Virus record (IMG/VR): IMGVR_UViG_3300036823_000156
Location: 19,960 to 83,959 of that record
Source of the DNA: a virus
Strand: one strand, 5' to 3'
Length of the DNA stretch: 64,000 nt
Positions 1 through 64,000 of this stretch are shown piece by piece. Below the pieces are notes generated by a model. That model made no database searches. It was not told the DNA's origin and saw nothing but the letters and a program-made list of their open reading frames with translations. Within the stretch, counting starts at the first letter, position 1. The number at the start of each line of letters is the position of its first letter. The position numbers were made by a program, and so were the translations under genes.

Positions 1-149
1 TGGAGATCGCACTGGGCCCGGACGCGCTGGACGCGCTGGCCTCGGTTCCGGACCTGGACAGCGAACATCTGGACACGATCGCCCAACGGATCACGCAGAA
101 GTTCGTGGACTCGACGAGCGTCCCAAAAGGAGAATTGAGGAGCGTATAA
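1..149 (+). CDS. Tail assembly chaperone (gpG-like), 3' partial
   Basis: Frame 3 reads ...KFVDSTSVPKGELRSV* (TAA 147-149), directly upstream of the tape measure gene, and contains the slippery heptamer CCCAAAA at 122-128. Confidence 0.8.
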   Translation, partial: EIALGPDALDALASVPDLDSEHLDTIAQRITQKFVDSTSVPKGELRSV

Positions 150-604
150 ACGAACTCCTCTGGGTCCTGCACTACCTCGACGACATCCGCAGCGATCTGT
201 CCGTGTACCACAGGATCGAGGATCTGGAATGGATGCCCTCGGACACCTTCTTCGTGTACGCGGAGCGGATGGGCGCCTACAAGGGCGTGCTGTACGCGCA
301 GATGCAGATCGACGCACAGCAGGCCGGCGTCGCAGCACCACCGCAACAGGCTGCGGCCACGCCGAAGCAGCGCTACCGCCCGCACGACGTGATCGAACGG
401 GCGGACGACGGCACGAAGATCCTCAACGGCGTGGCGGTCGACGAGGAGGACATTCCACTGTGGACCAAGAAGTTGCCCGGGGCCCAGGGCAAGGTCGAGG
501 TGATCCCCGGGGACATCGGGTCCATCGGGTTCAGCGAGGCGTTCCGTGGCCAGTTCAGCTACGCACGGGTGAGCAAGCAGGAGCAGGAGGCGGTCGGTGA
601 CTAG
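122..604 (+). CDS. Tail assembly chaperone -1 frameshift extension (gpGT-like)
   Basis: The -1 frame from C CCA AAA is open (RRIEERINELLWVLHYLDDIRSDLSVYHRIEDL...) and continuous with ORF 203..604. Confidence 0.8.
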   Translation, partial: PKRRIEERINELLWVLHYLDDIRSDLSVYHRIEDLEWMPSDTFFVYAERMGAYKGVLYAQMQIDAQQAGVAAPPQQAAATPKQRYRPHDVIERADDGTKILNGVAVDEEDIPLWTKKLPGAQGKVEVIPGDIGSIGFSEAFRGQFSYARVSKQEQEAVGD

Positions 605-3600
605 CGCGGGAGGCTCCTCCTCGTTCAAGATCGCCGACGCCTACGTCCTGGTCGGCGCGAACCTGGACGAGCGCTCCGTCGAGCAGACGGTCACCTCGGC
701 GCAGCGGCAGATCAGCCGGTCCGCGCTGAACCTCAAGGTCACGCTGGACAAGCGCAGCCTCAACGACGCCGTCACCACGACGCGGGCGTCGGTCAAGGAA
801 CTCGGGACCGATCTCAAGGTCAAGTTGGGGATCAACCTCGACGACAAGTCCCTGGCCGACACCGCGTTGGCCGTGGAGGCCGCGGCCGACACGATGAGTC
901 GCACGTCCGGGGTCAACCTGCACGTGGGCCTGGACAACACCTCGGTGCTGCGCGCGGGCGCCGACCTCAAGGCCGTCACCCGCGTCATGGGCACCCAGGA
1001 CGCGATCAACCTGCGGGTCAACAGCTCCGGGCTGTCCGAAGCCGACAACGAGGTGCAGTCCTTTTCCAACCGCTGGACGCGCCTGGCCAAGTTGATCACA
1101 GCCGGCGCACTGATCGGCGCCGGTCCGCTCGAAGCGGTCGGCCTGGCCACGGTCATCGCCGGGTTCGGTGCGCTGGCCATCGCGGCCGAGGCCAGCAACA
1201 AGGACGTCAAGGCCTCGTTCAAGGACATGACCGCCTCCGCCAAGCAGACGGCGGCCGAGGGGTTCTCGCCGGTCATCCCCCAGCTGGTGTCGCTGGGCGA
1301 GCAGGCCAAGACCACGATCAGCGGTCTGGAACCCGCCTTCCAGCGTGCCGGCCTGGCGATCTCGCCGATCCTGGGCACCATCGGCACCGATCTGCTGGAA
1401 TCCGTGCAACGCGGCGTCGAGGGGGCCGAGCCCCAGCTGAACAAGCTGCCGCCGCTGGCCAGCTCGATCGGCAACTCGTTCAACACCCTCGAACACGGTG
1501 TCGGCGGGTTCGTCAACAACATCGACGTCAGCAAGGCCGTACACGGCTGGGACACGCTGACCGTCGCGGTCGGGCAGCTGCTGCCGGCCCTGTCGATCTT
1601 GCTGAACACCGCCGAGCCGGTCGGCTCCGCGCTGTTGCAGATCGTGGGCGGCGCGGTCTCCACCCTGTTCCGCGAGATCGGCGAACTCAACCCGGAGATG
1701 CAGGCCGCCGGGGCGATCTTCTCCTTCATCGGCCCCGCCATCTCGGTGGTCGGGCCGCCGCTGCTGGCGGTCGCCGCCGGCACGCGGCTACTGACCGGTA
1801 GCTGGACCGACTTCGCCGGGGCCGGCACCAAGCTCAAGGGCATCGTCACCGGCATGCCCGGCATCATCGAGCAGTTGGGCCAGAAGTTCGGCTACACCAC
1901 GGCCGCCGCCAACCAGGCGGCCAAGGCGTCGGCCGAGGTCGCGCTGAACACCGCGCTGGAGTCCAAAGCGGTCGACGAGGCCGTCGTCGCCGAGGCGGCC
2001 GACGCGGTGGCCCAGGAGGACAGCGCCAAGAACGCGCAGTCCCTCTCGATCGCCAAGAAGCAACTGGCCGCGTCCACGGTCGAAGCCACCGAGGCGCAGA
2101 AGGCGTTCGACGCCACCACCGAGGAGTCCACCTTCGCGATGGGACCGCTCGGCCTGGCGCTGGGTGTGGTGACGGCCGGACTGCTGCTGTTCTCCGGTCG
2201 GTCCAAGGACGCCTCCGAGCCCACCCAGGACCTGACCGCCGACCTGGAGCGCCTGGCCGCCGCCGCGCCCGGTGCGACGCAGGGCATCCTGGCCGGCGAC
2301 CCGGCGCTGCAGAAGCTGATCACGGGCGCCAAGAACGCCGGTGTCAACGTGCAGGGCCTGCTGTCGGCCTACCAAGGCGGCACCGGCCCGCTGGACGCGT
2401 TCACCAAACAGCTGCAGAACCAGCAGAAGCAGCTGGGGGACACGCAGGTGTCGATGTCCTCGGTGACCACCGGGATCAAGCTGGGCAACGACCCGGCCGT
2501 GAAGTTCTCCGCCTCCATCGCCCAGTTGGCGGCGGCCGGCAAGCAGCTGTCGGAGAACAACGTCAAGCTGTCACCGCAGCAGCAGGCGCAGATCGCGCAG
2601 TACCGCAACCTCCAGGCCGTCACGGCACAGCTGGGCGTGTCGCAGAAGGCCCTCGCCGGCAATCAGGCCGCGGGCGCCGCGGTCACGCAGACCACGCAGC
2701 AGACGCAGACCCAGTGGAACCACACGATGACCGAGGCCAGCTCCATCACCTCGGCCTACGGCGGCAACCTCACCAGCACCGCGCTGCAGATGCAGAACTT
2801 CGCCGCACAGCAGAAAAACGGCCAGTTCTCGATGGAGGACTTCGTCAAGGCGCAGGTCACCGCGGCCGGCGGGTTCCTGCAGGCACAGGCACAACAGCAG
2901 CAACTCAACGCCGCGGTCACCCAGACCGCCCAAGCCCAGGTGCAGGCCGGTCAGTCGGTCGCGTCGGCCAAGAACCAGGAGCAGCAGGCGATTCTGCAGG
3001 TGGCCGACGCCGAGCACAGCGCGGCACAGTCCGCCGGTGCGGTCACCGACGCCGAGCACTCCTACCAGCAGTCCATTCAGGCCGTGTCCGACGCGAAAAC
3101 CGCGGTGGTCAAGGCACAGCAGCAGGAACACACCGCGCAGCTTCAGTACACACAGGACCTGGCCGCCGCACGCGCCGCCGAACTGGCGCTCTCGGCCGCC
3201 CGCAAGCAGGCGGTGCTGGACCTGCAGGCCGAGCAGCGCCAGGTGCTCGATCAGGGCGACACGGTGGCCCAGGCCGAGTTGCAACTGTTCGACGCACAGC
3301 AGGCGGTCAACAACGCCGGCCTGGCCAACAGCACACTGAAGCTGTCCGACCTGGCCAACACCAAGAACCTCAACACCGCCAACGAACAGTCCTACCAACT
3401 GCTGCTCTCGCTGTCCGAGGCGCAGCACGGACTCAACGACGCCAAGGCCCAACAGGCCCAAGTGGACAGTCAGAACGCCGCCGACCAGAAGAAGGGCGTC
3501 TCGGGCAGCCAGGACGTGCTGACCGCGCAGCAGAACATCGCCCAGGCGCAGAACCAGGTCCAGCAGTCGCAGCAGCAACTGGTGGACAGCAAGGATTCGG

Positions 3601-5120
3601 TCGTCAAGGCCAGCCAGTCGGTGGTGCAGGCCCAGTACGCGGAGAAGCAGGCGCACGACGCGGTCGCCCAGGCCCAGTACGCCGAACAGCAGGCCAACGT
3701 GGCGGTCACCCAGGCCAGTTTCGCTTCGCAGCAGGCGACCCAGGCGTTGGCCTCGGCGAATCTGCAGGCGCAGCAGGCCTCGATCGCCCACAAGACCGCG
3801 GTACAGCAGGCCAGCGGATCGATCGACATCAACACCCAGGCCGGCAACCGCAACGTCACCACCCTGCTGCAACTCTACGACAACCAGATCGCGGCCGGTA
3901 AGTCGACCGACCAGGCGCGCACCGCGGTGGAGAAGGAAGGCGTCCAGCTCGGCATCACCAAGGGCGACGTGGACAAGGTCCTGGGGTCGATCAAGAACAT
4001 CCAGGGCAAGACCGCGACGTTCGGCGTGGTCGGCACGCCCTCGGTCAACCTGTCCGAGCTGATCAACGCGGCGAGCAAGCAAGGTCTCAACCCGCGCACG
4101 CTGGGCTTCACCACCTCCGAGATCGGCAACGCCCGGGCCAGCGGGTCGGGCAGCTTCCCGACGCACGGCGCGGCCACCGGTGGCCTGATCAAGGGCCCGG
4201 GCACCAGCACGTCGGACTCGATCATGGGAGTCAGCCGCGCGGGGGTGCCCACGGCCTGGGTGAGCCCGGACGAGTACGTGGTCAACGCCAAGGCCACCTC
4301 GATGTTCCTGCCGCAGCTGGAGGCCCTCAACGCCGCCGGGCTGCCGGGCCGGGCCTCCGGTGGTCTGGCCGGCGACGGCAAGGCGATCGTGTCGGCCAAC
4401 CTGATGCTGACCGAGGTCGGCGCCATGATGCACTCCGCTCGCGAGGCCTTCCTCAAATCCGGCATCGCCAGTTCCCTGCCGGACTTCGCGCCCAAGAACC
4501 CGCCCGAGCCGGACTTCTCGGCGCTGGGCGCGGGCGGCGACACCGGGTCGCACGGCGCGGCCCAGGCCGCGGCCCAGGCCTACGCGGCGAGCGTGTTGAG
4601 TGCGCACGGATGGAGCTCCGCCCAGATGGCTCCCCTGATCAAACTGTGGAACCAGGAGTCGGGCTGGCAGTGGTGGGCGCTCAACAGCTCCAGTGGCGCC
4701 TACGGCATCCCGCAGTCCCTTCCGGCCAGCAAGATGGCGTCGGCCGGTCCGGACTGGCGCACCAACGCGCGCACGCAGATCAACTGGGGCCTGGGGTACA
4801 TTCAAGATCGTTACGGCTCGCCAGCAGCGGCATGGGCGCACGAGATCGGCTACAACTGGTACGACGAGGGCGGCGTCCTGCCCAAGGGCCTGTCGATGTC
4901 GCTGAATCAGACCGGCGCCAACGAGCACAAGGCCGTGTTCAGCACGGCGCAGTGGAACGCGCTGGGGGCCCTGGCCTCGGCGGTGCAGAGCGGCACGAGC
5001 GGCAAGACGGTCCAGATCCACAACCACTTCCTGGTGGAGTCCATGTCGGTCGCCAACGCCGTCGCGGCGCAGGCCTCGGCACAGACCAGCTGGGACCTCG
5101 CGACGAGCCTGGGGGCGTGA
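597..5120 (+). CDS. Tape measure protein with C-terminal lytic transglycosylase domain
   Basis: 1507 aa, Ala/Gln-rich coiled coil with TM segments; C-terminal WNQESGW...GAYGIPQ...TQINWGLGYIQDRYG SLT-like motif. Confidence 0.93.
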   Translation: MTSAGGSSSFKIADAYVLVGANLDERSVEQTVTSAQRQISRSALNLKVTLDKRSLNDAVTTTRASVKELGTDLKVKLGINLDDKSLADTALAVEAAADTMSRTSGVNLHVGLDNTSVLRAGADLKAVTRVMGTQDAINLRVNSSGLSEADNEVQSFSNRWTRLAKLITAGALIGAGPLEAVGLATVIAGFGALAIAAEASNKDVKASFKDMTASAKQTAAEGFSPVIPQLVSLGEQAKTTISGLEPAFQRAGLAISPILGTIGTDLLESVQRGVEGAEPQLNKLPPLASSIGNSFNTLEHGVGGFVNNIDVSKAVHGWDTLTVAVGQLLPALSILLNTAEPVGSALLQIVGGAVSTLFREIGELNPEMQAAGAIFSFIGPAISVVGPPLLAVAAGTRLLTGSWTDFAGAGTKLKGIVTGMPGIIEQLGQKFGYTTAAANQAAKASAEVALNTALESKAVDEAVVAEAADAVAQEDSAKNAQSLSIAKKQLAASTVEATEAQKAFDATTEESTFAMGPLGLALGVVTAGLLLFSGRSKDASEPTQDLTADLERLAAAAPGATQGILAGDPALQKLITGAKNAGVNVQGLLSAYQGGTGPLDAFTKQLQNQQKQLGDTQVSMSSVTTGIKLGNDPAVKFSASIAQLAAAGKQLSENNVKLSPQQQAQIAQYRNLQAVTAQLGVSQKALAGNQAAGAAVTQTTQQTQTQWNHTMTEASSITSAYGGNLTSTALQMQNFAAQQKNGQFSMEDFVKAQVTAAGGFLQAQAQQQQLNAAVTQTAQAQVQAGQSVASAKNQEQQAILQVADAEHSAAQSAGAVTDAEHSYQQSIQAVSDAKTAVVKAQQQEHTAQLQYTQDLAAARAAELALSAARKQAVLDLQAEQRQVLDQGDTVAQAELQLFDAQQAVNNAGLANSTLKLSDLANTKNLNTANEQSYQLLLSLSEAQHGLNDAKAQQAQVDSQNAADQKKGVSGSQDVLTAQQNIAQAQNQVQQSQQQLVDSKDSVVKASQSVVQAQYAEKQAHDAVAQAQYAEQQANVAVTQASFASQQATQALASANLQAQQASIAHKTAVQQASGSIDINTQAGNRNVTTLLQLYDNQIAAGKSTDQARTAVEKEGVQLGITKGDVDKVLGSIKNIQGKTATFGVVGTPSVNLSELINAASKQGLNPRTLGFTTSEIGNARASGSGSFPTHGAATGGLIKGPGTSTSDSIMGVSRAGVPTAWVSPDEYVVNAKATSMFLPQLEALNAAGLPGRASGGLAGDGKAIVSANLMLTEVGAMMHSAREAFLKSGIASSLPDFAPKNPPEPDFSALGAGGDTGSHGAAQAAAQAYAASVLSAHGWSSAQMAPLIKLWNQESGWQWWALNSSSGAYGIPQSLPASKMASAGPDWRTNARTQINWGLGYIQDRYGSPAAAWAHEIGYNWYDEGGVLPKGLSMSLNQTGANEHKAVFSTAQWNALGALASAVQSGTSGKTVQIHNHFLVESMSVANAVAAQASAQTSWDLATSLGA

Positions 5121-5121
5121 C

Positions 5122-6030
5122 ATGGCACCTCCGACCTATCAGATCGGCAGCTGGCTGGTCGGCGGCGACGGCGGCATCACCGACGCCGCGAACATCATCT
5201 GGCGGGTCAACCCACAGGGCACCACCGGCATCTTCGACTCGGCCGACAACCGCCTCAACCAGACGGTGTTCAACGAGTACGACGGCGCCCAGCGCTCGCG
5301 CAACTACGACAACGCGTTGCCCATCACCATCGCCGGCACCGCGCAGGGTGTCGACTTCGCCTCCGTCGCGGCGGCCCGCCGGGCGTTCGTCGGCATGCTG
5401 GCCGGCGGCGGCCAGAAGACCCTGACGGTCACCGACGTCGACGGCGCGGTGCTCACGATCACGGTGGAGAAGAACGGGAAACAGCAGGTCACACCGCAGA
5501 GCCAGGGTTGCGACTTCGATTGGCAGCTCAACTGCATCGCCGCCGACCCGCGCAAGTACCTGCCCGACCAGTCGGCCAGCATCGGGCTGCCCAGCAGTTC
5601 CGGCGGCCTGAACTGGTCGGCCGGCGGCGGTCTGAACTGGTCTTCCGGCGGCGGTCTGGACTGGGGGATCGCCGGGTCGAACGGCCTGATTCAGTTGACC
5701 AACACCGGCACCGCCGAGGCGTGGCCGGAGTTCCAGTTCTTCGCACCCACGGACGGATCCACCTTGGTCAATCCGACTGCGGTCAATCAGCTGACCGGCG
5801 AGACGCTGAAGTTCGTCGACACGCTGATCCAGGGCGACATCGTCGATATCAAGTCCTCGATCTACGAGCGGTCGGTGACCAAGAACGGCGTGCCCTACCG
5901 ACGCAATCTGCAAGTGGCGCAATGGTTCTCCATCGCGCCGGGCGAGACCATGACGGTGCAGTTCCAGGGCACCGGCACCTCGTCCACCTCCCTGATGACC
6001 GCGACCCTGTCGCCCGCCGTGTACGCCTAG
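5122..6030 (+). CDS. Distal tail (Dit)-like minor tail protein
   Basis: Follows the TMP; AADPRKY and NTGTAEAWP motifs; three GGL(N/D)W repeats. Confidence 0.8.
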   Translation: MAPPTYQIGSWLVGGDGGITDAANIIWRVNPQGTTGIFDSADNRLNQTVFNEYDGAQRSRNYDNALPITIAGTAQGVDFASVAAARRAFVGMLAGGGQKTLTVTDVDGAVLTITVEKNGKQQVTPQSQGCDFDWQLNCIAADPRKYLPDQSASIGLPSSSGGLNWSAGGGLNWSSGGGLDWGIAGSNGLIQLTNTGTAEAWPEFQFFAPTDGSTLVNPTAVNQLTGETLKFVDTLIQGDIVDIKSSIYERSVTKNGVPYRRNLQVAQWFSIAPGETMTVQFQGTGTSSTSLMTATLSPAVYA

Positions 6031-6040
6031 GAGAGACGCG

Positions 6041-7198
6041 ATGGCACTGACCAACCAGACGATCGGCGGCTCCGGCATCGCGGGCGGCACGTGGACGATT
6101 CAATCCACCAACACCGCGATCGTCGGCCGCTTCCACGACCTGGCCTTCCTGCAGGAGGGCAGCGCCGGGTCGCCGATGCAGAGTGCCCGCACGGGCTGCC
6201 TGCCCGGCCCGTCGCTGAGCACCGTGGCGCTGCCCGGGTGCTTCGGGGTGACGGCCGCGGGCGGCCTGTCCTGCAGCCTGGGGCGCGGATCGGCCTTCGT
6301 CGAGCGCAACACGCAGGTCGGCCCGTACAACGTGCACACCGAGGCCGTCGGCACCGTCACCTTCGGAACGGCCAACGCGACCAATCCCCGGATCGACCGG
6401 GTCGACCTCCAGGTCTTCGACGGCGTTCTCGGCGACAACGGCGGCGTGTCGCTCACCCAGTTCGTGGTGACCCAGGGCACCGCGGCCGGCGTGCCCACGC
6501 TGCCGGCCGCACCGACCAACTCGACACCCATGTTCAAGCTCACCCTGCCGGCCAACACCGTCACCATCACCTCCGGCATGCTGACCGACATCCGCCGGTC
6601 GGCGGGCCTGCGCGGCGCCAAGCGCATGATGCTGAGCGGCGACCTGCTCACCGACGTCGGCATCGAAGCCGGCGAACTGCGCGACACCTCGGCCATCCGC
6701 ACGGTCGGCACGATCGACCGGTGGGACCCGGTCAGCGCCACGTGGGTGATGACCGCCGATCTCAGCGCGGCCCAGACCGTGTTCTACAACCCCGCCGTCT
6801 CGGTCAATTCGATCACGGACAACACAACCTTCACCGGTTACCGCGACACGTCCAGCAACCTGCTGGGCACCGCGTTCGTCGCCCCCGCTTCGGGCAAGGT
6901 GGACCTCTCCTTCGGCGCGTCCTTGACCATTAGCCACATCACCACCGAGGTCCAGCTCAGTATCAACGTGAACACCGGCTCGACGATCGGTGGTGGTAGT
7001 AGCTTCCTGGCCGCGTCGGCCGGCATTTCCGCAGTCGGCAAGAACACTGACGAAACGATGGTGTCCCGTCATGTGCTAGTCACCGGCTTGACACCGGGAT
7101 CGACCTACAATGCGTCCTTCACGTGGAAGATGACTTTGTCAGGAAGCACTGCGACCTCGCAGATTCCGTGGATGCTCGCCAAGCCCATCTTTGTCTGA
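6041..7198 (+). CDS. Minor tail protein
   Basis: Tail-module position; NPRIDRV...QGTAA...P.LP motif common in actinophage tail proteins. Confidence 0.75.
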   Translation: MALTNQTIGGSGIAGGTWTIQSTNTAIVGRFHDLAFLQEGSAGSPMQSARTGCLPGPSLSTVALPGCFGVTAAGGLSCSLGRGSAFVERNTQVGPYNVHTEAVGTVTFGTANATNPRIDRVDLQVFDGVLGDNGGVSLTQFVVTQGTAAGVPTLPAAPTNSTPMFKLTLPANTVTITSGMLTDIRRSAGLRGAKRMMLSGDLLTDVGIEAGELRDTSAIRTVGTIDRWDPVSATWVMTADLSAAQTVFYNPAVSVNSITDNTTFTGYRDTSSNLLGTAFVAPASGKVDLSFGASLTISHITTEVQLSINVNTGSTIGGGSSFLAASAGISAVGKNTDETMVSRHVLVTGLTPGSTYNASFTWKMTLSGSTATSQIPWMLAKPIFV

Positions 7199-8438
7199 TC
7201 CCAGGAGTGAATTCGTGATTACCACACAGGCCGACCTCGAAGCCGCCCTGCTCGTCGGGGGCGACGTGATCTGCGACCCGACCGTCACCATCGCGTTGAC
7301 CGACACGATGGCCGTGGCTCTGCCGACGCGGCTGCTGGGCGGCACGTTCACGATCGACGCGGGCCCGGCGTTCGAGGTGACCTCCAGCGACGTCGAGATC
7401 GGCGGACTCTCGATCGCCGGTGGCATCGGCGGGGGCTTCGACGACACCCAGAAGTTGATCTACGTGCTGGGCACCAGCGAGGCGCCGCTGTCGCGCGTGG
7501 ACATCCACGACTGCCACCTGTCCGACAGCGCGGCGGACAACATCTGGGTCGAGTGGTGCGTCGACTCCACGGTGCACGACAACATCATCGAGCACTACCT
7601 CTACAGCGGCATCATGGTCATCTCCGGCAGCGGGCTGACCATCGCCGACAACGTGATCTCCGACGCCACCATCGCCGCCGGCCAGCTCAACTGCTACGGC
7701 ATCGCGCTGACCGACCTCGACAACACCCTCGCGGCGCGCACCCACAACTGCTCGGTCGTCGGCAACAGGATCAACCTGATCGACTGGGAGGGCATCGACA
7801 CCCACGGCGGCACCGACCTGGTCATCACCGGCAACGTGGTGACCGCCTGCCACCGCGGCATCGCCCTGGTCACCGGCAACGCGACCCGCGTCACCAGCCC
7901 CACCAACTGCGTCGTCTCCGGCAACGTGGTCGACGGCACCGGTGCCCGGGTGACGCCGGACATCGGCGTGTTCCTGTCCGGCATCTCCGGCCAGCCCGCG
8001 TCCGCGACCGTCACCGGCAACCAGGTCGTCGGCTACGACAGCGCACAGCCCTTCTCCGCGAACTTCTACAACCGGGGTGACACCTACATCGGCGGCAACT
8101 CCCGGCCGTTCATGCCGTGGACCGCGGTGCCGCTCGCGACCGGCTTCACCGGCAACGCCACGTTCCCGCCGATGTACATGGTCGACGGCAACACCGTCTC
8201 CTTCCGCGGCGGCGTCGTCCCGCCCGCAGGAGGCATGCCCGCCAACCCGCAGATCGGCACGCTGGCCAGCGCCGCGTGGCCCGAGCACCGCACCTTCTAC
8301 GCCACCACCAAGAGCAGCAACGCGGCCGGCGGGATCGGCACGCTCAACGTCGACATCGACGGAAAGTTCCGAGTGGACTACGCCTCGACCAGTGACACGT
8401 TCACCTGGTGGTTGACCGGAAGCTACCAGGCGATCTGA
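7191..8438 (+). CDS. Right-handed beta-helix (pectin-lyase-like) tail spike / depolymerase
   Basis: Repeated (V/I)xGNx(V/I) beta-helix rungs; lies in the tail module. Confidence 0.75.
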   Translation: MSDPRSEFVITTQADLEAALLVGGDVICDPTVTIALTDTMAVALPTRLLGGTFTIDAGPAFEVTSSDVEIGGLSIAGGIGGGFDDTQKLIYVLGTSEAPLSRVDIHDCHLSDSAADNIWVEWCVDSTVHDNIIEHYLYSGIMVISGSGLTIADNVISDATIAAGQLNCYGIALTDLDNTLAARTHNCSVVGNRINLIDWEGIDTHGGTDLVITGNVVTACHRGIALVTGNATRVTSPTNCVVSGNVVDGTGARVTPDIGVFLSGISGQPASATVTGNQVVGYDSAQPFSANFYNRGDTYIGGNSRPFMPWTAVPLATGFTGNATFPPMYMVDGNTVSFRGGVVPPAGGMPANPQIGTLASAAWPEHRTFYATTKSSNAAGGIGTLNVDIDGKFRVDYASTSDTFTWWLTGSYQAI

Positions 8439-9598
8439 TGACCAGTGCGTTCGCGAAGTTCCGGTACTACGCGCTGGTCTACTTCACCGTGACCGGCGAA
8501 GTGATCGACGAGATTCCGCTGGCCGGGGTGCCGCAGTGGATGACCAAGATCAACGACACGGGCTCGTGGACGATCCAGACCCAGATCGGGACCGACACCT
8601 TCGACAGCGGCGGCTGTCTGTCCAAACAGCACCTGCGCGAGATCACCGACCCCTGGCGGCATTCCGTCGCCATCTGCTGGGGGACGGGATCGCGCAGCGA
8701 CTACATCGTGCAGGCCGGGCCGATCACCAGCCGGGCCAACCTGCAGTCCGGTGCCGGGCAGCCTCCGCTGCTACAGATCGGCGGCCTCGGGCCGTGGGGC
8801 GTGCTGCTCAAGACCATGCAGCTGGCCAGCTCGTGGCCCGGCGTGTCGCTCACGCAGCCCGGCGGGGCCGACACGAACTACACGGACTCGCTGTGGGGCA
8901 TCGCGACCGACATCCTGACCAACGCGGTGGCGCGCAACCCGATCCCCTTGGACATCCCGACCTTCGCCGGTGGCGGCACGAACGTCCGCAACTACTTCGG
9001 CTACGACCTCGCGACGGCGGGTCAGCGGCTGCAGGAGCTGACCCAGGTCATCGGCGGCCCGGACGTCTATCTGAAGCCGTACTTCTTCGACAACAACCAC
9101 ATCCACCACAATGTCCTCATCGGACAGCCGATGCTGGTCACGTCGGGCAATCCGATCGTGTTCGACTATCCCGGGTCGATCAAGCAGATCCTGGAGTCGC
9201 TGGACGGTAGCAACCAGGCCACCACCACGTTCGAGAAGGGCGACGGCATCGAGTACGCGATGCTGTGGGCCCAGTCGATCGACACCACGCTGACCAACGC
9301 GGGCTGGCCGAAGCTGGAGACCACCGACAACTCGCACTCCGACGTGGTGCTGCAGGCCACCCTGCAGGAGTGGGCCGACGGGCAGCAACAGCTCAACGGC
9401 ATCGGGGTCACCACCTACGCCATCACCGTCAAGATGGACGACCCGGACACGCCCTTCGGCAGTTTCGACCCCGGCTCGCCCGGCATCTACAACGTGCGCG
9501 GTCACGCGTGGCTGCCCGACGGCGAACTCCAGCAACGTATCATCGGGCTGCAGCAGGGACAGCAGGACTTCGAGTACGTGCACCTGGTAGGGACCTGA
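8438..9598 (+). CDS. Minor tail protein (Gp37/Tal-like hub)
   Basis: Tail module; TGATG coupling; GPDVY.KP and GWPKLE motifs. Confidence 0.7.
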   Translation: MTSAFAKFRYYALVYFTVTGEVIDEIPLAGVPQWMTKINDTGSWTIQTQIGTDTFDSGGCLSKQHLREITDPWRHSVAICWGTGSRSDYIVQAGPITSRANLQSGAGQPPLLQIGGLGPWGVLLKTMQLASSWPGVSLTQPGGADTNYTDSLWGIATDILTNAVARNPIPLDIPTFAGGGTNVRNYFGYDLATAGQRLQELTQVIGGPDVYLKPYFFDNNHIHHNVLIGQPMLVTSGNPIVFDYPGSIKQILESLDGSNQATTTFEKGDGIEYAMLWAQSIDTTLTNAGWPKLETTDNSHSDVVLQATLQEWADGQQQLNGIGVTTYAITVKMDDPDTPFGSFDPGSPGIYNVRGHAWLPDGELQQRIIGLQQGQQDFEYVHLVGT

Positions 9599-9599
9599 C

Positions 9600-10397
9600 A
9601 TGGTAGCGACACCGGGATTCATCCCGCACTCCAACGACAATCCCGTGGTAAAGGCGATCCAACGCACCAACACCAAGATCGACGCGGTGGCCAGCAAGAC
9701 GTTGCACTCGGTGTCGGTGGTCAACACCAACGGCGAGACCATGTTCTCGATCGTGCCCTCGGACTTCGTGGACGAGGACGGGAACCCGATCGTGTCGTTG
9801 ACGATCAACGATCCGATCTCGGGCTTCGCGATCCTGCGACAGGAACCGGCTGCCGGCCACGAGAACCCCGACGGCACCATGGAGGGCACCAACTGGTTCT
9901 GGCACATGGACGACGCGGCCGACAACCGTCTGGTGGCCACCGACGGCCTGGCCGGCAAGGGGCTGGCGCTGCCCTACTTCGACGTGTCGATGTACCGGCA
10001 GTGGACACCGACCCAGTCCGCCACGCCCAGCTCGATCGGCAACAACTACGCCACCGTGGCCGCCAGCCTGGTCGCCGGGGCGGGCCTGCAGTACCTGATG
10101 TGGGAGGGGCGCGTCGGTTACTGTTCGCACCCCTTCATCAGCGTCAACGGCATCTGGGGCAATTCGAGCGGGGGCTCCGCGGTGCCGACCTACACCCTCG
10201 TGATGGACGGCGTCACGGTCGGCTCGTGGACGGCCAGCAGCTTCGGCGTGGTCCTGCACGAGTTCGACTGCTCCGACATCATCGGCAACATCGACATCCA
10301 GACCCAGCTGTTCATGCACTCGTCGGTCAGCAGCAGCGACCAGCTGGCCTGCGCCATGCTCGGCACGCACCTACGCCAGTCGCCAGCGGCCAGCTGA
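9600..10397 (+). CDS. Minor tail protein
   Basis: Last gene of the rightward tail operon. Confidence 0.6.
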   Translation: MVATPGFIPHSNDNPVVKAIQRTNTKIDAVASKTLHSVSVVNTNGETMFSIVPSDFVDEDGNPIVSLTINDPISGFAILRQEPAAGHENPDGTMEGTNWFWHMDDAADNRLVATDGLAGKGLALPYFDVSMYRQWTPTQSATPSSIGNNYATVAASLVAGAGLQYLMWEGRVGYCSHPFISVNGIWGNSSGGSAVPTYTLVMDGVTVGSWTASSFGVVLHEFDCSDIIGNIDIQTQLFMHSSVSSSDQLACAMLGTHLRQSPAAS

Positions 10398-10964
10398 TCA
10401 CAGAACCTGGGCGAACATCACACCGCGTGGCGTGGGCAGATAGATCGGTCGCAGCAATCCCTCCTGCGCCAGTCGCTCCACGTCGGGGCGCACGGGGTGC
10501 TGCGGTCCACAATCGTGGAAGCCGACGATCGCGTCATGAGCCATGCGAACACGCAACGTGCGGAACTCCTGCTGCCGTAGATGTGTCAATGAGTCGAACC
10601 AGGCGAAACCGATCGGTGGTGTTTCATCAGACAGGTTGGCGTGCAGAGAGCTCTTGTGCAGCACGGTCACCGGTAGTCCGCGCACCCGGTCGGCGGACAG
10701 CACGACGCGGTTAGCGTCAGTTTCGTAGGTGTACAGGCGCCCGTGGCCGTTGGCTCGCAGAGCATCACCGATGTACCAAGCGGTCTGCCCGAACGCCGTG
10801 CCGGTCTCCACCACCGTCTCGGGCTGCAGGGCGCGCACGAAGGCGCCAACCAGCTCGCTGACCTCGATCTCGGTCGAGTCGCTGTCGGTCGAGTGCCAGT
10901 ATTCGGGATATGGACAGTCCGGTCGGGCCGGTGTCCATCGGGATTCGGGGACGATCGTCACCAT
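10398..10964 (-). CDS. Class I SAM-dependent methyltransferase (Methyltransf_24-like)
   Basis: VVETGTAFG motif I, F(A)WFDS and VGFHD; start overlaps the upstream GT stop. Confidence 0.8.
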   Translation of the reverse strand: MVTIVPESRWTPARPDCPYPEYWHSTDSDSTEIEVSELVGAFVRALQPETVVETGTAFGQTAWYIGDALRANGHGRLYTYETDANRVVLSADRVRGLPVTVLHKSSLHANLSDETPPIGFAWFDSLTHLRQQEFRTLRVRMAHDAIVGFHDCGPQHPVRPDVERLAQEGLLRPIYLPTPRGVMFAQVL

Positions 10965-11524
10965 GTGGGCCTTCCAGAAGTGTTCTGACCATGCACGTGC
11001 CAGATCCAGGTCCGCTCGGGCAGGTGGCTGAAGCTGGCGTGCTCGTCGAGCAGGGCCAGGTAGAAGCCCCAGTCGTCGTACAGCCCGTTCGGGCCGTGTT
11101 GGAAGCCGCCGACGGCCTGAGCCATCGCGGTGTTCACCAGCGACGGGGTGGGGATGTAGGAGTATCGGCGCAGCGCCTCGGCGCTGAACGGCACGCCGAA
11201 GTGCTGGGGACTGGGGTCGGCCATCCCGCGCATCTCCGGCCACGGGTACACCACGTCGGCGCCGGTGCTCAGCATGTGCCCGTGGCACTGGGCCAGGTGC
11301 TGGGGCAGGAACTCGTCGTCGTCGTCCAGGAACGCCACGTACTTCGTGGTGACCTTGGCCAGCGCCCGATTCTTGGTGCTCGCCGCGCCCAACCTCTGCA
11401 CGTCGGTCTCGACGATGATCGCATCCGGCCGGAGATCCTGCCCCAACACGGACGCCACGGCCCGCCGCAGCAACTCGCGCCGCGGCGGGATCGTGGCAAT
11501 GCACACCGTGATGTTCGAGGTCAT
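10958..11524 (-). CDS. Glycosyltransferase family 2
   Basis: TVCIATI...RAVASV...KNRAL...VAFLDDDDE (GT-A DXD). Confidence 0.9.
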   Translation of the reverse strand: MTSNITVCIATIPPRRELLRRAVASVLGQDLRPDAIIVETDVQRLGAASTKNRALAKVTTKYVAFLDDDDEFLPQHLAQCHGHMLSTGADVVYPWPEMRGMADPSPQHFGVPFSAEALRRYSYIPTPSLVNTAMAQAVGGFQHGPNGLYDDWGFYLALLDEHASFSHLPERTWIWHVHGQNTSGRPTW

Positions 11525-11757
11525 ACGTTGAGATCTACGACACCGAGCATCGTGCCGATGCGGTCGCGCAAGGCGGTCGCGTCAGCCTGGCTCACCGGTA
11601 TCGGGCCCACCAGGAACTCGGCGAATTGAACGCCGAAGGTGGTGTTCGTGGTGTTCCAGGCTTCGACCTGAAAACCGCCATCGGTGTTTTCGGCGACCAC
11701 AATACTGCTCATGTGATCCATATTGATGGGCTGTCCGAACTTATCCTTTATCCACAT
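11521..11757 (-). CDS. Hypothetical protein (paralog of 11796..12023)
   Basis: Shares (I/V)NMDH motif with its neighbour; low GC. Confidence 0.6.
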   Translation of the reverse strand: MWIKDKFGQPINMDHMSSIVVAENTDGGFQVEAWNTTNTTFGVQFAEFLVGPIPVSQADATALRDRIGTMLGVVDLNV

Positions 11758-11795
11758 TATGCGCCTCTACCTTTCGCTCTCGAATAATGTTTTTG

Positions 11796-12023
11796 TTACG
11801 GCAAGTCGTATCCGCGAACCAATGCTTGCAATGTCGCTTCTGCCACCGCCACGTCGGTATATATGTTAGGGCTTTGGTGCGTAGTGCCCGACACATCGTC
11901 GAAGAATATTCCCCAGTTCTCAGTAGTGGGAATGGTCTTGACGTATGCCTTGACGACATGATCCATATTCACGTAGGAAGAGTTGTTTGAGGTGTCATCG
12001 TCTGCTTCGATCCACACAGCCAT
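11796..12023 (-). CDS. Hypothetical protein (paralog of 11521..11757)
   Basis: W(I)...VNMDHV; low GC. Confidence 0.6.
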   Translation of the reverse strand: MAVWIEADDDTSNNSSYVNMDHVVKAYVKTIPTTENWGIFFDDVSGTTHQSPNIYTDVAVAEATLQALVRGYDLP

Positions 12024-12032
12024 GTGAAATAC

Positions 12033-12647
12033 TCAGCCCTTCTCATACAATTTTCTGTTGGGATTGTTTGTGCTCATGTCACGATGTTCGCCAGAATGCC
12101 ACAGATCATACGCCCAAGGAAGATTGGAAGGGTGTCGAAGAAGGCGTTCTCGGCCACCGGACAGGCGACGCAGAAAGTCAGTGTCCTCGTAGCCCCATCC
12201 TTCGTAGCGTTCGTCCATTCCTCCCAACGAATCCCACACACCGCTGCGCATGGCAACGATCCCTTGACAACTGTAATCAGAATTTTCCGGCTTAAAAGAT
12301 TTTGGATTGCTGCCAGCCAGGATGCGATTGGTATCGGCCTTGCCGTAGTAGAATACGCCACTGAAAACAAAGGACCATAATGGCCAGTCAGTTGTTCTTT
12401 CGACCGCCTGCTTGATGGCATCCACGTCGGGCAAATGATCGGCGCCCAGTTTGACGTAAACATCCCCCGTCGCCTTTTTCGCTGCGCGATTTGTTGCGCG
12501 CGAACAATTGAACGGGTGTCCGTTGTCGTCGTCCTCGCCGACGCAGATTTCGAAGGGGGTGGCTTCCCACAGCGGGTGCATGTAGTTCCAGATGCGCTCG
12601 CGCTGGCCGTGATCGGTCCGCCAGGGGATCAGGATCGAGACCTTCAT
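12033..12647 (-). CDS. Glycosyltransferase (GT2 / galactosyltransferase-C-like)
   Basis: VSILIPWR, FNCSRATN, GAD and GGMDERYEGWGYEDTDF motifs. Confidence 0.88.
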   Translation of the reverse strand: MKVSILIPWRTDHGQRERIWNYMHPLWEATPFEICVGEDDDNGHPFNCSRATNRAAKKATGDVYVKLGADHLPDVDAIKQAVERTTDWPLWSFVFSGVFYYGKADTNRILAGSNPKSFKPENSDYSCQGIVAMRSGVWDSLGGMDERYEGWGYEDTDFLRRLSGGRERLLRHPSNLPWAYDLWHSGEHRDMSTNNPNRKLYEKG

Positions 12648-12967
12648 TGGCGCAGTGCCATGGTCGAGTAGTGCAGCGCTTCGTCGGCCTTCGCGGTTTC
12701 GGAGAAAACGTTCAGGCGTCCGTCTTCGTCGAACTCGGCGGGGAAGTCCTCGGGGAATTCGCGGGCCAGCGCGGTGTACAGCTCGAAGATCCAGTCACTG
12801 TTGCCGAAGGGATGCTTGGCGCTGAACCCGTCTGTCTCGTCGAGCAGGGCACTCAGCAGCAGGACCAGGTATTCCCGGATGGTGCTGGCGCCCGCGTCGT
12901 TGCCGTGGGGGTCCATCGGGCAGGCCAACACGAGTTCGGGGGACGGGAAGATCACTGCTTCGGTCAT
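12644..12967 (-). CDS. Hypothetical protein
   Basis: Coupled ORF with typical codon usage. Confidence 0.6.
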   Translation of the reverse strand: MTEAVIFPSPELVLACPMDPHGNDAGASTIREYLVLLLSALLDETDGFSAKHPFGNSDWIFELYTALAREFPEDFPAEFDEDGRLNVFSETAKADEALHYSTMALRQ

Positions 12968-13149
12968 GATGCCTCCTGGGGCCAGCTGATCTGCAGGGTG
13001 GGGTTGAGGGCCAGCAATTCGTTGGCGCGATCGAACTCGGCGTCACTCACGTTGCCCAACATGTCGGAGAGCGTGTCGGTGTCGGCCAGGTTGTTCAGCT
13101 GAGTCTGCAGGTCCTCGCAGATGCGCGCCTTGATCTCGTCGTCGTTCAC
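12964..13149 (-). CDS. Hypothetical protein
   Basis: GTG start overlapping the GT4 stop; VNDDEIKARI... Confidence 0.55.
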   Translation of the reverse strand: MNDDEIKARICEDLQTQLNNLADTDTLSDMLGNVSDAEFDRANELLALNPTLQISWPQEAS

Positions 13150-14213
13150 CGGGTCTCTCCTAGCAGTACGTGGGCCCATTTCCAGGCGTTCTTCTCGTAG
13201 GTGTGCGCGCGGGCGACCGCGCGGGCGTTGGCGCCCATCGTCTCGCGCAGCTCGCGGTCGTGCACGAGGGTGGTCAGGTGGGTGGCCATCTCGCCGGGGG
13301 TGCGGAACAGCAGGCCGGTCTCGCCGTGCAGCACGAAGTCGTGGTACGGGCCGTAGTCGCTGGCTACGATCGGGATGCCCAGCGCCGCGCACTCCAGCGC
13401 CTTGATCGGCGACTTGGAGAGGTTGAACGGATGCTGGCGCAGCGGGGCGACGCACACGTCGAAGTTGATCCGGCGCAGGTAGTCCTCGACGCCGTGCACC
13501 CAGCCCAGGCCGGTGACGCGCTCGGGCGGAATGGCCCGCAGGTCGGCGGTGAAGTAGTCCGTATCGCCCATGATGTGCAGCAGGGCGCTCTGCTCGCGGT
13601 CGATCCACTGCACCAGCCGGGGCAGGTAGTGCTGCCAGTCCATGCTGTGGTTGCTGCTGCCGCCCCAGCCGACCACGGTGGCGCGACGCTTCCAGTAGCT
13701 GCGGGCCACCGAGTCGTGTTCGTCGGGGATCAGGTGCTCGTGCCGCGGTCGCCGGTGCTTCAGCAGCCACGCGGGGATGTAGTTCGGGATCACGTACACC
13801 GGGGCGTCGGTGTGCTGCCGGGCCACGTCGGCCAGGGCGCGGCGGGTCACGATCACACCGGTGGACACGGCGAGGTTGGCGTGGATGCGGCCCAGGATCG
13901 CCGAGGTGTACTCGGGGTAGGCCGGGTTGGCCCGGTCGATGCTGAACACGTCGTCGTCCATCTCGAAGAACAGCCGCTGCCCCTCGGCGGCCAGGCCCTG
14001 CCACAGTCGACTGGGCTCCTCCTCGGCGACGAACTGGCCGAGGATGGTGACGTGCTCCTTCAGGCCCGCGTCACCCCGGGCGCCGGGGTGCAGCTCGTTG
14101 GGCAGGTACCGGCTCCAGGCGCACGAGTAGCCCTGCGCGTTGAGCGCGGTCATCGGCTGCTGGACGCGGTACCAGGCTACGGCGCCGTCGTTACTGGTCC
14201 ATCCAAAGAGCAT
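13146..14213 (-). CDS. Glycosyltransferase family 4 (GT-B)
   Basis: WYRVQQP, FEMDDD, VIPNY, VGWGGS..H, FNLSKSPIKALECAALGIPIVASD motifs. Confidence 0.9.
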   Translation of the reverse strand: MLFGWTSNDGAVAWYRVQQPMTALNAQGYSCAWSRYLPNELHPGARGDAGLKEHVTILGQFVAEEEPSRLWQGLAAEGQRLFFEMDDDVFSIDRANPAYPEYTSAILGRIHANLAVSTGVIVTRRALADVARQHTDAPVYVIPNYIPAWLLKHRRPRHEHLIPDEHDSVARSYWKRRATVVGWGGSSNHSMDWQHYLPRLVQWIDREQSALLHIMGDTDYFTADLRAIPPERVTGLGWVHGVEDYLRRINFDVCVAPLRQHPFNLSKSPIKALECAALGIPIVASDYGPYHDFVLHGETGLLFRTPGEMATHLTTLVHDRELRETMGANARAVARAHTYEKNAWKWAHVLLGETR

Positions 14214-14620
14214 GCGCCGGTCCGCAGGGCCTTCTCCACGTGCCGCGGTGGCCGGATCGCCTTCACGCCCCGCGACCTCGCCAGCGCCACCAGCTCTGTC
14301 CATGTGATCGGCTTCTCCAGTCGGTCCAGGCCCGCGCGGGCCCGTGCGTGGGTGTCGGGGGTGTAAGTGTCGCTGGCCAGCTCCCGGCGGTACAGCAGAC
14401 GGGTCATCTCGCGGTGCTCGCGCACCTCGGGCAGCCACAGGGCGACGAACGCGTCCCACTGGGCGTCGTCGGGCGAGCGCACGCCGGTGGACGGCCCGAG
14501 CCGGGCGATCTCCGCCTTGTGCAGGGCGCGTGCGCGTTCGTGCGGGGTGGGGTTGTTGGCGATGTAGCGGCGGTGCGCCTCGTTGTCGAGGTGGTGGCGC
14601 CAGATGCTGAATACTCCCAT
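14177..14620 (-). CDS. Hypothetical protein
   Basis: ATG preceded by AAAGG; ORF fills the gap. Confidence 0.55.
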   Translation of the reverse strand: MGVFSIWRHHLDNEAHRRYIANNPTPHERARALHKAEIARLGPSTGVRSPDDAQWDAFVALWLPEVREHREMTRLLYRRELASDTYTPDTHARARAGLDRLEKPITWTELVALARSRGVKAIRPPRHVEKALRTGACSLDGPVTTAP

Positions 14621-14679
14621 GTGTCGTAGCCCTTTCGTTGGAGAGCGGTATCCGGCCGCTCTAGCAGAGGATGGTAACA

Positions 14680-14728
14680 CGAGAGCCCGGCCAGTGGTAG
14701 GGCTACCTCACCACTGACCGGGCTCTCG
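14680..14728. terminator. GC-rich hairpin, probable terminator
   Basis: cgagagcccggccagtggt / accactgaccgggctctcg inverted repeat in an intergenic gap. Confidence 0.55.
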
Positions 14729-14805
14729 CTACTCCGGGACCACGCTGGCCGGCACCGGTATGCGTCGTGCCAGCGGCTGCCTGCGGAGTTCTCCCCGATC
14801 GTAGC

Positions 14806-15354
14806 CTACCCGAACAGGTGCGGCCACCATTCGGCGCGTCGCTTCGGGCCCAGTCGGAGGTCGTGTGCCTTGCGCAGCCACAGAACCGAGTGCCTGTCGG
14901 CGTCGCGGGCATGACCCAGGCCGCCCTTGCGTTCGTAAAGATCAATCTCTTTGAGATAGTCGTCGGTGGCCGTGCCCATCGCCTCGCTGGGCTGCTGTCG
15001 GAACGTGTAGCGCGGGTCTCCGACGAAGTGCAGCGCGAAGTCCAGCTTGGCCGTCAGGCGGACCGGGGACAGCACTTCCTTGTCCTGGTTGAACATTCGG
15101 ATGATGAAGTCCTCGACCAGGATGCAGGCGTCGGGATACTGACGGCACAACCGAAGCATGTCCTCGGCGGCCACGTCCTCGTCCTTGCTGTCGATCTGAC
15201 CGTGGTCCCAGAACAGCGCCGTGCCGAACATGGTGGCCACCGAAGCCTTCTTGTTCAGCATGGCTTGGCGGGATACGGTCAGCACCGACCAGCCCGTCGT
15301 GCCGCCCGGGTCGAAGGCCAGCACGGTGGGGTGCTCGGCGCTGAAGTCGGGCAT
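14806..15354 (-). CDS. RuvC-like Holliday junction resolvase
   Basis: VLAFDPGGTTGW...LVEDF...HARDA RNase-H-fold acidic residues. Confidence 0.75.
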   Translation of the reverse strand: MPDFSAEHPTVLAFDPGGTTGWSVLTVSRQAMLNKKASVATMFGTALFWDHGQIDSKDEDVAAEDMLRLCRQYPDACILVEDFIIRMFNQDKEVLSPVRLTAKLDFALHFVGDPRYTFRQQPSEAMGTATDDYLKEIDLYERKGGLGHARDADRHSVLWLRKAHDLRLGPKRRAEWWPHLFG

Positions 15355-15542
15355 TACTGCTGCTCGATGGCGATGACGTGGATCAGGTTGACGTAGTCGC
15401 CGCTGGGCAGTTCCAGGAAGCTGCACGGCGAGTCGCTCATCACGACGTGCGACACGCGGTCGTCGAAGATGCTGGATGGGTCGCCGTACCACGTGCGCTG
15501 CGTGCCGTCACTGAGCCGCAGGGTGTAGTTGGCTTCGCTCAT
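15354..15542 (-). CDS. Hypothetical protein
   Basis: Coupled small ORF. Confidence 0.55.
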   Translation of the reverse strand: MSEANYTLRLSDGTQRTWYGDPSSIFDDRVSHVVMSDSPCSFLELPSGDYVNLIHVIAIEQQ

Positions 15543-15934
15543 TCGGGATTCCTTCTCTCCCACCGGATCATGGCTTCGGCGCGGATCGCGTCCACGTCGG
15601 GGCGATAGCAGTTGAGGAACACGGCCAGCATCTCGGCCGACCCGCGCAGGTACCCGACGGACTCAGGCGTCGAGTGATCCATCACCTCGTCCATCTTCTG
15701 ATCGATCAGACTCCACATGCTCTCCAGCAGCGTCCCGCCGTGCGCGCTGATGGAAAACGTCCCACGATGTTCCGGGGCCGTAGTTCGCGGCGAGGTAGCG
15801 GCTGGCTGCGACGACCTGCTCGGCCGGGGTGCCGGCGATTCCGGCGGCGTAGTCGATGGGGGAGGGGAGGAACTGGTAGTCCGGTTTGATCCCGCGCGCC
15901 GTCGAGGGCGCGGGGTTACTACTGCCCCACTCAC
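15539..15934 (-). CDS. Hypothetical protein (start uncertain)
   Basis: C-terminal half has phage-like composition and is coupled to the downstream ORF. Confidence 0.4.
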   Translation of the reverse strand: MSGAVVTPRPRRRAGSNRTTSSSPPPSTTPPESPAPRPSRSSQPAATSPRTTAPEHRGTFSISAHGGTLLESMWSLIDQKMDEVMDHSTPESVGYLRGSAEMLAVFLNCYRPDVDAIRAEAMIRWERRNPE

Positions 15935-15960
15935 TCTGCCTCCTGATGAATGCCAGTTGT

Positions 15961-18345
15961 TCAGGCGTTGGAGCCGACGAGATCGTCATCGTCATCGTCG
16001 GCCTCTTCCGGCGCCTCATCCGGTTCCAGAACGCCGAGACTGTTCGCGTAAATGCTGACACCGAAACCACTCCCTACATCCTTCTTGGTGGCCGACACGA
16101 CGACCACGTCCACGTCCAGGTTGATCGCCTCGATCAGCTCGCGCATCGCCGGGAACGCCCACCGGTTGATCCGCACGTACACGTCCTCGTCGCCCTCGTC
16201 GTAGCCGAACAGCACGGCGCTGGTCAGCAGCTCGGGATCGCGCAACTGCTCCAGGATCTCGGCATCGGTGGCGTCCGGGTTGTCGCCGTACTTGCGCTGC
16301 TTCTCCAGTTCGTTGTCGAAGCGGATCTTGCGGATGAAACCGATCCACACCACCGGGTGCTCGCCCTTGGGCGGCATGTCGTTGGAGCTGTGCGTGGGGA
16401 TTGGCAGGCCGGCGAAGTCGGGCAGGCCGCGTCGGATGCCCTCGCGGTACTCGTGCAGCAGGTGGCTGACCCGGTGCAGCTCGAACGGGTCCTCGGCGGT
16501 GGCGAAGCCGATCATGGTGGCGATCGTCTTGGGCCCGATCCCCTTGACCGGTTTGTAGTCCCCCCAGTCGAACGCGCCGTAGCGGCGCTGCTCGGTCAGC
16601 GACCGCTCGACGGCCTCGCGGTGGGCCAGCATGGCCAGCGCGGTCGTCTCGCCGACGTTCGGGATCTGCAGCAGCCCGGCCCGCAGCGCGCCCGCCTCGC
16701 CCTCGGCCAGCAGGGCGGGGGCGGGCTCCCAGGACAGGTCGGACACCTGCGCGTCGGGGGCCAGGATGGTGATGCCGTGGTGCAGGATGTCCTGCATCAG
16801 GCGGGGTGTCTTCTCCTTGCCGGTCTTGGGCAGCTGGCCGGCGTAGAAGGCCAGCGGGTGGTTGGTCTTCAGCCACATCGACCAGTACGCGACCATGGAG
16901 TACGAGCAGGCGTGTGCGTAGTTGAACAGGTACTTGCTGGCCGTGGTCATCCTGGCCCAGATGCGCCGGGCGTCCTCACCGGAGATGCCGTGGTTGCTGG
17001 CGGCGCCGCGCTCGAAGGCGTCGTACAACTCGTTGAACGCGGCCTCGCCCAGCTTGCCGGAGATGATCCGCCGGATCCGGCCGATCTCGGTGCCGGAGAA
17101 CCCGCCGATCTGGGCCAGGATGCGGAACACCTGCTCCTGGAAGATCACCGTGCCGTAGCTGTGCCGGGTGATCTCGTCGATCACCGGATGCACCGACGGG
17201 ATGGCCAGCCGCCCGTGCCGACGGGCGACGTAGGCGGTGTACTCGCCCGATCCCAGCGGACCGGGCCGGGCCAGGGCGCTGATGTCGACGAGGTGGCGGA
17301 AGTCCTCGGGCTCGACGGCCCGGCAGACGCCGCGCTGGGTGCGTCCCTCGAACTGGAAGATGCCGGTCAGGTCGCCGTCCCGGAACGCGTCGAGCACCTT
17401 CTGGTCGTTGAGCGGGACGCGGTAGAGCTCCTCCAGCGGCATGTCGATGATCTTCAGTGACTGGCCGATCATGCCCATCGTGGTCAGTCCCAGGAAGTCG
17501 ATCTTCGTCATGCCGAGGTACTCGGCCGACTTCTTGTCCGCCGCCACGACGGAGACCTGGTGCTTGGTGGCCTTGGTCTTGCCGATCTCGCGGGTGTACG
17601 TGGCGCACACGTCGGTGATGGGTCGCGAGGAGATGACGATGCCGGCGGCGTGCACCGACATGCCGCGGTAGTCGCCCTCGAAGTTCTCGGCCTCCCGGAT
17701 CTGCGGCCACTTCTGAGCGATCTCGCGGGCCTTGGGGAACAGCTCGAACACGTCGTGCACCGAGTCGTTCTGGCGCGGGTCCCCGGCCTCCCGGTCGATG
17801 ATCAGGCCGGCCACCGTCTCGACCGCCCACTTCGGAATCCGGTAGACGCGGCCGATGTCCTTGATCGCCGTCTTGCCGCGGAACCGGGCGTAGTTGGCGA
17901 TGTTGCCGACGCAGTCCTCGCCGTACTTGCGCTTGGCGTACTCGACCATCTCGTGCCGGCGGTCGTCGGCGAAGTCGATGTCGATGTCGGGCATGTCGTC
18001 GCGGGTGGGGTCCAGGAACCGTTCGAACAGCATGTTGGGGTAGCGCATCGGGTTGATCTCGGTGATGCGCAGCAGATAGCACACCAGGCTGGCGGCGGCC
18101 GACCCCCGGCCTGGCCCGACGGCGATGCCGTGGTCCTTGGCGTGGCGCACCAGATCTGAAACGATCAAGAAGTAGTCGCAGAAGTCCTTGCCGACGATCG
18201 TGTCCATCTCGTAGTGGATGCGCGTGGTCACGTCGGCGGCGTGCTGCCCGAGGAACCCGTCGTGCGGTGCCCGGAACGTCCAGCCGTTGCGCAGCCAGGT
18301 CCATAGCAGCTCGGTGGAGTTGACCGGCTGGGACGCCGTGGTCAT
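15961..18345 (-). CDS. dnaE: DNA polymerase III alpha (DnaE), polymerase/HhH/OB part of a split gene
   Basis: GPGRGSAAASLV, MPDIDIDF, SVHAAG, KIDFLGL, GIFQF, FNYAHA. Confidence 0.93.
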   Translation of the reverse strand: MTTASQPVNSTELLWTWLRNGWTFRAPHDGFLGQHAADVTTRIHYEMDTIVGKDFCDYFLIVSDLVRHAKDHGIAVGPGRGSAAASLVCYLLRITEINPMRYPNMLFERFLDPTRDDMPDIDIDFADDRRHEMVEYAKRKYGEDCVGNIANYARFRGKTAIKDIGRVYRIPKWAVETVAGLIIDREAGDPRQNDSVHDVFELFPKAREIAQKWPQIREAENFEGDYRGMSVHAAGIVISSRPITDVCATYTREIGKTKATKHQVSVVAADKKSAEYLGMTKIDFLGLTTMGMIGQSLKIIDMPLEELYRVPLNDQKVLDAFRDGDLTGIFQFEGRTQRGVCRAVEPEDFRHLVDISALARPGPLGSGEYTAYVARRHGRLAIPSVHPVIDEITRHSYGTVIFQEQVFRILAQIGGFSGTEIGRIRRIISGKLGEAAFNELYDAFERGAASNHGISGEDARRIWARMTTASKYLFNYAHACSYSMVAYWSMWLKTNHPLAFYAGQLPKTGKEKTPRLMQDILHHGITILAPDAQVSDLSWEPAPALLAEGEAGALRAGLLQIPNVGETTALAMLAHREAVERSLTEQRRYGAFDWGDYKPVKGIGPKTIATMIGFATAEDPFELHRVSHLLHEYREGIRRGLPDFAGLPIPTHSSNDMPPKGEHPVVWIGFIRKIRFDNELEKQRKYGDNPDATDAEILEQLRDPELLTSAVLFGYDEGDEDVYVRINRWAFPAMRELIEAINLDVDVVVVSATKKDVGSGFGVSIYANSLGVLEPDEAPEEADDDDDDLVGSNA

Positions 18346-18500
18346 CGCCACCCCCAACTCCGGTCGAGGTGCCGGCGGGCCGCCGCGCGAGCGTGGATCT
18401 GTTGCCACCACATGTGATTGGCCGTCATGTCGCCGCGCAGGCGAGCCTCCTTGGCCTGGGAGCGCATGTAGTTGTACCAATTCGTGTTGACGCGAGCCAT
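18342..18500 (-). CDS. Small 52-aa ORF inserted between the two DnaE halves
   Basis: TGATG and ATGA overlaps with both neighbours; MARVNTNWYNYM... Confidence 0.55.
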   Translation of the reverse strand: MARVNTNWYNYMRSQAKEARLRGDMTANHMWWQQIHARAAARRHLDRSWGWR

Positions 18501-19429
18501 CACCACTCCAGGTCGTCGGTGGTGCCGGGGAAGCGCACGCGCTCGGTCTTGGGCAGCGTGACCTGGCAGCGCTGGCCGATCTCCTCGGAATTGCAGATGG
18601 CTTCCCACGCCTGTGTGCGGGTCAGGCCGGTGGCCATCAGCTGTTCGCCGATCTGCTTGTCGGACAGGGGGTAGGAGAGACGAATGTCGTATTCCCAGCC
18701 CGCGTCCTGGCTTTCCACCGTGCCGCCGCGCAGTGCCGCGTGAAGGGCCACCTGGACGCGATTCTGCTCTGGAAGGAGATAGTGAACGTCTGCGGTGGCA
18801 ACGAGGGGAATGCCGAACTCGGCGGAAAGCTCAGCGTAAATCCCGTTGAGTGTGCGACAACGTCGCAGTTCAGGGAAGCGCTGTACTTCGAGGTAGTACC
18901 CGTCGCCGTAGACGTCGAGGAACCAATTGATGACAGCTCTCGCTCGATCAAGGTCGAGATCGCTCGCCGTATCGCGTTGCTCACCAAGACTTTTGCCTCC
19001 CAGCAGGGTGCAGGCCAGCAGCGAGTCGGCGCAGCCCGAGGTGGAGATGAGGCCCTCGCCGTGCGCGGCCAGCATGTCGGAGTGGCAGGTGGGGAACTTG
19101 GAGGCCGCGGTCACGCCCAGGGTGGCCCACGACCCGGCCATCAGCTGGCACAGGTTGCGGTACCCGGCCAGGTTCTCCGCGACCACGGTCTGGTGCCACT
19201 TGCGCTTCTCGTTCGGCGGGGCGGTGTACAGCTCGCAGCCGAACGCCGGGTGCAGCCCGACGGCGAGCAGTTCCTTCTCCCATAGCGGGTGCGCCGTGGT
19301 GTTGCCATGGTCGGTGATGGCCGCGCCGGTGTAACCCAACTCGGCCAGCCGGGCGGCGTGCTCCTTCGGCGTCTTCGCCCCGTCGCCATAGCTGTAGGTG
19401 CAGTGCGTGTGGACACTGAAGAAGCGCAT
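18500..19429 (-). CDS. dnaE: DnaE N-terminal PHP domain (stand-alone)
   Basis: HTHCTYSYGDG, AITDHG, GCELY, YYLEVQ, ATADVHY. Confidence 0.9.
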   Translation of the reverse strand: MRFFSVHTHCTYSYGDGAKTPKEHAARLAELGYTGAAITDHGNTTAHPLWEKELLAVGLHPAFGCELYTAPPNEKRKWHQTVVAENLAGYRNLCQLMAGSWATLGVTAASKFPTCHSDMLAAHGEGLISTSGCADSLLACTLLGGKSLGEQRDTASDLDLDRARAVINWFLDVYGDGYYLEVQRFPELRRCRTLNGIYAELSAEFGIPLVATADVHYLLPEQNRVQVALHAALRGGTVESQDAGWEYDIRLSYPLSDKQIGEQLMATGLTRTQAWEAICNSEEIGQRCQVTLPKTERVRFPGTTDDLEW

Positions 19430-19659
19430 CACGGGTGTTTCGTTTGGTACTGCAGGACGGCGGCCTCCATCTTGCGGGCCGCGTTGACGATCGAGGTGCG
19501 GGCGCCGCGCACGCGGTGATCGTCGTGGGAGGCGCCGTCGATCAGCAGGTTGTCCAGGCGACCGTGCGCCATGGCCCACACGAAGATCGGCTTCTTCAGT
19601 TCCTCGTACAGGTCTTCGACGCGTTCGACGAGCTGCTCGTCCGGTGTTGGTGTCGACAT
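19429..19659 (-). CDS. Hypothetical protein
   Basis: GAGGAG RBS; coupled to the PHP gene. Confidence 0.6.
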   Translation of the reverse strand: MSTPTPDEQLVERVEDLYEELKKPIFVWAMAHGRLDNLLIDGASHDDHRVRGARTSIVNAARKMEAAVLQYQTKHP

Positions 19660-19670
19660 GGTCGTGCTCC

Positions 19671-20240
19671 TCACGTCTCGACGACTTCGTTGGCGCTGGC
19701 CCGGTAGGTCAGCTCCTCGGGAAGCTTCAGGGCGCCTCGGCGCAGCAGTCGGATGTCGTTGGTGGACAGTCGCAGCCGGTAGCCCCGAGGGGCGCCCTGC
19801 ACGAGCTGTGGCCACAGGATGGGCATGTCGGCCGGAGTGCCCGGCCACTGCGGCGCGTACTCACGACGGGACCGGATCAGCTGGCTGCGGTGGCTGCGGT
19901 GGATGTGCAGGTCGCCCAGCCACGGCGGGTTCAGCAGCTCGTCGCCGCCGTTCTCCAGATCCGTCCCGGTGGTGGCCAGCAGATCGGTGTCCAGGTCGGG
20001 CAGTGAGTGGTTCCGGTTGGTGACCAGCTCGTTGGCCATCATCAGGCCGTGGATGCACAGCCGCCACTGGTACGGCCCCCACATCGAGATCGCCAGAAAC
20101 CGCTTGTTCGTGGGAGAGTCGGGAGGCGCGAGGAGCAGCCGCAGCACCTCGGTCGAGGTCTCCACCTGCTCGACCAGATCCTCGTCAGTCAGGGACTGGG
20201 CCGCTTTGCCCGGCTCGATATGCGGCATCCAGGTGATCAT
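19671..20240 (-). CDS. Pyrimidine-dimer DNA glycosylase-like (MSMEG_6728 family)
   Basis: MITWMP...A..L...L..Q.E, MW.PY, PPWLGD..IHRSHRS.L pattern. Confidence 0.7.
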   Translation of the reverse strand: MITWMPHIEPGKAAQSLTDEDLVEQVETSTEVLRLLLAPPDSPTNKRFLAISMWGPYQWRLCIHGLMMANELVTNRNHSLPDLDTDLLATTGTDLENGGDELLNPPWLGDLHIHRSHRSQLIRSRREYAPQWPGTPADMPILWPQLVQGAPRGYRLRLSTNDIRLLRRGALKLPEELTYRASANEVVET

Positions 20241-20411
20241 GCTTGCAGCCCATGTCCTTCCTGTGTGCTCCCGGCCGCCGCTCTCTGCGAACGACGGCCG
20301 GGACCCGTGGGTAGTGCAACTTTCAATTACCTGCAGAAGTACAGGTAACCGGTCACCATCAGGATGGCGACGTTCAGAACAACCAACAGGACGCGCCACA
20401 GCGCCTGGTGG

Positions 20412-21371
20412 TTAGAACGGCGGCGCGCCGCCGGCAGTACGAGCACCACGCGCACGCCGAGCGGGGGGAGCCGCAGCCGGTTCGGGAGCAGGGGCGGGGG
20501 CGGCATCCTCTTCGGCTTCTTCCTCGTCGGCGTCCTCGGGCGTCACGTTCGGGAACTCGGTGGTGAGGATCATGTCGATGATGTCGTCGTCGGAGTGCCG
20601 CTTCAGGGGCTTGAGCTCCAGCGACTTGGCGATCTTCACCAGCTCGGGCCGCTTGCCCCCTTCGGCCAGCGCGTCCAGCTCCTCGGCCCGCGCGGTGTAG
20701 GCGGGGTCGACCTCGGACTCGGCCTCCTCCTCGACCTCGTCGGCTTCCTCGGCCTCCTCCTCGACCTCGTCGGCCTCGTCCTCGTCCGACTCCTCGGCCG
20801 GCGACTCGATGCCCTCTTCGGCCTCGTCCTCCTCGTCCTCCGGAGCGGCGTGGTCCTCGGTCGGGGGCACCAGGAAGGACTTGATCTCCATCTTGGCGTC
20901 GGTCGTCACACCGGTCTGCGGGTTGGTGTACGGCTTGCCCATGTTGATCGAGACGACCAGCGCCATGCCGGCCTCGTCGACCTTCAGCGACCCGATCTTG
21001 GTGATCTTGTCGTCGCCCCGGGACGTCTTGGTCGCCGACACCATCGGGCCGTTCGCCCAGAAGTCCTGGATGTCGGAGTCGCTGGCACCCAGGGCCACCA
21101 GGAAGCCGTTGACGAAGCGCGAGCTGTCGTCGGTGACGTTCTGGTTGTTCCAGATGGACTGGCCGTTGTACTGGGCCTTGTTCGACCCGGTCGCCTCGTC
21201 GCATTCCCACACGAAGCGCAGCATGTCGTCGTTGTTCTTGTTCTTGGACAGCGTGAGCTGCTTCAACTTTCCGCGGTACGCACCGGCCGGACCCTCGAAG
21301 GCGGTGAAACCGGTGGCCGGGGTGGACTTGGCGGAAGCGGATGAGACTCCGCCGAGTTTCCTACGAGGCAT
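20412..21371 (-). CDS. ssDNA-binding-like protein (DUF669-like) with acidic tail
   Basis: PAGAY.GK N-terminus, very acidic linker, C-terminal PPF; next to an AAA_24 ATPase. Confidence 0.6.
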   Translation of the reverse strand: MPRRKLGGVSSASAKSTPATGFTAFEGPAGAYRGKLKQLTLSKNKNNDDMLRFVWECDEATGSNKAQYNGQSIWNNQNVTDDSSRFVNGFLVALGASDSDIQDFWANGPMVSATKTSRGDDKITKIGSLKVDEAGMALVVSINMGKPYTNPQTGVTTDAKMEIKSFLVPPTEDHAAPEDEEDEAEEGIESPAEESDEDEADEVEEEAEEADEVEEEAESEVDPAYTARAEELDALAEGGKRPELVKIAKSLELKPLKRHSDDDIIDMILTTEFPNVTPEDADEEEAEEDAAPAPAPEPAAAPPARRARGARTAGGAPPF

Positions 21372-21424
21372 GGAGATTGCCCTCTTTCTGTTGTACGACC
21401 CACGGGTTGGGGTGGGGGACTGTG

Positions 21425-22270
21425 TTACTTCTTCGCGCGGGCGGCCCGCCGGGCGGCGGCACCTGACAGGCCACCGGTCGCGGTCGCGGTCGCGGGCGCG
21501 GGTCGGGACTCGCCTTCCGCGTTGAACGCGCCGTTGATGCGCGCGCTGATCTGCGCCAGGGTGCGGTTGTCGGTGAACTTGCCGAGGCTGTCGGTCCAGT
21601 CCTTGGCGAAGTAGGGAGGCCGGGGCTGCCAGTAGATCCGCCGGACCTCGGTGCCCTTCTCGTTCTCCGTACCGTGTTCGATGATCTTCATGTAGCCGAC
21701 GCAGGTCATCATGCCACAGACGAAGTTGCTGATCTTGCCCTTCCCGCCCTCCAGAGCGGGAAGAACGGACTCGTCACCGCCGTCGGTGTCGACGTTCATG
21801 TCCTGTGCGGTCATGATCACGTTGCGCGGGTTGTCGCACAGCTCACCGATCAACCGGCGGGTCAGGTTCTGGTACTCCAGGTGGTCCTGGATCTGCAGGA
21901 CGTCGAGCTTGCGGGTGCCTTGCGCCGCCTTGCCGAACTCCCGGGACAAGATCCAGTCGATCGCCTTGGACTGGATGGAGGTGAGCGAGTCGAACAGTGT
22001 CCACTCGGGATCACCGTACTCGCCGTCCTCCCACGCCTGCTTGGCGGCCAGGAACGTCTCGAAGTCGGGACACACGATGATCTTGCCCTTGCCGCCGAGA
22101 CGGCGGGCCGAGGCGCCCTTGTCCTTCTCGCAGGAGATCACCAGATCCGCACCGCCGGCACCAGCGCCGAACACGGTCTTCCCGATGCCGGACTTCCCGT
22201 ACACCAACATGTTGACCGATACTGGCGTCTCGTCCAGGGCGACGGGGGTGGGTGCCTTGCGAGCGGGCAT
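21425..22270 (-). CDS. AAA_24 / Sak4-like ATPase recombinase
   Basis: LVYGKSGIGKT Walker A, FDSLT, NVIMTAQ, YFAKD. Confidence 0.8.
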   Translation of the reverse strand: MPARKAPTPVALDETPVSVNMLVYGKSGIGKTVFGAGAGGADLVISCEKDKGASARRLGGKGKIIVCPDFETFLAAKQAWEDGEYGDPEWTLFDSLTSIQSKAIDWILSREFGKAAQGTRKLDVLQIQDHLEYQNLTRRLIGELCDNPRNVIMTAQDMNVDTDGGDESVLPALEGGKGKISNFVCGMMTCVGYMKIIEHGTENEKGTEVRRIYWQPRPPYFAKDWTDSLGKFTDNRTLAQISARINGAFNAEGESRPAPATATATGGLSGAAARRAARAKK

Positions 22271-22440
22271 GGTGTAGATCCTTCCGGCCGGAGACGATCA
22301 GCTTAGCCTCTGCTGGAGAGGCTGGTCAAGCAGGTCGGGCAACGTGGCGTCGTCCGGGTGCACGGCCCGGTGCCGGTCGGAGAACATCCACACCAACTCC
22401 ACCAGCGCGACCACGCATACCAGTACTGCCAACATAAAGT

Positions 22441-22731
22441 TCACTGCATCCTCCTCTCGGTATGTTCGGCATTGATCTGATCGACCATCGCACGGGCGCC
22501 GACCAGAAAGTCCCGCCACCGGGTCGGTTCGGGCCCCGTCATGCCGAAATGCTCGCGCAACTCGGCCACCAGCACATCGTCGCCAGGGTTGCGATCAGGA
22601 TGCCCGAGAGCCTCGGAGAGTACGTCTCGGAACCTATCTGCCACGTCCGATGCAATGCGGTGCGCCGCTCGCGAATTCTCCAGCATGGCCAGTAGTCGCT
22701 GGATCTCGGCCGACGGTTCGATGTCCTTCAC
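22441..22731 (-). CDS. Hypothetical protein
   Basis: GTG after an AGGAG-rich RBS. Confidence 0.5.
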   Translation of the reverse strand: MKDIEPSAEIQRLLAMLENSRAAHRIASDVADRFRDVLSEALGHPDRNPGDDVLVAELREHFGMTGPEPTRWRDFLVGARAMVDQINAEHTERRMQ

Positions 22732-22872
22732 TCCTTCTCCTTCCCTTCCTCGTCTCGGCGTCGGTTCAGATCCCATGCTGTCGTGCCCTCGTAGCCGAAG
22801 TGGATGTGCGGCCCCATGTGATCAGCGGGCAGGTCGCAATGCAGGTCGCGCAACGCCTCGTAGGCCTCGCAG

Positions 22873-23475
22873 TCAGTCGGCAGCATGCTGCTTGCTCAGC
22901 CGGTTCAGGAATACCTGGTACTGCGCGCGGTGTTCGGTGATCTCGTGGATGATCTCGGCGACGCCGTCGTCGAACGGACGCGCACGCCACCCGGCGATCT
23001 CCCGATCCTTCCACTCGATGGCGTCGACCAGCAGCGCGATCACCGCATCGCGCGTGGCCCACCGGTCGTCGAAGACCAGCCGAGCATTGTGTTCCACGGC
23101 TTTGTATACGTATTCGCGGAGATCGGTCACTCGGCAGAACGCACGCCGGTCGTAGAACGCGGCCTTGTAGAAGATCGACACTCGACTGCGACCGAACGCG
23201 TCCGTGATCTCCGACCACATCGAATGCTCGGTCGCGCTCTTGGCCCAGCCTTCAGGTATCGTCACGTGACGAAACAACGTGTCGTGCTGGACGACATCGC
23301 CCAGCGTGAATCCGATCTCGGCCAGCTTGTCGCTGCCCTTGGTCGGCACCTGGTCGGAGTGCACCAGTTGGCGCTGCCCGTCGGCCTCCATGCCGGTGAT
23401 GTAGCCGCTCTGTCCCAGGGCCAGTAGGCCCACGAAGTTGGTCGCAGGATCGCGCCCGGACGTGTCCTCGATCAT
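22873..23475 (-). CDS. Hypothetical phage protein
   Basis: GGAAGG RBS; IFYKAAFYDR motif seen in actinophage proteins. Confidence 0.65.
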   Translation of the reverse strand: MIEDTSGRDPATNFVGLLALGQSGYITGMEADGQRQLVHSDQVPTKGSDKLAEIGFTLGDVVQHDTLFRHVTIPEGWAKSATEHSMWSEITDAFGRSRVSIFYKAAFYDRRAFCRVTDLREYVYKAVEHNARLVFDDRWATRDAVIALLVDAIEWKDREIAGWRARPFDDGVAEIIHEITEHRAQYQVFLNRLSKQHAAD

Positions 23476-23626
23476 CGCCTTCCCTTCCTCGCCAACGAGT
23501 CGGGCCGGCACCCCGTTCGAGATGCCGACCCGTACTCACTTCTGGTTGCTCAGCCGTCGCACTTCGTGCGGAAGCAGCTGGTACACACGTACCCTTCCTG
23601 GTGGCACGAACACCCGCAGGGGGTCA

Positions 23627-24481
23627 TCAGTCGTTCGGGTTGTCGTTGGCCTTCAGGCAGACCACCCACGTGCGCACAGTCTGCGTCGTGTCGGTCGTGT
23701 TCTGGAAGGTGACCAGCCAACCCTTGCCGTTCGTGCCGGTCAGTTCGTCCCTGCTCATGCTGACGTTCACACCGGTCACGCTGCCCGAGCCGTTCCCGAC
23801 CGAGTAGCCACCGCCGACGGCGACGAAATCGGTGGCGGGACCGTTGGCGGCATCCCCACCGATCGGGTAGCCGGGGTCGGTGATCAGGTTGTCATCCGCC
23901 GTACCAGCACACGTCGCGGCAACCTGGGCCTGCCCATTGGGCGGGACCGTCGAGCCGAACGAATTGTGCAGCACGTTGCCGACCGTGGGGTCGGCCGGCA
24001 GCACCGACTCGGCGTCGATCTCGACCAGGGCGTGCGTGGCTGCACCCTCTTCTTCGATCACGAACGTGCCGGCCGCGTCCAGCTTGACCCACGCGACGCC
24101 GGAGTTCTCGCTGCCCTTGGTGTAGGCCACGGTCGGGTTGCCCGGCGCGCCGGTGCCGGTCGCGTGGGCGACGAGCTGGCCGGTGCCGGTCGGGTTGAAC
24201 GCGGTGACCTTGACCAGGACCGCCGTGGCGCCCGGGTCGGCCAGACCCGCAGCGGCACCGGTGGCCTGCACGGTCACGTCATGACCGTTGAACAGTGGTC
24301 CACCGTTCGGGACGCTGAAACCCGGCACGCGCACGTTGGCGGGCAGGGTGACGACGTTGGACGGGGCGCTGGCGGTACCGGGCGCCGGGGCGGCGCTGGC
24401 CGTGCCGGCCAGGCCGAGGCCGGTCAGCGCGAGGGCGCCGACGGCGAGGCCGATGACGGCCCGCTTGCTGATCTTGAACAA
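23627..24481 (-). CDS. Secreted/exported beta-rich protein
   Basis: Sec signal peptide (KISKR, hydrophobic stretch, ASA-A); C-terminal AVGGGY...W.V...VVC domain. Confidence 0.7.
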   Translation of the reverse strand: MFKISKRAVIGLAVGALALTGLGLAGTASAAPAPGTASAPSNVVTLPANVRVPGFSVPNGGPLFNGHDVTVQATGAAAGLADPGATAVLVKVTAFNPTGTGQLVAHATGTGAPGNPTVAYTKGSENSGVAWVKLDAAGTFVIEEEGAATHALVEIDAESVLPADPTVGNVLHNSFGSTVPPNGQAQVAATCAGTADDNLITDPGYPIGGDAANGPATDFVAVGGGYSVGNGSGSVTGVNVSMSRDELTGTNGKGWLVTFQNTTDTTQTVRTWVVCLKANDNPND

Positions 24482-24550
24482 GGTGTATCCCTTCGAGTAG
24501 GTGATGGTGCGTAGCCCTGATGCTCTAGCGGAGGCTGACTCTAGCAGAGC

Positions 24551-24757
24551 CTAGTCGTCGGGCGCAACGCCCGGGGGCGCGCTTTGGTTGAACAGCGCGA
24601 TCGTGATGTGGAACTGGCACAGCACGACCATGTACCGCTGGATCTCCCCGCCGATCTCCATGGCCAGCATCTGCTGGGACGTGTCCGGCGAGCCGCACAG
24701 GTCGTAGGTGTCGGCCTCGGCGTTGTGGCCGGTGACCCGGACGCAGGGGCCGCTCAC
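24551..24757 (-). CDS. Hypothetical protein
   Basis: Coupled small ORF. Confidence 0.5.
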   Translation of the reverse strand: MSGPCVRVTGHNAEADTYDLCGSPDTSQQMLAMEIGGEIQRYMVVLCQFHITIALFNQSAPPGVAPDD

Positions 24758-24987
24758 TCCGGCACGATCGGGCAGTGGCGGTACTGGTCGATGGCGGTCA
24801 GGACCGACGGCAGCCGCATCAGCACGTTGTTCATGCTCGCCGCGATCTCGGGGGCGGCGGCGTCGGACATCGTCACCGCCACGAACCGCGACACGTTCGG
24901 CTCACCCTCGAACTGGACGTCGAGGTAGATCGTGCGCGGGTTGTGCCGGCCGACCCGGAAACTCACGTGCTCGATGAACTCGCTCAC
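24754..24987 (-). CDS. Hypothetical protein
   Basis: Coupled small ORF (RVGRHNPRTIY). Confidence 0.55.
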   Translation of the reverse strand: MSEFIEHVSFRVGRHNPRTIYLDVQFEGEPNVSRFVAVTMSDAAAPEIAASMNNVLMRLPSVLTAIDQYRHCPIVPE

Positions 24988-25991
24988 CAGTCCTCCCCGT
25001 CGATCGTGTCGGCCAGTACCGAGACCTCGGTCGGGCGGTAGCCGTAGTGCACCCGGTCATTGATCATCTTGGCCTCGGCCAGACTCATGGCTGTGTTGGC
25101 CCACTGCCGGCTGCGTTCACCTCGGGGCAGCGAGACGGCGAAACCGGTGACGCCGCCCCGACCACTGGGCTTGGTCGGGATGCCGGCGCCGACGGTGCTG
25201 AACTCGACCACCATGCGATCTAGCTTGGGCGTTCGTTTCGTGCGGCCCAGAAGCATCCGTTCCAGCTGCAGGTTGACCGGGTAGTCGTCCTCGGGCAGGT
25301 GCAACACGCCCGCGACCGGCTCGCCGACCTTCTCGTAGCTGTAGCGCTTCGGTCCCCAGATCCGGTCCAGCAGGCTGGTGTTCAGGGTGCCGTACTGCCA
25401 CTTCGGGTCGTCGCGGCTGTGCGTGTCGCGCTTGGCCCACAGCGACCACGAGAGGAACTTGCCCTCCTGGTTGTAGCTGATGCCGGTGACGCGCGATTCG
25501 TAGCCGGTCGGGTTGAGGCGGCGCTGCAGGCCCTGACCGAATTTCTGGGTGTGCAGGTAGAGCGCGCCGAGACGACCCAGATGCAGGTGTGCGGCCAGCG
25601 TGTGCTCCGATCCGCAGTTGCCGACCTTGAACTCGATCGAGGCCCCGCGATGCGCCTTCCACAGCACGAGCTGGCCGCCGACGTTGCCGCGCGGTGTCTC
25701 GACCAGGAAGGTGCCGGGTTGCGGACGCAGAGGCGCTCCGATGACCCGGTCGCCATCCAGCCGCAGGTCCGACGTGCCCGGAGCACCGCCCCGGGCGCCG
25801 CACCGGTCACACACCGCCCAGGCCGCCCGGTCGGTGCCGTCCACGACGGGCCGGTGCCCGAACAGCCGGCACAGCGGGATCAGCCGGGGCAGCTCGTGCA
25901 CCCAGAAGCCGACGTCGACCGCGGCCTCGACGCCGCCGTCCTTACGGTAGTCGGTGGCGAACGCGTAGATCTTCTCGCCGAAGTGCTTCAC
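24984..25991 (-). CDS. Hypothetical protein
   Basis: GTGA overlaps on both sides; CRLFGH...CDRC motif. Confidence 0.6.
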   Translation of the reverse strand: MKHFGEKIYAFATDYRKDGGVEAAVDVGFWVHELPRLIPLCRLFGHRPVVDGTDRAAWAVCDRCGARGGAPGTSDLRLDGDRVIGAPLRPQPGTFLVETPRGNVGGQLVLWKAHRGASIEFKVGNCGSEHTLAAHLHLGRLGALYLHTQKFGQGLQRRLNPTGYESRVTGISYNQEGKFLSWSLWAKRDTHSRDDPKWQYGTLNTSLLDRIWGPKRYSYEKVGEPVAGVLHLPEDDYPVNLQLERMLLGRTKRTPKLDRMVVEFSTVGAGIPTKPSGRGGVTGFAVSLPRGERSRQWANTAMSLAEAKMINDRVHYGYRPTEVSVLADTIDGEDW

Positions 25992-26344
25992 CGGACGCGC
26001 TCGCTCATGTGCAAGGCCTGGTGCGGGTCCTCGACCAGGGTGTAGTGCGCGCCGCCGTCGGTCGACATGGCCTTCGAGTTGCGCTTGTTCTGCCACAGCG
26101 GCGTTCCGCTGATGCCGGTCTGATCGACCCACTCGTCCGGGTCGTTCGTCAGCGGCGTCAGGTTCTCGTACTGCAGCAGCGCGTTCAGCGTCGGGATGAA
26201 GACGGACGCCGACCCTCCACTGTGGCGCATGTCGGCGAACACCCGGATCATCTCCAGGTATCCGCGGACCATGTCCGGCTCCTCGCCCAGCAGTGCCAGC
26301 TCGCGCTGGGCGTGCTTGATCAGGTTACTGTCGCTCTCGCTCAC
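25988..26344 (-). CDS. Hypothetical phage protein
   Basis: SNLIKHA.REL...HSGGSA...LTPLT...EW...WQNKR pattern. Confidence 0.65.
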   Translation of the reverse strand: MSESDSNLIKHAQRELALLGEEPDMVRGYLEMIRVFADMRHSGGSASVFIPTLNALLQYENLTPLTNDPDEWVDQTGISGTPLWQNKRNSKAMSTDGGAHYTLVEDPHQALHMSERVR

Positions 26345-27471
26345 TTCGTGGGCTCCTTCACCTTGAGAAACTTGCTGGACACCGCGTCGACCCGGTGGTC
26401 GGCGTACGGGTCCTCCTGGTGGTAGGCGTAGTGCTGGTAGGACTCCCAGTCGCCGCCCTGCTCGTGCAGCTCGCACATCTCGACGAACGGACAGAAGACG
26501 CACTCGCGCGTGGGGGTCTTGGTGATCGGCAACTCGCCGGTGCGCACCAGGTTCATGTGCTCGACCTCGTCCTGGATGCGGTCAAGCTGGATCTGGCGCT
26601 CCTTGGCGGTGCGCCGGATCGTGGTGCGCAGGAACAGCGGTGCCGGCTGGACCTTGCTGACCTCGCCCAGCACCTGCAGCATGAGTGCCGCCGCGATGGA
26701 CTCCAGGCCGTCCTTGGACAGCTTCTTCAGGTCGGCCTCGGTCCAGCCGTCCAGCCCGGTCAGCGCCGCGATGTAGTGCGGCTTGGTCGGCTGGTTGGTG
26801 GCCAGACCCTGCTCGGTGCGCGGCCGGTCGTCGGGCATCCCCTTGCGCATGAAGTTGTACTCGATGCCGTACAGGGATTCCTTCGGGCCGATCTTGCCCT
26901 GGTGCCGCAGCTCGTGCGTGGCGACCGCCCAGTACGACCCGGCCTGGTCGTCGAGCACCAGGTGCGAGGTCGAGATGGTGGCCGCGGTCTTGTGCTCCAT
27001 GAGCTTGATCTTGCCGTCAGCGTGGTCGCGGATGACGCCGTCGAACGTGCCGACGTAGTTGATCACCGGCGAGGGCCGTCCAATGAGGACATGGAAGGCG
27101 TACTCCGGTGAGATCACCTCCCACGACGGGTCGCCCCGGTAGCGCTGGACGTAGCCCTCCATCATGGCCGCGCCCAGCTTCTTCGCATCCACCCACTCGG
27201 CCTGTTCCGGATCGCCGGTGCCCCGGTTGTCCCGGATGAAGGCCAACGTGTCGCCGCAGTAGCGCTCCCACGTCTCGCGCGGGTCGGCGCCCCGGACCAT
27301 GCCGGGCGGGTAGTACTCGGCCAGCGCGAGGTGGATGCCGGTGCCGAACCACAGGGCATCCGGCTTCACCGCGTTGGTCCGCAGGCCCATCCGGTAGGAC
27401 CAGAACCATTGCTGGATGCAACGTTTGAACGAACCGCGCTCGCTGGTGCGCAGGTAGGGCAGATCGTTCAT
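26341..27471 (-). CDS. Cas4/RecB-like PD-(D/E)xK exonuclease
   Basis: S.R..F.RC, GTGIH, GTFD...EHKT, C-terminal C..CPF...C. Confidence 0.85.
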   Translation of the reverse strand: MNDLPYLRTSERGSFKRCIQQWFWSYRMGLRTNAVKPDALWFGTGIHLALAEYYPPGMVRGADPRETWERYCGDTLAFIRDNRGTGDPEQAEWVDAKKLGAAMMEGYVQRYRGDPSWEVISPEYAFHVLIGRPSPVINYVGTFDGVIRDHADGKIKLMEHKTAATISTSHLVLDDQAGSYWAVATHELRHQGKIGPKESLYGIEYNFMRKGMPDDRPRTEQGLATNQPTKPHYIAALTGLDGWTEADLKKLSKDGLESIAAALMLQVLGEVSKVQPAPLFLRTTIRRTAKERQIQLDRIQDEVEHMNLVRTGELPITKTPTRECVFCPFVEMCELHEQGGDWESYQHYAYHQEDPYADHRVDAVSSKFLKVKEPTK

Positions 27472-27472
27472 C

Positions 27473-27793
27473 TCAGTCTTCCGGCCGCAAGGCGGGGTCG
27501 TCGAGCACCTGGTCCTCGGGGACGCCCTTGCGAGTGGCGTAGGCGTGCCGGGCGTTGCCGCTCCTACACTTCGGGCAGCGGCAGTAGTAGTTGTTGTAGG
27601 AGTTGAGGACGCCGTGCTCCGGAGCGTCCGGTGCCCACATGAACTCCTGGTCGTGCAGCTCGGCGCGCTCGGCCTGGGTGAAGACCATGCGCTGCGCGTT
27701 CTCCAGGTCGTCCCAGCCCGGCGGCATCGAACCGGCCCGGGACAGAACACGTGCGTCGCGTCGTTTCTCGCGTAGTTCGGCCGTGTTGGGCAT
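27473..27793 (-). CDS. Hypothetical Zn-binding protein
   Basis: HG...YNNY.CRC.KC motif. Confidence 0.6.
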   Translation of the reverse strand: MPNTAELREKRRDARVLSRAGSMPPGWDDLENAQRMVFTQAERAELHDQEFMWAPDAPEHGVLNSYNNYYCRCPKCRSGNARHAYATRKGVPEDQVLDDPALRPED

Positions 27794-27805
27794 GGGTACG
27801 CCTCT

Positions 27806-28447
27806 CTAGAATTCGACTTCGCCCGGCTGCAGGACGCCCGCGGACCGTCCCCGCCGCTTGGTCGACCGGGTGGGGGCCGGGGTCACGCTGGCCCGCACCG
27901 CGACCGTCTCGGTCTTCGGCGCGGCGGCGCGGCGGGCGGCCCGCCGTTCGGCCAGGGTCGTCCGAGCCTTGGCGGGCGTGGACGGCGCGGCGGCCTTCGC
28001 AGCGCGCTTCGCGGCTCGCTCCTGTTTCTGCTCTTCCTGGGCCTTGTAGGCCGCGATGAACGCCTCGCGCACGTTGATCGCGATCCGGCCACGAGGGGCG
28101 ACCTCGTAGCCGTGCTTGACCGCCCACTGGCGAATCGCGATGGCCGAGAATTTGTCGGTGATCTCGGGCGAGGACGTGACCTTGCCGGGCTTTTGGGGCG
28201 CACGCTTGGGTTCGCTGGTCGCGTACTGCACGGCGCCGTTGTGCTTGTCGGTGGCGTCGGCGTACTCCTTCGAGCCGACCCACGCCTGTCGCGCGGTGCT
28301 CTGCGCGAGGTGGATGCCCAACTCGAACATGCGTCGGCCGGTCCGCGACATCTCCAGCCCGGCCTGCTGGACGAACCATTCCGCTTCGTCGGTCTCGATC
28401 GGCTTGGGACCACTTTCAATGGCCCGCAGAACCCGTTCCTCCGCCAT
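27806..28447 (-). CDS. Lsr2-like DNA-binding protein with basic tail
   Basis: AIRQWAVKHGYEVAPRGRI matches the Lsr2 C-terminal AT-hook-like domain. Confidence 0.8.
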   Translation of the reverse strand: MAEERVLRAIESGPKPIETDEAEWFVQQAGLEMSRTGRRMFELGIHLAQSTARQAWVGSKEYADATDKHNGAVQYATSEPKRAPQKPGKVTSSPEITDKFSAIAIRQWAVKHGYEVAPRGRIAINVREAFIAAYKAQEEQKQERAAKRAAKAAAPSTPAKARTTLAERRAARRAAAPKTETVAVRASVTPAPTRSTKRRGRSAGVLQPGEVEF

Positions 28448-28477
28448 GCTTTCCTCCCGTGTCGACTGTCAGCGAAG

Positions 28478-28490
28478 AATGTACACTATC
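28478..28490 (-). promoter_or_regulatory. Conserved GTTAGTGTACATT-type motif (variant)
   Basis: aatgtacactatc; includes the TAG stop of the upstream gene. Confidence 0.6.
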
Positions 28491-29094
28491 GTTGCCAGGC
28501 CTCCACGGCGATGACCGCGTCGTCGTTGTCACGCAGCTGCAGCGAGTAGGTGTCGTTGTCGACTCCCAGCACGGCGTGCACGATCAGGTTTTTGCGCACA
28601 ATGCCTTCGACCCAGTGACCGTCGACCGACGCCCAGACCTTCTCGAAGTACAAGCCCTGCGGGGCACGGTGTACGACCAGCCCGTTCGACACCGGCTTCG
28701 GCTTCGCCTCCAACTCGGACAGACGCTGGATCAATGGCTTGGCCCGCAGCCAGTACAGCGCGCTGGTGGCGAAGTGCTCCCGCAACATCTCGTCCGGGCT
28801 CCACGAGCGACCCCGACCGCCCAGTTCGGTGTCACGCGCGGCCACGCACAACATCGCCTCCTGCGTCTGCAGGTAGCCGGCCCGCCGCTCGAACCACGCG
28901 ATCAGGTTCGCCCGATGTCCCGGCGCCAGCTGCTTGACCTTCAGCTTGCGTCCGTCGGCCGGGTACCACCACTTCTTCTGCTCCAGCAACTCCAGTGTGC
29001 TGGGACGGCCGTCGGCGTTCCAGCCGGACGTCGCGTTCTTGTAGTCCTCATCCCGGTCGAACGTCACGTCCTCGTAGTCCGTGTCGTCACCCAC
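28486..29094 (-). CDS. Hypothetical protein
   Basis: GTG start abutting the helicase stop; AAGGAG RBS. Confidence 0.6.
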   Translation of the reverse strand: MGDDTDYEDVTFDRDEDYKNATSGWNADGRPSTLELLEQKKWWYPADGRKLKVKQLAPGHRANLIAWFERRAGYLQTQEAMLCVAARDTELGGRGRSWSPDEMLREHFATSALYWLRAKPLIQRLSELEAKPKPVSNGLVVHRAPQGLYFEKVWASVDGHWVEGIVRKNLIVHAVLGVDNDTYSLQLRDNDDAVIAVEAWQR

Positions 29095-30854
29095 TAGATC
29101 AACTCCTTCGCTCTGCGCCCGTCGAGGGCGAACTTCTGGACGGCATCCGCCGCGCGGTTGTCGTTGTGGATCTTGTGCTCGATCGTGCCGGTCGAGCCGA
29201 GGTACCAGATGGTGACCTGGTGCATGCGGGACACGCGGTGCGCGCGGTCCTCGACCTGCTCCTGGTCGTCGGGCACCCAGGTCTGGTCCAGGAAGATCAC
29301 GTCGTCGGCCGCGTCCAGGGTCAGCGAGACGCCACCGGCCGTGGTGGTCAGCAGCATGACCTGCGGGGCGCCGTCCTCCTGGAACGAGCGCTTCGCCGTG
29401 GCCCGGCGGGCCTTGGACACGTCGCCGGTGATCTTGGTGACCTGCACGCCCGCCTCGATCAGCGCGGTCTCGAACAGGTCGATGACCGAGCTGAACTGGC
29501 TGGCGACGATCACCTTCTGGTCGGCGTCGCGCTCGGAGAGCCAGTTGAGCAACCACTTCAGCTTGTTGGAGGGCGTTTCGGGAACGAAGTTGCCCTCGTC
29601 GTCCAGCCGACCGGCGGTGGTGGCGAACTGCTTGAGCCGGGTCAGCACGGCCAACACGCCGTCGGCCTGCAGCTCCCCGCCGTCCAGCTCGACCAGGGCG
29701 CGCTGGCGCATGTCCTTGTAGATGCGGGCCTGCTCGGGCTCCATGTCCAGCCAGATGGCGCCGTTGCCGGCGTAGAACTTCGGCGGCAGGTCGGGGGCCG
29801 CGTCCTTCTTCGTGCGGCGCAGCATCACCGAGTCCAGCTCGGCGTAGAACTCCGGCTTGCGGTGGATCTTCAGGCCGTCGATGATCCGGCCGCGGCCCGC
29901 CGCGTCGTCGTAGACCTCGAACCAGTGCTCGACCCACGTCCAGTACGAGCGGTATCGCTCGGGGTAGAGCCAGTTCAGCGTGCCCCACAGGTTCTCCAGC
30001 TTGCCGCGGAACGGCGTGCCCGACATCGCGATCCGCAGGCCACCCTCGGCCACCTTCAGTCGACCCAGGCCCTGCCGACGGGCGGCCTGCTTGTAGATGG
30101 CACCGGTGCGGGTGATCAACATCTGGTGCGACTCGTCAGCGATGATCGAGGCCCACTCGACGTCGTGCAGCTGGGTGTAGCCGTCCTTGAGACGGAACAT
30201 CTCCGGGTTGCACACCAGCCACTTGCGGCCGGGCGCGGCCAGGAACGCGGCGATCGTCTTCTCGCGCCTGACCCGGCCGCCGCAGCAGGCGAACACCGCG
30301 TCGCCGGGGACCCACCGGTGCAGCTCGGGCTCCCAGGTGAGGTCGACCGCGGTGGCCGGGGCGATGACCAGGTTCGGCCCGTCGATCCCGCTCTCCAGTA
30401 CGGCGCCGATCGACTGCAGCGTCTTGCCCAGGCCGGGCTGGTCGCCCAGCAGGCCGCAGCGCGAGGAGGCCAGCCAGGCCGCGCCGACCTGCTGGTAGGT
30501 GCGGGTGCTCATCGCCTCGGCGAGCACCGGGAAGAGGGTGCGCACGCGATCCACGTCGGCGCCCTCCTGCCCGGCGATCGCCGCGATCCGCTCGCGGCGC
30601 TGCTTCTCCTCGATCGCCCACGCGGTCAGCGCCGGGCCGATCGAGAGCTGCGTGCCCCACACCCGACGCAGGTCGGTGCAGCTGTACCACGCCAGTGGGT
30701 AGGTCCAGGCCTTGTGCGTCTTGTTCCAGGAGTGGCCTTGCACCGACTTGCACAGGCGCTTCATCTCCTCGAACGCCGCGTCGTCGCCGTAGGGGACGCG
30801 TGGCGTCCGGAGGTGGATCCGGCCGCTGACCAGTTCGATGGCGGGAAGCTGCAT
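29094..30854 (-). CDS. SNF2-family DNA helicase
   Basis: GDQPGLGKT, IADESH, SGTP, Q.EDRAHR. Confidence 0.92.
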   Translation of the reverse strand: MQLPAIELVSGRIHLRTPRVPYGDDAAFEEMKRLCKSVQGHSWNKTHKAWTYPLAWYSCTDLRRVWGTQLSIGPALTAWAIEEKQRRERIAAIAGQEGADVDRVRTLFPVLAEAMSTRTYQQVGAAWLASSRCGLLGDQPGLGKTLQSIGAVLESGIDGPNLVIAPATAVDLTWEPELHRWVPGDAVFACCGGRVRREKTIAAFLAAPGRKWLVCNPEMFRLKDGYTQLHDVEWASIIADESHQMLITRTGAIYKQAARRQGLGRLKVAEGGLRIAMSGTPFRGKLENLWGTLNWLYPERYRSYWTWVEHWFEVYDDAAGRGRIIDGLKIHRKPEFYAELDSVMLRRTKKDAAPDLPPKFYAGNGAIWLDMEPEQARIYKDMRQRALVELDGGELQADGVLAVLTRLKQFATTAGRLDDEGNFVPETPSNKLKWLLNWLSERDADQKVIVASQFSSVIDLFETALIEAGVQVTKITGDVSKARRATAKRSFQEDGAPQVMLLTTTAGGVSLTLDAADDVIFLDQTWVPDDQEQVEDRAHRVSRMHQVTIWYLGSTGTIEHKIHNDNRAADAVQKFALDGRRAKELI

Positions 30855-30861
30855 GCCGGCC

Positions 30862-30874
30862 AATGTACACTAAC
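30862..30874 (-). promoter_or_regulatory. Conserved GTTAGTGTACATT motif
   Basis: Exact aatgtacactaac on + strand. Confidence 0.7.
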
Positions 30875-31121
30875 CTTCCGCTACGGGTCCAGTCGGTTCC
30901 GGCCCGGCGTGCTCACCGAGGCTGAGATGGACGTGGGTGAGCAGCATCAGCTTCCGGGCGCCCTCCTGCACCTCCGCCAGCTCGTTGGCCGTGAGCTTCT
31001 TCAGCCCATGCGCCGCCATCGCGTTGCCCTCGGCGTTCTTGTCCATCAGACAAGTCAGGGCGGTCGCCGCCGACACCTGCGCGTCGGGCAGGGTCAGGAT
31101 CTTGTGGGCGTAGGCGTCCAT
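30870..31121 (-). CDS. Hypothetical protein
   Basis: GAGGAG RBS. Confidence 0.6.
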   Translation of the reverse strand: MDAYAHKILTLPDAQVSAATALTCLMDKNAEGNAMAAHGLKKLTANELAEVQEGARKLMLLTHVHLSLGEHAGPEPTGPVAEG

Positions 31122-31317
31122 TCCGCTCCTCTTCCAGTGAGACGATCAACTGCCGGAGGGATCCGGCAATCGCTTCGAAGTCCAGCACGTACTCCGCATG
31201 CACGCGCTGGTCGCGCTTGCGGGCGATCCGCAAGATGTTCTCGCAGGTGTCCAGCGCCCGCCGGGCGAGCGTCAGATGCAGTGGGTACAAAGGTGTCCTT
31301 TCCAGACGGTTCAGAAC

Positions 31318-31892
31318 CGCACGGGCATTACTAAATGGCGTGCGCCAGCATGGTTGGCTCGTGCGGAGCGAGGTCCGCCCGGCCGGCGGGTCTACTTGGC
31401 GCACAGGAGGTCATGGCCAACCGGGCGGAGCGAGTTCCCAGCCTGCGTCCCGCTATGGGTACACGATAATCACTGGCAGACCGGGAGGTGGAGCCGCCCG
31501 GCTGGCGACCGATTTCTGGAGCGCGCTCCGTACTGGCCAGCCGGGCGGAGTAGGTGATCGAGCGGTCAATTTTGGTGTGTCGCGAAGTAATGGCTCGATC
31601 GGAAGGGGACCGCCCGGCTGGCGGGGTCGGGGTGGAGTGCGATGTGAGCTGGCCAACCGGGCGGAGTGGTTCCGAGGCGGGACACATTTGGGGTGCGCCA
31701 CGAAATGGCCTCGGTGTGTTGGGCCGCCCGGCTGGTGGCATTAGTTGGAGTGCGACACTCTGATGACCAACCGGGCGGAGTAGATGACCGGGCATAACGA
31801 TATGGAATGCGAATCGCGTTGGCCCGATCAGAAGGGACCGCCCGGCTGGCGGTTCAAGATGGGTTGTGTCGGATTTCTGGCCAGCCGGGCGG
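31318..31892 (-). ncRNA. TIGR-like stem-loop guide array, about 10 units (downstream of Tas-like gene)
   Basis: About 58-nt periodic hairpin units: stem-CCA-N8/9-(CRCnnn)-CCA-N9-stem on the - strand; alternate units share the CCGCCCGGYTGG stem. Confidence 0.8.
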
Positions 31893-31896
31893 AGTC

Positions 31897-32823
31897 TCAG
31901 GCCGCGTCCTGCAGGTCGGGCGGTCCGAAGCCGTGGGCGACGTGGATGGCGCGGGACTGCCGCCACAGGTCGCGCAGGACCTCCTTGGACACGCACCGCA
32001 GGGCGCGAGCGTGGATGTGGTTCTTCGACAGCGGGGTGCCGGCGAGCGCGGGGCTGCCCGAGGGTCCGCATCGGACGCAGGCCAACTCGTGCACGGCGTC
32101 GGCGTAGAACTCCTTCTCCTGGTCGTAGACCTCGCGGTACGGGCCGCCGGACTTCATGCAGGACTCGGAAATCATCCGGCAGCGCATCCGCGCGGTGACC
32201 GACCAGTTGACCTTGGTGCCCTTGCGGCGGGCCGGAGCCAGACCGGCGATCACGCTGTAGCCGGAGTAGCTCCACAGCTCGGCGATCGTGCGGGGGCGGC
32301 CCATCTTGACGTTCCAGTACGGATCCCCGATCGCGGCCAGCAGTCGACCGACCTGCTTGGCGCCCAGGCCCTTCTGCGCCTCGATCCAGCCGTACAGCGG
32401 GTGGTCCTGAATGGTCTTCTGCAGGTTCTTCGTCGCGTTGACCTCGGCCCGCTGCATCGGCGGCACGATCAGGCCCATCTGCCACACCATCGGGTTCCAG
32501 CCCTTGGGCATGGTGAAGATCTTGCGGTTGGCCGCGGCCTGGATGGACAGGTGCGTCTCGACCTCGTCGAGCACGGCCTGCACGAGGTCGAAATCCTCCT
32601 CGTCCTCGGGCACGTGGATGTTCGGGGGCAGGAAGCCGAAGCCGACGTCCTTGCCGTCCTTGTTCATCCGGGGCAGCACGAGCTGGCGCAACCGGTTCTG
32701 GTTGGCGATGCGCACGCGCTCCATGTCGTCGAGCACGTCGGCGGCCATCGTCAACGTGGGCGGCGACATCAGTTCGGCGAGGGGATTCGGTACCGCTTCG
32801 ACCTCTTCGATCTCTTCTGTCAT
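31897..32823 (-). CDS. Nop/IS110-C-terminal-domain RNA-binding protein, nuclease-less (TasA-like)
   Basis: RIANQNRL coiled coil, HPLY.W....GLG.....LLA.IGD, LWSYSG, RRKG...NWS, YR..YD..K, H.HARALR...K..L.DLW; no DEDD RuvC or HNH seen. Confidence 0.75.
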   Translation of the reverse strand: MTEEIEEVEAVPNPLAELMSPPTLTMAADVLDDMERVRIANQNRLRQLVLPRMNKDGKDVGFGFLPPNIHVPEDEEDFDLVQAVLDEVETHLSIQAAANRKIFTMPKGWNPMVWQMGLIVPPMQRAEVNATKNLQKTIQDHPLYGWIEAQKGLGAKQVGRLLAAIGDPYWNVKMGRPRTIAELWSYSGYSVIAGLAPARRKGTKVNWSVTARMRCRMISESCMKSGGPYREVYDQEKEFYADAVHELACVRCGPSGSPALAGTPLSKNHIHARALRCVSKEVLRDLWRQSRAIHVAHGFGPPDLQDAA

Positions 32824-32850
32824 GCACTTTCTCCTTGGGTGGGTGGGGAT

Positions 32851-33216
32851 TCCGACTGACGGGGAGTGCTGGTCGCACGATCGCTGATGGTCAGTCGGAG
32901 CGGTGGTCCGCTCGGCCGGCGGGATGACTTGTGTCGTGCTTCCGTGTTGGCCGACCGAGCGGAACTCGGTCACCCGGCCGACGTCGTCAGCGTTGGTTCG
33001 CCGCGCGCTGTTGGTCGACCGGGCAAATCTCTTCGGGTGGAACCGCCCGACTGGCGAAAGGTGTTTGGGCAGCGATCGCTCCTGGCCAGCCGGGCGGAGT
33101 CGGGCCCGTTGCCGACACGACGATTGTGAGTCGAGTCGTGCGGTGGTCGGCAACGGGAGTGGGCGTCCGGCCAACGTTCACCCGTGGGGCGCATGGGTCG
33201 AGCTGGTCGGCCGGAC
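32851..33216 (-). ncRNA. TIGR-like stem-loop guide array, 6 units (upstream of Tas-like gene)
   Basis: Six hairpins with paired TGG (CCA on - strand) boxes about 18 nt apart; starts just after the conserved motif at 33220. Confidence 0.78.
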
Positions 33217-33219
33217 TGA

Positions 33220-33232
33220 AATGTACACTAAC
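33220..33232 (-). promoter_or_regulatory. Conserved GTTAGTGTACATT motif upstream of the TIGR-like array
   Basis: Exact aatgtacactaac. Confidence 0.7.
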
Positions 33233-33258
33233 ACAGGTCGGTGTAGCGGTAATGATCC

Positions 33259-33692
33259 AAGCCTCGCCTCGCCTGGCCGCGCCCTGCCCAGCCTCGCCCC
33301 GCCATGCACCGCCTTGCCTAGCACCGCATCGCCAAGCGCGTCCGGCAGCGGAGTCGAACCGCTGCTACGACCATCCGGACAACCATTCTCCCAGCCTTGC
33401 CATGCCGCGCCATGCCTCGCCGGGCACCGCCCAGCCTCGCCACGCCGAGCGTGCTGCCCCCGGGAGTCGAACCCGAGATGCGACCATCGCAGCTACCATT
33501 CTCCTAGCCACGCCGCGCACCGCCGCGCCCTGCCGCGCCGAGCCACGCCATGCCAAGCCACGCCCTGCCGAGCGTGCTGCCCCCGGGAGTCGAACCCGAG
33601 GTACGACCATCGCAGCCACCATTCTCCTAGCCTGGCCCAGCCGCGCCCTGCCCTGCCGAGCCACGCCCTGCCCTGCCGAGCCACGCCACGCC
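33259..33692 (-). ncRNA. Array of four (GGC-NN)11-15 pentamer tracts separated by mini tRNA-like elements (VIPR-like guide RNAs)
   Basis: Tracts 33259-33333, 33392-33446, 33505-33569, 33628-33692; separators carry GGTTCGACTCC T-arms. Confidence 0.8.
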
Positions 33693-33705
33693 CTGCATCT
33701 TCGCG

Positions 33706-34191
33706 CTAGGCGCGAAGTTTCTTGGGAGCGTTGCGCTCCAATTCTGCCACTCGCTCGGCGAGTGACCGAGTTTCGCGGCGGCGGCGGCCGTTGATCTCGG
33801 CCTTGCGAGCTGCTACGCGTTCCTCGAAGTCCACCTCGGCCCGCCGTTCGTGTACCAGTTCGGCACGACGGCGTTGTGAGGCATTGATCTTGGCGGCGTG
33901 ACGGTCGTCAGCGCGTGCAGCTTTCTTGCGTTGCCTGCCGATCAGCGGCACGGCGGCGTTCGGCTCCAACACCAGCCACCCGATGTTCTCCTTGGTTTCG
34001 ACCGTGTTCTTGCCGGCACGACCGAGTTCCAGATTGGCCTTGATCATCGCGCCTTGGACCGAGTTCCGGCTGGGCGCCTTGCAGTCCTCGATAGCCTGGG
34101 CATAGGTGATGACGCCACCCACCTCGGTCTCGCACACGATGTCGTACAGGATCCGCCAACGTGCCTTGCCGTTCGCAGGTTCGATGTTCAT
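33706..34191 (-). CDS. Accessory protein, putative winged-HTH plus basic coiled coil
   Basis: ATGA overlap with the RAMP-like gene; GGVITY...V....NIGW wing-like pattern. Confidence 0.6.
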   Translation of the reverse strand: MNIEPANGKARWRILYDIVCETEVGGVITYAQAIEDCKAPSRNSVQGAMIKANLELGRAGKNTVETKENIGWLVLEPNAAVPLIGRQRKKAARADDRHAAKINASQRRRAELVHERRAEVDFEERVAARKAEINGRRRRETRSLAERVAELERNAPKKLRA

Positions 34192-34763
34192 TGAGTCACC
34201 TCGACCGTGAACCTCCCGTAGAACCGGCGGAACGTGCCGACACCGATCATCTTGCCCGCCTTGGTCGCGATATCTTGGAAGTCCTCGGTCGACAGCACGC
34301 GGTCGTCGACGTCGATCTCGAACGCGCAGGACCACTGCGGGAAGATCGGCCGGACGCGCGGGATGCGCTTGCCCTCCACATTCACCATCAGGCGGCTGAC
34401 GTACGGACTGGTCGGCCCGTCGCCCCAGAGACCGTCGACATCGCGCGGCCCGTCATAGGACAGTGGCGCCTTCAGATCAAAAACCTGAAGAGCTTGAGCG
34501 ACTTTCTTGCCCGACCGGGTGATGGACCCCGCCTCCATCAGCGCCCGGAAGATGTTGTCACCCGGCAGGTACGGACCGAGCTCGGCGTTGTGGTACAGCG
34601 CCCCGACCCAGGACAACCGGTCGATCTCGGCCCTGTCCTCGTCGGTCTTGTTGGTTCGTTTGGACGTCAGTTTCTTTACGGCCCTGGTGATCGGCTCATC
34701 GGGGTCGGCAAGTCTGATGTTGTGCATGATGAGCGGCGCGATGCCGGTCAGCTCGATTCGCAT
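34188..34763 (-). CDS. Stand-alone RAMP/Cas7-like protein (Vipr-like)
   Basis: N-terminal IELTGIAPLIMH strand, PYLPG, RVRPIFPQW and C-terminal G-rich loop GVGTFRRFYGRFTV. Confidence 0.72.
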   Translation of the reverse strand: MRIELTGIAPLIMHNIRLADPDEPITRAVKKLTSKRTNKTDEDRAEIDRLSWVGALYHNAELGPYLPGDNIFRALMEAGSITRSGKKVAQALQVFDLKAPLSYDGPRDVDGLWGDGPTSPYVSRLMVNVEGKRIPRVRPIFPQWSCAFEIDVDDRVLSTEDFQDIATKAGKMIGVGTFRRFYGRFTVEVTQ

Positions 34764-34830
34764 GACTTTCCGTTCTGTGGTCAGTGTTTGACGGCAGTTC
34801 CGTCTCACTTCACATCGGACATTGTCCGAT

Positions 34831-34937
34831 CGTGCGGGCCGAGGACTCGAACCTCGGTGTGTGCCGCTCCCGCTTCCTAGCCTGGCCCCGCCAAGCCCTG
34901 CCCTGCCGAGCCACGCCCTGCCATGCCGAGCCCTGCC
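34831..34937 (-). ncRNA. (GGC-NN)12 tract plus mini tRNA-like element upstream of the RAMP-like gene
   Basis: 12 perfect pentamers at 34878-34937 followed by GCGGG...CCGAGG-TTCGAGT-CCTCGG-CCCGC-ACG. Confidence 0.8.
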
Positions 34938-34944
34938 TTGCAAG

Positions 34945-34978
34945 AATGTACACTAACGTAGGTCGGTGATCGCGTCAA
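34945..34978 (-). promoter_or_regulatory. SigA-like promoter containing the conserved motif
   Basis: TTGACG-17 bp-TAGTGT(ACATT) immediately before the first GGC-NN tract. Confidence 0.7.
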
Positions 34979-35420
34979 GTCCGACGGAGCGGAAAGCACT
35001 GTCCGCAAAGGTCAGAACGCGGCGGCCCATGCGAGTGCTGTAGACGTGGGTGGAGCGGGCATCCTTGGGCACGGTGGCCTTCTCGCGCAGACCGGTGAAC
35101 GTGTTGATCCACTCGATCTGCTTGCCGGCCAGGCATTCCGCTGCCGTGTTGTCGTCCATGGCCGCGAAGTCGTAGGTCGGCTCGCTGGTGCGCAGTGCGG
35201 TGGCCGCCGCGGCCGGGTCCAGGATCTGCTGGCGCCCCCGCACTTCGGGCGACTCGAACCAGGACTCCGAACTGGCGAAGCGCTCGCCGCGCCAGATCAG
35301 CTCCATCCGCTCACCCTCGCCGCGCCAGAACCGCATCCGGTAGTCGCTCTCGTAGCCCAGCTCGTCGTGCTCCCAGCCCATCTTGGTGGCCCAGTGCGCC
35401 AACTCCTCGGTGCCTTTCAC
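34953..35420 (-). CDS. Hypothetical protein
   Basis: Coupled ORF. Confidence 0.6.
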   Translation of the reverse strand: MKGTEELAHWATKMGWEHDELGYESDYRMRFWRGEGERMELIWRGERFASSESWFESPEVRGRQQILDPAAAATALRTSEPTYDFAAMDDNTAAECLAGKQIEWINTFTGLREKATVPKDARSTHVYSTRMGRRVLTFADSAFRSVGLDAITDLR

Positions 35421-35737
35421 GCCGGATACCCTCTCTCCATCAGCTCGACCGGGCGCTCGCCGACGTAGCCCTGGCACGCGCACCGCACATCGACGTCGTG
35501 CCAGTCCACATTGGTGGCCCACTTGCGTTGTTGGTGCGTGACCTGGCACGGCCCGCCGTGGAGCAGCTCACGCGTGCTGGTGACGAGGTGCTCGTGCGCA
35601 CTGATGGGATCTCCGCACGTGCACCGGTAGCTCGGCGGCTTCGGGTCCTGGTGGTCCCGCTTGTAGTAACCGGTCACGCGGCCGACGACGAAGGCCACCA
35701 CCGTCGCCGCCGCGAGAACGATGTCGAGCAGGTGCAT
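35417..35737 (-). CDS. Small membrane-anchored Cys/His protein
   Basis: N-terminal TM; C.C.D...H...C...C.C motif. Confidence 0.55.
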   Translation of the reverse strand: MHLLDIVLAAATVVAFVVGRVTGYYKRDHQDPKPPSYRCTCGDPISAHEHLVTSTRELLHGGPCQVTHQQRKWATNVDWHDVDVRCACQGYVGERPVELMERGYPA

Positions 35738-35739
35738 GG

Positions 35740-36630
35740 TCAGTTGCCGCCCACGACGACCGGCGACCCCTGCGGGATCGGGATGATCTTGACCTTGCCG
35801 TCGGTGATGGCCTGGTTGACGGCCTGCTGTTCCTGGTAGGCCTGGTAACCGGCCACGCCGCCCGGGAAGTTCTTGGCCGCCTGCTCGTCCACGGCGGCGG
35901 CCTGCTGCCGCAGCACCGCGGCCTGCTTGGCCGACAGACCGGCCTGCAGCTGGGGCTGGATGCCCGGCTTCTGCAGCAGCACCACGTCGATGTCGATCAG
36001 GTTGGTGCCCAGCGTGAGCTGGTTGAGGATGCGCGGGATGTCCTGCTGCACCTGCGTGGACCACGAGGTGGTGGCCTGCGCGGAGGTGTAGAGGTCCTGC
36101 CAGCCGAAGTTCAGCGCCTCGGTGTCACTGGCCCGGTCGACGGCCGCGCCCAGGTAGTTCTTCAGCATCTCGTCCCAGCCGCCGGGCAGGTCCGCGTCCG
36201 CGTCGGTGGGCAGCGCGTCGTACTTCTTGCCGATCAGCTCCCAGAACGCCTGCAGGCGCCCGCCGGGCCAGGTGCGGCCGGTCGAGTCCTTCCACGGCAC
36301 GCAGGAGGTGTTGAGGGTGAACTTGACCGTGCCGGTCACGCTGATCTGCTGGCCGTCCTTGGTGGCCGAGGTCAGCGCCGGGGAGTCCTCACCCTTGCCG
36401 GTGCCGAAGGACCAGTCGCGCTGGCCCAGCGGTGCGTAGTACTCGGTGTCGTTGACGTCGCGAGCGCCGTGCGTCGAGGGACCGGTGCACTGGACGAACT
36501 TCACGCTGTCGAAGGGGCCGCCGCCGTACTGCAGGGCGACCTGGGAGGCCGTGGTGTTGACGATCGAGCAGGCCGCGACGGCGGCCAGCACGACGGGGGC
36601 GAGGACTGCTGCTCGCAGGTACCTTTTCAC
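35740..36630 (-). CDS. SPFH/band-7-like lipoprotein
   Basis: Lipobox VAAC; TKDGQ.ISV.GTV.F; C-terminal coiled coil. Confidence 0.65.
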   Translation of the reverse strand: MKRYLRAAVLAPVVLAAVAACSIVNTTASQVALQYGGGPFDSVKFVQCTGPSTHGARDVNDTEYYAPLGQRDWSFGTGKGEDSPALTSATKDGQQISVTGTVKFTLNTSCVPWKDSTGRTWPGGRLQAFWELIGKKYDALPTDADADLPGGWDEMLKNYLGAAVDRASDTEALNFGWQDLYTSAQATTSWSTQVQQDIPRILNQLTLGTNLIDIDVVLLQKPGIQPQLQAGLSAKQAAVLRQQAAAVDEQAAKNFPGGVAGYQAYQEQQAVNQAITDGKVKIIPIPQGSPVVVGGN

Positions 36631-36893
36631 AGCTGTCGTATGTCCTTTCTGGACTTCTGGATGATCTCCTTGACCTTGCTGGCCAGGGGGTGATCGAGGT
36701 CGCTGTACTCGGCGGCGGCCATGTCGATCTCGTACAGGGCGTCCTGGCGCAGGTTGTTCTGCGCCTCGACGCGCCGCAGGTGCCGCCGGTTGATCCCGGC
36801 CCGCCGCCCGAGCAGGAAGTAGGCCGCCCACATCAGCACCGCCAGCACGGCGACCGCACCGACACTGAGCCCGGCCAGATCCGCGAGCTTCAT
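36627..36893 (-). CDS. Small membrane protein
   Basis: One TM helix, coupled. Confidence 0.6.
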   Translation of the reverse strand: MKLADLAGLSVGAVAVLAVLMWAAYFLLGRRAGINRRHLRRVEAQNNLRQDALYEIDMAAAEYSDLDHPLASKVKEIIQKSRKDIRQL

Positions 36894-37321
36894 TCCTCGT
36901 CCTCCGGCTGTGCCGCTGGGGCAGCACCCACAACCTCGTGCGACATGATGCGGATGCGGTGGCGGCTCGGCCCGGCAGCCTCAACGGCGTCTTGCTCCGT
37001 CGCGTAGACGGCGTACACTTCATCGTCCATTTCGCTGCTACCAGCGAGCCAGACGACCGCCGGGGCAGCGAGCAGACCGGCGGCGGCCAGAGTGCGGGCG
37101 ACTTCCTCGGCGTATTGGTGCGCGGCAGTGCGTGGCCCGTCGTAGGCGCCACCCCACATGGCGCGGAACACCGCTCGCGCTGCTCTTTCGGTGAGGTCGG
37201 TGGCGAGGTGTAACTCGGATCGGGTGAACAGCTCCTCGGCGTCGGCCGGCACGGTGTCGCGGGTGCCACCCCGGATGAGGTCCTGCGACGGGGACCACCA
37301 GAGGCGGATGCGGGTGGCCAT
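36890..37321 (-). CDS. Hypothetical protein
   Basis: Coupled ORF. Confidence 0.55.
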   Translation of the reverse strand: MATRIRLWWSPSQDLIRGGTRDTVPADAEELFTRSELHLATDLTERAARAVFRAMWGGAYDGPRTAAHQYAEEVARTLAAAGLLAAPAVVWLAGSSEMDDEVYAVYATEQDAVEAAGPSRHRIRIMSHEVVGAAPAAQPEDEE

Positions 37322-37523
37322 CAGAGGTTCACCGGCGCGTGCAGGTCCCCGCTGATCTGGGTGACGGTGCCGTGCACGCCGCCGACGACCTGGTTGCCGA
37401 TGTTCAGCAGCCCGGCCCGGTGCAGGTGTTCGGCCAGCTGTCGGCACTCGCGCTTGTTCAGCGGCTGCGACCACTCGTCGCTGGCCACCTCGATGTGCTG
37501 GGCCGCGATCTCCACGATGCCCA

Positions 37524-37937
37524 TCAGTCGTCCTCGCTCTCTTCCTCGTCCGGGAACTCGTTGTCCAGAATGAACTCGATCAGATCCGCGTCCCGGGTGC
37601 CGGTCGTGACGTAGAGGGTGGGGTCCAGCTGTCGGGCGACGGCCTCCAGATCGGTCCGCTTCATGGTGGTGAGTTCGCCCTCCCGGGCGTTCTCGGCGTC
37701 CGCGGTCAGCAGCTCGACGTCGGGTTCGTGGCCGCCCTCGGTCATGACCTCCAGCTCGCCGGTGTACGCGACCGCGCCGCAGCTCCCGCAGGTCAGCCGC
37801 TCCTGGGCGCCCATGTCGATCGGGATGGCGACGAGACCCTTGTGTTGGAACAGGGTCAGGCACGGACCGAAGAACACGTCCTCGCCGCAGTTCTCGCACT
37901 CCAGGAACAGATAGAAGCGCCCGTCGTTCTCGTCCAT
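37524..37937 (-). CDS. Hypothetical Zn-ribbon protein
   Basis: CENC...CGSC; acidic tail. Confidence 0.6.
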   Translation of the reverse strand: MDENDGRFYLFLECENCGEDVFFGPCLTLFQHKGLVAIPIDMGAQERLTCGSCGAVAYTGELEVMTEGGHEPDVELLTADAENAREGELTTMKRTDLEAVARQLDPTLYVTTGTRDADLIEFILDNEFPDEEESEDD

Positions 37938-38287
37938 CAGCCCAACACCTCCACGTCGGCTCGGTCCAGATCGTGCATCGTCTCGGTGGTGCAGTCCTCG
38001 GGATCGGCCGGGTAGGCGAACGACACGGTGCCGGCCCCTCGGTCGACCGCGGTGATCAGGTAGACGTGTCCGGCGAGCGGGAACCGGATGCGCTTACCGA
38101 CCTGGTACTTGCCGGCGGGCTCGGCCACCGGGGCCGGTGTGGCTTCACCCAGTGCCAGGGTGAGCACGCGGGTGGACTCCAGGCCGTCCTTGGCCCGGAT
38201 GTTGATCGGCTTGAGCAGTTGCTTGTCCTCGCAGGTGAGGTGGACCTCGCCCTTGGCGTTGCACCAGACCTCGAACATCAGCTTCAT
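37937..38287 (-). CDS. Hypothetical protein
   Basis: Coupled ORF MKLMFEVW... Confidence 0.55.
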   Translation of the reverse strand: MKLMFEVWCNAKGEVHLTCEDKQLLKPINIRAKDGLESTRVLTLALGEATPAPVAEPAGKYQVGKRIRFPLAGHVYLITAVDRGAGTVSFAYPADPEDCTTETMHDLDRADVEVLG

Positions 38288-38519
38288 GACGCGCTCCCCT
38301 CGGCCACCGGGGCCGTCGAGACCCACTGGCTGGCGCGGGCGTCCCATTCCAGCTGCTTGGCCTCGGCGAAGCTGGCGTAGCTGCCCCGGCAGGTCACGGT
38401 GGCGATCATGCTGCCGCGGAACGCGCGTTTGGCCTGGTGCTTGGCCAGCGTGCCGTTGGCCAGCAGGCGAATCGGTTGCACGCAGGCCAGGCACGTGCCG
38501 TAGTACGGTTGTGCGGTTG

Positions 38520-39299
38520 TCATTCGGCTCCTTCCCAGGTTGCCTCGTAGATGGTGGCCATCAGGCCGTTGGCCCAGTCGCGGTCGGGCACCGTCCGCAA
38601 CGGCGACTTCTCGATCGCTTCCTGGATGTCCAGCTCCCAGTCCTCGATCATCGACAGCACCTCGTCCAGCGTGTAGACGCCGGTGCGGATGTGGTGCAGC
38701 AGGGTGCGCTGGGGCTCGGGGATCGGCAGCGTGATGCGGCCGGTGGACAGCAGCTCGTGTCCCTGGAAACCCAGGCGCACCGCGTGGTAGGCGAACTTCG
38801 TGTCGAAGCCGTACTCGGCGATCAGCTCGGGACGGTTGGTGTGCTGCGACTTCAGGCCCAGCATGCGCAGGCGCTGGTTGTGCAGGTAACCCAGGAACTT
38901 GTGCGTGATCTGCTTGGACAGGATGTGTTCGATCGCGTGGTTCGAGCGCAGCACCCGACCCCAGTGCGTGATGGTCACGGTGTCCTGCTTCGGCGCGAAC
39001 AGCGGCATGATGACGGTGGGGTTGCCGTCCAGCGCCAGGCGCATCCACTTGCGCAGCCCGTAGACGTTCAGATCGAGATCGCCCGGTCCGGAACGCACGT
39101 GCTGCGGCTGGGTGCGGAACTCGTACTGGTCGAAGCGCTTCAGCCCGAGCACGTACTCCTTGGGTTCGACGCAGATGCCCATCTCGTCGCGGTCGTCGGT
39201 GTCCTCGACGGTCACCCCGTACAGGCCGGAACCGACCTGGGTCCGCAGGATCGTGAACCGGTTGGCGATGTCCTCGCGGTCCGGCGTCTGGTACTTCAT
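38520..39299 (-). CDS. Pol-beta superfamily nucleotidyltransferase
   Basis: VGSGLYG...DTDDRDEMGI, GNPT, YGFDTKFAYHAVRL. Confidence 0.8.
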   Translation of the reverse strand: MKYQTPDREDIANRFTILRTQVGSGLYGVTVEDTDDRDEMGICVEPKEYVLGLKRFDQYEFRTQPQHVRSGPGDLDLNVYGLRKWMRLALDGNPTVIMPLFAPKQDTVTITHWGRVLRSNHAIEHILSKQITHKFLGYLHNQRLRMLGLKSQHTNRPELIAEYGFDTKFAYHAVRLGFQGHELLSTGRITLPIPEPQRTLLHHIRTGVYTLDEVLSMIEDWELDIQEAIEKSPLRTVPDRDWANGLMATIYEATWEGAE

Positions 39300-39505
39300 C
39301 TCAGCCACCGTTGGCCCCCTTCCAGTTCTGCTCGATGGTGCGCGCGATCTCCACGACGTCGTCGTCGGCCGACACGCCCGCATCGGCGTGCTCCAGGCCG
39401 ATCCGGGCCAGCGCCAGCAAGGCCTCGCGCTGCCGGGAGGACAGCAGATCCCGAATCAACGAGCTGGCGCTGATCTTCTTGAACTCGGTCTGCTTCGGGA
39501 TGCCC

Positions 39506-39949
39506 TTAGTCGTCATCGGTCGTGTAGCCTCCCGCCAGATATGCGAGCAGGCGGCGGAACGCCACGCTGTTGCTGACGCCGGGGACCGTGCGCACCTCGG
39601 GCTCGCCCAGGTCGACCGCACCCTCGAACACCGTGATCGTGGACGTGCAGATCTCGGACTCCCAGTCGTCGCCGAGGTGCACCTTCAGCACCAGGCTGGG
39701 CGCGACCTCCACGAGTCGGCGCAAGGTGTCGACCACGCTGTCGTCGCTGTAGTCGCGTTCGGACAGGTTGCCGTCGGCGTGGATCTCCTCGGCGACCCAC
39801 ATGCCCAGACTGCCCAGGCCCGGCCCCGACACTGGGTTGTACGCCAAGGGGTGCCAGCGCTCGTAGTCGACCGACACGAAGTCCTCGGCCGCCGCGATAT
39901 CCCGGGACGCCAGCGTGCCGCGCAGCTGTGCGTGTCGCCAGTTACCCAT
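39506..39949 (-). CDS. Hypothetical protein
   Basis: ORF in operon. Confidence 0.55.
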   Translation of the reverse strand: MGNWRHAQLRGTLASRDIAAAEDFVSVDYERWHPLAYNPVSGPGLGSLGMWVAEEIHADGNLSERDYSDDSVVDTLRRLVEVAPSLVLKVHLGDDWESEICTSTITVFEGAVDLGEPEVRTVPGVSNSVAFRRLLAYLAGGYTTDDD

Positions 39950-40190
39950 TGCTCTCACGCACCTTCCTGCCCGCGCGGATCGCACCGCGGACGGTCATGT
40001 AGCCGATACCGACACCGATGATGTGGACCTTGGGGTAGTCCTGCCAGTTGCCGGAGTACAGCGTGTAGCGAAAGAAGCGCGTCATGTTGTTGCGGGTCAC
40101 GAACGCGGTGCCGGTCTCGTTGGACCACATCACGGACTCGATGTAGTTCCCCCGGAGCGTGGCAAAGGCCCGTATCTTGGTTCTGCGCAA
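39942..40190 (-). CDS. Hypothetical protein
   Basis: AAGGAG RBS, downstream of the conserved motif. Confidence 0.55.
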   Translation of the reverse strand: MRRTKIRAFATLRGNYIESVMWSNETGTAFVTRNNMTRFFRYTLYSGNWQDYPKVHIIGVGIGYMTVRGAIRAGRKVRESNG

Positions 40191-40230
40191 AGACTCCAGC
40201 CTCCTTGGCGGGTGAGTGGGTGGTAGAAGG

Positions 40231-40243
40231 AATGTACACTAAC
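40231..40243 (-). promoter_or_regulatory. Conserved GTTAGTGTACATT motif
   Basis: Exact; TTGCAA lies 18 bp upstream of TACATT. Confidence 0.7.
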
Positions 40244-40505
40244 TGGCGAGGTTCTTGCAACAGGTACCGATCCAGCCGACGTCGGACAGGCGATGGATCA
40301 GGGCGTCCTGCACGAGGGGTTCCTCGCAGGCCGCGCAGATACCGGGGAAGCTCGCCGGCACCCAGCCGACCATCTCCTCAGCGGCGTAGCGCTCCCGGCG
40401 CTGCGACATCTCGTACTCGACCTGCTCCTCGGGCGTGCGCGTGTTCCCCTTGCAGTGCGCGCACTGCGACACCAGCAGGTCGGTGCGTTCGCAACGCTCA
40501 TCCAC
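40239..40505 (-). CDS. Hypothetical Cys-rich protein
   Basis: C..C motifs; A.FPG.C..C pattern. Confidence 0.6.
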   Translation of the reverse strand: MDERCERTDLLVSQCAHCKGNTRTPEEQVEYEMSQRRERYAAEEMVGWVPASFPGICAACEEPLVQDALIHRLSDVGWIGTCCKNLAS

Positions 40506-40544
40506 CGGACGCCACCTCCTCGGCCAGCTCGGCGATCACGGCGT

Positions 40545-41105
40545 TCACCGCAGGGCCGCGAGCTTCGGGTAGCGGGCGTCGGCCTCGGCGGTGGAAATGA
40601 CCGTGAGGTCGCGCAGCAGGGCGGTGTGCACCGAGGAGCGGCGCAGGGCCTTCGCGTGGCGCTCGACCCGGTCGCGCAGCTCGTTGAACTCGTTCATGCC
40701 GGCGAAGTGCTTCGAGTTGGCCTCGGTCAGCCAGTCGCGGAACTTGGTCTGGCCGTGGTGGCGATGGTGGTGGGTCGCGGACATCGGCACGATCACCGGG
40801 CCCGAGTCGGTGAACCGGATGCGCACGGTGGGGCTCTCGTCGGCCGCCGGCTCGGGCGCCACGAACAGGGCGTCGGCGGTCAGCATGGTGGGCAGCTGGA
40901 TGCGCACGACCGCGGTGGCCGCCGCGTCCAGGGCGGCGGTGACCCGGGTGCCGGCGACCGCGTGCGCGGCAGCTGCCCACTCGCGGGCGGTCGCCCGCAG
41001 TCTGGGACCGGCCTCGGGGTTCATGCCGAAGTAGTAGGCCCAGCAGATCCCCACGAAACCGGCCAGCAGTGCGGGGACCTCAAAGGACTGGAAGAAGAGC
41101 GCCAT
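40545..41105 (-). CDS. Membrane-anchored hypothetical protein
   Basis: N-terminal TM; AAGGGA RBS. Confidence 0.55.
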   Translation of the reverse strand: MALFFQSFEVPALLAGFVGICWAYYFGMNPEAGPRLRATAREWAAAAHAVAGTRVTAALDAAATAVVRIQLPTMLTADALFVAPEPAADESPTVRIRFTDSGPVIVPMSATHHHRHHGQTKFRDWLTEANSKHFAGMNEFNELRDRVERHAKALRRSSVHTALLRDLTVISTAEADARYPKLAALR

Positions 41106-41131
41106 GAGACTTTCCCTTCTGTGTCAGGAAA

Positions 41132-41162
41132 GCCCCGGCCCCGCACTGTGCGGGGCCGGGGC
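41132..41162 (-). terminator. Intrinsic terminator after the Ro60 gene
   Basis: gccccggccccgca / tgcggggccggggc hairpin followed by TTT on the - strand. Confidence 0.7.
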
Positions 41163-41175
41163 GTGAGCTGGTACG

Positions 41176-42813
41176 TCAGGCGGAATAGAACGGCCAGTTG
41201 GCGTTCTGCCCGCGCTCCAGCAGTTCGATCTGTCGGAACGCGGAGTCGGTCAGACCGCTCATCACGTGCCGGTTGGCCGCGCCCGACGGGGCGTGCCCGC
41301 GCCGGTATCCGGCCAGATTGTAGGTGTAGAGCGGGGTGCTGTCCGGCAGGGCCGAGCCGGGATCTTTGCCCCAGTAGTCGCTGGCCTGCTCGTCGGTCAG
41401 GATGACCACGCGGTCGTGCTTGTCGAAGTTCCGGGCCACCGCCTGGGTGGTTTCCGTGCCGCCCGCCAGGAAGTAGCCCGCACTCTTCCACCGGGCGATG
41501 CCACTGAGCAGCGACTCTTCCTTGCGGAACGGGAACTTCGTCGAGGCGTTGGAGAACGACACGACGGTCGGCTGATCGCACCGATGGGCCAGGGCCAGGC
41601 CGAACAGCACCGCCGCGTCCCAGCGGGCCAGCGTGCCGTCCTTGCTGAACGTCGCGTCCATCGACGCGGACGTGTCCACCAGGATCAGTGTGCGACCCTC
41701 CAGCGTCGTGATGTTGTCCAGCGAGTTCTGCAGAGCGCGTTCCAGCGCGCCCTGCCACCGGCCACCGCTGCCGACGGCGCGGGCACTGGAGAGCAGCTGC
41801 ATCGGCCACTGGCGGGCGGCCACGATCTCGGCCGGGTCGGACAGCCGCGCCACGACGTGCTTGACCGAGGCGGGAGAGATGCCGGCCTGGTCGAAGTTGC
41901 GCAGGTTCATCCGCAACGCCTGGAACCCCATCGACGGGATCAGCGCGTCCCACACCGGGCCGGTCATCTCGCCCTGCAGCCAGCCCGACACGGTCTCCCA
42001 CGTCATGCCGGCCGACGCGATCTTGTTGGCCGCCTTGACCGGGTCCTTGGTGAACAGCCTGCGCCGCTTGTCCAGGTCCCACTGCTGCATCTTCCGGTTG
42101 GCCGTGATCATCTTCAACTCGGCCGGGATCACGGCGTCCTTGTGCTTGTAGTGGCGGTCCAGGATGTAGGAGAACAACGCGGACTGCTCGGCGTCACGCG
42201 GTCGCGGCCGGCACAACGCGATCACCCGGGCGAAGTCGAACTCCCGTTCGCCGGTGTCGTACTTGAGGAACGCGCGCTGCGTGTACATCCGGGTGGCCGC
42301 CGAGGCCGCGCCCCGACGCCAGGAGATCGGCAGGGTGTCCTTGCCCGGGTGCGTGCTGCGCCAGTAGGCCAGGGCCTCGCCGGGCTCGTCCGGGCGCTGC
42401 AGGGCCGCGTCGAGGAACAGGCGGCCGGAGAACTCCTCGTGCCCTTCGTAGCGCTTGAGGCCGTCCAGCGCGTGCGCGGCGGCCACCATCGGGGCGGTGC
42501 GCAGGAATCCCTCGGTCCGCAGCCACTTGATCCACGCCATGGTCCACTGTGGATTCAGCGCGGCGACGTTGCGGGTGAGGGTGGCGAAGCGCGAGTCGCG
42601 GTCTTTGGCGGTCTCGTAGAAGGTGTCCTGCCCGACCATGTTCTGGACCGAGAGCAGGAACAGCTCGGACTGCAGGCCGCGGGCGTAGCCGGGGCCGCCC
42701 TCCTCGGTGCGTCCGGTCGGCGTCGACTCGGAGAGGATCGGGGACATGCCCGGCGCGGACGGCGGCGCCGTCCGCGCCGTGCGGGCGGAGGCCGGTGGAT
42801 TGAAACGAGCCAT
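41176..42813 (-). CDS. rsr: Ro60/Rsr-like TROVE-domain RNA-binding protein with vWA domain
   Basis: T.EGG.GY...ELF, TFYE, RPDE, TWE, ALRMNLRN, ILVDTSASM (MIDAS), GGT, LTDEQ. Confidence 0.9.
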   Translation of the reverse strand: MARFNPPASARTARTAPPSAPGMSPILSESTPTGRTEEGGPGYARGLQSELFLLSVQNMVGQDTFYETAKDRDSRFATLTRNVAALNPQWTMAWIKWLRTEGFLRTAPMVAAAHALDGLKRYEGHEEFSGRLFLDAALQRPDEPGEALAYWRSTHPGKDTLPISWRRGAASAATRMYTQRAFLKYDTGEREFDFARVIALCRPRPRDAEQSALFSYILDRHYKHKDAVIPAELKMITANRKMQQWDLDKRRRLFTKDPVKAANKIASAGMTWETVSGWLQGEMTGPVWDALIPSMGFQALRMNLRNFDQAGISPASVKHVVARLSDPAEIVAARQWPMQLLSSARAVGSGGRWQGALERALQNSLDNITTLEGRTLILVDTSASMDATFSKDGTLARWDAAVLFGLALAHRCDQPTVVSFSNASTKFPFRKEESLLSGIARWKSAGYFLAGGTETTQAVARNFDKHDRVVILTDEQASDYWGKDPGSALPDSTPLYTYNLAGYRRGHAPSGAANRHVMSGLTDSAFRQIELLERGQNANWPFYSA

Positions 42814-42856
42814 GAGTGCTCAACTCCTTGTCAGAGAAGGAGGAGCGGCAAGCCAA

Positions 42857-42985
42857 GAGTCCGAGAAAAGGTGGTCGAAGGTATTGTCGCGCTCTACCGC
42901 TGAGCTACCCACCGAAGTGGGGCGGGATTCGAACCCGCGACCTCGTCCTTACAGGGGAAGTAACCCTCAACCTGACTGCGGACTC
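42857..42985 (-). ncRNA. yrlA: YrlA-type Y RNA (permuted tRNA-like domain)
   Basis: Terminal stem GAGTCCG/CGGACTC; T arm GCGGG-TTCGAAT-CCCGC, then CCCAC-TTCG-GTGGG, then D arm TAGCTCAGCGGTAGAGC; directly upstream of Ro60. Confidence 0.85.
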
Positions 42986-42996
42986 ATAAGCTTGAC

Positions 42997-43066
42997 GCTC
43001 CCGAGGAAAAGGTGGACCAGGCGTAATTTCGCCGAATGAAGTAGCCCGGTCTGAGACAGCGGGAGC
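42997..43066 (-). ncRNA. Second, minimal Y RNA-like element lacking the tRNA domain
   Basis: GCTCCCG...GCTACTTC...CCACCTTTTCCTCGGGAGC parallels the YrlA stem (GTTACTTC...CCACCTTTTCTCGG). Confidence 0.6.
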
Positions 43067-43173
43067 TGTCGGGAAAAGCTAGCCCGGCGGTCGGCTTGGC
43101 GTGTGGTCCCCGCCGAACCGCCGGTGGTGCAACCGTACCGGACGCTCCAGCGGAGCGTCAAGCGGGTTTCTGA

Positions 43174-43602
43174 CTACGCTGCCGGCGGCTGGTCGGTCGC
43201 CGGGGGCACGAGGGCGGTGACGCCGTCGACCGCGGTCGAGAGGTCGGCGGTCGCGGCCTGGAGGCCGGTCACGTCGACGCCCTGAGCCTGGAGATTCGCG
43301 ATCTCCGTCTGCAGTGCGCTGGTGTCGTCGGTGACCTTGGTCTTCAGGTCGGTGACCGCGGTGGTCAGGGCGTCGATGTCGGCCTGCGAAGCGGCCATCA
43401 GGTCCTCCAAGTGATCGAATCGAATGTCGAGGTCGGACTCGGAGCCTACCGCACCGCCAGCGGCGAGGAACTGTGTGAACTGGGCGGCCGTGGCCAGGAT
43501 GGCCTGGGTCAGTCCGCCGACGCGGGGGCGTCGGCCGTGCCAGGCGGCGACCGCCTGGTCGAGAGCGATCTGCCGGTTGTTCAAGCTGTGTGGAGTGGTC
43601 AT
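43174..43602 (-). CDS. Hypothetical coiled-coil protein
   Basis: ORF with heptad-like C-terminus (internal start at MAASQ possible). Confidence 0.55.
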   Translation of the reverse strand: MTTPHSLNNRQIALDQAVAAWHGRRPRVGGLTQAILATAAQFTQFLAAGGAVGSESDLDIRFDHLEDLMAASQADIDALTTAVTDLKTKVTDDTSALQTEIANLQAQGVDVTGLQAATADLSTAVDGVTALVPPATDQPPAA

Positions 43603-44257
43603 GCCGGCAGCCTAGTGAGGCTGGACCTGCTGGGACAAACAATGCCCGACGTGGTGGCGGGCCTGGCAGGACAGGGTGCCGTCGCACTGCACTTCCCGGC
43701 GCGGCGGTGGCGCGTTCTTCTCCTTGGCCACGGTCATCTCTCCCTCGGTGGCTTGGGCTCCTCGGGCTTACTGGGCTTGCCCGGCGGTCCCGGCTTCGTG
43801 TCGCGCCCCGGCTTCGGGGATCGCGGTTTCGGCGCGGGCTGCGGATTCGGTTTGGGCATCCTGGCGTCGATCACTTCCTTTCGTGACAAGGGGAGGAGGG
43901 GCCGACCCGGACCGCCGCTACGGTTCGGTCCGGGTCGGCGTGGGGTGGCCTGCCTTGCACAGGCCGCGAAAGACGCGGGCACGGCATGAAACCCGCTCTC
44001 CAGGTCCGGATCGCAGCGGGCCGCTTGGTCTGTGACAACGGCGCGGTCCCGCTGGTTCCTGGTCCTGAGCACCCCATCGGGAGGTGCCTAGCGCCAACCG
44101 AAGTCGTCGCCGGTGAAGCTGAAATCGCGATCGGTCATGGTTCTCACCTCTTCTCGGACTATGGCTCCCGCACGTCTGTGTGACGTGCGGGACCATACGT
44201 CAGGGAATCGTTTGCACCACGACGTCCTTGGCCGAGCCAGTATGGCAGGCTCTGCTA

Positions 44258-44355
44258 GAGCTTGTCCAGTATCGCTTAGTGCTGCGAGCGGTGCGGACCC
44301 TCTAGGAGCTTGTCCAGTATCGCTTCGTGCTGCGAGCGGTGCAGACCCTCCAGGA
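44258..44355. repeat. 48-bp tandem duplication
   Basis: gagcttgtccagtatcgctt.gtgctgcgagcggtgc.gaccctc.ag at 44258 and 44306. Confidence 0.85.
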
Positions 44356-44524
44356 TCTCCTGCAGCGGCGCGGCCAGAGCCTGCGCGCCGGTGAAGATCG
44401 ACGGGTCCCAGCCCGGCCGCTGGGTGTCGAACAACAGGTCCTCGACCCAGGTGATGGCGTCCAGCACCTTGTCCTCGGCCTCGTCCAGTTCTGGCAGCAA
44501 GCTGCCGTTAGCCGACATGGGCAC
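44276..44524 (-). CDS. Hypothetical protein
   Basis: AAGGAGG RBS; C-terminus formed by the duplication. Confidence 0.55.
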   Translation of the reverse strand: MPMSANGSLLPELDEAEDKVLDAITWVEDLLFDTQRPGWDPSIFTGAQALAAPLQEILEGLHRSQHEAILDKLLEGPHRSQH

Positions 44525-45035
44525 GCACCTCCTTGATCAACTCCTGCCACGTCAACGTGGTGTTGCGGTGATGGCCCAACGCGGTGGCCAGCTCGCCGTG
44601 CAGATCAAGCACCGCCTCGGCCGCGCTGTCCTGCTGTTGGAGGAGGTGTACCAGCTCCAGCATGTTGGCCCAGCTGCCGGTGGCCGGGTCGACCTCCAGC
44701 GCCTTGGCCAGTTCGGCCTCGTGCGACTCGGGGGCGGGCGGGACCAGGCGGTGGTAGACGGGCCACTGCTGCAGGGTCGCGGCGGCCAGCACCACGGCAC
44801 CGGGGCCGAAGTTGGTACCCAGCTGCTGCAGGCCCTGCAGCAGTGGGGCGGGGAACTGGTTCTGGTAGCGCTGCAGCATGGCCTGGGCGAACTCCTGCAC
44901 GGTGTCCGGGACGTCCTCGGCATCGGCGTCCTGCCATTCGCCGAGGAAGTAGCGTGCCCACTCGTGCGTCCAGGGCGGCAGGGTGGTCTCGACGACCTGC
45001 AGGGCTTCCTTGAGCGGATTCTTCTTCGGTGGCAT
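44508..45035 (-). CDS. Hypothetical protein
   Basis: GGAG RBS, typical codon usage. Confidence 0.6.
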   Translation of the reverse strand: MPPKKNPLKEALQVVETTLPPWTHEWARYFLGEWQDADAEDVPDTVQEFAQAMLQRYQNQFPAPLLQGLQQLGTNFGPGAVVLAAATLQQWPVYHRLVPPAPESHEAELAKALEVDPATGSWANMLELVHLLQQQDSAAEAVLDLHGELATALGHHRNTTLTWQELIKEVRAHVG

Positions 45036-45364
45036 TCGTTCTCCAGTTGTGAGTGGGGACGAAAGAGTGCGACGACGGCTGGCTGGATCAACCACTTCCG
45101 GGCGCCTGCGAGAGATCGCGTCGCACCGTCCGTCGACCTTGAAACCTTCCTGGCGGGTTGGCAGGTCGACACCGTCGTCACACTCAGCGCCGGAGAGAGC
45201 GATGAAACTCTCTCCGGCTCACTCCTCGGGGAGCAGCGACAATCAGGGGGCTTCTTGTCGTTTGGGGGTTTCCCGAGGAAGTCTGGGTCTATCCGGGGTG
45301 TGCCGGGCGGGGTCTCACCTCCCCGCCCGGCCTATCACCCACCCACACTCAGAGTGTGGCCTGG

Positions 45365-46259
45365 ACCCGCTCGATCGACGAGGCAACATGGGGACACACA
45401 GTCCACTGGCCGGTCGACGGGAAGTTGTCGCGAGTTTAGCAGTGCCGCGGCCGGTCCGGCATAAGGTCGTGGGTGCCACTGGGCCCCTGACCGGACCGGC
45501 CTCGGCACGTCAGGCGTGCAGAGCGGCCACGTGGTCGATCGCGGCGTGCGCGGCGGTGATGTACTCCAGGGTCGGATCCTTGCGGATCTCCTGACCCGGC
45601 ACGTACTCGTCCCACACCGCCTTCTGCAGAGCGTAGGGCACGAGCTTCCAGTGCCGGAAGCACATCAGCAGTCGAGGTGCCACTTCTTTGGCGCACCCTC
45701 GGGCGTGGCACTTGTGCCCCATGCGCTCTCCTGTTCTTGTCGCCAACCGGGCGACCGAATGTGGGTCGCGTGAACTTATGGCCCGGCTGGCCGCCATGGG
45801 ATGAGTGTCGCGTGCGAATGAGCCAGCCGGGGGTCGTTAGCCATTGGGATTCGGGACACAGTGGGCCGCCCGGCTGGCGCCATCCGTTGAGGTGGGGTGC
45901 CTTTTTGGCCAAACGGGCGGACGTTAGACGGGCAGCTCCCTAATCCAGACTACTCAGGTCCGGCCAATCGGGACTTCGCACGAGTGACTAGCTCGCACTC
46001 GGTGTTAGTCAGACACACTGCCCTGCTTGGGATCCGACCGCTCGGCTGGCGACTCAAGATGGAGCCCGGAACGTGATGGCCAGTCGAGAGGTCGGATGGC
46101 CAGCCGGGCGGTCGGGGAGTGTTGGGGCCCGCGGAGAAGTGGACCGCCCGGCTGGCGCGAGTCAATGGTGTCGCGTGTCAGCGTTGGCCAACCGGGCGGG
46201 GCCTCCGCCCGGCTGGTACGTCCCTGCTTGGAGAACGCGATCAAGTGACCAGCCGGGCG
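45365..46259 (-). ncRNA. Orphan TIGR-like stem-loop array (about 7 units, interrupted by a small ORF)
   Basis: Same CCGCCCGGCTGG/CCAGCCGGGCGG stems and paired TGG boxes as the 31.3-33.2 kb arrays. Confidence 0.7.
45510..45722 (-). CDS. Small Zn-binding hypothetical protein
   Basis: H.C.A.GC...LMC..HW motif; AGGAG RBS. Confidence 0.6.
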   Translation of the reverse strand: MGHKCHARGCAKEVAPRLLMCFRHWKLVPYALQKAVWDEYVPGQEIRKDPTLEYITAAHAAIDHVAALHA

Positions 46260-46263
46260 AATG

Positions 46264-46677
46264 TCAGTTGCTGTGGTCGTAGGGCCAGCCGTGCTTCTCG
46301 GCGCACGTGGGGCCGTACCCGTTCTTGATCGACTCCTCGCGGGTCAGCGGAAGGCCGCAGTTGCAACACACACCGTACAGGGCGCCGAACTCGGCGGCCT
46401 GCTCGGCGGTGATCTTGTCCACCGAGGACAGGCGGTAGATCGCACCCTTGGCGTACTCCCACTTGGCCCGAGCGCCCACTTCTTCGGGTGGTGCCAGGAT
46501 CTTGGCGTACAGCCGGCCCGAGCCGTGCCTGGCCTGCACCACCTTGTAGACCCGGTCCTCGAAGACGTAGACGCCGGCCTCGGTGATCGGCGGTCGGGGC
46601 GCGGTCGTACCCTGCGCGCAGTCGCGCACCTGGGCCACCGTCTCGTGCGCGTGGTGGCAGTGTCCACACTGGATCAC
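46264..46677 (-). CDS. DUF6011-like Zn-finger protein
   Basis: CCNCGLPLTREESIKNGYGPTC. Confidence 0.65.
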   Translation of the reverse strand: MIQCGHCHHAHETVAQVRDCAQGTTAPRPPITEAGVYVFEDRVYKVVQARHGSGRLYAKILAPPEEVGARAKWEYAKGAIYRLSSVDKITAEQAAEFGALYGVCCNCGLPLTREESIKNGYGPTCAEKHGWPYDHSN

Positions 46678-46932
46678 TCGTCCGCCTCCTTCCGCTTCGG
46701 GTCGACCACGAGAATCATCATCCCCGCGTACGCGATGCAGAAGGCCAGGAGCGGCGACAAGATCCATCCCATCAGATCGTTGTTACTGGCCAAGGACACC
46801 ATGGCGGTGCCCCAGGACAACAGGAGGATGGAAAACTTGATCATCCGATCACCAGCGCCAGCGTGATCACGATGACGACGAAGAAGACGGCGAGCAGGAA
46901 GACGCCCGCGTCGCTGCCGGGTTCGGGTTCGG

Positions 46933-47340
46933 TCACTTGGCGCCTGCCTTGTTCTTCAGCCACTCCTTGCCGGTCAGGCGGCGCAGGGTGGTGACGGACT
47001 TGGTGTCGGTGATCTGCGCCCACAGCTTGGGGTGCTGGGTCTGCAGCAACGCCTTGCCGTCCTTCGTGATCTCCGTGCGATCACCGGTGCCCAGCCGGAG
47101 GATGAAGTCCAGCTTGGCGGAGTCGAGGTTGAGCTTGTTCTCGATGCGGTCCAGTCCGAGGTTCTCGACCTCGGCCTTGATCGCCGCCACCAGCAGGTCG
47201 TGTTCGGCCTGCAGTCCTTCGGCCTGCTTGGCGGCGGCGTCCTTGCGGCTGTAGCTGGCGTCGTAGCCGGCCAACAGCTTGCCGATCCTCGATCGGCCGT
47301 CGAACTCGTATGTCGGAGGCTTCGTTTCGTTGGTGTGCAT
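46933..47340 (-). CDS. Hypothetical protein
   Basis: GAGGAA RBS, first ORF of the leftward unit. Confidence 0.6.
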   Translation of the reverse strand: MHTNETKPPTYEFDGRSRIGKLLAGYDASYSRKDAAAKQAEGLQAEHDLLVAAIKAEVENLGLDRIENKLNLDSAKLDFILRLGTGDRTEITKDGKALLQTQHPKLWAQITDTKSVTTLRRLTGKEWLKNKAGAK

Positions 47341-47453
47341 CGTTTCCTCGCAGGTGAGAGTTTTCGGAGGCTTCGTGTTCTGACGATTCGTGTTCTGAGG
47401 ATTCGTGTGTGGTGTGTGAGTGATTGGTTGCTACGCGCCGGAGCGCGCCTTCT

Positions 47454-47723
47454 GCGTGGCCCTAGGGGATTCGAACCCCTGTCTCCGTGACTTCACGGGT
47501 CCACCGGGGCCGCCGGCAAGCAGGACGAGGAGAGGTCAGGGTGTCTTGGGCCGCTAAACGATCGGGCCGTAAGGTTTCCGTTGTGCCTGGTGCATGCCGT
47601 CCGAGCCCGCGCTCGTGTCATCGCGCAAGGACCGTGGGGTATGACGTGTTGTTCGTGGTGCCAGGCCACCATTCAGTTGTCAGGAAGACGGTCGCACAGC
47701 CGCTGTCCTGGCCGGTCAGGGCC
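47454..47723 (-). ncRNA. tmRNA-shaped / tRNA-like-closed structured RNA (about 270 nt)
   Basis: 5' GGCCCTGACCGGCCAGGACAGCGGCTGT can pair with 3' GACAGGGG-TTCGAAT-CCCCT-AGGGCC-A; upstream TTGCGC-17-TAACGT promoter. Confidence 0.45.
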
Positions 47724-47890
47724 TCTCTAGCGGGGCGATGACGGGAACGTTAGTGCACGGTGCCGGGTCGCGCAACCCTCCAGCAGGATCAGAGAGGTCG
47801 ACGGTCTTGTTTTGGCTGGTCAGACGGCCCAAAAAATTTCTGGCCCATTTTTCTTGATCAAACCCGTTATTGTACATTTCGGACATCGGA

Positions 47891-47932
47891 AAGCCCCCGG
47901 TCCACGCCGTGACGTGCGCGAACCGGGGGCTC
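47891..47932 (-). terminator. Terminator hairpin after the lysis operon
   Basis: agcccccggt / accgggggct followed by TT on the - strand. Confidence 0.55.
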
Positions 47933-47951
47933 CGAGCGCCTGCCTGCGAGT

Positions 47952-48242
47952 TCAGGCGCCCGTCGTGGGCAGTTGCACGTCGTTGGGGGCGTGCTTGGTG
48001 ACGTAGCCGCTCACGAACGCGACCGCGGCCGGCACCAACGGGGCGACCAGCACGTCGACCCAGTCGGGCAGGCCGGGCAGCACCAGCGGGTGCGCGCCCA
48101 CGGCCTGCAGGATGGCCAGCAGCGCGACGCCGCCCAGCCAGGTCCCCACCGACGCGGCGGTGACCTTGCGGGTGGGCTGGCCGGGCACGACCGGCGTGGC
48201 CGGCAGGGGAACGGTGGGGACCGGTTCGGCGGCGTGCGTCAT
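47952..48242 (-). CDS. Holin
   Basis: RKVTAAS + 2 TM + GY..H pattern; downstream of the endolysin. Confidence 0.75.
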   Translation of the reverse strand: MTHAAEPVPTVPLPATPVVPGQPTRKVTAASVGTWLGGVALLAILQAVGAHPLVLPGLPDWVDVLVAPLVPAAVAFVSGYVTKHAPNDVQLPTTGA

Positions 48243-48394
48243 GCGCTGACTCCCGTCAGGTCGATGATGACGGCGATCGCGGCCACGATGCCGGCGACGA
48301 TGGCCAGCGCGATGCGCCACGTCGGGGCGGTCGCGGCGATCGCGAAGGCCAGGAACATCAGGGCGGCGGCCAGCAGCGCGAAGATGATCTTCAT
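48239..48394 (-). CDS. Small 2-TM membrane protein
   Basis: MKIIFALLAA...; coupled. Confidence 0.55.
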   Translation of the reverse strand: MKIIFALLAAALMFLAFAIAATAPTWRIALAIVAGIVAAIAVIIDLTGVSA

Positions 48395-48843
48395 GAGGCC
48401 GGCACCGCCCGGGTCGCGTTCCACTGCGCCACCGTCATGCCCGGCGTGTCGTCGGGCACGAGGTAGCGGCGCAGGTGGTGCATGGCCACGTACAGGTCGA
48501 CGCTGGACCAGTTCTCCCAGGTGTCCACCACGAGGTTGTGGTCGGACCCGTCGGGGGTGTGGGCGATCATCGTGCCGCCGACCGCACCGACGTACATGGT
48601 CGCCTCGCGCCACCACTCGCCGCGGTGCGCGAAGTCGTCGAAGGCGGGCGGCCGGACCGGCGGGGCCCACTCGGTGCACGAGTCGGGGACCTCGAAGATC
48701 CCGCCGTGCGGCATCGCCTCCCAGCGCTGGGCGTCGTCGACCTGCAGCACGTTGTCGAAGGTCCACATCCGGGCCGGGTGGTCGGTGATCTCGTCACCCT
48801 CGACGACCTCGTAGGTGTGCGGGTGCGCGGCGGCGTACTTCAT
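48391..48843 (-). CDS. Hypothetical protein
   Basis: Coupled ORF in the lysis cassette. Confidence 0.55.
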   Translation of the reverse strand: MKYAAAHPHTYEVVEGDEITDHPARMWTFDNVLQVDDAQRWEAMPHGGIFEVPDSCTEWAPPVRPPAFDDFAHRGEWWREATMYVGAVGGTMIAHTPDGSDHNLVVDTWENWSSVDLYVAMHHLRRYLVPDDTPGMTVAQWNATRAVPAS

Positions 48844-49754
48844 GCGGTCGCCACCGGCGGCTGCAGGGTGACCGTCCAGCCGGCACCGAGGACCGCGGCG
48901 AATGCGGTCTCCATGTCGGCCACGCTCGTGCCGCCGCCCAGGTGCGCGTCCACGGCGGCCAGCAGGGCGGCCTGGTTGGCCGGCAGCGCCCCGGCGATCT
49001 TGGTGACGTTGGCCGACGTGCTGGCGATGGCCAGCGCCATCGGTCCGGCCGTGTTGACGCCGGTGGTGCCGGGCAGGTATTTGCGCAGGAAGAAGCCGAC
49101 GGTGCCGGGCGCCGGGTTCTCGGGAATCTTGTCGGTGAACTGCACGTCGATCTCCTCGGTCGGTGCGGGGGCGGTGGTGGCGGGCAGCGGGACCAGGATC
49201 CAGTCCTTGTCGTCCGCGCTGCCGGCGATGGTGATGCTGGTGGTGTTGTCCTGCCAGATGTTGACGTAGGGCGGCATGTCCTTCTTGGACCCGGCACCGA
49301 CGTAGAAGTCGGTGATGCCCGCGTCGTGGCAGGCGATCAGCACCTCGGAGAACCCGTAGATGCCGATCCTGCCCTTCCAGCCGCCCAGCTTCAGGGTGTT
49401 GCGGAAGGACCGGACGTAGACCAGCATGCCGGGGATGTTGCGGGACGAGACGTGCTCGTCGACGGCGGGCAGCGCGTTCTCGGTGAAGGCGATCTTCTTC
49501 TTGCGGGCGTCGGCCAGGAACGCGTTGGCGTGCGCCGCACCGGCCGCCCCGCCGCCGGAGATGTCGGTGGACAGATTCTCGTAGGCCAGAATCAGCAGTA
49601 GCCGGTGCTCGACGTAATCGGCGTACTGGGCCGCCGTCATGTCCTTGGCGGAGTTCGGGGTGCCGACGTAGCCCAGCCAGCCCTGCGCCCCGTCGGCCAG
49701 CAGTGTCACGGCCGAGGGGTGGTTGATCCCGTCGGCGATGTAGCCCTGGGTCAT
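48840..49754 (-). CDS. Endolysin, DUF1906/GH25-like glycoside hydrolase
   Basis: GYV...KD....Y, LAYE, G.AG.AHA, AVD, GIYG, WQ. Confidence 0.78.
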   Translation of the reverse strand: MTQGYIADGINHPSAVTLLADGAQGWLGYVGTPNSAKDMTAAQYADYVEHRLLLILAYENLSTDISGGGAAGAAHANAFLADARKKKIAFTENALPAVDEHVSSRNIPGMLVYVRSFRNTLKLGGWKGRIGIYGFSEVLIACHDAGITDFYVGAGSKKDMPPYVNIWQDNTTSITIAGSADDKDWILVPLPATTAPAPTEEIDVQFTDKIPENPAPGTVGFFLRKYLPGTTGVNTAGPMALAIASTSANVTKIAGALPANQAALLAAVDAHLGGGTSVADMETAFAAVLGAGWTVTLQPPVATA

Positions 49755-50062
49755 GACACTTCCAGCGGCGGCAGCGAGAAGTTGTCACCGGTGTCGATGA
49801 CGATCTGGTGCACCTCGTCGACCTCGCAGTGGTGGAAATTGCCCATCGGCGTCACGTCCGGCTTGCACCAGCAGTCGGCGCCTTCGGTGTGCACCTTGAC
49901 GTTCTCGTCCAGTTCGGTCATCTCTTGCCCCTCGGTCGTTTGTGCGCGTGTGAGCGCGATCGGTGCTTGCGCCGTATCCTCTTCGACGGCACGATCCGGC
50001 CCGTCTTGTTCGCCGTCCTCCTCGGCAGATCCCCCGTCGGCTCACCATCCACAGTGGACCTC

Positions 50063-52048
50063 CTACTGGTGGTTGTTGTACAACGAGTAGGAAACGGGCA
50101 CGTCGGTGTTCGCCAGGAACGTTCCCGAACCACCCGATCGCCAGCACAGGCAGAACCGCACGGCACCGTCGACCAGATCGCCGTCGGCCACGGTAAACCA
50201 CTGGCGTGCGTTGCAACCGGCAATGTTGCCGTCCGGGTTGACACCGCCCATGCCTTCGTACGTGCCGGGCGCCGGGAAAGAAGGGCTACCCAGCTGCCGT
50301 ACCAGGTTGCCGTCCGTATCCACCACCCCGATGTCGTAGTACGTGCCGGCGCCGGACAGGACGGTGAACCCGTACTCGGCGGACACCTGGTCGCCCGCGA
50401 CGGCCGAGATCGACTCCTCGGTGCCCGCGATCGGCAGATAGGCGCCGCCGGTGTTCACCGCGCCCACGTTGCCGGTGACGATGAAGCCCGACGCGATCGA
50501 CATGGCGGCACCACCGCCGCCGGAGGGCGCGTCCTCCCAGGACATGCCGATGTCGGCGCCGGAATTGGCCATGATGACCTGGCCCGGGGTGCCGACGGGG
50601 AAGCGGGAGACGGTGCCGGCGCCGGTGCCCACGACCAGGTCGCCGACGGTGGTCACGGTGGATAGCGGGATGCCGTCGCCCGAGCCACCGCCGCTCGGGG
50701 TGGCCGGGACCCAGCGGGAGGCCGCCGCGTCGAAGGCCAGCACCTGCTGGTCGGTGACGCCGGTGGGGTCGACGTCGGTCAGGTCGCCCAGGACCGGCTC
50801 GCGGAAGGCGGTCAGCGAGCTGATCGACAGCGGCACGCCGGCATCGTCGGTGTTGCCGTACCCGATGACGGTGGCCGCCGCGTCGATGTTGGCGTAGTCG
50901 GTGGTGCCCTTCGCGATCGCACACTCCACCAGGGACACCTTGGCGTGCGCGCCGAGCACGACCGAGTAGTTCTGCGGGCTCTTGAAAAAGCACCCGTTGG
51001 CGAACACCCAGCCGACCCGGTTCGGGTCGGGGTCGCCCTCGGGGATGCCGGTGTCGTCGGGGTCGGCGAACAGCGCGCCGGTGAACCCCGCGTCGCCGGG
51101 CAGCGTGTAGTCCGGGTCCACGGACAGGTCGAGGTAGCAGCCGTAGAGGTGCACGTCGGCCGCCGGGGGCGCCAGCTGCTGCAGACCGTCCGCGTGTGCC
51201 CCGGCGGCCGGGCGGGTGTCGTGCACGTAGCAGTACTCCAGTACCGGGCCTTGCGTGTAGGTGCGACCGAACTGGAAGGCGTCGTCGCCGTGCTGCGTGA
51301 TCTCGCACAGCCGGATCGTGACGCCCGAACCGCCCGAGAACGCCCGGCCCAGCGCGGTGATCTTGCACTGGGAGAACACCCGGCCGTGCTCCAGGCCGGT
51401 GTTGGCGTCCAGGCGGACCCCGAAATCGGCGTTGCCGCACTCGACGTGCGAATTGGTGACGGTGACGTCGTTGCCCAGCACGATCAGCTCGGAGCAGACG
51501 AAGTGGGTCTTGTCCCACGTCTCGCCGTCGGTGAGGGTGATCGCGTTGTCCGGGTCGTTGTCCGGGTGCGGGGTCAGTTCGCCGGCAGCGAACGGGAAGA
51601 CCGCGCGCGCCTTGGCCAGCTCGTAGGGCCGGGCGGCGCCGGACTGGCCGGCCGGCAGGCTGCCGTCGGCCCCTAGCGGACCGGCCGGGCCGCCGGGCTG
51701 GCCGACCGAGGACAGCGGCACGAACAGCGCCGGGCTGGCCGGGGCCGGGGCGGCCAGGTCGTGCAGGGTGCCCAGCGTGGTCGTGCTCGGCGTGGCCGGC
51801 ACGTGCACCTGGAAGCGCTCCCGCCACACCGGGGTCTGCACGGTGATGATCCAGTCGGCCTCGGCGGTCAGCGTGACCGTGTCCGCGAACGCTCCGGCGA
51901 CCACGTCCACCACGCCGGTCGGCTCGTCGCCGTAGATGATCGAGCCCTCGGCGGTCGCCCGGACCAGCTGAAAGGCCACCGAGCCGGACGCGGTCGGGGT
52001 GTCGGTCAGCGGGTCGCGGATGTCCGCGGTGACGGTGACGGTGCTCAT
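50063..52048 (-). CDS. Tail-fibre-like protein with beta-helix domain
   Basis: N-terminal adaptor, AHADGLQ beta-helix, LGDLTDVD/QVLAFD..W and GDLVVG fibre motifs. Confidence 0.65.
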   Translation of the reverse strand: MSTVTVTADIRDPLTDTPTASGSVAFQLVRATAEGSIIYGDEPTGVVDVVAGAFADTVTLTAEADWIITVQTPVWRERFQVHVPATPSTTTLGTLHDLAAPAPASPALFVPLSSVGQPGGPAGPLGADGSLPAGQSGAARPYELAKARAVFPFAAGELTPHPDNDPDNAITLTDGETWDKTHFVCSELIVLGNDVTVTNSHVECGNADFGVRLDANTGLEHGRVFSQCKITALGRAFSGGSGVTIRLCEITQHGDDAFQFGRTYTQGPVLEYCYVHDTRPAAGAHADGLQQLAPPAADVHLYGCYLDLSVDPDYTLPGDAGFTGALFADPDDTGIPEGDPDPNRVGWVFANGCFFKSPQNYSVVLGAHAKVSLVECAIAKGTTDYANIDAAATVIGYGNTDDAGVPLSISSLTAFREPVLGDLTDVDPTGVTDQQVLAFDAAASRWVPATPSGGGSGDGIPLSTVTTVGDLVVGTGAGTVSRFPVGTPGQVIMANSGADIGMSWEDAPSGGGGAAMSIASGFIVTGNVGAVNTGGAYLPIAGTEESISAVAGDQVSAEYGFTVLSGAGTYYDIGVVDTDGNLVRQLGSPSFPAPGTYEGMGGVNPDGNIAGCNARQWFTVADGDLVDGAVRFCLCWRSGGSGTFLANTDVPVSYSLYNNHQ

Positions 52049-52072
52049 GGGCGCCTCTCCTCCAGCAGGAGT

Positions 52073-52531
52073 CTACCGGGGTCGCACAAGGCTGACGACC
52101 TGCGCGTATTCGTTGTCGTCGAGCAGGTCCAGCAACGCGACGGCCTGCGTGACCGGGTCGGCCGGATCACCGGCCAGCGCGGTCCGCCGGGAGCGCTGGG
52201 CGGCCCGGGCGCCCCGCATCCCGCCCTTGCGCCACACCAGCACCTGCCACAGGCCTCCGGTCAGCAGCAGCTCGAACAGCGCCAGGATCCCCCACGCCAC
52301 GATGGCGGGAGCCTGCTGCCCGGGCGGGATCGGTGGTCCGGGGGCGACCGCGTGCCGCTCGATCGCGTAGATCATCACCAAGAAAATTCCGGATTCCAGC
52401 AGCACCAGGCCCCGGGTGAAGAAGTTGCGCCACGGCGAGCCGAACGTCACGAACACCAGCATGAACACGAAACTGAGCAGACCGATCATCGACTGCAATC
52501 CGGTGACGACGTCGTTCACCAGCACCATCAT
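52073..52531 (-). CDS. Multi-TM membrane protein (holin-associated)
   Basis: Three hydrophobic helices, PW motif. Confidence 0.6.
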   Translation of the reverse strand: MMVLVNDVVTGLQSMIGLLSFVFMLVFVTFGSPWRNFFTRGLVLLESGIFLVMIYAIERHAVAPGPPIPPGQQAPAIVAWGILALFELLLTGGLWQVLVWRKGGMRGARAAQRSRRTALAGDPADPVTQAVALLDLLDDNEYAQVVSLVRPR

Positions 52532-52767
52532 GTCGTCCTCCTGGAGACCACGACGGCCTGTACCGACCGCGTGATGTCATTCTCCCGAAGGTGCTGACGG
52601 ATCTGGGCCAGCAGAGGCTCCAGCTCCGTCCTTTTGCGAGCAACGTCACGCTGGGCCTCGTGGGCACTGAGCAGGGCCGCACGCGCTTCGGAGCTGGGCA
52701 TGGACTCGGTCGCCTCGTCCTGGTGGGGGGATGCCGTGGGAGGACGACGGCGACGGAGGAACGACAT
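52528..52767 (-). CDS. Hypothetical protein
   Basis: Coupled; ...LREN motif. Confidence 0.55.
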   Translation of the reverse strand: MSFLRRRRPPTASPHQDEATESMPSSEARAALLSAHEAQRDVARKRTELEPLLAQIRQHLRENDITRSVQAVVVSRRTT

Positions 52768-53109
52768 CTACGTCACCCCGCCCGGCAATTGCTGGCGGAT
52801 CGCCGTCATCACCGAGTTGGCGATCACCGCGGACTGCTGCGTCGAGCGGTTGATATCCAGCAGCCCGTCGTGGGCTTCCTTCATCGATCCGAACGCCTCC
52901 TTCCACGTCGCCGCCTCGGCCTCGGCCTTCGCCAGCTGCGTGGCGGCACTCGCCCGCACCTCGTCGACCCGGTTCGAGGGGACCAACTGGCCGATCATGC
53001 GCGGGATCACGGTAAACCCGATCACGGTGGCGGCGATACCCAGCAGTGCCAGAAGGACGGTGATCAAGGTGGTCTGATCAGCCACGGCGTCCGCTGCCGA
53101 CAGGATCAT
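52768..53109 (-). CDS. Membrane protein (TM plus coiled coil)
   Basis: TM followed by LVP...W.EA pattern. Confidence 0.6.
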   Translation of the reverse strand: MILSAADAVADQTTLITVLLALLGIAATVIGFTVIPRMIGQLVPSNRVDEVRASAATQLAKAEAEAATWKEAFGSMKEAHDGLLDINRSTQQSAVIANSVMTAIRQQLPGGVT

Positions 53110-53177
53110 CCGGGCCTCCCTGTTCTTCGCCGTTTCCGCAGGTCACACATAACGGCAGGGTAGCATGCACGCGGGTG

Positions 53178-53207
53178 TGGACAATCCGCACTCGTACAGG
53201 GTAGTGT
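53178..53207 (+). promoter_or_regulatory. SigA-like rightward promoter at the divergence point
   Basis: TGGACA-18 bp-TAGTGT upstream of the HTH gene. Confidence 0.55.
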
Positions 53208-53259
53208 ACGGCCTCACGCCCTGGGCGGGGCGTGCAGAAGTACGGAAGGAGTTGATCAT

Positions 53260-53514
53260 ATGCGACGCCGGAAGTTCGGCCTGTGGCTCACACGCGGCGA
53301 CGCCGCGTCCTACCTGGGCGTCTCCGAGCGCACGATCTACAAGTGGCTGGCCAACGGCATGCTGGACGCGGTGCGGGTGGAGGGCTACAACAAGACCCGG
53401 ATCGCGCGCAAGCAGCTGGAGGAGCTGAAGGCCGAGGCCGAGCAGCGGGGCGTCTCGCTGGTCATGCAGCTGGCCCTGGCGCGACACCGCGACCAGGACC
53501 AGGTGAGCGCCTGA
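53260..53514 (+). CDS. Excisionase-like HTH DNA-binding protein
   Basis: WLT..DAA.YLGVSERTIYKW...G.L. Confidence 0.85.
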   Translation: MRRRKFGLWLTRGDAASYLGVSERTIYKWLANGMLDAVRVEGYNKTRIARKQLEELKAEAEQRGVSLVMQLALARHRDQDQVSA

Positions 53515-53768
53515 TGCCCGACGACACCTCCGCCGAGGCGCTGCGCGAGCTGCTCGGCCTGCCGGCCGACGCCTGCGAGCACCACGTGCTGCTCAAGGTC
53601 AGCGCGCTGCGCTGGGCGGCACACCGCACCGAGGCGCTGGTCGAGTCCTATCAGGACGCGGCCACGGTCGCGCTGGGCCTGACCGGTCCGGTCAACCACC
53701 GGGTGCTGATCTCGCTGCTGCCCGAACTGCGGCGGGAGCTGGACCAGCTGGCGGCGGTGCCGCGATGA
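53514..53768 (+). CDS. Hypothetical protein
   Basis: TGATG coupling. Confidence 0.55.
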   Translation: MPDDTSAEALRELLGLPADACEHHVLLKVSALRWAAHRTEALVESYQDAATVALGLTGPVNHRVLISLLPELRRELDQLAAVPR

Positions 53769-54274
53769 CGCTGCCGGCACCCAGATCCACCGAGCGCGAC
53801 CGGAATCGAGCGCTGCTCCGGTTTGCCGGGGTCAGTCAGGACGTGCTGGTGAACCAGGAGATGGACGACCAGATCGGCAGCGCGGTGATGTGGGCGGTGG
53901 CGCAGCAGAAGATCGCGCCGCCGCCGCACCACTGCGACGGCCGCTATCTGCGGTACCGCGAGACGATCCTGTCCTGGCTGGACGGCGACCTGTTCGGCGG
54001 CTCGGAGAAGCTCTTCGTGCTGGCACTGCCGGCCCCGGGCACCAGCGACCACGTCTGGGAAGGCGGGGGCTCGCTCGACGTGATCGAGCCCGACCATCTG
54101 CGCTGTATCGGCAGGGCGTGGCACCTGGCGCCGTTCGTGGGTGATCCGTTCTTCTACTGGTGGCGGATCGCGGAAGACGATCGCGGCCGGAGAGTTGCTG
54201 GGCGGCAACAGATCCGGCACATCGAAGAATGGGAATACGAAAGACTCCGTGGAAGGGAGCCGTGGAATTTCTGA
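53765..54274 (+). CDS. Hypothetical protein
   Basis: ATGA coupling. Confidence 0.55.
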   Translation: MTLPAPRSTERDRNRALLRFAGVSQDVLVNQEMDDQIGSAVMWAVAQQKIAPPPHHCDGRYLRYRETILSWLDGDLFGGSEKLFVLALPAPGTSDHVWEGGGSLDVIEPDHLRCIGRAWHLAPFVGDPFFYWWRIAEDDRGRRVAGRQQIRHIEEWEYERLRGREPWNF

Positions 54275-54518
54275 TGTACACCCTCACGATCATGATGGAC
54301 AACAATTACACGCACACCGTCGAGATGGACACCGTCGAGATGGCGGCGAGCTTGTTCGGGCACCTGGCCCGGACCATCGGCAACGCGAACGAGACGAACG
54401 CGCTGACGTGGGAGGGGATGACCTCCTCCGTCATCATTCCCCTGCGCAAGATCACCTTCGTCAGTTGCTCGCCACCGGTGTCCGGCCCGCCGCTGCGCGG
54501 CAGTCGGGCGGCGAACGC

Positions 54519-55040
54519 ATGAGCCTCCTACTGGGCATCACCATCGATCCGACAGTCGAGCCTGATCGGAACAAGGTCTACACCATCGCGACGACCGATC
54601 GGCCGCACTTCTGGCACACAGCCGGCGACGGCGGCGGCGGCTGGGTGCGTGGTATCTACAACAGCGGCAGCTCTTTCGGGTCGCCGATGCGTTCGTGGGC
54701 AGAGATGGCCAGCGCGCTGGTCGTCATGACGGCCAGGTACGCGGAACTCGGCACGCGATCGACGGTACTGGTCGAACAGCCGGATGAGCAGCCGACCCAG
54801 GATCGCTTCACCGAGCTGGCCGAGAAGGTCGACGCTCTGAGCCAGCGAGTCCACATGCTCGAAGAGTCGCAGACGACCGCGGCCGAGGTGCTACATCGTC
54901 GTGATCGACTCAGGGCCACGATGGACAACGCACTCAAGGCGTTGGACCTGATGGTCAGCGGTACCGGATTCTCGACGCCTGCGACCTACGATCGCATCAT
55001 CCGGGACGCCCTGACCAAGGCGCGTGATGGCGGTGAGTGA
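54519..55040 (+). CDS. Hypothetical protein
   Basis: ATGA coupling; C-terminal coiled coil. Confidence 0.55.
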   Translation: MSLLLGITIDPTVEPDRNKVYTIATTDRPHFWHTAGDGGGGWVRGIYNSGSSFGSPMRSWAEMASALVVMTARYAELGTRSTVLVEQPDEQPTQDRFTELAEKVDALSQRVHMLEESQTTAAEVLHRRDRLRATMDNALKALDLMVSGTGFSTPATYDRIIRDALTKARDGGE

Positions 55041-55494
55041 GCTGCTGGACGTCATCATGGTGCTGGAAGTTCTGGTCGCCGCGCTGGGGCTGGTCTTCGG
55101 AATGGTCAACCACGGCGCCGTCTACGGGACGCGCCAACACCTCTACACCCAGTTCCGCGGTGGCGCGGTCGTCCTGGTGATCTTCGCGTTCCTGGCCTAC
55201 GGCCTGTGGATCACCTACGCGTTGGCCACCGGGCTGTGGCAGTTCATCGTGATCTTCACGCTGCCGCTGGCGCTCAAGATGGCCTACCGGCGGATCGGCC
55301 GCACGCGCGGTCGCAAGGCCGACGCCGTGGCGATCGTCCCGGCCAAGATCGGCACCGTGATCCTGTGCGAGGACCGGGTGTTCCGGTTGGACAGCATGCA
55401 GGCCGACGGCCGGTTCGACACCGCCTCGCTGATGTTCGTCAGCTCGGGCCCGAAGTACCCGACGGTGGTGGATGCCCGTGCTGCGCAAAGGTGA
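55033..55494 (+). CDS. Membrane protein
   Basis: Three TM segments. Confidence 0.55.
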   Translation: MSELLDVIMVLEVLVAALGLVFGMVNHGAVYGTRQHLYTQFRGGAVVLVIFAFLAYGLWITYALATGLWQFIVIFTLPLALKMAYRRIGRTRGRKADAVAIVPAKIGTVILCEDRVFRLDSMQADGRFDTASLMFVSSGPKYPTVVDARAAQR

Positions 55495-55779
55495 GGTGCT
55501 CGATGCCGACCTGCCGATGTCCTGGGCACTGGAGGTGACCGGGCGGACGCTGCTGCTGCTGTGCCGCGACGTCGAGCCCGGCGAGGGCCTGGGTGCCGTT
55601 CTGGTGCGGGTGATCCGGGGCTACCCGAACGACCACATGGGCTGGGTGGCCGTGCCCAAGACGCTGTTCGACCGACAGCTCTGGGTCGACCTGCGGCCCC
55701 TGCTGCCGCTGCGGCTGGTGCCGCGCCTGGAAGTGCTGATCGCGTGCGACAAGCACAACACGGAATTCGAGGAGCTGCT

Positions 55780-57972
55780 GTGCCTGTCGAACTGACCGAG
55801 GAACAGACCAAGGCGGTGGACCTGTGTGCCAGCCGCCTGCGGTCCAGGATCCCACTGTCCACCTTGTTCGGTCCGGCTGGCTGTGTGGCCGGGGAGACCG
55901 AGCTGTGGGACCCGGTGGCGATGCGTGGACGCCGCATCGACGAGTTGGAAGCGACAGGGGCTCGCCCCTGGGTGCAGACGCTCGCCGGTCCGGTATTGGC
56001 CGAGGTGCCGTTCAAGAAAGGTGTCGCGGATCTCTATCGAATCGTGCTGGCTTCCGGGCGATCTCTTGTCGCGACCGCTGATCATCTGTGTCTGACGCCA
56101 GACGGATGGACCTTCGTCGGTTCGCTCGCGCCGGGCAAGGCACTCCTGTCAGGGTCGCCTTCAGATGAGCCGCGTTGTTCGGAAACAGCCGAAGGTTGCA
56201 TGGATCGTTGTTGCTCGTGTTCTGGTCAATATGATCCACTACTTCCTCGTGGGTCAGTGGCCGACCGAGCGTTTTCGCCATCACGATCCGGTGTTCTCGC
56301 ACATATCCATGGCTGTTCGCCTCGGGATGACCAGGAACCCACAGCAGGACGTAGCCGTGCTTGTCCAGCACCCGACCCCCGCGCCATGCCGGATTCGAGC
56401 GGCCCGATGTGTTGCGTGCCATCGGATGGTCGCTGGGCGGCTGCCGCCACACTGGTCGCTGGATGCCGTGACGAGTCAGGTAGCTGCGAACAGCACTCTG
56501 GTTCGTCCCAACGGTCCGACCGATGGCATCGAGCGTCGCGCCTGCTTCCGCCATCCGCACGACTACTTCGTGTTGCTTCTCGCACGCACCCACTCGGCCG
56601 TGTCGGGACCAGTGCGAGTGATCGCGCGAGACATCTCGCGCTTTCAGGCCGTGGCGTTTCAGGTATTTATGCACCGTTGAGCGGTCGACGTGCAGAAGCC
56701 CAGCTATCTGCAGAGCACTCCAGCCTTGGTCGATCTTGGACAGGATCTCCTCGTGGCGCAGCGCAAGATCAGGCGATCGGCGGCGTTGTCTCTCATTATC
56801 GGTCACAGTGGGAACCTATCATCAGTGTCAGCTACGTGCGCACGGACACGTACTACGACCTGCATGTTCCTGGTGAGGAGCACTATCTGGCTGACGGAAT
56901 CTGGTCACACAACACGGGCAAGACCGAGGTGGCCCGGCACATCGCCGCGCGGCTGGGCGGGGACGTGGCGTTCTGCGCGCCGACCGGCAAGGCGGCGCTG
57001 GTGCTGCGCAACCGGGGCGTGCCGGCCAGCACCGTGCACTCGCTGATCTACCGGCCGCTGGGCGTGTCGCAGCGGATGCTGGAGGAGGCGCAGCGCAAGC
57101 TGGGCGACGCCGAACGCCGGGGCAACCAGCGGCTGTCCCTGGCGCTGCGGGCGGAGATCACCAAGCTGATCGAGATGGTCAACTCGCCCAAGTTCGTGCT
57201 GCGGGAGAAGGAGGAGGTCGGCCCCTACTCGGCCATCGTGGTGGACGAGTCCAGCATGGTCAGTGAGGAGATGCTGACCGACCTGATGTCCTTCGGCATC
57301 CCGGTGCTGGCGCTGGGGGACCCGGCCCAGCTGCCGCCCGTCAAGGCGACCACCCCGCTGGCCGAGGTCGGCTACCGGCCGACGGTGATGCTGACCCAGA
57401 TGCACCGCTTCGCGTTGGAGAGCCCGATCAACCGGCTGGCCACCGAGGTTCGGATGGCCCGCAACCCCCGGGCGATCAGTTCGTGGCTGCCGGAGGGCAG
57501 CGGCGTCAACATGGTCAGGACGTTCCTGTTCACCGACGAGCAGGCGGCCGGCCTGCTGGCCTGGGACCAGGTCCTGTGCGGACGCAACGCCACCCGTATC
57601 AGGTTGAACGCGCAGCTGCGTTCGATCAAGGGCCTGCCGCACAACGAGCTGGACGACGAGGACCGGATGATCTGCCTGCGCAACGACCCCCAGCACGACC
57701 TGGTCAACGGCGAGCAGTACACGGTGAAGGAGCTCGCCGCCAACGACGTCCCCGAACGGATGATCACCTCGGTCGAGGGCTGGACGGCCGAGAACGTACG
57801 CCCCCAGTTCGCGTTCGGCTACGTCTCCACCGTCCACAAGGCACAGGGCAGCGAGTGGGACAACGTGGTGATCTTCGACGAGAGCCAGATCTTCCGGCAG
57901 GACGACTGGAAGTGGCTCTACACCGGGATCACCCGCGCGGCCAAGGCGGTCTGCGTGGTGCGCTGTGCCTAG
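55780..57972 (+). CDS. RecD/Dda-like SF1B helicase with an intein in its Walker A
   Basis: GPAG|intein|TGKT, APTGKAA, STVHS, VDESSM, GDPAQLPPV, TVHKAQGSEW, YTGITRA. Confidence 0.9.
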   Translation: MPVELTEEQTKAVDLCASRLRSRIPLSTLFGPAGCVAGETELWDPVAMRGRRIDELEATGARPWVQTLAGPVLAEVPFKKGVADLYRIVLASGRSLVATADHLCLTPDGWTFVGSLAPGKALLSGSPSDEPRCSETAEGCMDRCCSCSGQYDPLLPRGSVADRAFSPSRSGVLAHIHGCSPRDDQEPTAGRSRACPAPDPRAMPDSSGPMCCVPSDGRWAAAATLVAGCRDESGSCEQHSGSSQRSDRWHRASRLLPPSARLLRVASRTHPLGRVGTSASDRARHLALSGRGVSGIYAPLSGRRAEAQLSAEHSSLGRSWTGSPRGAAQDQAIGGVVSHYRSQWEPIISVSYVRTDTYYDLHVPGEEHYLADGIWSHNTGKTEVARHIAARLGGDVAFCAPTGKAALVLRNRGVPASTVHSLIYRPLGVSQRMLEEAQRKLGDAERRGNQRLSLALRAEITKLIEMVNSPKFVLREKEEVGPYSAIVVDESSMVSEEMLTDLMSFGIPVLALGDPAQLPPVKATTPLAEVGYRPTVMLTQMHRFALESPINRLATEVRMARNPRAISSWLPEGSGVNMVRTFLFTDEQAAGLLAWDQVLCGRNATRIRLNAQLRSIKGLPHNELDDEDRMICLRNDPQHDLVNGEQYTVKELAANDVPERMITSVEGWTAENVRPQFAFGYVSTVHKAQGSEWDNVVIFDESQIFRQDDWKWLYTGITRAAKAVCVVRCA
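55882..56913 (+). mobile_element. Intein (344 aa)
   Basis: Starts CVAGET, block B ATADH, ends YYDLHV...HYLADGIWSHN followed by T+1. Confidence 0.92.
56012..56806 (-). CDS. HNH homing endonuclease with N-terminal HTHs, antisense within the intein
   Basis: NPAWRGG...GYV..HP.A...GYVREHR.VM...LGR.L...EVVDHID....NN...NL. Confidence 0.85.
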   Translation of the reverse strand: MTDNERQRRRSPDLALRHEEILSKIDQGWSALQIAGLLHVDRSTVHKYLKRHGLKARDVSRDHSHWSRHGRVGACEKQHEVVVRMAEAGATLDAIGRTVGTNQSAVRSYLTRHGIQRPVWRQPPSDHPMARNTSGRSNPAWRGGRVLDKHGYVLLWVPGHPEANSHGYVREHRIVMAKTLGRPLTHEEVVDHIDQNTSNNDPCNLRLFPNNAAHLKATLTGVPCPARANRRRSIRLASDTDDQRSRQEIARKPARFDRDPRHLS

Positions 57973-58338
57973 GTGGAAGTGGCGGCACAGCAAGGAAGTG
58001 CTGGACCGCATCGACACGCTGATCGGCCGGCGCTGCTGGCTGTGCGGTGCGGCGGGCGGTTTCTGCCGGGACGTGTGCCGGGTCGAGAGTGGCCGGCAGT
58101 GGGAGTTCCGAGTGAACATCCCGTCTGAGTACGTGGTCTGCGACGAGTCGAATGTCGCATCTCCCGAGGCAGTGGCCGCTTTCGAGCGGCGTCAGCGGGC
58201 CCCCGCGCCCGCTTTCCGGCGGCCACCCGTGATCAGCGTGCAGACGGGCCCGGCACGCATGTACGTGGCTGCTCCGGGCGATCCGGAATGGCACGACATC
58301 GGATGGACAACCAACGATCTCCTTGGAAGGAGTCTTTA

Positions 58339-58953
58339 GTGGACAGTAACGATGTGATGCGCAAGACGTTGCAGGACATCATGACCAGCCTGAAGCGTTT
58401 CGAGACCGAGGTGCTTCTGGCGTTGCGGCACGTCGAATCGGAGCGCTCCGCGGTGGCTGCGGCGGCGGACACGGATGCCATGCGGCTGATCGTGAAGGTG
58501 CTGGCGGCGACCGGGCCGGTGAAGCTCTCGCGGGAGGTACTGGAGTCGGAGACGCCGGGGCTGCTGGAGATGTACCACAACCCGATCGACTACAGCGAGA
58601 CCGTACGGCTGGTGCCGACGTCGGGCGCTCGGACCGGCTGGGTCGCGCTGGCCGGGCAACTCGTGGGCAACGGGATGGACGGCTTCCACACCGTGCACAA
58701 CTGGGACGGCCGCTACTACGACACGTATGCCGAGGCCGAGAAGGCCGGGTGGCAGCTGGCCGTCGACACCGACGACTTCCGCAACGCGCACGTGAGCGAG
58801 GGCGTGCTGGACTGGCTCGGTTTCGACGGCCAGAAGTTCAGCCCGGACAGCGACCACTGGGAGGACTACTGCGACACCGCCGCCGAGTTCGGCTGGGCGG
58901 TGGACTCGGTCGAGGCCATTCTGGCGTCTCCTGTGGAGGTGCCGCGTGGCTGA
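58339..58953 (+). CDS. Hypothetical protein
   Basis: AAGGAG RBS. Confidence 0.6.
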   Translation: MDSNDVMRKTLQDIMTSLKRFETEVLLALRHVESERSAVAAAADTDAMRLIVKVLAATGPVKLSREVLESETPGLLEMYHNPIDYSETVRLVPTSGARTGWVALAGQLVGNGMDGFHTVHNWDGRYYDTYAEAEKAGWQLAVDTDDFRNAHVSEGVLDWLGFDGQKFSPDSDHWEDYCDTAAEFGWAVDSVEAILASPVEVPRG

Positions 58954-59149
58954 GTACACCGACGCCGTGCGGGCGGCGGCCCAGCGGTTGCGCAACCACC
59001 TGAACTACCAGATCGTGCGGGAAGACCTGGGTCGCCACGCGGCCGACGACATCCAGACCGTGGTCGACGCCATTCTGGCGACTCCTCGGCACGAGGACCC
59101 GTGCGACGACATCCGGCTGTGCGCCGAGACGGAGGTGCCGCGTGGCTAG
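58946..59149 (+). CDS. Hypothetical protein
   Basis: GGAGG RBS. Confidence 0.55.
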   Translation: MAEYTDAVRAAAQRLRNHLNYQIVREDLGRHAADDIQTVVDAILATPRHEDPCDDIRLCAETEVPRG

Positions 59150-59251
59150 GCGGGACAAGGAGGAGCGGCCCGAGGAGCGGCGCGGGCTGACTCCGGCCGA
59201 GCAGGCGGAGATCCGGCGCCGGGCGGCCGAGATCGAGGCGGAGCGGAAGAA

Positions 59252-59629
59252 ATGAAGCTGATGCCGAGGTTCGTGCTGAGCCACAACCAGTACGCGGTGG
59301 ACCTGAACTCCTTCCGGATCGACTCGGACTGCGGGGTGCGGGTGAACGCGTACTGGTTCCGGCGGCGCCGGGGCGTGGACGTGGCGTGCCTGGGGTTCCT
59401 GTGGGGCTACCAGGGCGTGCACAGCATGCCCCCGTGGACGGCGCTGGAGTTCCTGGAGCGCCTGACCGACAACCGGTACGGCGGCACGTGCGAGGGCCGC
59501 TGGGACGGGCAGGGCTACTGGGGCTCGGAGGACCCGGTGACGGTCGCGACCCACCTGGAGACGCTCAGGCCGATGCTGCGTCAGTGGGGCCACGTCCCGC
59601 CGCACACGACCGGGTGGTGGGAGCTGTGA
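59252..59629 (+). CDS. Hypothetical protein
   Basis: Coupled ORF. Confidence 0.55.
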   Translation: MKLMPRFVLSHNQYAVDLNSFRIDSDCGVRVNAYWFRRRRGVDVACLGFLWGYQGVHSMPPWTALEFLERLTDNRYGGTCEGRWDGQGYWGSEDPVTVATHLETLRPMLRQWGHVPPHTTGWWEL

Positions 59630-59846
59630 ACGTCCAGATCGACCTCGTGGAGGCGGAGGCGGAGGAGGGCGACGAACGCACGGTGTTGCTGTGGCTGACC
59701 ATGCCGCAGGCCCCGGCGGTCGGGGACACCCTGGAGATCCGCAGTGACGAAGACCGTGCGGCGCGCACCTACGTGGTGCTCGGCGTGCACTGGGTGCTGC
59801 ATTCGGACGCGCGCGTGCTGCCCTCGGTGATCGTGGAGGTGCGCCG

Positions 59847-60251
59847 GTGAGCCGCCTGCTGGTGACCGGGTCCCGGGCGTGGACGGACGTGCCGGCGCTG
59901 CGGGCGCGGCTGTGGCAGGCGGTTGTCGAACTGGGCGGGTCGGAGGCGGTGACGCTGGTGCACGGCGGCTGCCCGCTCGGGGCGGACGCGATGGCGATGG
60001 CCGCGTGGGGTGCGTGGGGACTGGGCCTGATGGAGGTCTTTCCCCCGGACCTGGCGCGGCACGGCTCGCCCTGGGCCTACCGCATCCGCAACCAGCAGAT
60101 GGTGAACGCCGGGGCGGCGCTGTGCCTGGCGTTCGTGGTGGACGTGCCGGGCTGCTCGCGCGGCACCCGGATGACGATGGGTATGGCGCGGCGGGCGGGA
60201 ATCCCGGTGGTGGAAGTGGTGCAGAGTCAGGAGAAAGCAGGTGGCAGTTAG
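59847..60251 (+). CDS. SLOG family (DUF2493/YspA-like) protein
   Basis: LLVTGSR.W, VHGGC..GAD, IRNQ.MV, SRGT. Confidence 0.85.
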   Translation: MSRLLVTGSRAWTDVPALRARLWQAVVELGGSEAVTLVHGGCPLGADAMAMAAWGAWGLGLMEVFPPDLARHGSPWAYRIRNQQMVNAGAALCLAFVVDVPGCSRGTRMTMGMARRAGIPVVEVVQSQEKAGGS

Positions 60252-61023
60252 CAAGAAGCCCACCTTTCGGCGGGAGCCGGAGGAGGAGTACATCTACCGC
60301 TCACTGGACCGGGCCGAGCTGTTCCGGAAGGTTCGCTACGGACTTTTCGACGCGGCCGGGGAACGGGTGGACAAGGCGTTCGGGTACTCCTATCAATCCG
60401 GGGAATCCAAGACCTCTCATGCCTATGACAACTGGGAGAGAGACAAGCCGCAGATCGCCGACCGAATCCCGTTCTTCTTGCCCGAGCTGATGGACGCCGT
60501 GGCCGGCGGCTACGACGTGTTGTTGACTGCTGGGGAAAAAGACGCCTGCGCGTCCGTCAATGCGTGGGGGATGGTCGCCACGACCATGCACCAGGGCGAG
60601 AGCGTGGGATGGGACAACCAGCAAATCGCCTGGCTGCCCCGCTTCGACCGGCTGCGCGAGTCTGGGTGCGAGCGCAGTCGGCTGTGGATCGTGGCTGACC
60701 GGGATCCGACCGGGTGGCTGCACGCCTGGCGCACCTACCGGCAACTGCTCAACGGGAAGGTCGGCGCGTGGGACAAGCACTACGTATGCGTGCTGGCCCC
60801 CGCCGTGCACGGGCACGGGGCCGACCTGGCCGACCACATCGCATTGGGTGAACGGGCAGGAAGTTTCGACGAACTAGAAATTGTTGATCTTCATTGGCTG
60901 GAAGAAGAAGCAGGAGACGCACTGGTAGCGCGGCATAGAACAGGCGGCGCAAAGTATTGGCAGGGATCGGGCCCGTACGCGGCGGGGTATGAACTGCCAC
61001 GGCAATATGAACAGGAGTCGTGA
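60241..61023 (+). CDS. Toprim-domain primase-like protein
   Basis: GEKDA...ATT...IVADRD..G...DLADH. Confidence 0.72.
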   Translation: MAVSKKPTFRREPEEEYIYRSLDRAELFRKVRYGLFDAAGERVDKAFGYSYQSGESKTSHAYDNWERDKPQIADRIPFFLPELMDAVAGGYDVLLTAGEKDACASVNAWGMVATTMHQGESVGWDNQQIAWLPRFDRLRESGCERSRLWIVADRDPTGWLHAWRTYRQLLNGKVGAWDKHYVCVLAPAVHGHGADLADHIALGERAGSFDELEIVDLHWLEEEAGDALVARHRTGGAKYWQGSGPYAAGYELPRQYEQES

Positions 61024-61027
61024 GCAG

Positions 61028-62764
61028 ATGGGTTCAGCAATGAAGCCCGCCGATGTTGTCACTGTCGGGCAGATGGAAGCGCTCCGAGCGCGCAAAGCTT
61101 CGGGAGCGGGCCCTGGTCGTCTCACGACCGCCCAACGTCGGGCGCTGCGGGAATTGGAGAAAGAAGAAGCTCGGCTGATCGACTGGGCCGACAACGGAAC
61201 GCCGCAGGGCGCGTCAGGCGGCGCGGACGCGCCGCACCCGATCTTCTTCGAGTTCATGGACACCTCGGTGGCGCTGCGGCTGTACGAGGAGGTGATCTCC
61301 GGGCGCTACATCTGGGTGGCCGGGCTGGGGTGGCACCGGTGGACCGGCAAGCGGTGGAAAGGCTGCGGAGACGTCGGCATCGCGGCGAAGGTGGCCGAGG
61401 CGGTGCGCGAGTGGGCGGTGGCCTACCTGCGGGACGCGGACGCGGAGCGGGCCAAGAAGTGCGTGGGCCTCAACGCGGAGGGCAAGGTGGCCGCGCTGTG
61501 CCGGCTGCTGCGCGGGCACGCCGAGATCGAGATGAGCCTGCTGGACGCCGATCCGGACCTGTTCAACGTGGCCAACGGCGTGCTGAACCTGCGGACCGGC
61601 CAGCTGGAGGACCACGACACCGTGCGGATGCGCGGGGTCTTCATCACCAAGCTGTCCGAGGTGGCCTACGTCGAGGACGCGCACGTCGGGCACGGCAGCG
61701 GCGCGATCACCTGGCGCCGCGCCCTGGAAGCGGTCCCGGCCGACGTGCGCGAGTGGCTGCGGGTGCGACTGGGGCAGGCCCTGACCGGACACCCGCCCGA
61801 GGACGACATGCTGCCCCTGCTGCACGGCAGCGGCGCCAACGGCAAGAGTTCGTTCCTGGGGGCGGTCGCCGCCGCTGCCGGCGAGTACTCGGTGCTGCTG
61901 GACGACAAGGTGATCCTCGGGGACCCGGGCGGGCACTCGACCGAACTGATGGACCTGCGCGGGGCCCGGCTGGCCTGGATCGAGGAGCTGCCCGAGGGCC
62001 GCTACCTCAACGTGACCCGGCTCAAAAAGATCATGGGCACGAACGTGATCCGGGCCCGGCGGATGCGTCAGGACCCGGTCGAGTTCGCGGTGACGCACTC
62101 GCTGTTCGTGAACACCAACTACAAGCCGATCGTGACCGAGACCGACCACGGCACCTGGCGGCGGCTGGCCCTGGTCAGCTTCCCCTACACCTTCCGCAAG
62201 GGCAAGGAGAAGGGAGAGCCCCTGCGCAACGGGACGGACAAGTTGGGCAACGTGCGGCTGCGGGCCCAGCTGCGCCGCGGCCGGGCCCGGGAGGCGGTGC
62301 TGTCCTGGCTGGTCAGCGGCGCGATGGCCTGGTACGAGGCCGGCAAGGAAATGGCCGCACTGCCGGCCCGGATCGAGACCGACACAGCGGGATGGCGAGG
62401 GCAGGTGGACCTGATCGAGCAGTTCTGGGACGAGGTGCTGGTGGCGGACGCCGGTCGGCACGTGGACTCCGGGCACCTGCACACGGTCTTCATGGCGTGG
62501 TGCAAGGACAAGGGCTACAGCACGATGGTCGACCGGATCTTCCGGGCCCGGATGGAGACGCACGAGCGGACGCGGGGGGCGGAGGTCCGGTACGAGGAGA
62601 CGCGACGGGTCGACTCGGAGGCTTCGGAGGGCATGCCGGACTGGACGACATTGTCCCTTCCGGGCGGTGAGTGGATTCGGCTCAACGTCAGTGCGCATTA
62701 TCGGTACCGGTCGTGGACGGGGGTGCGGTTCGGCTCGGAGATCGGGGGCTCTGCTGGAGACTGA
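61028..62764 (+). CDS. P4/D5-family primase-associated SF3 helicase
   Basis: W.RW.G.RW, LFNV.NG, HGSGANGKS, L.GARL...EE, NTNYKP, GTWRR. Confidence 0.88.
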   Translation: MGSAMKPADVVTVGQMEALRARKASGAGPGRLTTAQRRALRELEKEEARLIDWADNGTPQGASGGADAPHPIFFEFMDTSVALRLYEEVISGRYIWVAGLGWHRWTGKRWKGCGDVGIAAKVAEAVREWAVAYLRDADAERAKKCVGLNAEGKVAALCRLLRGHAEIEMSLLDADPDLFNVANGVLNLRTGQLEDHDTVRMRGVFITKLSEVAYVEDAHVGHGSGAITWRRALEAVPADVREWLRVRLGQALTGHPPEDDMLPLLHGSGANGKSSFLGAVAAAAGEYSVLLDDKVILGDPGGHSTELMDLRGARLAWIEELPEGRYLNVTRLKKIMGTNVIRARRMRQDPVEFAVTHSLFVNTNYKPIVTETDHGTWRRLALVSFPYTFRKGKEKGEPLRNGTDKLGNVRLRAQLRRGRAREAVLSWLVSGAMAWYEAGKEMAALPARIETDTAGWRGQVDLIEQFWDEVLVADAGRHVDSGHLHTVFMAWCKDKGYSTMVDRIFRARMETHERTRGAEVRYEETRRVDSEASEGMPDWTTLSLPGGEWIRLNVSAHYRYRSWTGVRFGSEIGGSAGD

Positions 62765-63297
62765 CGAGTCGGGCTCGGGCCGGGCGGGAATGAGTTCGGG
62801 TCGGGCTCGGGGGCTGGGAGACATTGTTTTAGGTAACAGAACGGTAACGTTGACGAGGGCCGCCGAGGGCGATTCGGCGGCCCTCGGGGCGTTCGGAGAG
62901 GGATGCGGGGAGAGCGGTGAAAAAGTGGTTAGTGTTTTCGGGAAAGTACAATAACGGGTCATTTGGGTGTTTGCGCAGGTCAGCGCTTCCGGGCAAGCTG
63001 GGACAGTTAGTTTGGTCAACTGCCGATGTGCGCACGCGTAAGGGGGAACAGTAGTAGCTGTCCCAGCTAGCCCTTACTTTGATCATGGGTCTGACCTGCG
63101 GAAACAGATTGGTACTGGGACAGCTGAAACGATCTTGAAAAAAAATAAAAAGGATCGCCTGGTCGGTGCTTTGTTTCGATGTGCTACAAGCTTGTAGAAA
63201 TATACCAATGCTGGAGGGGGCTGAGAGTGGGCCGAGACGAGGGCGGAACGAGGGTGGGACGGAATGAGAAGAGGAAATGTAGAATGCGGATCAGAGG

Positions 63298-63310
63298 GTT
63301 AGTGCACATT
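63298..63310 (+). promoter_or_regulatory. Conserved motif variant GTTAGTGCACATT upstream of the terminase-small-like gene
   Basis: One mismatch to GTTAGTGTACATT; oriented with rightward transcription. Confidence 0.6.
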
Positions 63311-63357
63311 CTTGGACGGGTAGCGGGCGAGTCGTGTTCTGGGAAGGGGTGGCTCTA

Positions 63358-64000
63358 GTGGAGATTGAATTTCCTGGGTCGGAGGCGAGGATCGAGGTTC
63401 CGGCGACCAGGGGCGAGGCGACGGGGAAGAGCGAGCGGTACGCGGCGACGGTGAAGCGGGCGAGCAACGGGGGGCGGCGGGGGCCGGGTCGGCCGCCGGG
63501 GAATGCGGTGATGACGGCCCGGCGGACGGCGGCGGCGGTGCAGCGGATCCAGGAGTTGGCCGAGGCCGGGAAGACGCATGCCGAGATCGGTGAGGAACTC
63601 GGGATGACCGGGGCGATGGTGGGCAGGCACTACGCGAAGGTGCTGGAGATGGTGCCGCTGCGGACGGTTTTGCAGAGGCGGGAGTTGCAGTTGCTGCGGA
63701 TCGAGCACGCGCAGCAGCGGGTGATCGAGGTGTTGGACGCGGAGCACCCGTACGTGTCGGAGGGGCGGGAGGTGTTCCCGGTGGTGGCGTGGGAGGTGGG
63801 GGAGGACGGGAAGCGGCGGCCGGTCTACGGGGACAAGCCGTTGCAGGACGCGCGGCCGGTGCTCCAGGCGGCGGGGCAGTTGGTGGGGTTGCTCAAGCGC
63901 GAGGCCGAGACGGTGGGGACGGATGCGCCGAAGCGGATCGAGACGGTCAACACGCACGTGTCGGCGGAGGATCTGCGGATCGGCGGGGTGTTGCAGGGGT
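63358..64000 (+). CDS. Terminase small subunit-like HTH protein, 3' truncated by the window
   Basis: Open frame from GTG 63358 (not in the ORF track): GKTHAEIGEELG HTH; D..PVLQA...L...EA..VG.DAPKR. Confidence 0.65.
   Translation, partial: MEIEFPGSEARIEVPATRGEATGKSERYAATVKRASNGGRRGPGRPPGNAVMTARRTAAAVQRIQELAEAGKTHAEIGEELGMTGAMVGRHYAKVLEMVPLRTVLQRRELQLLRIEHAQQRVIEVLDAEHPYVSEGREVFPVVAWEVGEDGKRRPVYGDKPLQDARPVLQAAGQLVGLLKREAETVGTDAPKRIETVNTHVSAEDLRIGGVLQG

What the first reader, a model, noticed from the sequence alone, without database searches (positions are those of the whole stretch)
33336..33627. Mini tRNA-like elements punctuate the pentamer array
Seen: between tracts (about 33336-33391, 33447-33504, 33570-33627, and 34831-34877) are roughly 50-58-nt elements. 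On the - strand one reads GGAGAATGGT-AGCTGC...CTCGGG-TTCGACT-CCCGGG-G-GCAGC-ACGC: an acceptor-like stem stacked on a canonical T arm, with no D or anticodon arm. Stems covary between copies (GCAGCGG/CCGCTGC, CCGAGG/CCTCGG). Known: RNase P and RNase Z recognise acceptor-plus-T-arm minihelices. Inference: host tRNA-processing enzymes cut the precursor into single guides, replacing a Cas6-type nuclease.
Basis: partly seen in the sequence, partly recalled or inferred. Interest (0 to 1): 0.8.

Follow-up and report, generated by a model that had tools for sequence, protein, structure and literature searches.

The report
tRNA-shaped tails on phage guide RNAs
The four elements are real miniature mimics of the top half of a tRNA that end the guide RNAs of a phage VIPR system (a CRISPR-related DNA silencer first described in 2026), and they probably let the host's tRNA-trimming enzymes set the guide ends, which the VIPR preprints I could read do not mention.

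Summary
Observation confirmed. On the minus strand, four 41-43-nt minihelices follow (GGCNN)11-14 tracts. Each has a 5-bp acceptor-like stem, a 10-11-nt bulge with an invariant GG, a 6-7-bp T stem, a canonical T loop (TTCGANT) and a purine-CG tail. Across 47 copies from 14 phage loci every modelled pair forms, and 10 of 11 and 10 of 12 pairs covary. My finder required pairing, so only the covariation counts as evidence.

The context is a known system, VIPR (bioRxiv 10.64898/2026.04.26.720920). The 191-aa neighbour folds as Csm3/Cas7 and is 29% identical to SUSP1 Vipr. A vap1-like gene and GGY/NN guide tracts complete it.

The minihelices take the place of the published 3' "tail", which is a pseudoknot in SUSP1.

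Processing by host RNase Z or RNase P is plausible but untested. Hammerhead-interspersed vrRNA arrays are a precedent for processing signals between guides. Most minihelices follow a tract, so they are probably kept as caps rather than cut out as spacers.

This scan has reported the same module before on other phage DNA. It is a new variant of a known kind.

The parts
34945..34983 (-). Promoter-like site: TTGACG, 17 nt, TAGTGT, inside the recurrent motif GTTAGTGTACATT. It opens directly into the first tract.
   Evidence: Read from the sequence. The motif recurs at 28478, 30862, 33220, 34945 and 40231 on the minus strand, 14 matches against 2 expected. The sigma-70 consensus scan did not call it. 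Promoter function is inferred.
34878..34942 (-). vrRNA-1 guide tract: 13 pentamers (TGCAA, then 12 GGCNN units).
34829..34875 (-). Geometry-2 tRNA-like minihelix, the tail of vrRNA-1. It reads GCGGG / AGCGGCACACA / CCGAGG / TTCGAGT / CCTCGG / CCCGC / ACG. The core is 34834-34873 and the discriminator A is at 34833.
   Evidence: Model R1, 63.8 bits, E 7e-11. The minimum-free-energy fold equals the model structure. Covariation in alignment A3.
34188..34763 (-). vipr gene (191 aa), a Cas7/Csm3-like RAMP protein.
   Evidence: AF2 pLDDT 95. Top Foldseek hits are almost all Csm3/Cas7-family subunits of type III and VII complexes, E 6e-5. VIA Z 9.3 to Cmr4/Csm3. 29% identity over the full length to SUSP1 Vipr, E 3e-29. 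GGY-contact residues H14, R138 and R179 are invariant in 38 homologues. phrog_4652, no Pfam family.
33706..34191 (-). vap1-like accessory gene (161 aa); its start overlaps the vipr stop by 4 nt.
   Evidence: Position is the same as in SUSP1, wV8 and LittleE. Weak similarity to SUSP1/wV8 vap1 (27% over 78 aa, E 3e-4) and to LittleE gp33 (E 3e-7). No Pfam or PHROG family.
33628..33697 (-). vrRNA-2 guide tract, 14 pentamers.
33571..33618 (-). Geometry-1 minihelix, the tail of vrRNA-2. It reads GCTGC / GATGGTCGTA / CCTCGGG / TTCGACT / CCCGGGG / GCAGC / ACG. The core is 33576-33616 and the discriminator A is at 33575. The conserved junction GGAGAATGG lies upstream, up to 33627.
   Evidence: Model R2, 73.7 bits, E 6e-15. 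The minimum-free-energy fold equals the model structure. Alignment A4.
33505..33574 (-). vrRNA-3 guide tract, 14 pentamers. The first is the degenerate CGCTC that starts right after the discriminator.
33448..33495 (-). Geometry-1 minihelix, the tail of vrRNA-3. The core is 33453-33493 and the discriminator A is at 33452.
   Evidence: Model R2, 71.6 bits, E 2e-14.
33392..33451 (-). vrRNA-4 guide tract, 12 pentamers.
33335..33382 (-). Geometry-1 minihelix, the tail of vrRNA-4, with both stems changed in a compensatory way (GTCCG/CGGAC and GCAGCGG/CCGCTGC). The core is 33340-33380 and the discriminator G is at 33339.
   Evidence: Model R2, 66.5 bits, E 3e-13.
33259..33338 (-). Fifth tract: 16 pentamers, three of them TGC. 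It has no minihelix tail and ends just before the next GTTAGTGTACATT motif (33220-33232).
   Evidence: No model match and no terminator-like site after it. Its status as a working guide is open.

Best explanation
The elements are the constant, structured 3' tails of four guide RNAs (vrRNAs) of a type II-like VIPR system in an ~84-kb high-GC phage. The system has vipr (a Cas7-like RAMP that polymerises on GGY/NN repeats), a vap1-like gene, one guide upstream and an array downstream, all on the minus strand.

In this lineage of mostly high-GC phages the tail is not the pseudoknot published for SUSP1. It is a mimic of the tRNA top half. A 5-bp acceptor-like stem (mostly a G-C first pair) stacks on a 6-7-bp T stem. 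The T loop is canonical (a G-C closing pair and U-U-C-R-A). The 10-11-nt bulge carries an invariant GG that can play the part of D-loop G18-G19 and close a tRNA-like elbow. A purine "discriminator" and CG follow the stem.

Shown: the fold by covariation, the strand, confinement to VIPR arrays, and the tie to the upstream tract.

Inferred, step 1: the minihelix stays on the mature guide as the 3' cap of the Vipr filament, like the SUSP1 pseudoknot.

Inferred, step 2: it also recruits host tRNA-end enzymes. Most economically this is one RNase Z-type cut after the discriminator, which would make the 3' end of one guide and the 5' end of the next at once, possibly followed by CCA addition. RNase P cutting 5' of the stem is the alternative.

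Predicted mature guides are about 110-125 nt, ending at 34833, 33575, 33452 and 33339. I put about 0.9 on "vrRNA tails with a tRNA-like fold" and about 0.5 on "processed by host tRNA enzymes".
For: VIPR identity:
- The neighbouring protein is a Csm3/Cas7-like RAMP. It is 29% identical over its full length to SUSP1 Vipr (E 3e-29; tblastn).
- The residues that hold G1, G2 and Y3 in the cryo-EM structure (H17, R138, R179 of SUSP1) are H14, R138 and R179 here, invariant in 38 homologues.
- 77 of 80 IMG/VR loci encoding a homologue carry GGNNN tracts on the gene strand.
- The preprint defines a vrRNA as 9-16 YNNGG repeats plus an invariable structured 3' tail, and the tail caps the RNP.

Minihelix fold:
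- Covariation is strong.
- The models found 12 further copies that were not in their training sets. All lie on the gene strand and inside arrays (L004, L005, L008, L009, L032, L067).
- G53, T54, T55, C56, A58 and C61 are invariant, and the bulge GG is kept in at least 90% of copies.

Tail rather than spacer:
- 39 of 47 copies follow a clear tract and only one clearly does not. At least five have no tract after them.

Processing signal:
- Trine has a minihelix directly after the vipr stop codon with no tract before it. That makes sense only as a cut site that frees the next guide.
- The base after the stem is a purine in 38 of 39 copies, followed by CG in 32 of 39. The next tract is in pentamer phase right after that base in 15 of 29 cases.
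- VIPR arrays interspersed with hammerhead ribozymes are published, so processing signals between guides have a precedent.
- From my own knowledge: RNase P, RNase Z and CCA-adding enzyme accept acceptor/T-arm minihelices.
Against: - There are no RNA data for this phage, so neither the ends nor expression are shown.
- The acceptor plus T stack is 12 bp only in geometry 1. It is 11 bp in geometry 2 and 13-14 bp in L015, L061 and L054, which is loose for enzymes that measure from the T loop.
- The base at -1 is not conserved, and the 3' tail is ACG, not CCA.
- If RNase P cut here, it would separate the tract from its tail, which does not fit the published need for a tail.
- T loops are a general RNA building block, so tRNA-likeness need not mean tRNA enzymes.
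- One Vipr must accept two tail geometries in the same locus (also in L004 and L005). That argues against a tight sequence-specific Vipr-tail contact, but it says nothing on processing.
- The fifth tract has no tail.
- Exact 1-nt-skip searches found no target for four of the guides. That is uninformative, because natural targets may have mismatches or be missing from the collection.
- The preprints' supplementary files were not readable, so a tRNA-like tail may be shown there.
Confidence: 0.6

Rival explanations
1. Cap or handle only. The minihelix is the Vipr-filament cap, assembly start and protection against 3' exonucleases. It uses a T loop and bulge only as a compact self-folding module. 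Guide ends are made by general RNases (RNase E or J, 3' exonucleases stopped by the helix) or by Vipr itself. Host tRNA enzymes play no part.
For: The published tail is a cap on the RNP, and sharing the tail is treated as the condition for Vipr loading. SUSP1-type arrays mature without any tRNA-like element. Stack length varies from 11 to 14 bp, and neither -1 nor CCA is conserved.
Against: This does not explain why the mimicry extends to the G1-C72-like first pair, a purine discriminator and the D-loop-like GG. It also does not explain the Trine minihelix that has no tract to cap.
Confidence: 0.28
2. Excised spacers. RNase P cuts 5' and RNase Z cuts 3' of each minihelix. The minihelix is discarded, as with mascRNA or engineered tRNA-gRNA arrays, and the mature guides have no tail.
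For: The 12-bp stack with a G-C first pair and an A discriminator in geometry 1 is a textbook RNase P/Z minihelix (my own knowledge). In Trine, minihelices flank both tracts on both sides.
Against: In the studied systems the tail is kept and capped in the RNP. Minihelices are tied to the upstream tract, and arrays begin with a tract that has no minihelix before it (window, LittleE).
Confidence: 0.1
3. tRNA gene remnants or integration-site (att) copies, or degenerate pseudo-tRNAs with no role in the array.
For: Phage att sites often copy the 3' half of a tRNA gene. ARAGORN calls pseudo-tRNAs on some copies (L001, L005).
Against: The copies are tandem and alternate regularly with tracts. They lie on one strand only. 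They were found at VIPR loci of 14 phages, with compensatory changes that keep both stems. No integrase lies nearby. There is no anticodon or D arm.
Confidence: 0.01
4. tRNA decoys. The minihelices soak up host tRNA-directed defence enzymes (acceptor-end nucleotidyltransferase toxins or tRNA nucleases), independent of VIPR.
For: The phage carries other tRNA-like RNAs, namely a YrlA-like RNA next to a Ro60 gene, and an RlaP-family nucleotidyltransferase. The acceptor-end mimicry is present.
Against: The elements occur only inside VIPR arrays, phased with the tracts, across unrelated phages. They have no anticodon arm for anticodon nucleases.
Confidence: 0.02

Closest known systems
Type II VIPR system of Escherichia phage SUSP1 and a Pseudomonas fulva prophage (Vipr + vap1 + vrRNAs; bioRxiv 10.64898/2026.04.26.720920, 10.64898/2026.04.26.720927, 10.64898/2026.10.15.759431)
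   Same: A homologous Vipr (29% identity over the full length). A vap1-like second gene. One guide upstream and an array downstream on the gene strand. 11-14 GGY/NN repeats per guide. Each tract is followed by a constant structured 3' element.
   Different: Here the 3' element is a tRNA acceptor/T-arm mimic in two geometries, not the SUSP1 pseudoknot, and shows no recognisable sequence similarity to it by eye. The host range is high-GC phages. Position 177 is T here, not the D of SUSP1 whose alanine mutant is inactive. No targets were found.
Hammerhead-ribozyme-interspersed vrRNA arrays (VIPR types I and V, fig. S19 of 10.64898/2026.04.26.720920)
   Same: A structured RNA module sits between successive guides and plausibly sets their ends without a Cas6-type protein.
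   Different: Those modules cut themselves. The minihelix has no ribozyme, since there is no Rfam match, and would need host enzymes acting in trans.
Engineered polycistronic tRNA-gRNA arrays, and MALAT1/mascRNA (my own knowledge)
   Same: A tRNA or tRNA-like unit embedded in a longer transcript is used so that RNase P and RNase Z release the neighbouring RNAs.
   Different: Those use full cloverleaf or near-cloverleaf units that are excised. Here only the top half is mimicked, and it probably stays attached to the guide. The Rfam mascRNA model does not match these elements.
YrlA (bacterial Y RNA-like) tRNA-like domain
   Same: A non-tRNA RNA of phages and actinobacteria that mimics the tRNA acceptor/T-arm and elbow. 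A YrlA-like partial match lies in this same phage at 42888-42945 next to a Ro60 gene.
   Different: It works with a different partner (Ro60) and has a different architecture. The Rfam YrlA model does not match the VIPR minihelices.
CRISPR repeat handle and Cas6 processing in class 1 systems
   Same: A variable guide part is capped by a constant structured part, and a Cas7-family filament forms on the guide.
   Different: There is no Cas6, no CRISPR repeats and no adaptation genes. The periodicity is 5 nt with sequence-specific GGY anchoring. The cap is tRNA-like.

Membership tests
VIPR system (type II-like) | A Vipr protein: a single-RRM RAMP with thumb and G-loop, homologous to SUSP1 Vipr. 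| tested here: met
   (Csm3/Cas7 fold, Z 9.3). (29% identity, E 3e-29 to the SUSP1 Vipr ORF). (H14, R138, R179 invariant; aromatic residue at 178; T in place of D at 177).
VIPR system (type II-like) | vrRNA tracts of alternating GGY/NN, about 9-16 repeats, on the vipr strand and flanking the genes. | tested here: met
   tracts of 13, 14, 14, 12 and 16 pentamers, with 46 matches against 0.07 expected.
VIPR system (type II-like) | An invariable structured 3' tail after each repeat tract. | tested here: met
   Four of five tracts are followed by a conserved minihelix. The fold differs from the published pseudoknot.
VIPR system (type II-like) | An adjacent vap accessory gene (vap1, a predicted DNA binder). 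| tested here: inconclusive
   A 161-aa gene sits in the vap1 position. Similarity to SUSP1/wV8 vap1 is only weak (E 3e-4), as it is to LittleE gp33 (E 3e-7). Its fold was not predicted.
VIPR system (type II-like) | Guides specify dsDNA targets by the 1-nt skip rule. | tested here: inconclusive
   Exact xNN patterns of four guides found nothing in IMG/VR. There is no self-target in the phage, with best scores of 17-19 of 24-32 positions. Mismatched targets could not be searched.
VIPR system (type II-like) | vrRNAs are expressed and co-purify with Vipr. | not testable with these tools
   No RNA run was listed.
tRNA | A cloverleaf with D arm and anticodon arm. | tested here: not met
   ARAGORN finds no tRNA in the window. 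Rfam finds nothing at these elements at E up to 10. Only a 10-11-nt bulge lies between the acceptor and T stems.
tRNA | A canonical T arm: G53-C61 closing pair and a T54-T55-C56-R57-A58 loop of 7 nt. | tested here: met
   These columns are invariant in 37 aligned copies.
tRNA | A 12-bp coaxial acceptor/T stack ending in discriminator plus CCA. | tested here: not met
   The stack is 12 bp only in geometry 1. It is 11 bp in geometry 2 and 13-14 bp elsewhere. The tail is a purine followed by CG, not CCA.
SUSP1-type pseudoknot vrRNA tail | The conserved ~40-nt tail sequence and pseudoknot of the SUSP1 clade. | tested here: not met
   The SUSP1 and wV8 tails share no recognisable sequence or helices with the minihelix by eye. 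Models R1 and R2 do not match wV8 (L003). The SUSP1 locus itself was not searched with the models.
Hammerhead-interspersed vrRNA array | A hammerhead ribozyme between guides. | tested here: not met
   No Rfam ribozyme match in 32000-36000 at E up to 10, or in the whole window at gathering score.
RNase P / RNase Z substrate (functional class) | Cleavage at the 5' end of the stem, or after the discriminator, by the host enzymes. | not testable with these tools
   Only the shape was tested. There are no RNA ends and no enzymology.

The most novel reading that the evidence does not exclude
A lineage of mostly high-GC phage VIPR systems has swapped the guide-RNA tail for a tRNA top-half mimic. Host RNase Z (and/or RNase P), and perhaps the CCA-adding enzyme, would then mature, end-protect and possibly quality-control the phage's guide RNAs. 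That would be a natural counterpart of engineered tRNA-gRNA arrays and a Cas6-free route to guide biogenesis.
Probability: 0.45. Interest if true: 0.7.

Novelty: new variant of a known kind. Interest (0 to 1): 0.58.

Why it matters
VIPR systems were described only in 2026. The preprints I could read name no dedicated nuclease that cuts their multi-guide arrays into unit guides, apart from self-cleaving hammerheads in some types. A tRNA-shaped tail gives a concrete, testable answer for one large lineage: the phage borrows the host's universal tRNA-end machinery.

If that holds, three things follow. It links RNA-guided inter-phage warfare to tRNA processing. It explains why gene callers and tRNA finders mis-annotate these regions; Trine gene 40 and the ARAGORN pseudo-tRNA calls are examples. 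It also offers a compact natural module (41-43 nt) for multiplexing guides in Actinobacteria.

If the tail is only a cap, it still shows that Vipr filaments tolerate unrelated 3' caps (pseudoknot, hairpin, tRNA mimic), which matters for engineering.

Tried and rejected
- RNA evidence: none was listed. The look-up of sequencing runs returned no RNA holder, so ends and expression could not be examined and read laying was not used.
- Rfam: nothing at the elements at E up to 10 and nothing in the window at gathering score. A weak RT-13 match at 33159-33221 on the plus strand (E 0.19) was not pursued.
- ARAGORN: no tRNA in the window. Its calls in L001, L005, L061 and L067 overlap minihelices or tracts, and I read them as false.
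- Folding energy: z-scores of -0.5 to -1.5 do not help in 67% GC sequence.
- Targets: exact 1-nt-skip patterns for vr1-vr4 found nothing in IMG/VR. There is no self-target. vr5 and the genome and metagenome collections were not scanned.
- Near relatives: megablast of 24 kb found none in the phage collection, so the host is unknown. The closest Vipr homologues include Amycolatopsis proteins.
- Ideas held before the fold search and dropped once VIPR was identified: a TRAP-like ring-protein binding site, an R-loop or G-quadruplex replication origin, primase or Chi sites, and a type III toxin-antitoxin array.
- A single model for both geometries was not built, because MAFFT conflates the one-column offset. 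Two models were used instead.
- Supplementary files of the preprint are not held, so I cannot exclude that a supplementary figure shows tRNA-like tails.

Full report
**What is there**

The window is the last 64 kb of an 83,959-bp, 67% GC phage record (IMG/VR, CheckV 92% complete). Most genes are on the minus strand. Reading that strand from 34983 down to 33220 gives this order:

- a promoter-like TTGACG-17 nt-TAGTGT site inside the recurrent motif GTTAGTGTACATT;
- a tract of 13 pentamers (34942-34878);
- a structured element (34875-34829);
- a 191-aa gene (34763-34188);
- a 161-aa gene overlapping it by 4 nt (34191-33706);
- tract (14 units), element, tract (14), element, tract (12), element, and a last tract (16) with no element.

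GGCNN phasing of this strength is far beyond chance, with 46 matches against 0.07 expected.

Each element is a minihelix. The three array copies read 5 bp / GAUGGUCGYA / 7 bp / UUCGACU / 7 bp / 5 bp / purine-CG(C). I call this geometry 1.

The upstream copy reads 5 bp / AGCGGCACACA / 6 bp / UUCGAGU / 6 bp / 5 bp / ACG. I call this geometry 2.

ViennaRNA returns exactly this fold for three of the four copies, but the energies are not unusual for GC-rich sequence. The support therefore has to come from comparison.

BLAST and a protein-anchored search brought in Gordonia phage Trine, Mycobacterium phage LittleE and 80 IMG/VR loci. A pattern finder and then two covariance models located 47 copies in 14 loci. 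All are on the gene strand and all are inside pentamer arrays. They include 12 copies that were in neither training set. The only full-length matches in the whole phage are the four elements.

In the two alignments every cell is paired. Ten of 11 and 10 of 12 pairs change on both sides, and no shuffle reaches the observed covariation. Sliding the partner by one column drops pairing to 50-60%. The 100% figure is partly due to how the copies were picked. The many pair types at each position are not.

The columns that never vary are those that define a tRNA T arm: G53, T54, T55, C56, A58 and C61. A GG in the bulge is kept in at least 90% of copies. The first pair is mostly G-C. The base after the stem is a purine in 38 of 39 copies and is followed by CG in 32 of 39.

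**What the system is**

The 191-aa protein has no Pfam family. It folds with pLDDT 95 into a RAMP. Its top structural matches are almost all Cas7-family subunits of type III and type VII complexes (Foldseek E 6e-5; VIA Z 9.3, rmsd 3.1 Å over 144 residues).

Homologues sit in Felix O1-like coliphages. There the same gene pair is flanked by (GGTNN)n tracts.

The preprint (10.64898/2026.04.26.720920) describes phage-encoded Vipr RAMPs, a vap gene, and vrRNAs made of 9-16 YNNGG repeats followed by an invariable structured 3' tail. The NN dinucleotides read double-stranded DNA with one skipped base.

The window's protein aligns over its full length with the SUSP1 Vipr ORF (29% identity, E 3e-29). 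It keeps H14, R138 and R179, the counterparts of SUSP1 H17, R138 and R179 that hold the GGY bases. Position 177 is T here, not D. The 161-aa gene is weakly similar to SUSP1 vap1.

This is therefore a type II-like VIPR locus with four complete guides and a fifth tract without a tail.

**What the minihelices are**

[quoted passage not shown] That pseudoknot is treated as the feature that makes an RNA competent for Vipr loading.

In my set 39 of 47 minihelices follow a clear tract. Seven follow a degenerate one, and only one (Trine, right after the vipr stop codon) follows none. At least five have no tract after them. The element therefore belongs to the guide upstream of it.

Arrays end with a tract that has a hairpin or terminator (LittleE) or nothing obvious (this window).

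On a quick Vipr tree the minihelix label is clustered but patchy. It needs 7 changes against 12.9 in shuffles, and 11 of 14 carriers lie in one half of the tree (quick tree, SH-aLRT support only, midpoint root). Neighbouring lineages use plain hairpins or short conserved marks. Tails thus look exchangeable.

Both geometries occur in one locus here, and also in L004 and L005.

**How it probably works**

The word "tRNA" does not occur in the three VIPR preprints held, and no held paper combines "vrRNA" with "tRNA-like". What is published is that some VIPR arrays are interspersed with hammerhead ribozymes. Processing modules between guides therefore have a precedent.

The minihelix looks like the trans-acting version of that. 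A stack of 11-12 bp ends in a T loop, the bulge GG could close an elbow, and a purine discriminator follows. From my own knowledge, that is the shape recognised by RNase P, RNase Z and the CCA-adding enzyme.

One cut after the discriminator would finish one guide and start the next. In 15 of 29 cases the next tract is in pentamer phase from exactly that point, with A|CGCNN GGCNN as the usual form. Copies within a locus are not independent, so this is only suggestive.

The Trine minihelix that has no tract to cap also fits a cut-site role.

Several points argue for caution:
- stack length varies from 11 to 14 bp;
- position -1 is not conserved;
- the tail is not CCA;
- an RNase P cut would sever the tract from its tail;
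- T loops are a generic RNA module.

I therefore rate "vrRNA tail with a tRNA-like fold" at about 0.9 and "matured by host tRNA enzymes" at about 0.5.

**Comparison and novelty**

The system is known, and the module has been reported several times by this scan on other phage DNA. Those notes are not independent evidence. My own tests reach the same reading.

Against the literature I could read, the tRNA-like tail is a new variant of the vrRNA tail or array architecture. It is not a tRNA (no cloverleaf), not a hammerhead, not the SUSP1 pseudoknot, and not YrlA or mascRNA by Rfam.

**Limits**

No RNA data, no identified targets and no known host. The vap fold was not predicted. The tree is the quick version.

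Noticed in passing
window 41176-42945 (-): A Ro60-like gene (41176-42813; Pfam TROVE, 7e-11, plus a vWA domain) has a partial YrlA (Y RNA-like) match directly upstream at 42888-42945 (E 3e-7, below Rfam's gathering score). This is a second, unrelated tRNA-mimicking RNA module in the same phage.
   Followed up: partly
window 47458-47511 (-): A weak Rfam match to the tRNA-like mascRNA/menRNA family (21.6 bits, E 0.62), around a GGGGTTCGAATCCCC T-arm-like hairpin followed by GGGCC-ACGC. It may be a third tRNA-like element, or chance.
   Followed up: no
window 28478, 30862, 33220, 34945, 40231 (-); 47866, 63298 (+): The 13-bp motif GTTAGTGTACATT recurs, exactly or with one mismatch, always oriented with local transcription (14 matches at up to 3 mismatches against 2 expected). 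It is probably the phage's early promoter -10 region or an operator.
   Followed up: partly
window 34814-34830 (-): A perfect 8+8 palindrome, ATCGGACA-A-TGTCCGAT, lies between the upstream minihelix and the vipr start codon. It is a candidate operator, for example for the vap1-like protein.
   Followed up: no
window 33259-33338 (-): The fifth pentamer tract (16 units, three of them TGC in place of GGC) has no minihelix and no terminator-like site. It runs into the next promoter-like motif. It may be a decaying guide, or one with another kind of 3' end.
   Followed up: partly
L001 (Gordonia phage Trine) 3085-3888; L002 (Mycobacterium phage LittleE) 2054-2443: GenBank gene 40 of Trine (804 nt) runs through two guides and two minihelices; the real vap-like gene probably starts at L001:3382. 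LittleE gene 35 lies antisense over the upstream guide array. Both look like gene-caller artefacts on VIPR arrays. ARAGORN also calls pseudo-tRNAs on minihelices in L001 and L005.
   Followed up: partly
L002 (LittleE) 2160-3960: The whole VIPR cassette (two guides, vipr, vap, three guides, terminator) sits antiparallel between the tape-measure gene and the tail genes. This is the look of a mobile insertion.
   Followed up: no
window 31897-32823 (-) and 33159-33221 (+): The next gene downstream (308 aa) matches phrog_4285, annotated "transposase" (3.8e-78), and genes of cluster A-like mycobacteriophages. Its long leader gives a weak RT-13 Rfam match on the plus strand (E 0.19). Another first-reader note calls this region TIGR-Tas-like; I did not test that.
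   Followed up: no
window 38520-39383 (-): An RlaP-family (RNA repair pathway) nucleotidyltransferase gene (Pfam 3e-30) lies a few kb from the Ro60/Y RNA module and the VIPR locus.
   Followed up: no

Follow-up and report, generated by a model that had tools for sequence, protein, structure and literature searches.

TIGR-TasA is an RNA-guided DNA-binding system that was described in 2025-2026 (PMC12045711; 10.64898/2026.09.09.750476; 10.64898/2026.08.11.744272). Stem-loop TIGR arrays that accompany a nuclease-less TasA protein are on record for PlTasA (from a Peromyscus leucopus gut contig), BlTasA and MbTasA, and ribonucleoproteins (RNPs) of this type occupy a 16-18-bp site without cutting it (PMC12045711; 10.64898/2026.09.09.750476; 10.64898/2026.08.11.744272). 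TasA RNPs bind DNA and repress transcription (10.64898/2026.09.09.750476; 10.64898/2026.08.11.744272). In stem-loop tigRNAs the inter-spacer segment most often measures 9 nt (10.64898/2026.09.09.750476). Overlapping stems were recorded as a zero linker length in the TIGRFinder survey, which covered tas flanks of up to 10 kb with a median of 5.4 kb (Xu et al., 10.64898/2026.09.09.750476).

Here we analysed a window of 64,000 nucleotides, corresponding to bases 19960-83959 of an 83,959-bp single-contig virus record (IMGVR_UViG_3300036823_000156); positions below are those of the window. The source is an uncultured soil phage with a high-GC genome (84 kb, about 66% GC). Its DNA is present in two soil-metagenome runs, whereas no RNA run was found to contain it; no DNA relatives of it were found in the phages collection. 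The system that it carries is a further example of the known stem-loop TIGR-TasA kind and not a new kind of system. Its unusual part is a remote, compact second array that lies 12-13 kb from tasA.

The TasA effector and its main array

The tasA gene (P0001; 31897-32823, minus strand) encodes a 308-aa Nop-domain and coiled-coil protein with no nuclease domain. By sequence, P0001 matches the TasR structure 9MTY (E 8.6e-16) and TasH (E 4e-4), and the alignment to 9MTY begins past the RuvC part of the latter. No Pfam domain was found in P0001, and its PHROG label is 'transposase'. An AlphaFold2 model built with 43 homologues (pLDDT 91.9) is nearly all helical, with long coiled-coil helices. No separate nuclease domain was seen in this model and, since the coiled-coil helix begins at residue 22, no space is left for one. 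A Foldseek search with the model returned TasR and TasH at the top (E 1e-7 to 3e-5), followed by IS621, one of the bridge-RNA recombinases, and Nop5/Prp31. The sequence and fold matches to TasR and TasH, together with a model that has no nuclease domain, therefore identify P0001 as a nuclease-less Tas protein, i.e. a TasA lacking both RuvC and HNH, which has the Nop RNA-binding and coiled-coil dimerisation domains of Tas proteins. No second tas copy was found in the 84-kb genome by tblastn.

Among the closest TasA relatives, P0005 (on an 84.6-kb contig) and P0008 (on an 81-kb contig) are 59-60% identical to P0001, and P0004, on a 3.5-kb contig, is 80% identical. The best identity in the phages collection was 45%, and relatives in IMG/VR were equally at or below 45%, bar one 7-kb contig in which a short segment reaches 56%. 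A metagenome scan for TasA relatives yielded only a 4.6-kb contig, at 58% identity.

The main array lies beside tasA and comprises 16 units that flank the gene and follow the same grammar as the distal units described below. Six of them (U6-U1) are located upstream (32848-33218, minus strand) and ten (D1-D10) downstream (31314-31892, minus strand). In D1-D10, A-type stems alternate with unique stems at a period of about 57 nt. When 31314-31892 was folded at equilibrium, the 3' arm of one A-type stem paired with the 5' arm of the next and enclosed the unique-stem unit, leaving the A-type hairpins themselves at P<0.02; co-transcriptional folding may differ.

A promoter-like motif ending in TAGTGT (33225-33243, minus strand) heads the main locus. 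A second copy of this motif (TTGACG-N17-TAGTGT, 34950-34978) heads the neighbouring module and closely resembles the promoter-like TTGACG-N17-TAGGGT found ahead of the array in locus L059, a 58% relative. A contig from the second soil run passes from 33219 straight to 34945, with 13 bases common to the two ends, which points to a strain without the 1.7-kb module (33220-34944) between the two motif copies. In this strain the TTGACG-N17-TAGTGT promoter adjoins the first unit of the main array, as it does in L059. The same strain also differs at 33059, in one of the U4 spacers, and at 33129, where box C of U5 changes from TCA to CCA.

Ten hairpin units remote from tasA

The distal array consists of ten stem-loop units on the minus strand (45365-46260), located in two non-coding gene gaps at 12.1-12.9 kb from the main locus and tasA. 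Their loops parse as two-spacer box C/box D units with the grammar YCA-N8-10-YG-N4-5-YCA-N8-10-YG, so that each unit carries two spacers of 8-10 nt, each between a box C (YCA) and a box D (YG) and differing from unit to unit; X1 and X5 have one deviant box each. Eight units fill a 541-nt gap between a gene for a DUF6011 protein and a 70-aa ORF, and two lie directly past this ORF. No coding signal, as judged by third-position GC, was found in either of the two gaps. An initial annotation of this stretch had described about seven units with paired TGG boxes, interrupted by a small ORF for a zinc protein and with no effector nearby. All four units that it named are present, as are the two at 45365-45508, and the hairpins are real, but the count is ten: four units with overlapping stems had been missed (46099-46156, 45822-45878, 45782-45831 and 45742-45791). 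The interruption by the small ORF was borne out, as was the lack of a nearby effector, the genome's single tas gene being 12.1-12.9 kb away.

Recurrence of the stem sequence and two kinds of search support the units. The 12-nt arm CCGCCCGGCTGG is found in 26 copies at no more than one mismatch in the window, against 2.1 expected, mostly in three clusters (31375-31892, 33043-33097 and 45866-46260). Each strand of the 84-kb genome was scanned for the grammar YCA-N7-10-Y[GA]-N2-7-YCA-N7-10-YG closed by a stem of 6 bp or more. The minus strand gave 18 matches and the plus strand none; shuffles gave 1.5 for the two strands together. These matches were confined to 31374-31892, 32851-33216 and 45449-46199, with five in the last of these. 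A covariance model (R1), trained on the 16 main-locus units only and run unfiltered over all 83,959 bases, found seven distal units, all on the minus strand, at 20-41 bits; the best unrelated place scored 19.3 bits. Because the program suppresses overlapping matches, three arm-sharing units (X3, X6 and X7) were hidden from R1, and these were recovered by the grammar scan and hand parsing.

The units are numbered in the direction of the minus strand, on which all of them lie. X1 (46205-46260; 33.5 bits) has an A-type stem around a loop of TCA-N8-CG-N4-CCA-N10-TA, of which the last box D is deviant. The A-type stem of X2 (46144-46199; 41.3 bits) includes one U.G pair and closes a complete box grammar. 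X3 (46099-46156), also with complete box grammar, has inverted A-type arms, its 5' arm being the 3' arm of X2. X4 (46036-46094) has a variant stem with 12/14 pairs and complete box grammar (model match 46038-46091, 36.7 bits); it carries the spacer that the initial annotation had compared with the main array. Between X4 and X5 lies a unit-free gap of 115 nt (45921-46035, minus strand), which holds a 10-nt copy of the X1 box C and the start of its spacer B, plus a small hairpin; we infer that the copy is the remnant of a unit. X5 (45866-45920; 37.1 bits) has an A-type stem with a 2-nt internal defect, its first box D reads CC and its second box C reads TCA. Inverted arms that it shares with X5 and X7 form the stem of X6 (45822-45878), with CCA-N8-CG-N4-CCA-N8-CG inside. 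X7 (45782-45831) has a 10-bp stem with arms that it shares with X6 and X8, and both of its box C elements are TCA. X8 (45742-45791; model match 45740-45793, 31.8 bits), again with a 10-bp stem and with complete grammar, ends 20 nt ahead of the start codon of the small ORF.

This ORF (45510-45722, minus strand) splits the distal array and encodes a Cys/His-rich product of 70 aa (phrog_18063). X9 (45442-45508) starts 2 nt past its stop codon and has an 18-bp stem of its own around TCA-N9-TG-N4-CCA-N8-TG (model match 45448-45502, 24.7 bits). X10 (45365-45430) shows complete box grammar but is the weakest unit, with an imperfect stem (a mismatch or a bulge, depending on the register) and a marginal model score (match 45367-45421, 20.1 bits, E 0.045). 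At 45297-45335 there is a strong GC hairpin with an 11-bp stem and an 8-nt loop, the 3' half of which, together with the bases upstream, repeats the X1/X2 arm junction (repeat family D11). This hairpin may be a relic two-unit junction or a terminator of the gene series.

The DUF6011 protein gene (46264-46767, minus strand) lies directly upstream of the array, with coding signal from about 46640 to 46264; no relatives of it were found in IMG/VR. The genes that flank the distal array are on the minus strand and form a leftward gene series. Seven other viral contigs carry homologues of the small ORF, none with units beside them, and tas was absent from the five homologue records searched (four of them complete). 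It is therefore tas, and not the small ORF, that the hairpins accompany.

Covariation identifies the stems as RNA helices. In the main array 12/12 pairs have changed on both sides, and none of 500 shuffles reached the observed values; the distal stems alone gave a covariation score of 0.42 compared with 0.18 in shuffles, again reached by 0/500. Across the stems of all 26 curated units there are 18 G.U pairs on the minus strand and four C.A pairs, which would be G.U if the RNA were read from the plus strand. For the distal stems alone the counts are five and three. The grammar scan of 84 related tas loci returned hundreds of units, and nearly all of these lay on the strand of tas. The G.U wobbles, the flanking genes and these related loci place the unit RNAs on the tas (minus) strand. 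The paired TGG boxes of the initial annotation are thus the complement of box C (CCA). A plus-strand reading of the units (GCG-spacer-TGG) was tried and ruled out by the G.U counts and by the strand of the units in related loci. No Rfam family was found at gathering score in the 64-kb window, including the candidate Y RNA stretch at 42857-43160.

Proposed function and upkeep of the distal array

We propose, with a rough probability of 0.7, that 45365-46260 is a second, remote sub-array whose guides would load in trans onto the single TasA for DNA binding or repression. This proposal, drawn from sequence comparison, builds on what was observed directly, namely the units, their grammar and strand, the stem covariation and the identity of TasA. 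Guides acting in trans, as the initial annotation had suggested, are the best-supported reading because the distal units have the grammar and stems of the main array, lie on the tas strand and are 12-13 kb from the only TasA; with a single TasA for two arrays, action in trans would follow naturally. The distal units would be transcribed with the leftward gene series, or from an unrecognised promoter, and host RNases would cut them out of the transcript. Where arms are shared the cut would fall inside the arm, and such mid-arm cleavage would be expected to leave each unit with a terminal stem of 5-6 bp. A TasA dimer, encoded 12-13 kb away, would then bind the RNAs in trans, and at a 16-18-bp site the two spacers, A and B, would pair with opposite DNA strands. 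By homology with PlTasA, BlTasA and MbTasA, the RNP would occupy this site and block transcription without cutting, resulting in repression or interference with a target in the host or a rival element. If the distal units do serve as guides, the repertoire of the phage rises from 16 to about 26. Counting against the trans-guide reading are the missing CUY motif, the shared arms, the deviant boxes of X1 and X5, the poor quality of X10 and the lack of a promoter and of a target, each of which is taken up below.

The spacers were compared between the arrays and searched for targets. The initial annotation had paired the spacer at about 46052 with one at about 31852 and had read the pair as variant guides tracking a diverging target. 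The likeness exists (6/8 bases), but it is at chance level, with 12 such pairs observed against 12.4 expected, and the idea of variant guides was not upheld. At 7/8 or better there were four spacer pairs overall against 1.17 expected (p about 0.03), and three main-distal half-spacer pairs against 0.44 (p about 0.02), a weak excess; U3 spacer B and X2 spacer A are identical over 8 nt, and in the main-distal pairs the partner spacers differ. A paired-spacer target search, also suggested by the initial annotation, covered gaps of 0-6 nt in each of the four half-site orders and was scored against mis-paired controls. The cut-offs were at least 13/16 ungapped or 15/16 gapped in the phage's own genome, and at most one mismatch with no gap in about 1.9 Mb of related phage loci. 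No targets above the mis-paired controls were found in either set, which agrees with a literature in which natural TIGR targets are mostly undetermined. The spacers have 53% GC compared with 66% for the genome, and one might speculate that their targets are AT-richer, such as promoters.

The distal array differs from the main array in its build. Arms are shared in five of the eight units in 45742-46260 (A-loop-A'-loop-A, with a period of about 42 nt), so that neighbouring hairpins exclude each other. X5, X6 and X8 are rarely formed in equilibrium folding, which co-transcriptional folding or cleavage within the arms could change. Regular arrays with a 38-42-nt period also occur at other TasA loci (L032:6108-6370, L076:812-1031 and L018:11537-11659), where inverted arms alternate, each arm being common to two units; these arrays resemble dual-repeat arrays in which the orientation of the edge repeats alternates. 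A CUY motif at the stem's 5' base is present in 12/16 main units and in 0/10 distal units; X10 has a CTT two bases farther out than the CUY position. In the clade as a whole, 45% of 391 units have CUY at this place, against a background of 16%. CUY is probably the published CUU linker motif linked to processing, and the distal array thus has no CUU-type motif at the stem base.

Neither a copy of the promoter motif nor a sigma-70-like site was found near the distal array. As the array has no promoter motif and sits in another gene series, its separate regulation is possible; the stage-specific expression suggested by the initial annotation is likewise a possibility. In a fuller version, which we regard as rather unlikely, the remote guide set would be regulated on its own, matured by a separate route and transcribed by read-through from another operon, and not at the same time as the promoter-driven main locus. 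In each of its transcripts, the overlapping stems would force a choice between neighbouring guides, unless cleavage inside the arms resolves them. If it held true, and given that the identical 12-nt stem recurs, this would hint at a repeat-preserving way of making new tigRNA units.

The missing CUY motif also bears on whether the distal cluster matures at all. It could be a decaying, non-functional copy of an array, moved by recombination between A-type arms and yielding no guides, and the deviant boxes of X1 and X5, the unit remnant in 45921-46035 and the bare arm-junction hairpin at 45297-45335, which is like the X1/X2 junction, would all fit such a history. Consistent with this, only five of the ten distal units pass the strict grammar compared with 13 of the 16 main units. 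However, drift would wear down arms and boxes as quickly as spacers, so that arms and boxes which have been kept count against decay. When A-type units are compared across the two arrays, arms show 94% identity and spacers 26% (25% being random), the boxes are mostly intact and all distal spacers are unrelated to those of the main array, which means that the distal units are not recent duplicates of main ones. A single 12-nt stem sequence is found, around unrelated spacers, in about ten units from the two arrays. In these sequences, the combination of kept arms and boxes with differing spacers speaks for function, or at the least for arms that are strongly homogenised. Substitutions that only G.U pairing can accommodate also persist in the distal stems, G.U outnumbering C.A there, and overlap in itself is no sign of decay, as fully overlapping stems exist in L032 and L076 and zero-linker arrays in the TIGRFinder survey. 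We consider decay unlikely.

The position of the units between co-oriented genes allows yet another role, in which the hairpins would act mainly in cis on the surrounding mRNA and not as DNA-targeting guides. Candidate roles are in mRNA processing, stability or attenuation, or as binding sites through which the level of TasA would be coupled to expression of the DUF6011 and Cys/His-rich genes. The small ORF has X8 close to its ribosome-binding site and start codon and X9 close to its stop codon, which would suit such a role, as would the fact that no promoter of its own was seen at the distal array. Nevertheless, a cis-acting hairpin has no need of the full dual-spacer grammar with spacers that differ from unit to unit, and homologues of the small ORF occur elsewhere without such hairpins. 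A cis role is also compatible with guide function; as the main role of the units it appears distinctly improbable. That the repeats act as DNA, as protein-binding inverted repeats of a partition or replication site or as a small mobile repeat family, is very improbable despite the high copy number of the inverted repeats and their conserved 12-nt arm, in view of the strand asymmetry of the grammar (18 vs 0) and of G.U over C.A, the arms of other sequence that still pair through compensatory change, and a window in which no Rfam family reaches gathering score and no terminator-like tails stand out.

Comparison with described systems

The distal array stands apart from described TIGR loci by its place. 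R1 was too genome-specific for a survey of other records, so the grammar scan was applied to five other large records with a related TasA. There the units are grouped no more than about 4 kb from tas; one record of this sample has three units 7-9 kb off, and a few isolated candidates lie farther. Set against these five records, ten units packed together at 12-13 kb are unusual. The distant candidates are G004:C1:100368-102064 and G001:C1:107047-107094, with three units in one record and a single one in another; the single candidate lies 16.7 kb from tas and is near noise level. Among the TIGR literature searched, no sub-array was found this far from tas. Surveys limited to 10 kb or less around tas would miss remote sub-arrays and undercount guide repertoires (here 16 instead of about 26). 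Two differently built arrays are associated with one TasA here, one spaced, with CUY and a promoter, and one overlapping and without either, which makes the phage a natural test bed for the maturation of stem-loop tigRNAs and for the effect of array position on the timing of expression. The identical stems around unrelated spacers bear, in addition, on the origin of new units.

The closest likeness is to the stem-loop TIGR-TasA systems. As in these, a Nop and coiled-coil protein without a nuclease is encoded in a genome of phage origin, and hairpins enclose two spacers of 8-10 nt, each between a box C and a box D. The inter-spacer segment is about 9 nt (9 nt is the mode, in 15/26 units), units are found on both sides of tas and on its strand, and the splitting into sub-arrays and the overlapping stems (zero linker) are both on record. 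In contrast, the second sub-array here lies 12-13 kb from tasA, compared with gaps of 450 nt at PlTasA, and is neither beside nor inside tas; this describes the place of the array and not the nature of its units. The remote array is, furthermore, compact (period about 42 nt), without CUY and set between unrelated genes. Box C is CCA here and CUU in the published systems, and one 12-nt stem is found in about ten units, whereas published stems mostly diverge within an array.

The tandem dual-spacer guides are also reminiscent of the dual-repeat TIGR arrays of TaTasR and SpTasH. With its shared arms, the distal array resembles a dual-repeat array in which successive edge repeats face opposite ways. 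Unlike TaTasR and SpTasH, however, there is no directly repeated edge or loop repeat here, no 36-nt unit and no nuclease domain. Compared with orphan CRISPR arrays, the present case belongs to an unrelated system, with no adaptation module and with dual short spacers in hairpin units; what it has in common with orphan or remote CRISPR arrays is a guide array that stands apart from its effector gene and presumably acts in trans.

Follow-up and report, generated by a model that had tools for sequence, protein, structure and literature searches.

Our analyses revealed that a helicase gene in the window (the whole 64,000-nt stretch of viral DNA analysed here) is interrupted by a predicted intein, and that the opposite strand of this intein encodes an HNH endonuclease. 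In our judgement the locus is probably a composite selfish element, consisting of two opposite-strand genes that share 1,032 bp and are mobilised by the antisense HNH protein. The anatomy of the locus, the homologies of its parts, their predicted folds, the purifying selection in the HNH frame, the selection against stop codons in the intein frame and the co-divergence of the two genes are established by the results described below.

A predicted intein divides the Walker A motif of a helicase gene

The following features were assigned to the plus strand:
55561-57972, plus strand: helicase ORF, 803 aa, with the likely true start at GTG 55783
55783..55881, plus strand: helicase N-extein, 33 codons from the likely GTG; its last residues, GPAG, are the first half of Walker A
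55882-56913, plus strand: intein, 344 codons, 1,032 bp; Cys first, His-Asn last, then Thr; divides GPAG/TGKT
55882..56163, plus strand: intein N-terminal splicing lobe, residues 1-94, with Cys1 and block B T65-x-x-H68; pLDDT 93-98
56164..56793, plus strand: intein linker, residues 95-304, 210 codons; stop-free, non-conserved and predicted disordered; antisense reading of the HNH gene
56794..56913, plus strand: intein C-terminal splicing lobe, residues 305-344, with block F D326 and block G H343-N344; pLDDT 93-98
56914..57972, plus strand: helicase C-extein; its first residue is T+1 of TGKT (second half of Walker A) and it ends at the stop

Profile searches identified the host protein as a Dda/RecD-like SF1 helicase (phrog_325, 5e-71; AAA_30, 1e-19; UvrD_C_2, 7e-16), which shares 34-38% identity with phage Dda-like helicases. 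The upstream stretch of the 803-aa ORF shares its DNA with a further gene of high GC3 (55433-55792), and the N-extein is collinear with the N-terminal end of P0003, a homolog that lacks the intein (...LTTLFGSAGTGKT). Once the intein is removed, the Walker A motif of the host helicase is whole again: P0003 reads GSAGTGKT where the window helicase has GPAG/TGKT, the exteins of both proteins are collinear, and an intein-free version of the window site would read GGTCCGGCTGGC/ACGGGCAAGACC (slashes mark the point of insertion). This comparison of intein presence and absence among close helicase relatives covers three proteins. The first-pass annotation of this DNA, made from its letters, had proposed a 344-aa intein at this site, and its coordinates, end residues and split of the motif were all confirmed. 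It was also right that the GC content is lower than in the flanks (0.57-0.66 within the intein region vs. 0.65-0.73), and GC3, at 0.97 in the C-extein, is 0.46-0.49 over the linker when read in the intein frame.

The residues expected at the splicing blocks are present and conserved. Block B of the window intein reads T65-A-D-H68; C1, T65, H68, D326 and N344 are invariant across 15 inteins and H343 is found in at least 90%, while the +1 residue is Thr in the window helicase and Thr or Ser in the relatives. In the AlphaFold model, both lobes form a Hint fold with pLDDT values over 93, while residues 95-303 stay under 50 and lack secondary structure. The top Foldseek matches of the intein model were the NpuDnaB, Mtu RecA and Ssp DnaB mini-inteins (E 1e-7 to 1e-6; target TM-score up to 0.82). 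The Pfam Intein_splicing profile (PF14890) matched with 24.0 bits, which is under its gathering cut-off of 35.8; the match is split by the long linker, and our assignment rests on fold and motif criteria instead of this score. We thus infer that 55882-56913 is a class-1 intein, for which splicing is predicted.

That low Pfam score could also be taken to mean that the insertion stays unspliced, leaving a helicase that is inactivated or that copes with 344 extra residues in its P-loop. We regard this as very improbable. An insert within GxxxxGK[ST] would abolish ATP binding, yet most members of the family occupy an essential terminase; the catalytic residues are all kept among relatives whose splicing lobes are as little as about 32% identical; the Hint fold is confidently predicted; and the intein frame is kept under selection, as shown below.

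The antisense strand encodes an HTH-HTH-HNH endonuclease

Opposite the intein, the minus strand carries the following features:
56012..56806, minus strand: HTH-HTH-HNH endonuclease ORF, 264 codons plus stop; first codon GTG 56806
56471..56800, minus strand: two helix-turn-helix DNA-binding modules, HNH residues about 3-59 and 74-112, with HTH_23 and Sigma70_r4_2 matches; helical, pLDDT 80-93
56138..56413, minus strand: HNH catalytic core, HNH residues 132-223, pLDDT 89-96; invariant E171-H172-R173, H192, N200, N204, N211 and H214
56015..56137, minus strand: Arg/Ser-rich tail of the HNH ORF, residues about 224-264, non-conserved; overlaps the intein N-lobe including block B

The domain order given for this reverse-strand ORF in the first-pass annotation was borne out by matches to HNH_3 (PF13392; 34.8 bits vs. 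a cut-off of 24.8, 1.3e-8; 37.8 bits in the genome search), HTH_23 (7.9e-8) and phrog_20891 (1.7e-23). The ORF is 37-68% identical to the antisense HNH genes of 15 related inteins, among which the short members have the second HTH module only. There are 25 invariant columns in the HNH alignment; across 13 sequences, H172, N200, N204, N211 and H214 never vary, and the catalytic or metal-binding roles of the individual residues are presumed. The best fold match for the HNH model in the PDB was I-HmuI (1u3e), at a moderate Z of 6.3 (rmsd 4.3, 80 residues aligned, 24% identity). Foldseek of the model against the PDB gave no match at E <= 0.001 (E-value 0.27), and a profile of the HNH alignment run against PDB sequences matched solely a designed HTH repeat protein. 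Divergence at HNH codon positions 1, 2 and 3 was 0.42, 0.39 and 0.63, respectively. Sequence comparison thus supports a genuine HNH gene on the antisense strand, maintained by purifying selection.

The C-terminal tail of the ORF behaves differently from its core. It does overlap block B of the intein, as had been noted, but it is not conserved: identity in the tail region is 0.02-0.12 in the minus frame vs. 0.38-0.75 in the plus frame, pLDDT is below 50 at residues 227-253, and the plus frame is the conserved frame of the N-lobe. The tail therefore looks like a read-through to the next stop rather than functional dual coding.

Selection keeps the intein frame open opposite the HNH gene

The central linker had been described as stop-free, rich in Ser, Arg and Cys and otherwise nonsense. 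This description fits: the 210 codons (S 15%, R 12%, A 12%, G 10%, C 5%) are non-conserved, their product is predicted to be disordered, and residues 95-304 gave no family match in Pfam or PHROG. The two frames are placed so that intein codon position 1 lies opposite HNH position 1, and position 2 opposite HNH position 3, the most variable one. When synonymous codons of the HNH gene were resampled, 5.4 stops were expected in the plus frame and none is observed (P(0) = 0.0005), so the openness of both strands remarked on earlier goes beyond chance; under codon-order shuffling P(0) was about 0. The same probability was <=0.03 in each of 13 non-redundant loci.

Codon choice in the HNH gene points in the same direction. 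In the window, stop-making synonyms are used at 0/24 at-risk HNH codons vs. 31/89 elsewhere; across the family, NTC, NTT or NCT occurs at 0/296 at-risk codons vs. 380/929 elsewhere (Fisher 4e-57). A Phe directly ahead of I, M, T, N or K would force a stop, and no such pair occurs.

Since the window has 66% GC and contains many long overlapping ORFs, such as a 404-codon antisense ORF over the helicase C-extein, the open intein frame might be considered a by-product of high GC that involves no selection. Such an artefact arises in the codon-aligned phase, though, whereas the phase here is 1-opposite-1, in which the stops expected above are missing. The AT-rich relatives L015, L016, L020 and L026 are expected to have 7-12 stops and show 0, the codon-choice test excludes chance to the extent given above, and 5-17 stops interrupt this antisense phase in the controls, which comprised four free-standing homologs and the phage Filuzino copy, on the same strand but out of frame. 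This explanation is refuted by the sequence comparisons and we assign it practically no probability. The intein frame is actively kept stop-free by selection.

Related loci display the stages of a presumed homing cycle

Both intein ends were present in 17 related loci, and in every one the two halves are in frame with no stops; an antisense HNH gene is present in 15 of them, in one shared phase (15/15). P0001, P0004, P0005, P0006 and P0012 were compared at the protein level. The insertion in related inteins is always at Walker A, and the hosts are mostly terminases. Divergence of the intein and of the HNH gene is correlated (Mantel r = 0.82, p = 0.0002). In the cultured Pseudoalteromonas phage PHS3 (KX912252), the terminase is annotated as separate genes that flank a stand-alone 'HNH endonuclease'.

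Some members carry a damaged nuclease gene or none. L011 has a nonsense mutation that places a stop in the conserved NPAW motif of the HNH protein, with the plus frame still open, and in P0001 the N-terminal half of the HNH protein is apparently deleted, as read from the in-frame protein. Walker A also accommodates mini-inteins that lack the HNH gene, L018 and L023, and the splicing parts of L023 share about 92% identity with those of L026. The two forms could have arisen by HNH invasion of a mini-intein, as the first-pass annotation proposed, or by loss of the HNH gene from a full one. Judging from these sequences, all stages of the homing cycle are seen in the family: intact, nonsense-mutated and part-deleted HNH genes, and the mini-intein. 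As a possible ancestor we also considered an apparent in-frame HNH intein of the phage Filuzino methylase, and rejected it, as the match lies in another frame of the same strand and not in the annotated frame.

HNH proteins beside terminases act as packaging cofactors. With this precedent, and given two HTH modules and HNH transcription that would be convergent with the host gene, the antisense protein could have a role other than homing: an HTH regulator, an antisense-transcription brake on the helicase or a nuclease serving the phage itself. We consider such a role improbable. The element is found in unrelated ATPase genes at one motif, also as HNH-less mini-inteins, which a selfish cassette fits better, and the HNH gene and intein diverge together. 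The preferred interpretation remains that the HNH protein is a homing endonuclease.

At the window locus itself, megablast against 50,697 phage records gave no match, and viral contigs searched with the helicase C-extein yielded no related loci. The locus is contiguous and near-identical in two soil DNA runs, from which it may originate. No intein-free allele of the window helicase was seen in these two runs, where no read joint skips the intein, and none of the RNA runs searched contains the locus sequence.

Expression signals and the apparent loss of the HNH start codon

Two further minus-strand features concern expression of the HNH gene:
56795..56822, minus strand: promoter-like site, ATGATA (56822-56817), 16-nt spacer, GATAAT (56800-56795)
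56786..56788, minus strand: the family's conserved leaderless ATG position, CAA (Gln) in the window copy

The promoter-like site is the only sigma-70-like match in 2 kb, where 0.1 is expected, and its GATAAT aligns with TATAAT/TAGAAT boxes of the relatives, 6 nt upstream of their HNH ATG. A TANNNT box is found 5-8 nt upstream of the HNH ATG in 7/15 loci vs. a background of 2.2%, a signal confounded by the coding constraint of the plus strand and drawn from loci that share descent; PHS3, L002 and L014 have Shine-Dalgarno motifs in place of the box. The spacing suggests that the HNH mRNA of many relatives is antisense and leaderless, in the high-GC relatives because the -10 box lies only 6 nt before the ATG.

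In the window copy, the conserved ATG is replaced by CAA, a position fixed by aligning the minus strands without gaps from the intein 3′ end, and by the protein alignment. Production of the window HNH protein is therefore in doubt. The only upstream start is GTG 56806, with a weak AGG as ribosome-binding site. Support for this GTG from the promoter-like site was rejected, as the codon falls between the two hexamers of that site. The earlier proposal that the free HNH protein mobilises the intein is for these reasons doubtful for the window copy at present, and its HNH protein may no longer be made.

In consequence, the window copy might be a post-homing relic, in which the intein still splices while the HNH gene is untranslated and decaying, so that this copy is not mobilised now. 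Besides the start codon and the position of the GTG inside the promoter region, the existence of decayed relatives (the nonsense-mutated, part-deleted and mini-intein forms described above) and of source samples with no intein-free allele would agree with such a state. Against it, the HNH frame is open over its full 264 codons and retains each residue that is invariant in the family, a product starting from Met87 would resemble the natural short forms with one HTH module, and the -10 box is retained. We view a relic as conceivable but rather unlikely. For a copy with both frames intact, we propose that it was either very recently active or uses GTG 56806.

A model of the composite element

We infer splicing, antisense transcription, cleavage and homing from these results, and envisage that they would proceed as follows. 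A helicase precursor of about 729 aa would be translated straight across the intein. Lobes 1-94 and 305-344 would then fold as a Hint domain, with the 210-residue linker looping out disordered where canonical inteins place their endonuclease domain, and class-1 splicing through Cys1, T65-x-x-H68, D326, H343-N344 and Thr+1 would join GPAG to TGKT and so restore the P-loop. From its own minus-strand promoter, embedded in the antisense of the intein C-terminal lobe, the I-HmuI-like HNH protein with its HTH modules would be made. Upon co-infection, P-loop alleles free of the intein would be nicked or cleaved by this enzyme, and their repair would bring in a copy of the intein together with the HNH gene. 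A target in Walker-A-coding DNA would account for the same element in terminases, several helicase types and other ATPases.

We further put forward, tentatively and with more doubt than confidence, that antisense-HNH inteins form one large and still mobile family whose HNH protein recognises Walker-A-coding DNA, so that the element hops between unrelated ATPase genes, with the promoter and leaderless start lying in the antisense of the block F codons. If so, the genes reached by hopping would include terminase, several helicases and FtsK-like proteins; a short DNA stretch would hold three layers (splicing-domain codons, promoter and HNH start); and, with the two genes transcribed towards each other, nuclease expression would fall as that of the host gene rises.

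Comparison with known systems

The first-pass annotation had treated the layout as unprecedented, which it is not, since antisense homing-endonuclease genes in inteins are already published for LAGLIDADG and VSR-like enzymes. Antisense ORFs for these two nuclease types occur within actinophage inteins (Gosselin, Arsenault, Gogarten, bioRxiv 10.1101/2025.01.02.630785), and antisense LAGLIDADG genes were described in the Synechocystis DnaX and Chloroflexus SpoVR-like inteins (Gorbalenya 1998 and Gogarten 2002, as cited in bioRxiv 10.1101/2025.01.02.630785). A 2026 preprint calls the dnaX endonuclease a '+2 ORF' (10.64898/2026.09.14.751524), and therefore the two sources disagree on the dnaX example. 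HNH appears solely as an in-frame domain in bioRxiv 10.1101/2025.01.02.630785, and we found no published description of an antisense HNH in an intein in the literature.

The antisense HNH is the HNH version of this published layout. In both, a separate opposite-strand ORF lies between the splicing blocks while the extein frame is open across it, the endonuclease region yields no recognisable fold when read in frame, and the proposed origin is a free-standing endonuclease that invaded an intein; both were overlooked by annotation and offer P-loop sites as a route of extein switching. They differ in that the window nuclease is HNH_3 / I-HmuI-like with HTH modules, neither LAGLIDADG nor VSR-like, and in that the window host is a Dda/RecD-like helicase. 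The antisense HNH would thus be a fifth architecture among published non-canonical inteins. The form is frequent among environmental phages although gene callers miss it, and the locus family offers a clean natural case of dual-strand coding in which selection is measurable on both strands. It supports the view that inteins gain endonucleases through invasion by free-standing genes, and points to DNA that codes for P-loops as a common landing site, which would let one element move between unrelated essential genes. The window locus itself adds little beyond one more member, except for the apparent loss of its start codon.

With canonical inteins the window element shares a Hint domain interrupted at the same loop by endonuclease-coding DNA, and the same presumed homing cycle. 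In contrast to them, its endonuclease is outside the intein polypeptide and needs its own promoter and start codon, and the DNA is constrained in two frames. In collaborative homing, free-standing endonucleases adjoin endonuclease-less introns. The gene for I-HmuI lies in sense orientation within a group I intron. The HNH core described here resembles that of I-HmuI, and in both cases a separate nuclease would mobilise a splicing element to which it is not fused; the window nuclease, by contrast, is antisense within protein-coding DNA that must stay translatable.

An antisense HNH gene within a helicase intein

The source of the stretch is an 84-kb IMG/VR phage record (about 92% complete), and the stretch was present in two soil-metagenome runs. 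Within a block of plus-strand genes lies ORF 55561-57972 (+), whose predicted product is a Dda/RecD-like SF1 helicase, with profile matches to phrog_325 (5e-71), AAA_30 and UvrD_C_2; it shares 34-38% identity with the Dda-like helicases of numerous phages. Judged by the intein-free homolog P0003, its translation probably starts at GTG 55783. Upstream, minus-strand genes end at ~53142 and plus-strand genes begin at ~55015; this divergent region (~53100-55000) may hold early promoters. Two overlapping features occupy the helicase gene:

55882-56913, plus strand: intein, splitting the Walker A motif as GPAG|C...SHN|TGKT
56012-56806, minus strand: HNH ORF of 264 codons, with two helix-turn-helix (HTH) modules and an HNH_3 domain

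The first-pass annotation had described a 344-codon intein in the Walker A motif, an antisense HTH-HTH-HNH ORF and an overlap with intein block B, and all its descriptive statements held: the coordinates were confirmed, as was the identity of the nuclease (HNH_3, 34.8 bits vs. a cut-off of 24.8; phrog_20891, 1.7e-23). Genome searches found a single intein and no second HNH_3 gene in the phage. Among 15 related inteins compared, Cys1, T65-x-x-H68, D326, N344 and the +1 Thr/Ser were invariant or nearly so. An AlphaFold model built on the alignment of related inteins was confident at residues 1-94 and 305-344 (pLDDT 93-98), while residues 95-303 had pLDDT <50 and no secondary structure. The confident part matched the mini-inteins NpuDnaB, Mtu RecA and Ssp DnaB (Foldseek, E ~1e-7, target TM-score <=0.82). 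The Pfam intein model scored below its cut-off only because its match is broken in two by the long linker. Sequence and model together thus identify 55882-56913 as a genuine intein, predicted to splice. In the structure model of the HNH protein the two HTH modules and the core were all confident, and the best PDB match of the core was the homing endonuclease I-HmuI (Z 6.3, rmsd 4.3, 80 residues, 24% identity). A 404-codon minus-strand ORF across the helicase C-extein (56905-58119) is not a gene: its phase is the codon-aligned one, which the GC3 of 0.97 keeps open.

The closest helicase homologs, P0002 and P0003 (54% identity), mark this helicase lineage as an intein hot spot. P0002 has another intein, with the end ...THN|S, at a position some three residues further downstream than the insertion seen here, and P0003, with an uninterrupted P-loop, has a different large insert in the C-terminal HK|SQGSE motif, with Cys as first and Asn as last residue.

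The same arrangement in related loci

The same intein, again with the nonsense middle, came up in a protein search in P0004 and P0005 (a different helicase type), P0006 (terminase large subunit) and P0012 (FtsK-like ATPase), and DNA searches added 25 more loci. In every case the insertion site was the Walker A motif G-x-x-x|[TS]-G-K-[ST]. Ten C-exteins were scanned, and all those with a Pfam match were terminase large subunits. The intein halves were in one frame with zero stops between them in all 17 loci that have both intein ends; 15 of the 17 carried a minus-strand HNH homolog, in identical phase each time. The remaining two, L018 and L023, are mini-inteins (134 and 141 residues). L023 and L026 have their extein in common and splicing parts ~92% identical, yet L023 has a 65-nt linker and L026 a 590-nt HNH cassette. 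Identity of the splicing domains correlated with that of the HNH proteins (Mantel r = 0.82, p = 0.0002), indicating that intein and HNH travel together. Stages of decay were seen. In L011 (Ga0075321_1017807, 489-1064, minus) a stop replaces the conserved Trp of the HNH motif NPAWRGGR and part of the HP-x-AN region is deleted; despite these lesions the intein frame is open across 272 codons. In P0001, the closest helicase relative, the N-terminal half of the HNH appears from its sequence to be lost.

The layout also occurs in a cultured phage, Pseudoalteromonas phage PHS3 (L031; KX912252, record 18025-19644). Here, a minus-strand ORF (...GGAG|CVHPDT...VHHN|SGKS...) reads uninterrupted through an annotated plus-strand 'HNH endonuclease', and the position-1 antisense phase of the HNH gene contains no stops vs. 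13-14 in the other two; GenBank labels the pieces 'terminase large subunit', 'HNH endonuclease' and 'terminase small subunit'. Another HNH homolog, L002 3989-4702 (IMGVR_UViG_3300033518_000071), has an AGGAG ribosome-binding site and 0 stops in that phase vs. 6-8 in the others; it probably lies within a more divergent intein missed by splicing-lobe queries. A 169-codon homolog (L007 1399-1908; NPNWRGGR...EHRHVM...DNRPANL) lies in the gp74 methyltransferase gene of Mycobacterium phage Filuzino, on the strand of the annotated methylase and in a different frame. The in-frame methylase reading there is low-complexity Ser/Thr/Ala, and the region is bordered by the near-duplicate peptides YEPVCVAVKP and FEPVVVARKP.

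Coding constraint on each strand

Nucleotide divergence over 13 non-redundant loci was 0.42/0.39/0.63 at HNH codon positions 1/2/3, which indicates purifying selection on the HNH protein; in the intein frame, the second codon position varied most. Per-bin mapping showed the plus frame conserved at 55882-56121 and 56794-56913 and the minus frame at 56122-56601. As the HNH tail over block B is non-conserved and predicted to be disordered, truly doubly constrained DNA amounts to a few tens of bases per edge.

HNH codon position 1 lies opposite intein codon position 1. In this register, TC, TT or CT at the end of an HNH codon makes a plus-strand stop if the next codon starts with A. When synonymous codons were redrawn according to the HNH gene's own usage, 5.4 stops were expected in the window's intein (P of none = 0.0005), and shuffling its codon order gave a probability of zero stops of ~0. 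P was <= 0.03 in every one of the 13 loci, AT-rich loci with 7-12 expected stops among them. Stop-making synonyms were used at 0 of 24 at-risk codons of the window HNH vs. 31 of 89 elsewhere, and family-wide at 0/296 vs. 380/929 (Fisher 4e-57). Pairs of Phe with a following I, M, T, N or K, which make a stop whichever synonym is used, did not occur. As controls, four free-standing HNH homologs and the same-strand, out-of-frame Filuzino copy had 5-17 stops in that antisense phase. The openness of the intein frame is selected and not an accident.

Expression signals of the HNH gene

Minus strands were anchored at the intein 3′ end and compared. TATAAT, TAGAAT or GATAAT stands exactly 6 nt upstream of the HNH ATG in seven loci (L006, L008, L009, L010, L012, L024, L028), with TTGACG-like -35 boxes in L010 and L016. 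A strict TANNNT 5-8 nt upstream was found in 7 of 15 loci vs. 2.2% of all ATGs in those loci, a difference that is only indicative because the loci are related and the plus strand is coding there. A -10 box 6 nt before the ATG is the geometry of a leaderless mRNA and suggests antisense expression. PHS3, L002 and L014 have Shine-Dalgarno motifs in place of the -10 box.

The window's minus strand keeps GATAAT at 56800-56795, the sole promoter-like match in 2 kb. At the family's ATG position (56788-56786) it reads CAA, and GTG 56806 falls between the two hexamers of the promoter-like site; this copy may therefore have stopped making the nuclease. The other possibility is a shorter nuclease from Met87, which would resemble natural one-HTH forms. 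The first-pass interpretation, in which an HNH gene would have invaded a mini-intein in antisense and would mobilise it, is supported in part: selection on the HNH frame and the stop-free intein frame favour it, while mobilisation by the window's own HNH is doubtful.

Proposed mechanism and comparison with published inteins

The evidence is best read as a two-gene selfish element. In this reading the precursor of the helicase would be translated through the linker, and splicing by the Hint domain would restore the P-loop; a separately expressed, I-HmuI-like HNH would attack intein-free P-loop alleles during co-infection, and repair would copy the element in. An intein-free allele was not seen in the two soil runs containing the locus.

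Gosselin, Arsenault and Gogarten (bioRxiv 10.1101/2025.01.02.630785) describe four non-canonical intein kinds, including in-frame HNH, antisense LAGLIDADG and antisense VSR-like, and propose that free-standing endonucleases invade inteins and that P-loop sites offer a way to switch exteins; they attribute the antisense LAGLIDADG kind to Gorbalenya 1998 and Gogarten 2002. The dnaX case was analysed by frame-wise dN/dS in a 2026 preprint (10.64898/2026.09.14.751524). The antisense nuclease of the present intein differs in being an HNH, a combination absent from the list of kinds, and our literature searches found no paper describing one. The layout of an intein with an antisense endonuclease is already published; what is new here is the HNH as the antisense nuclease.
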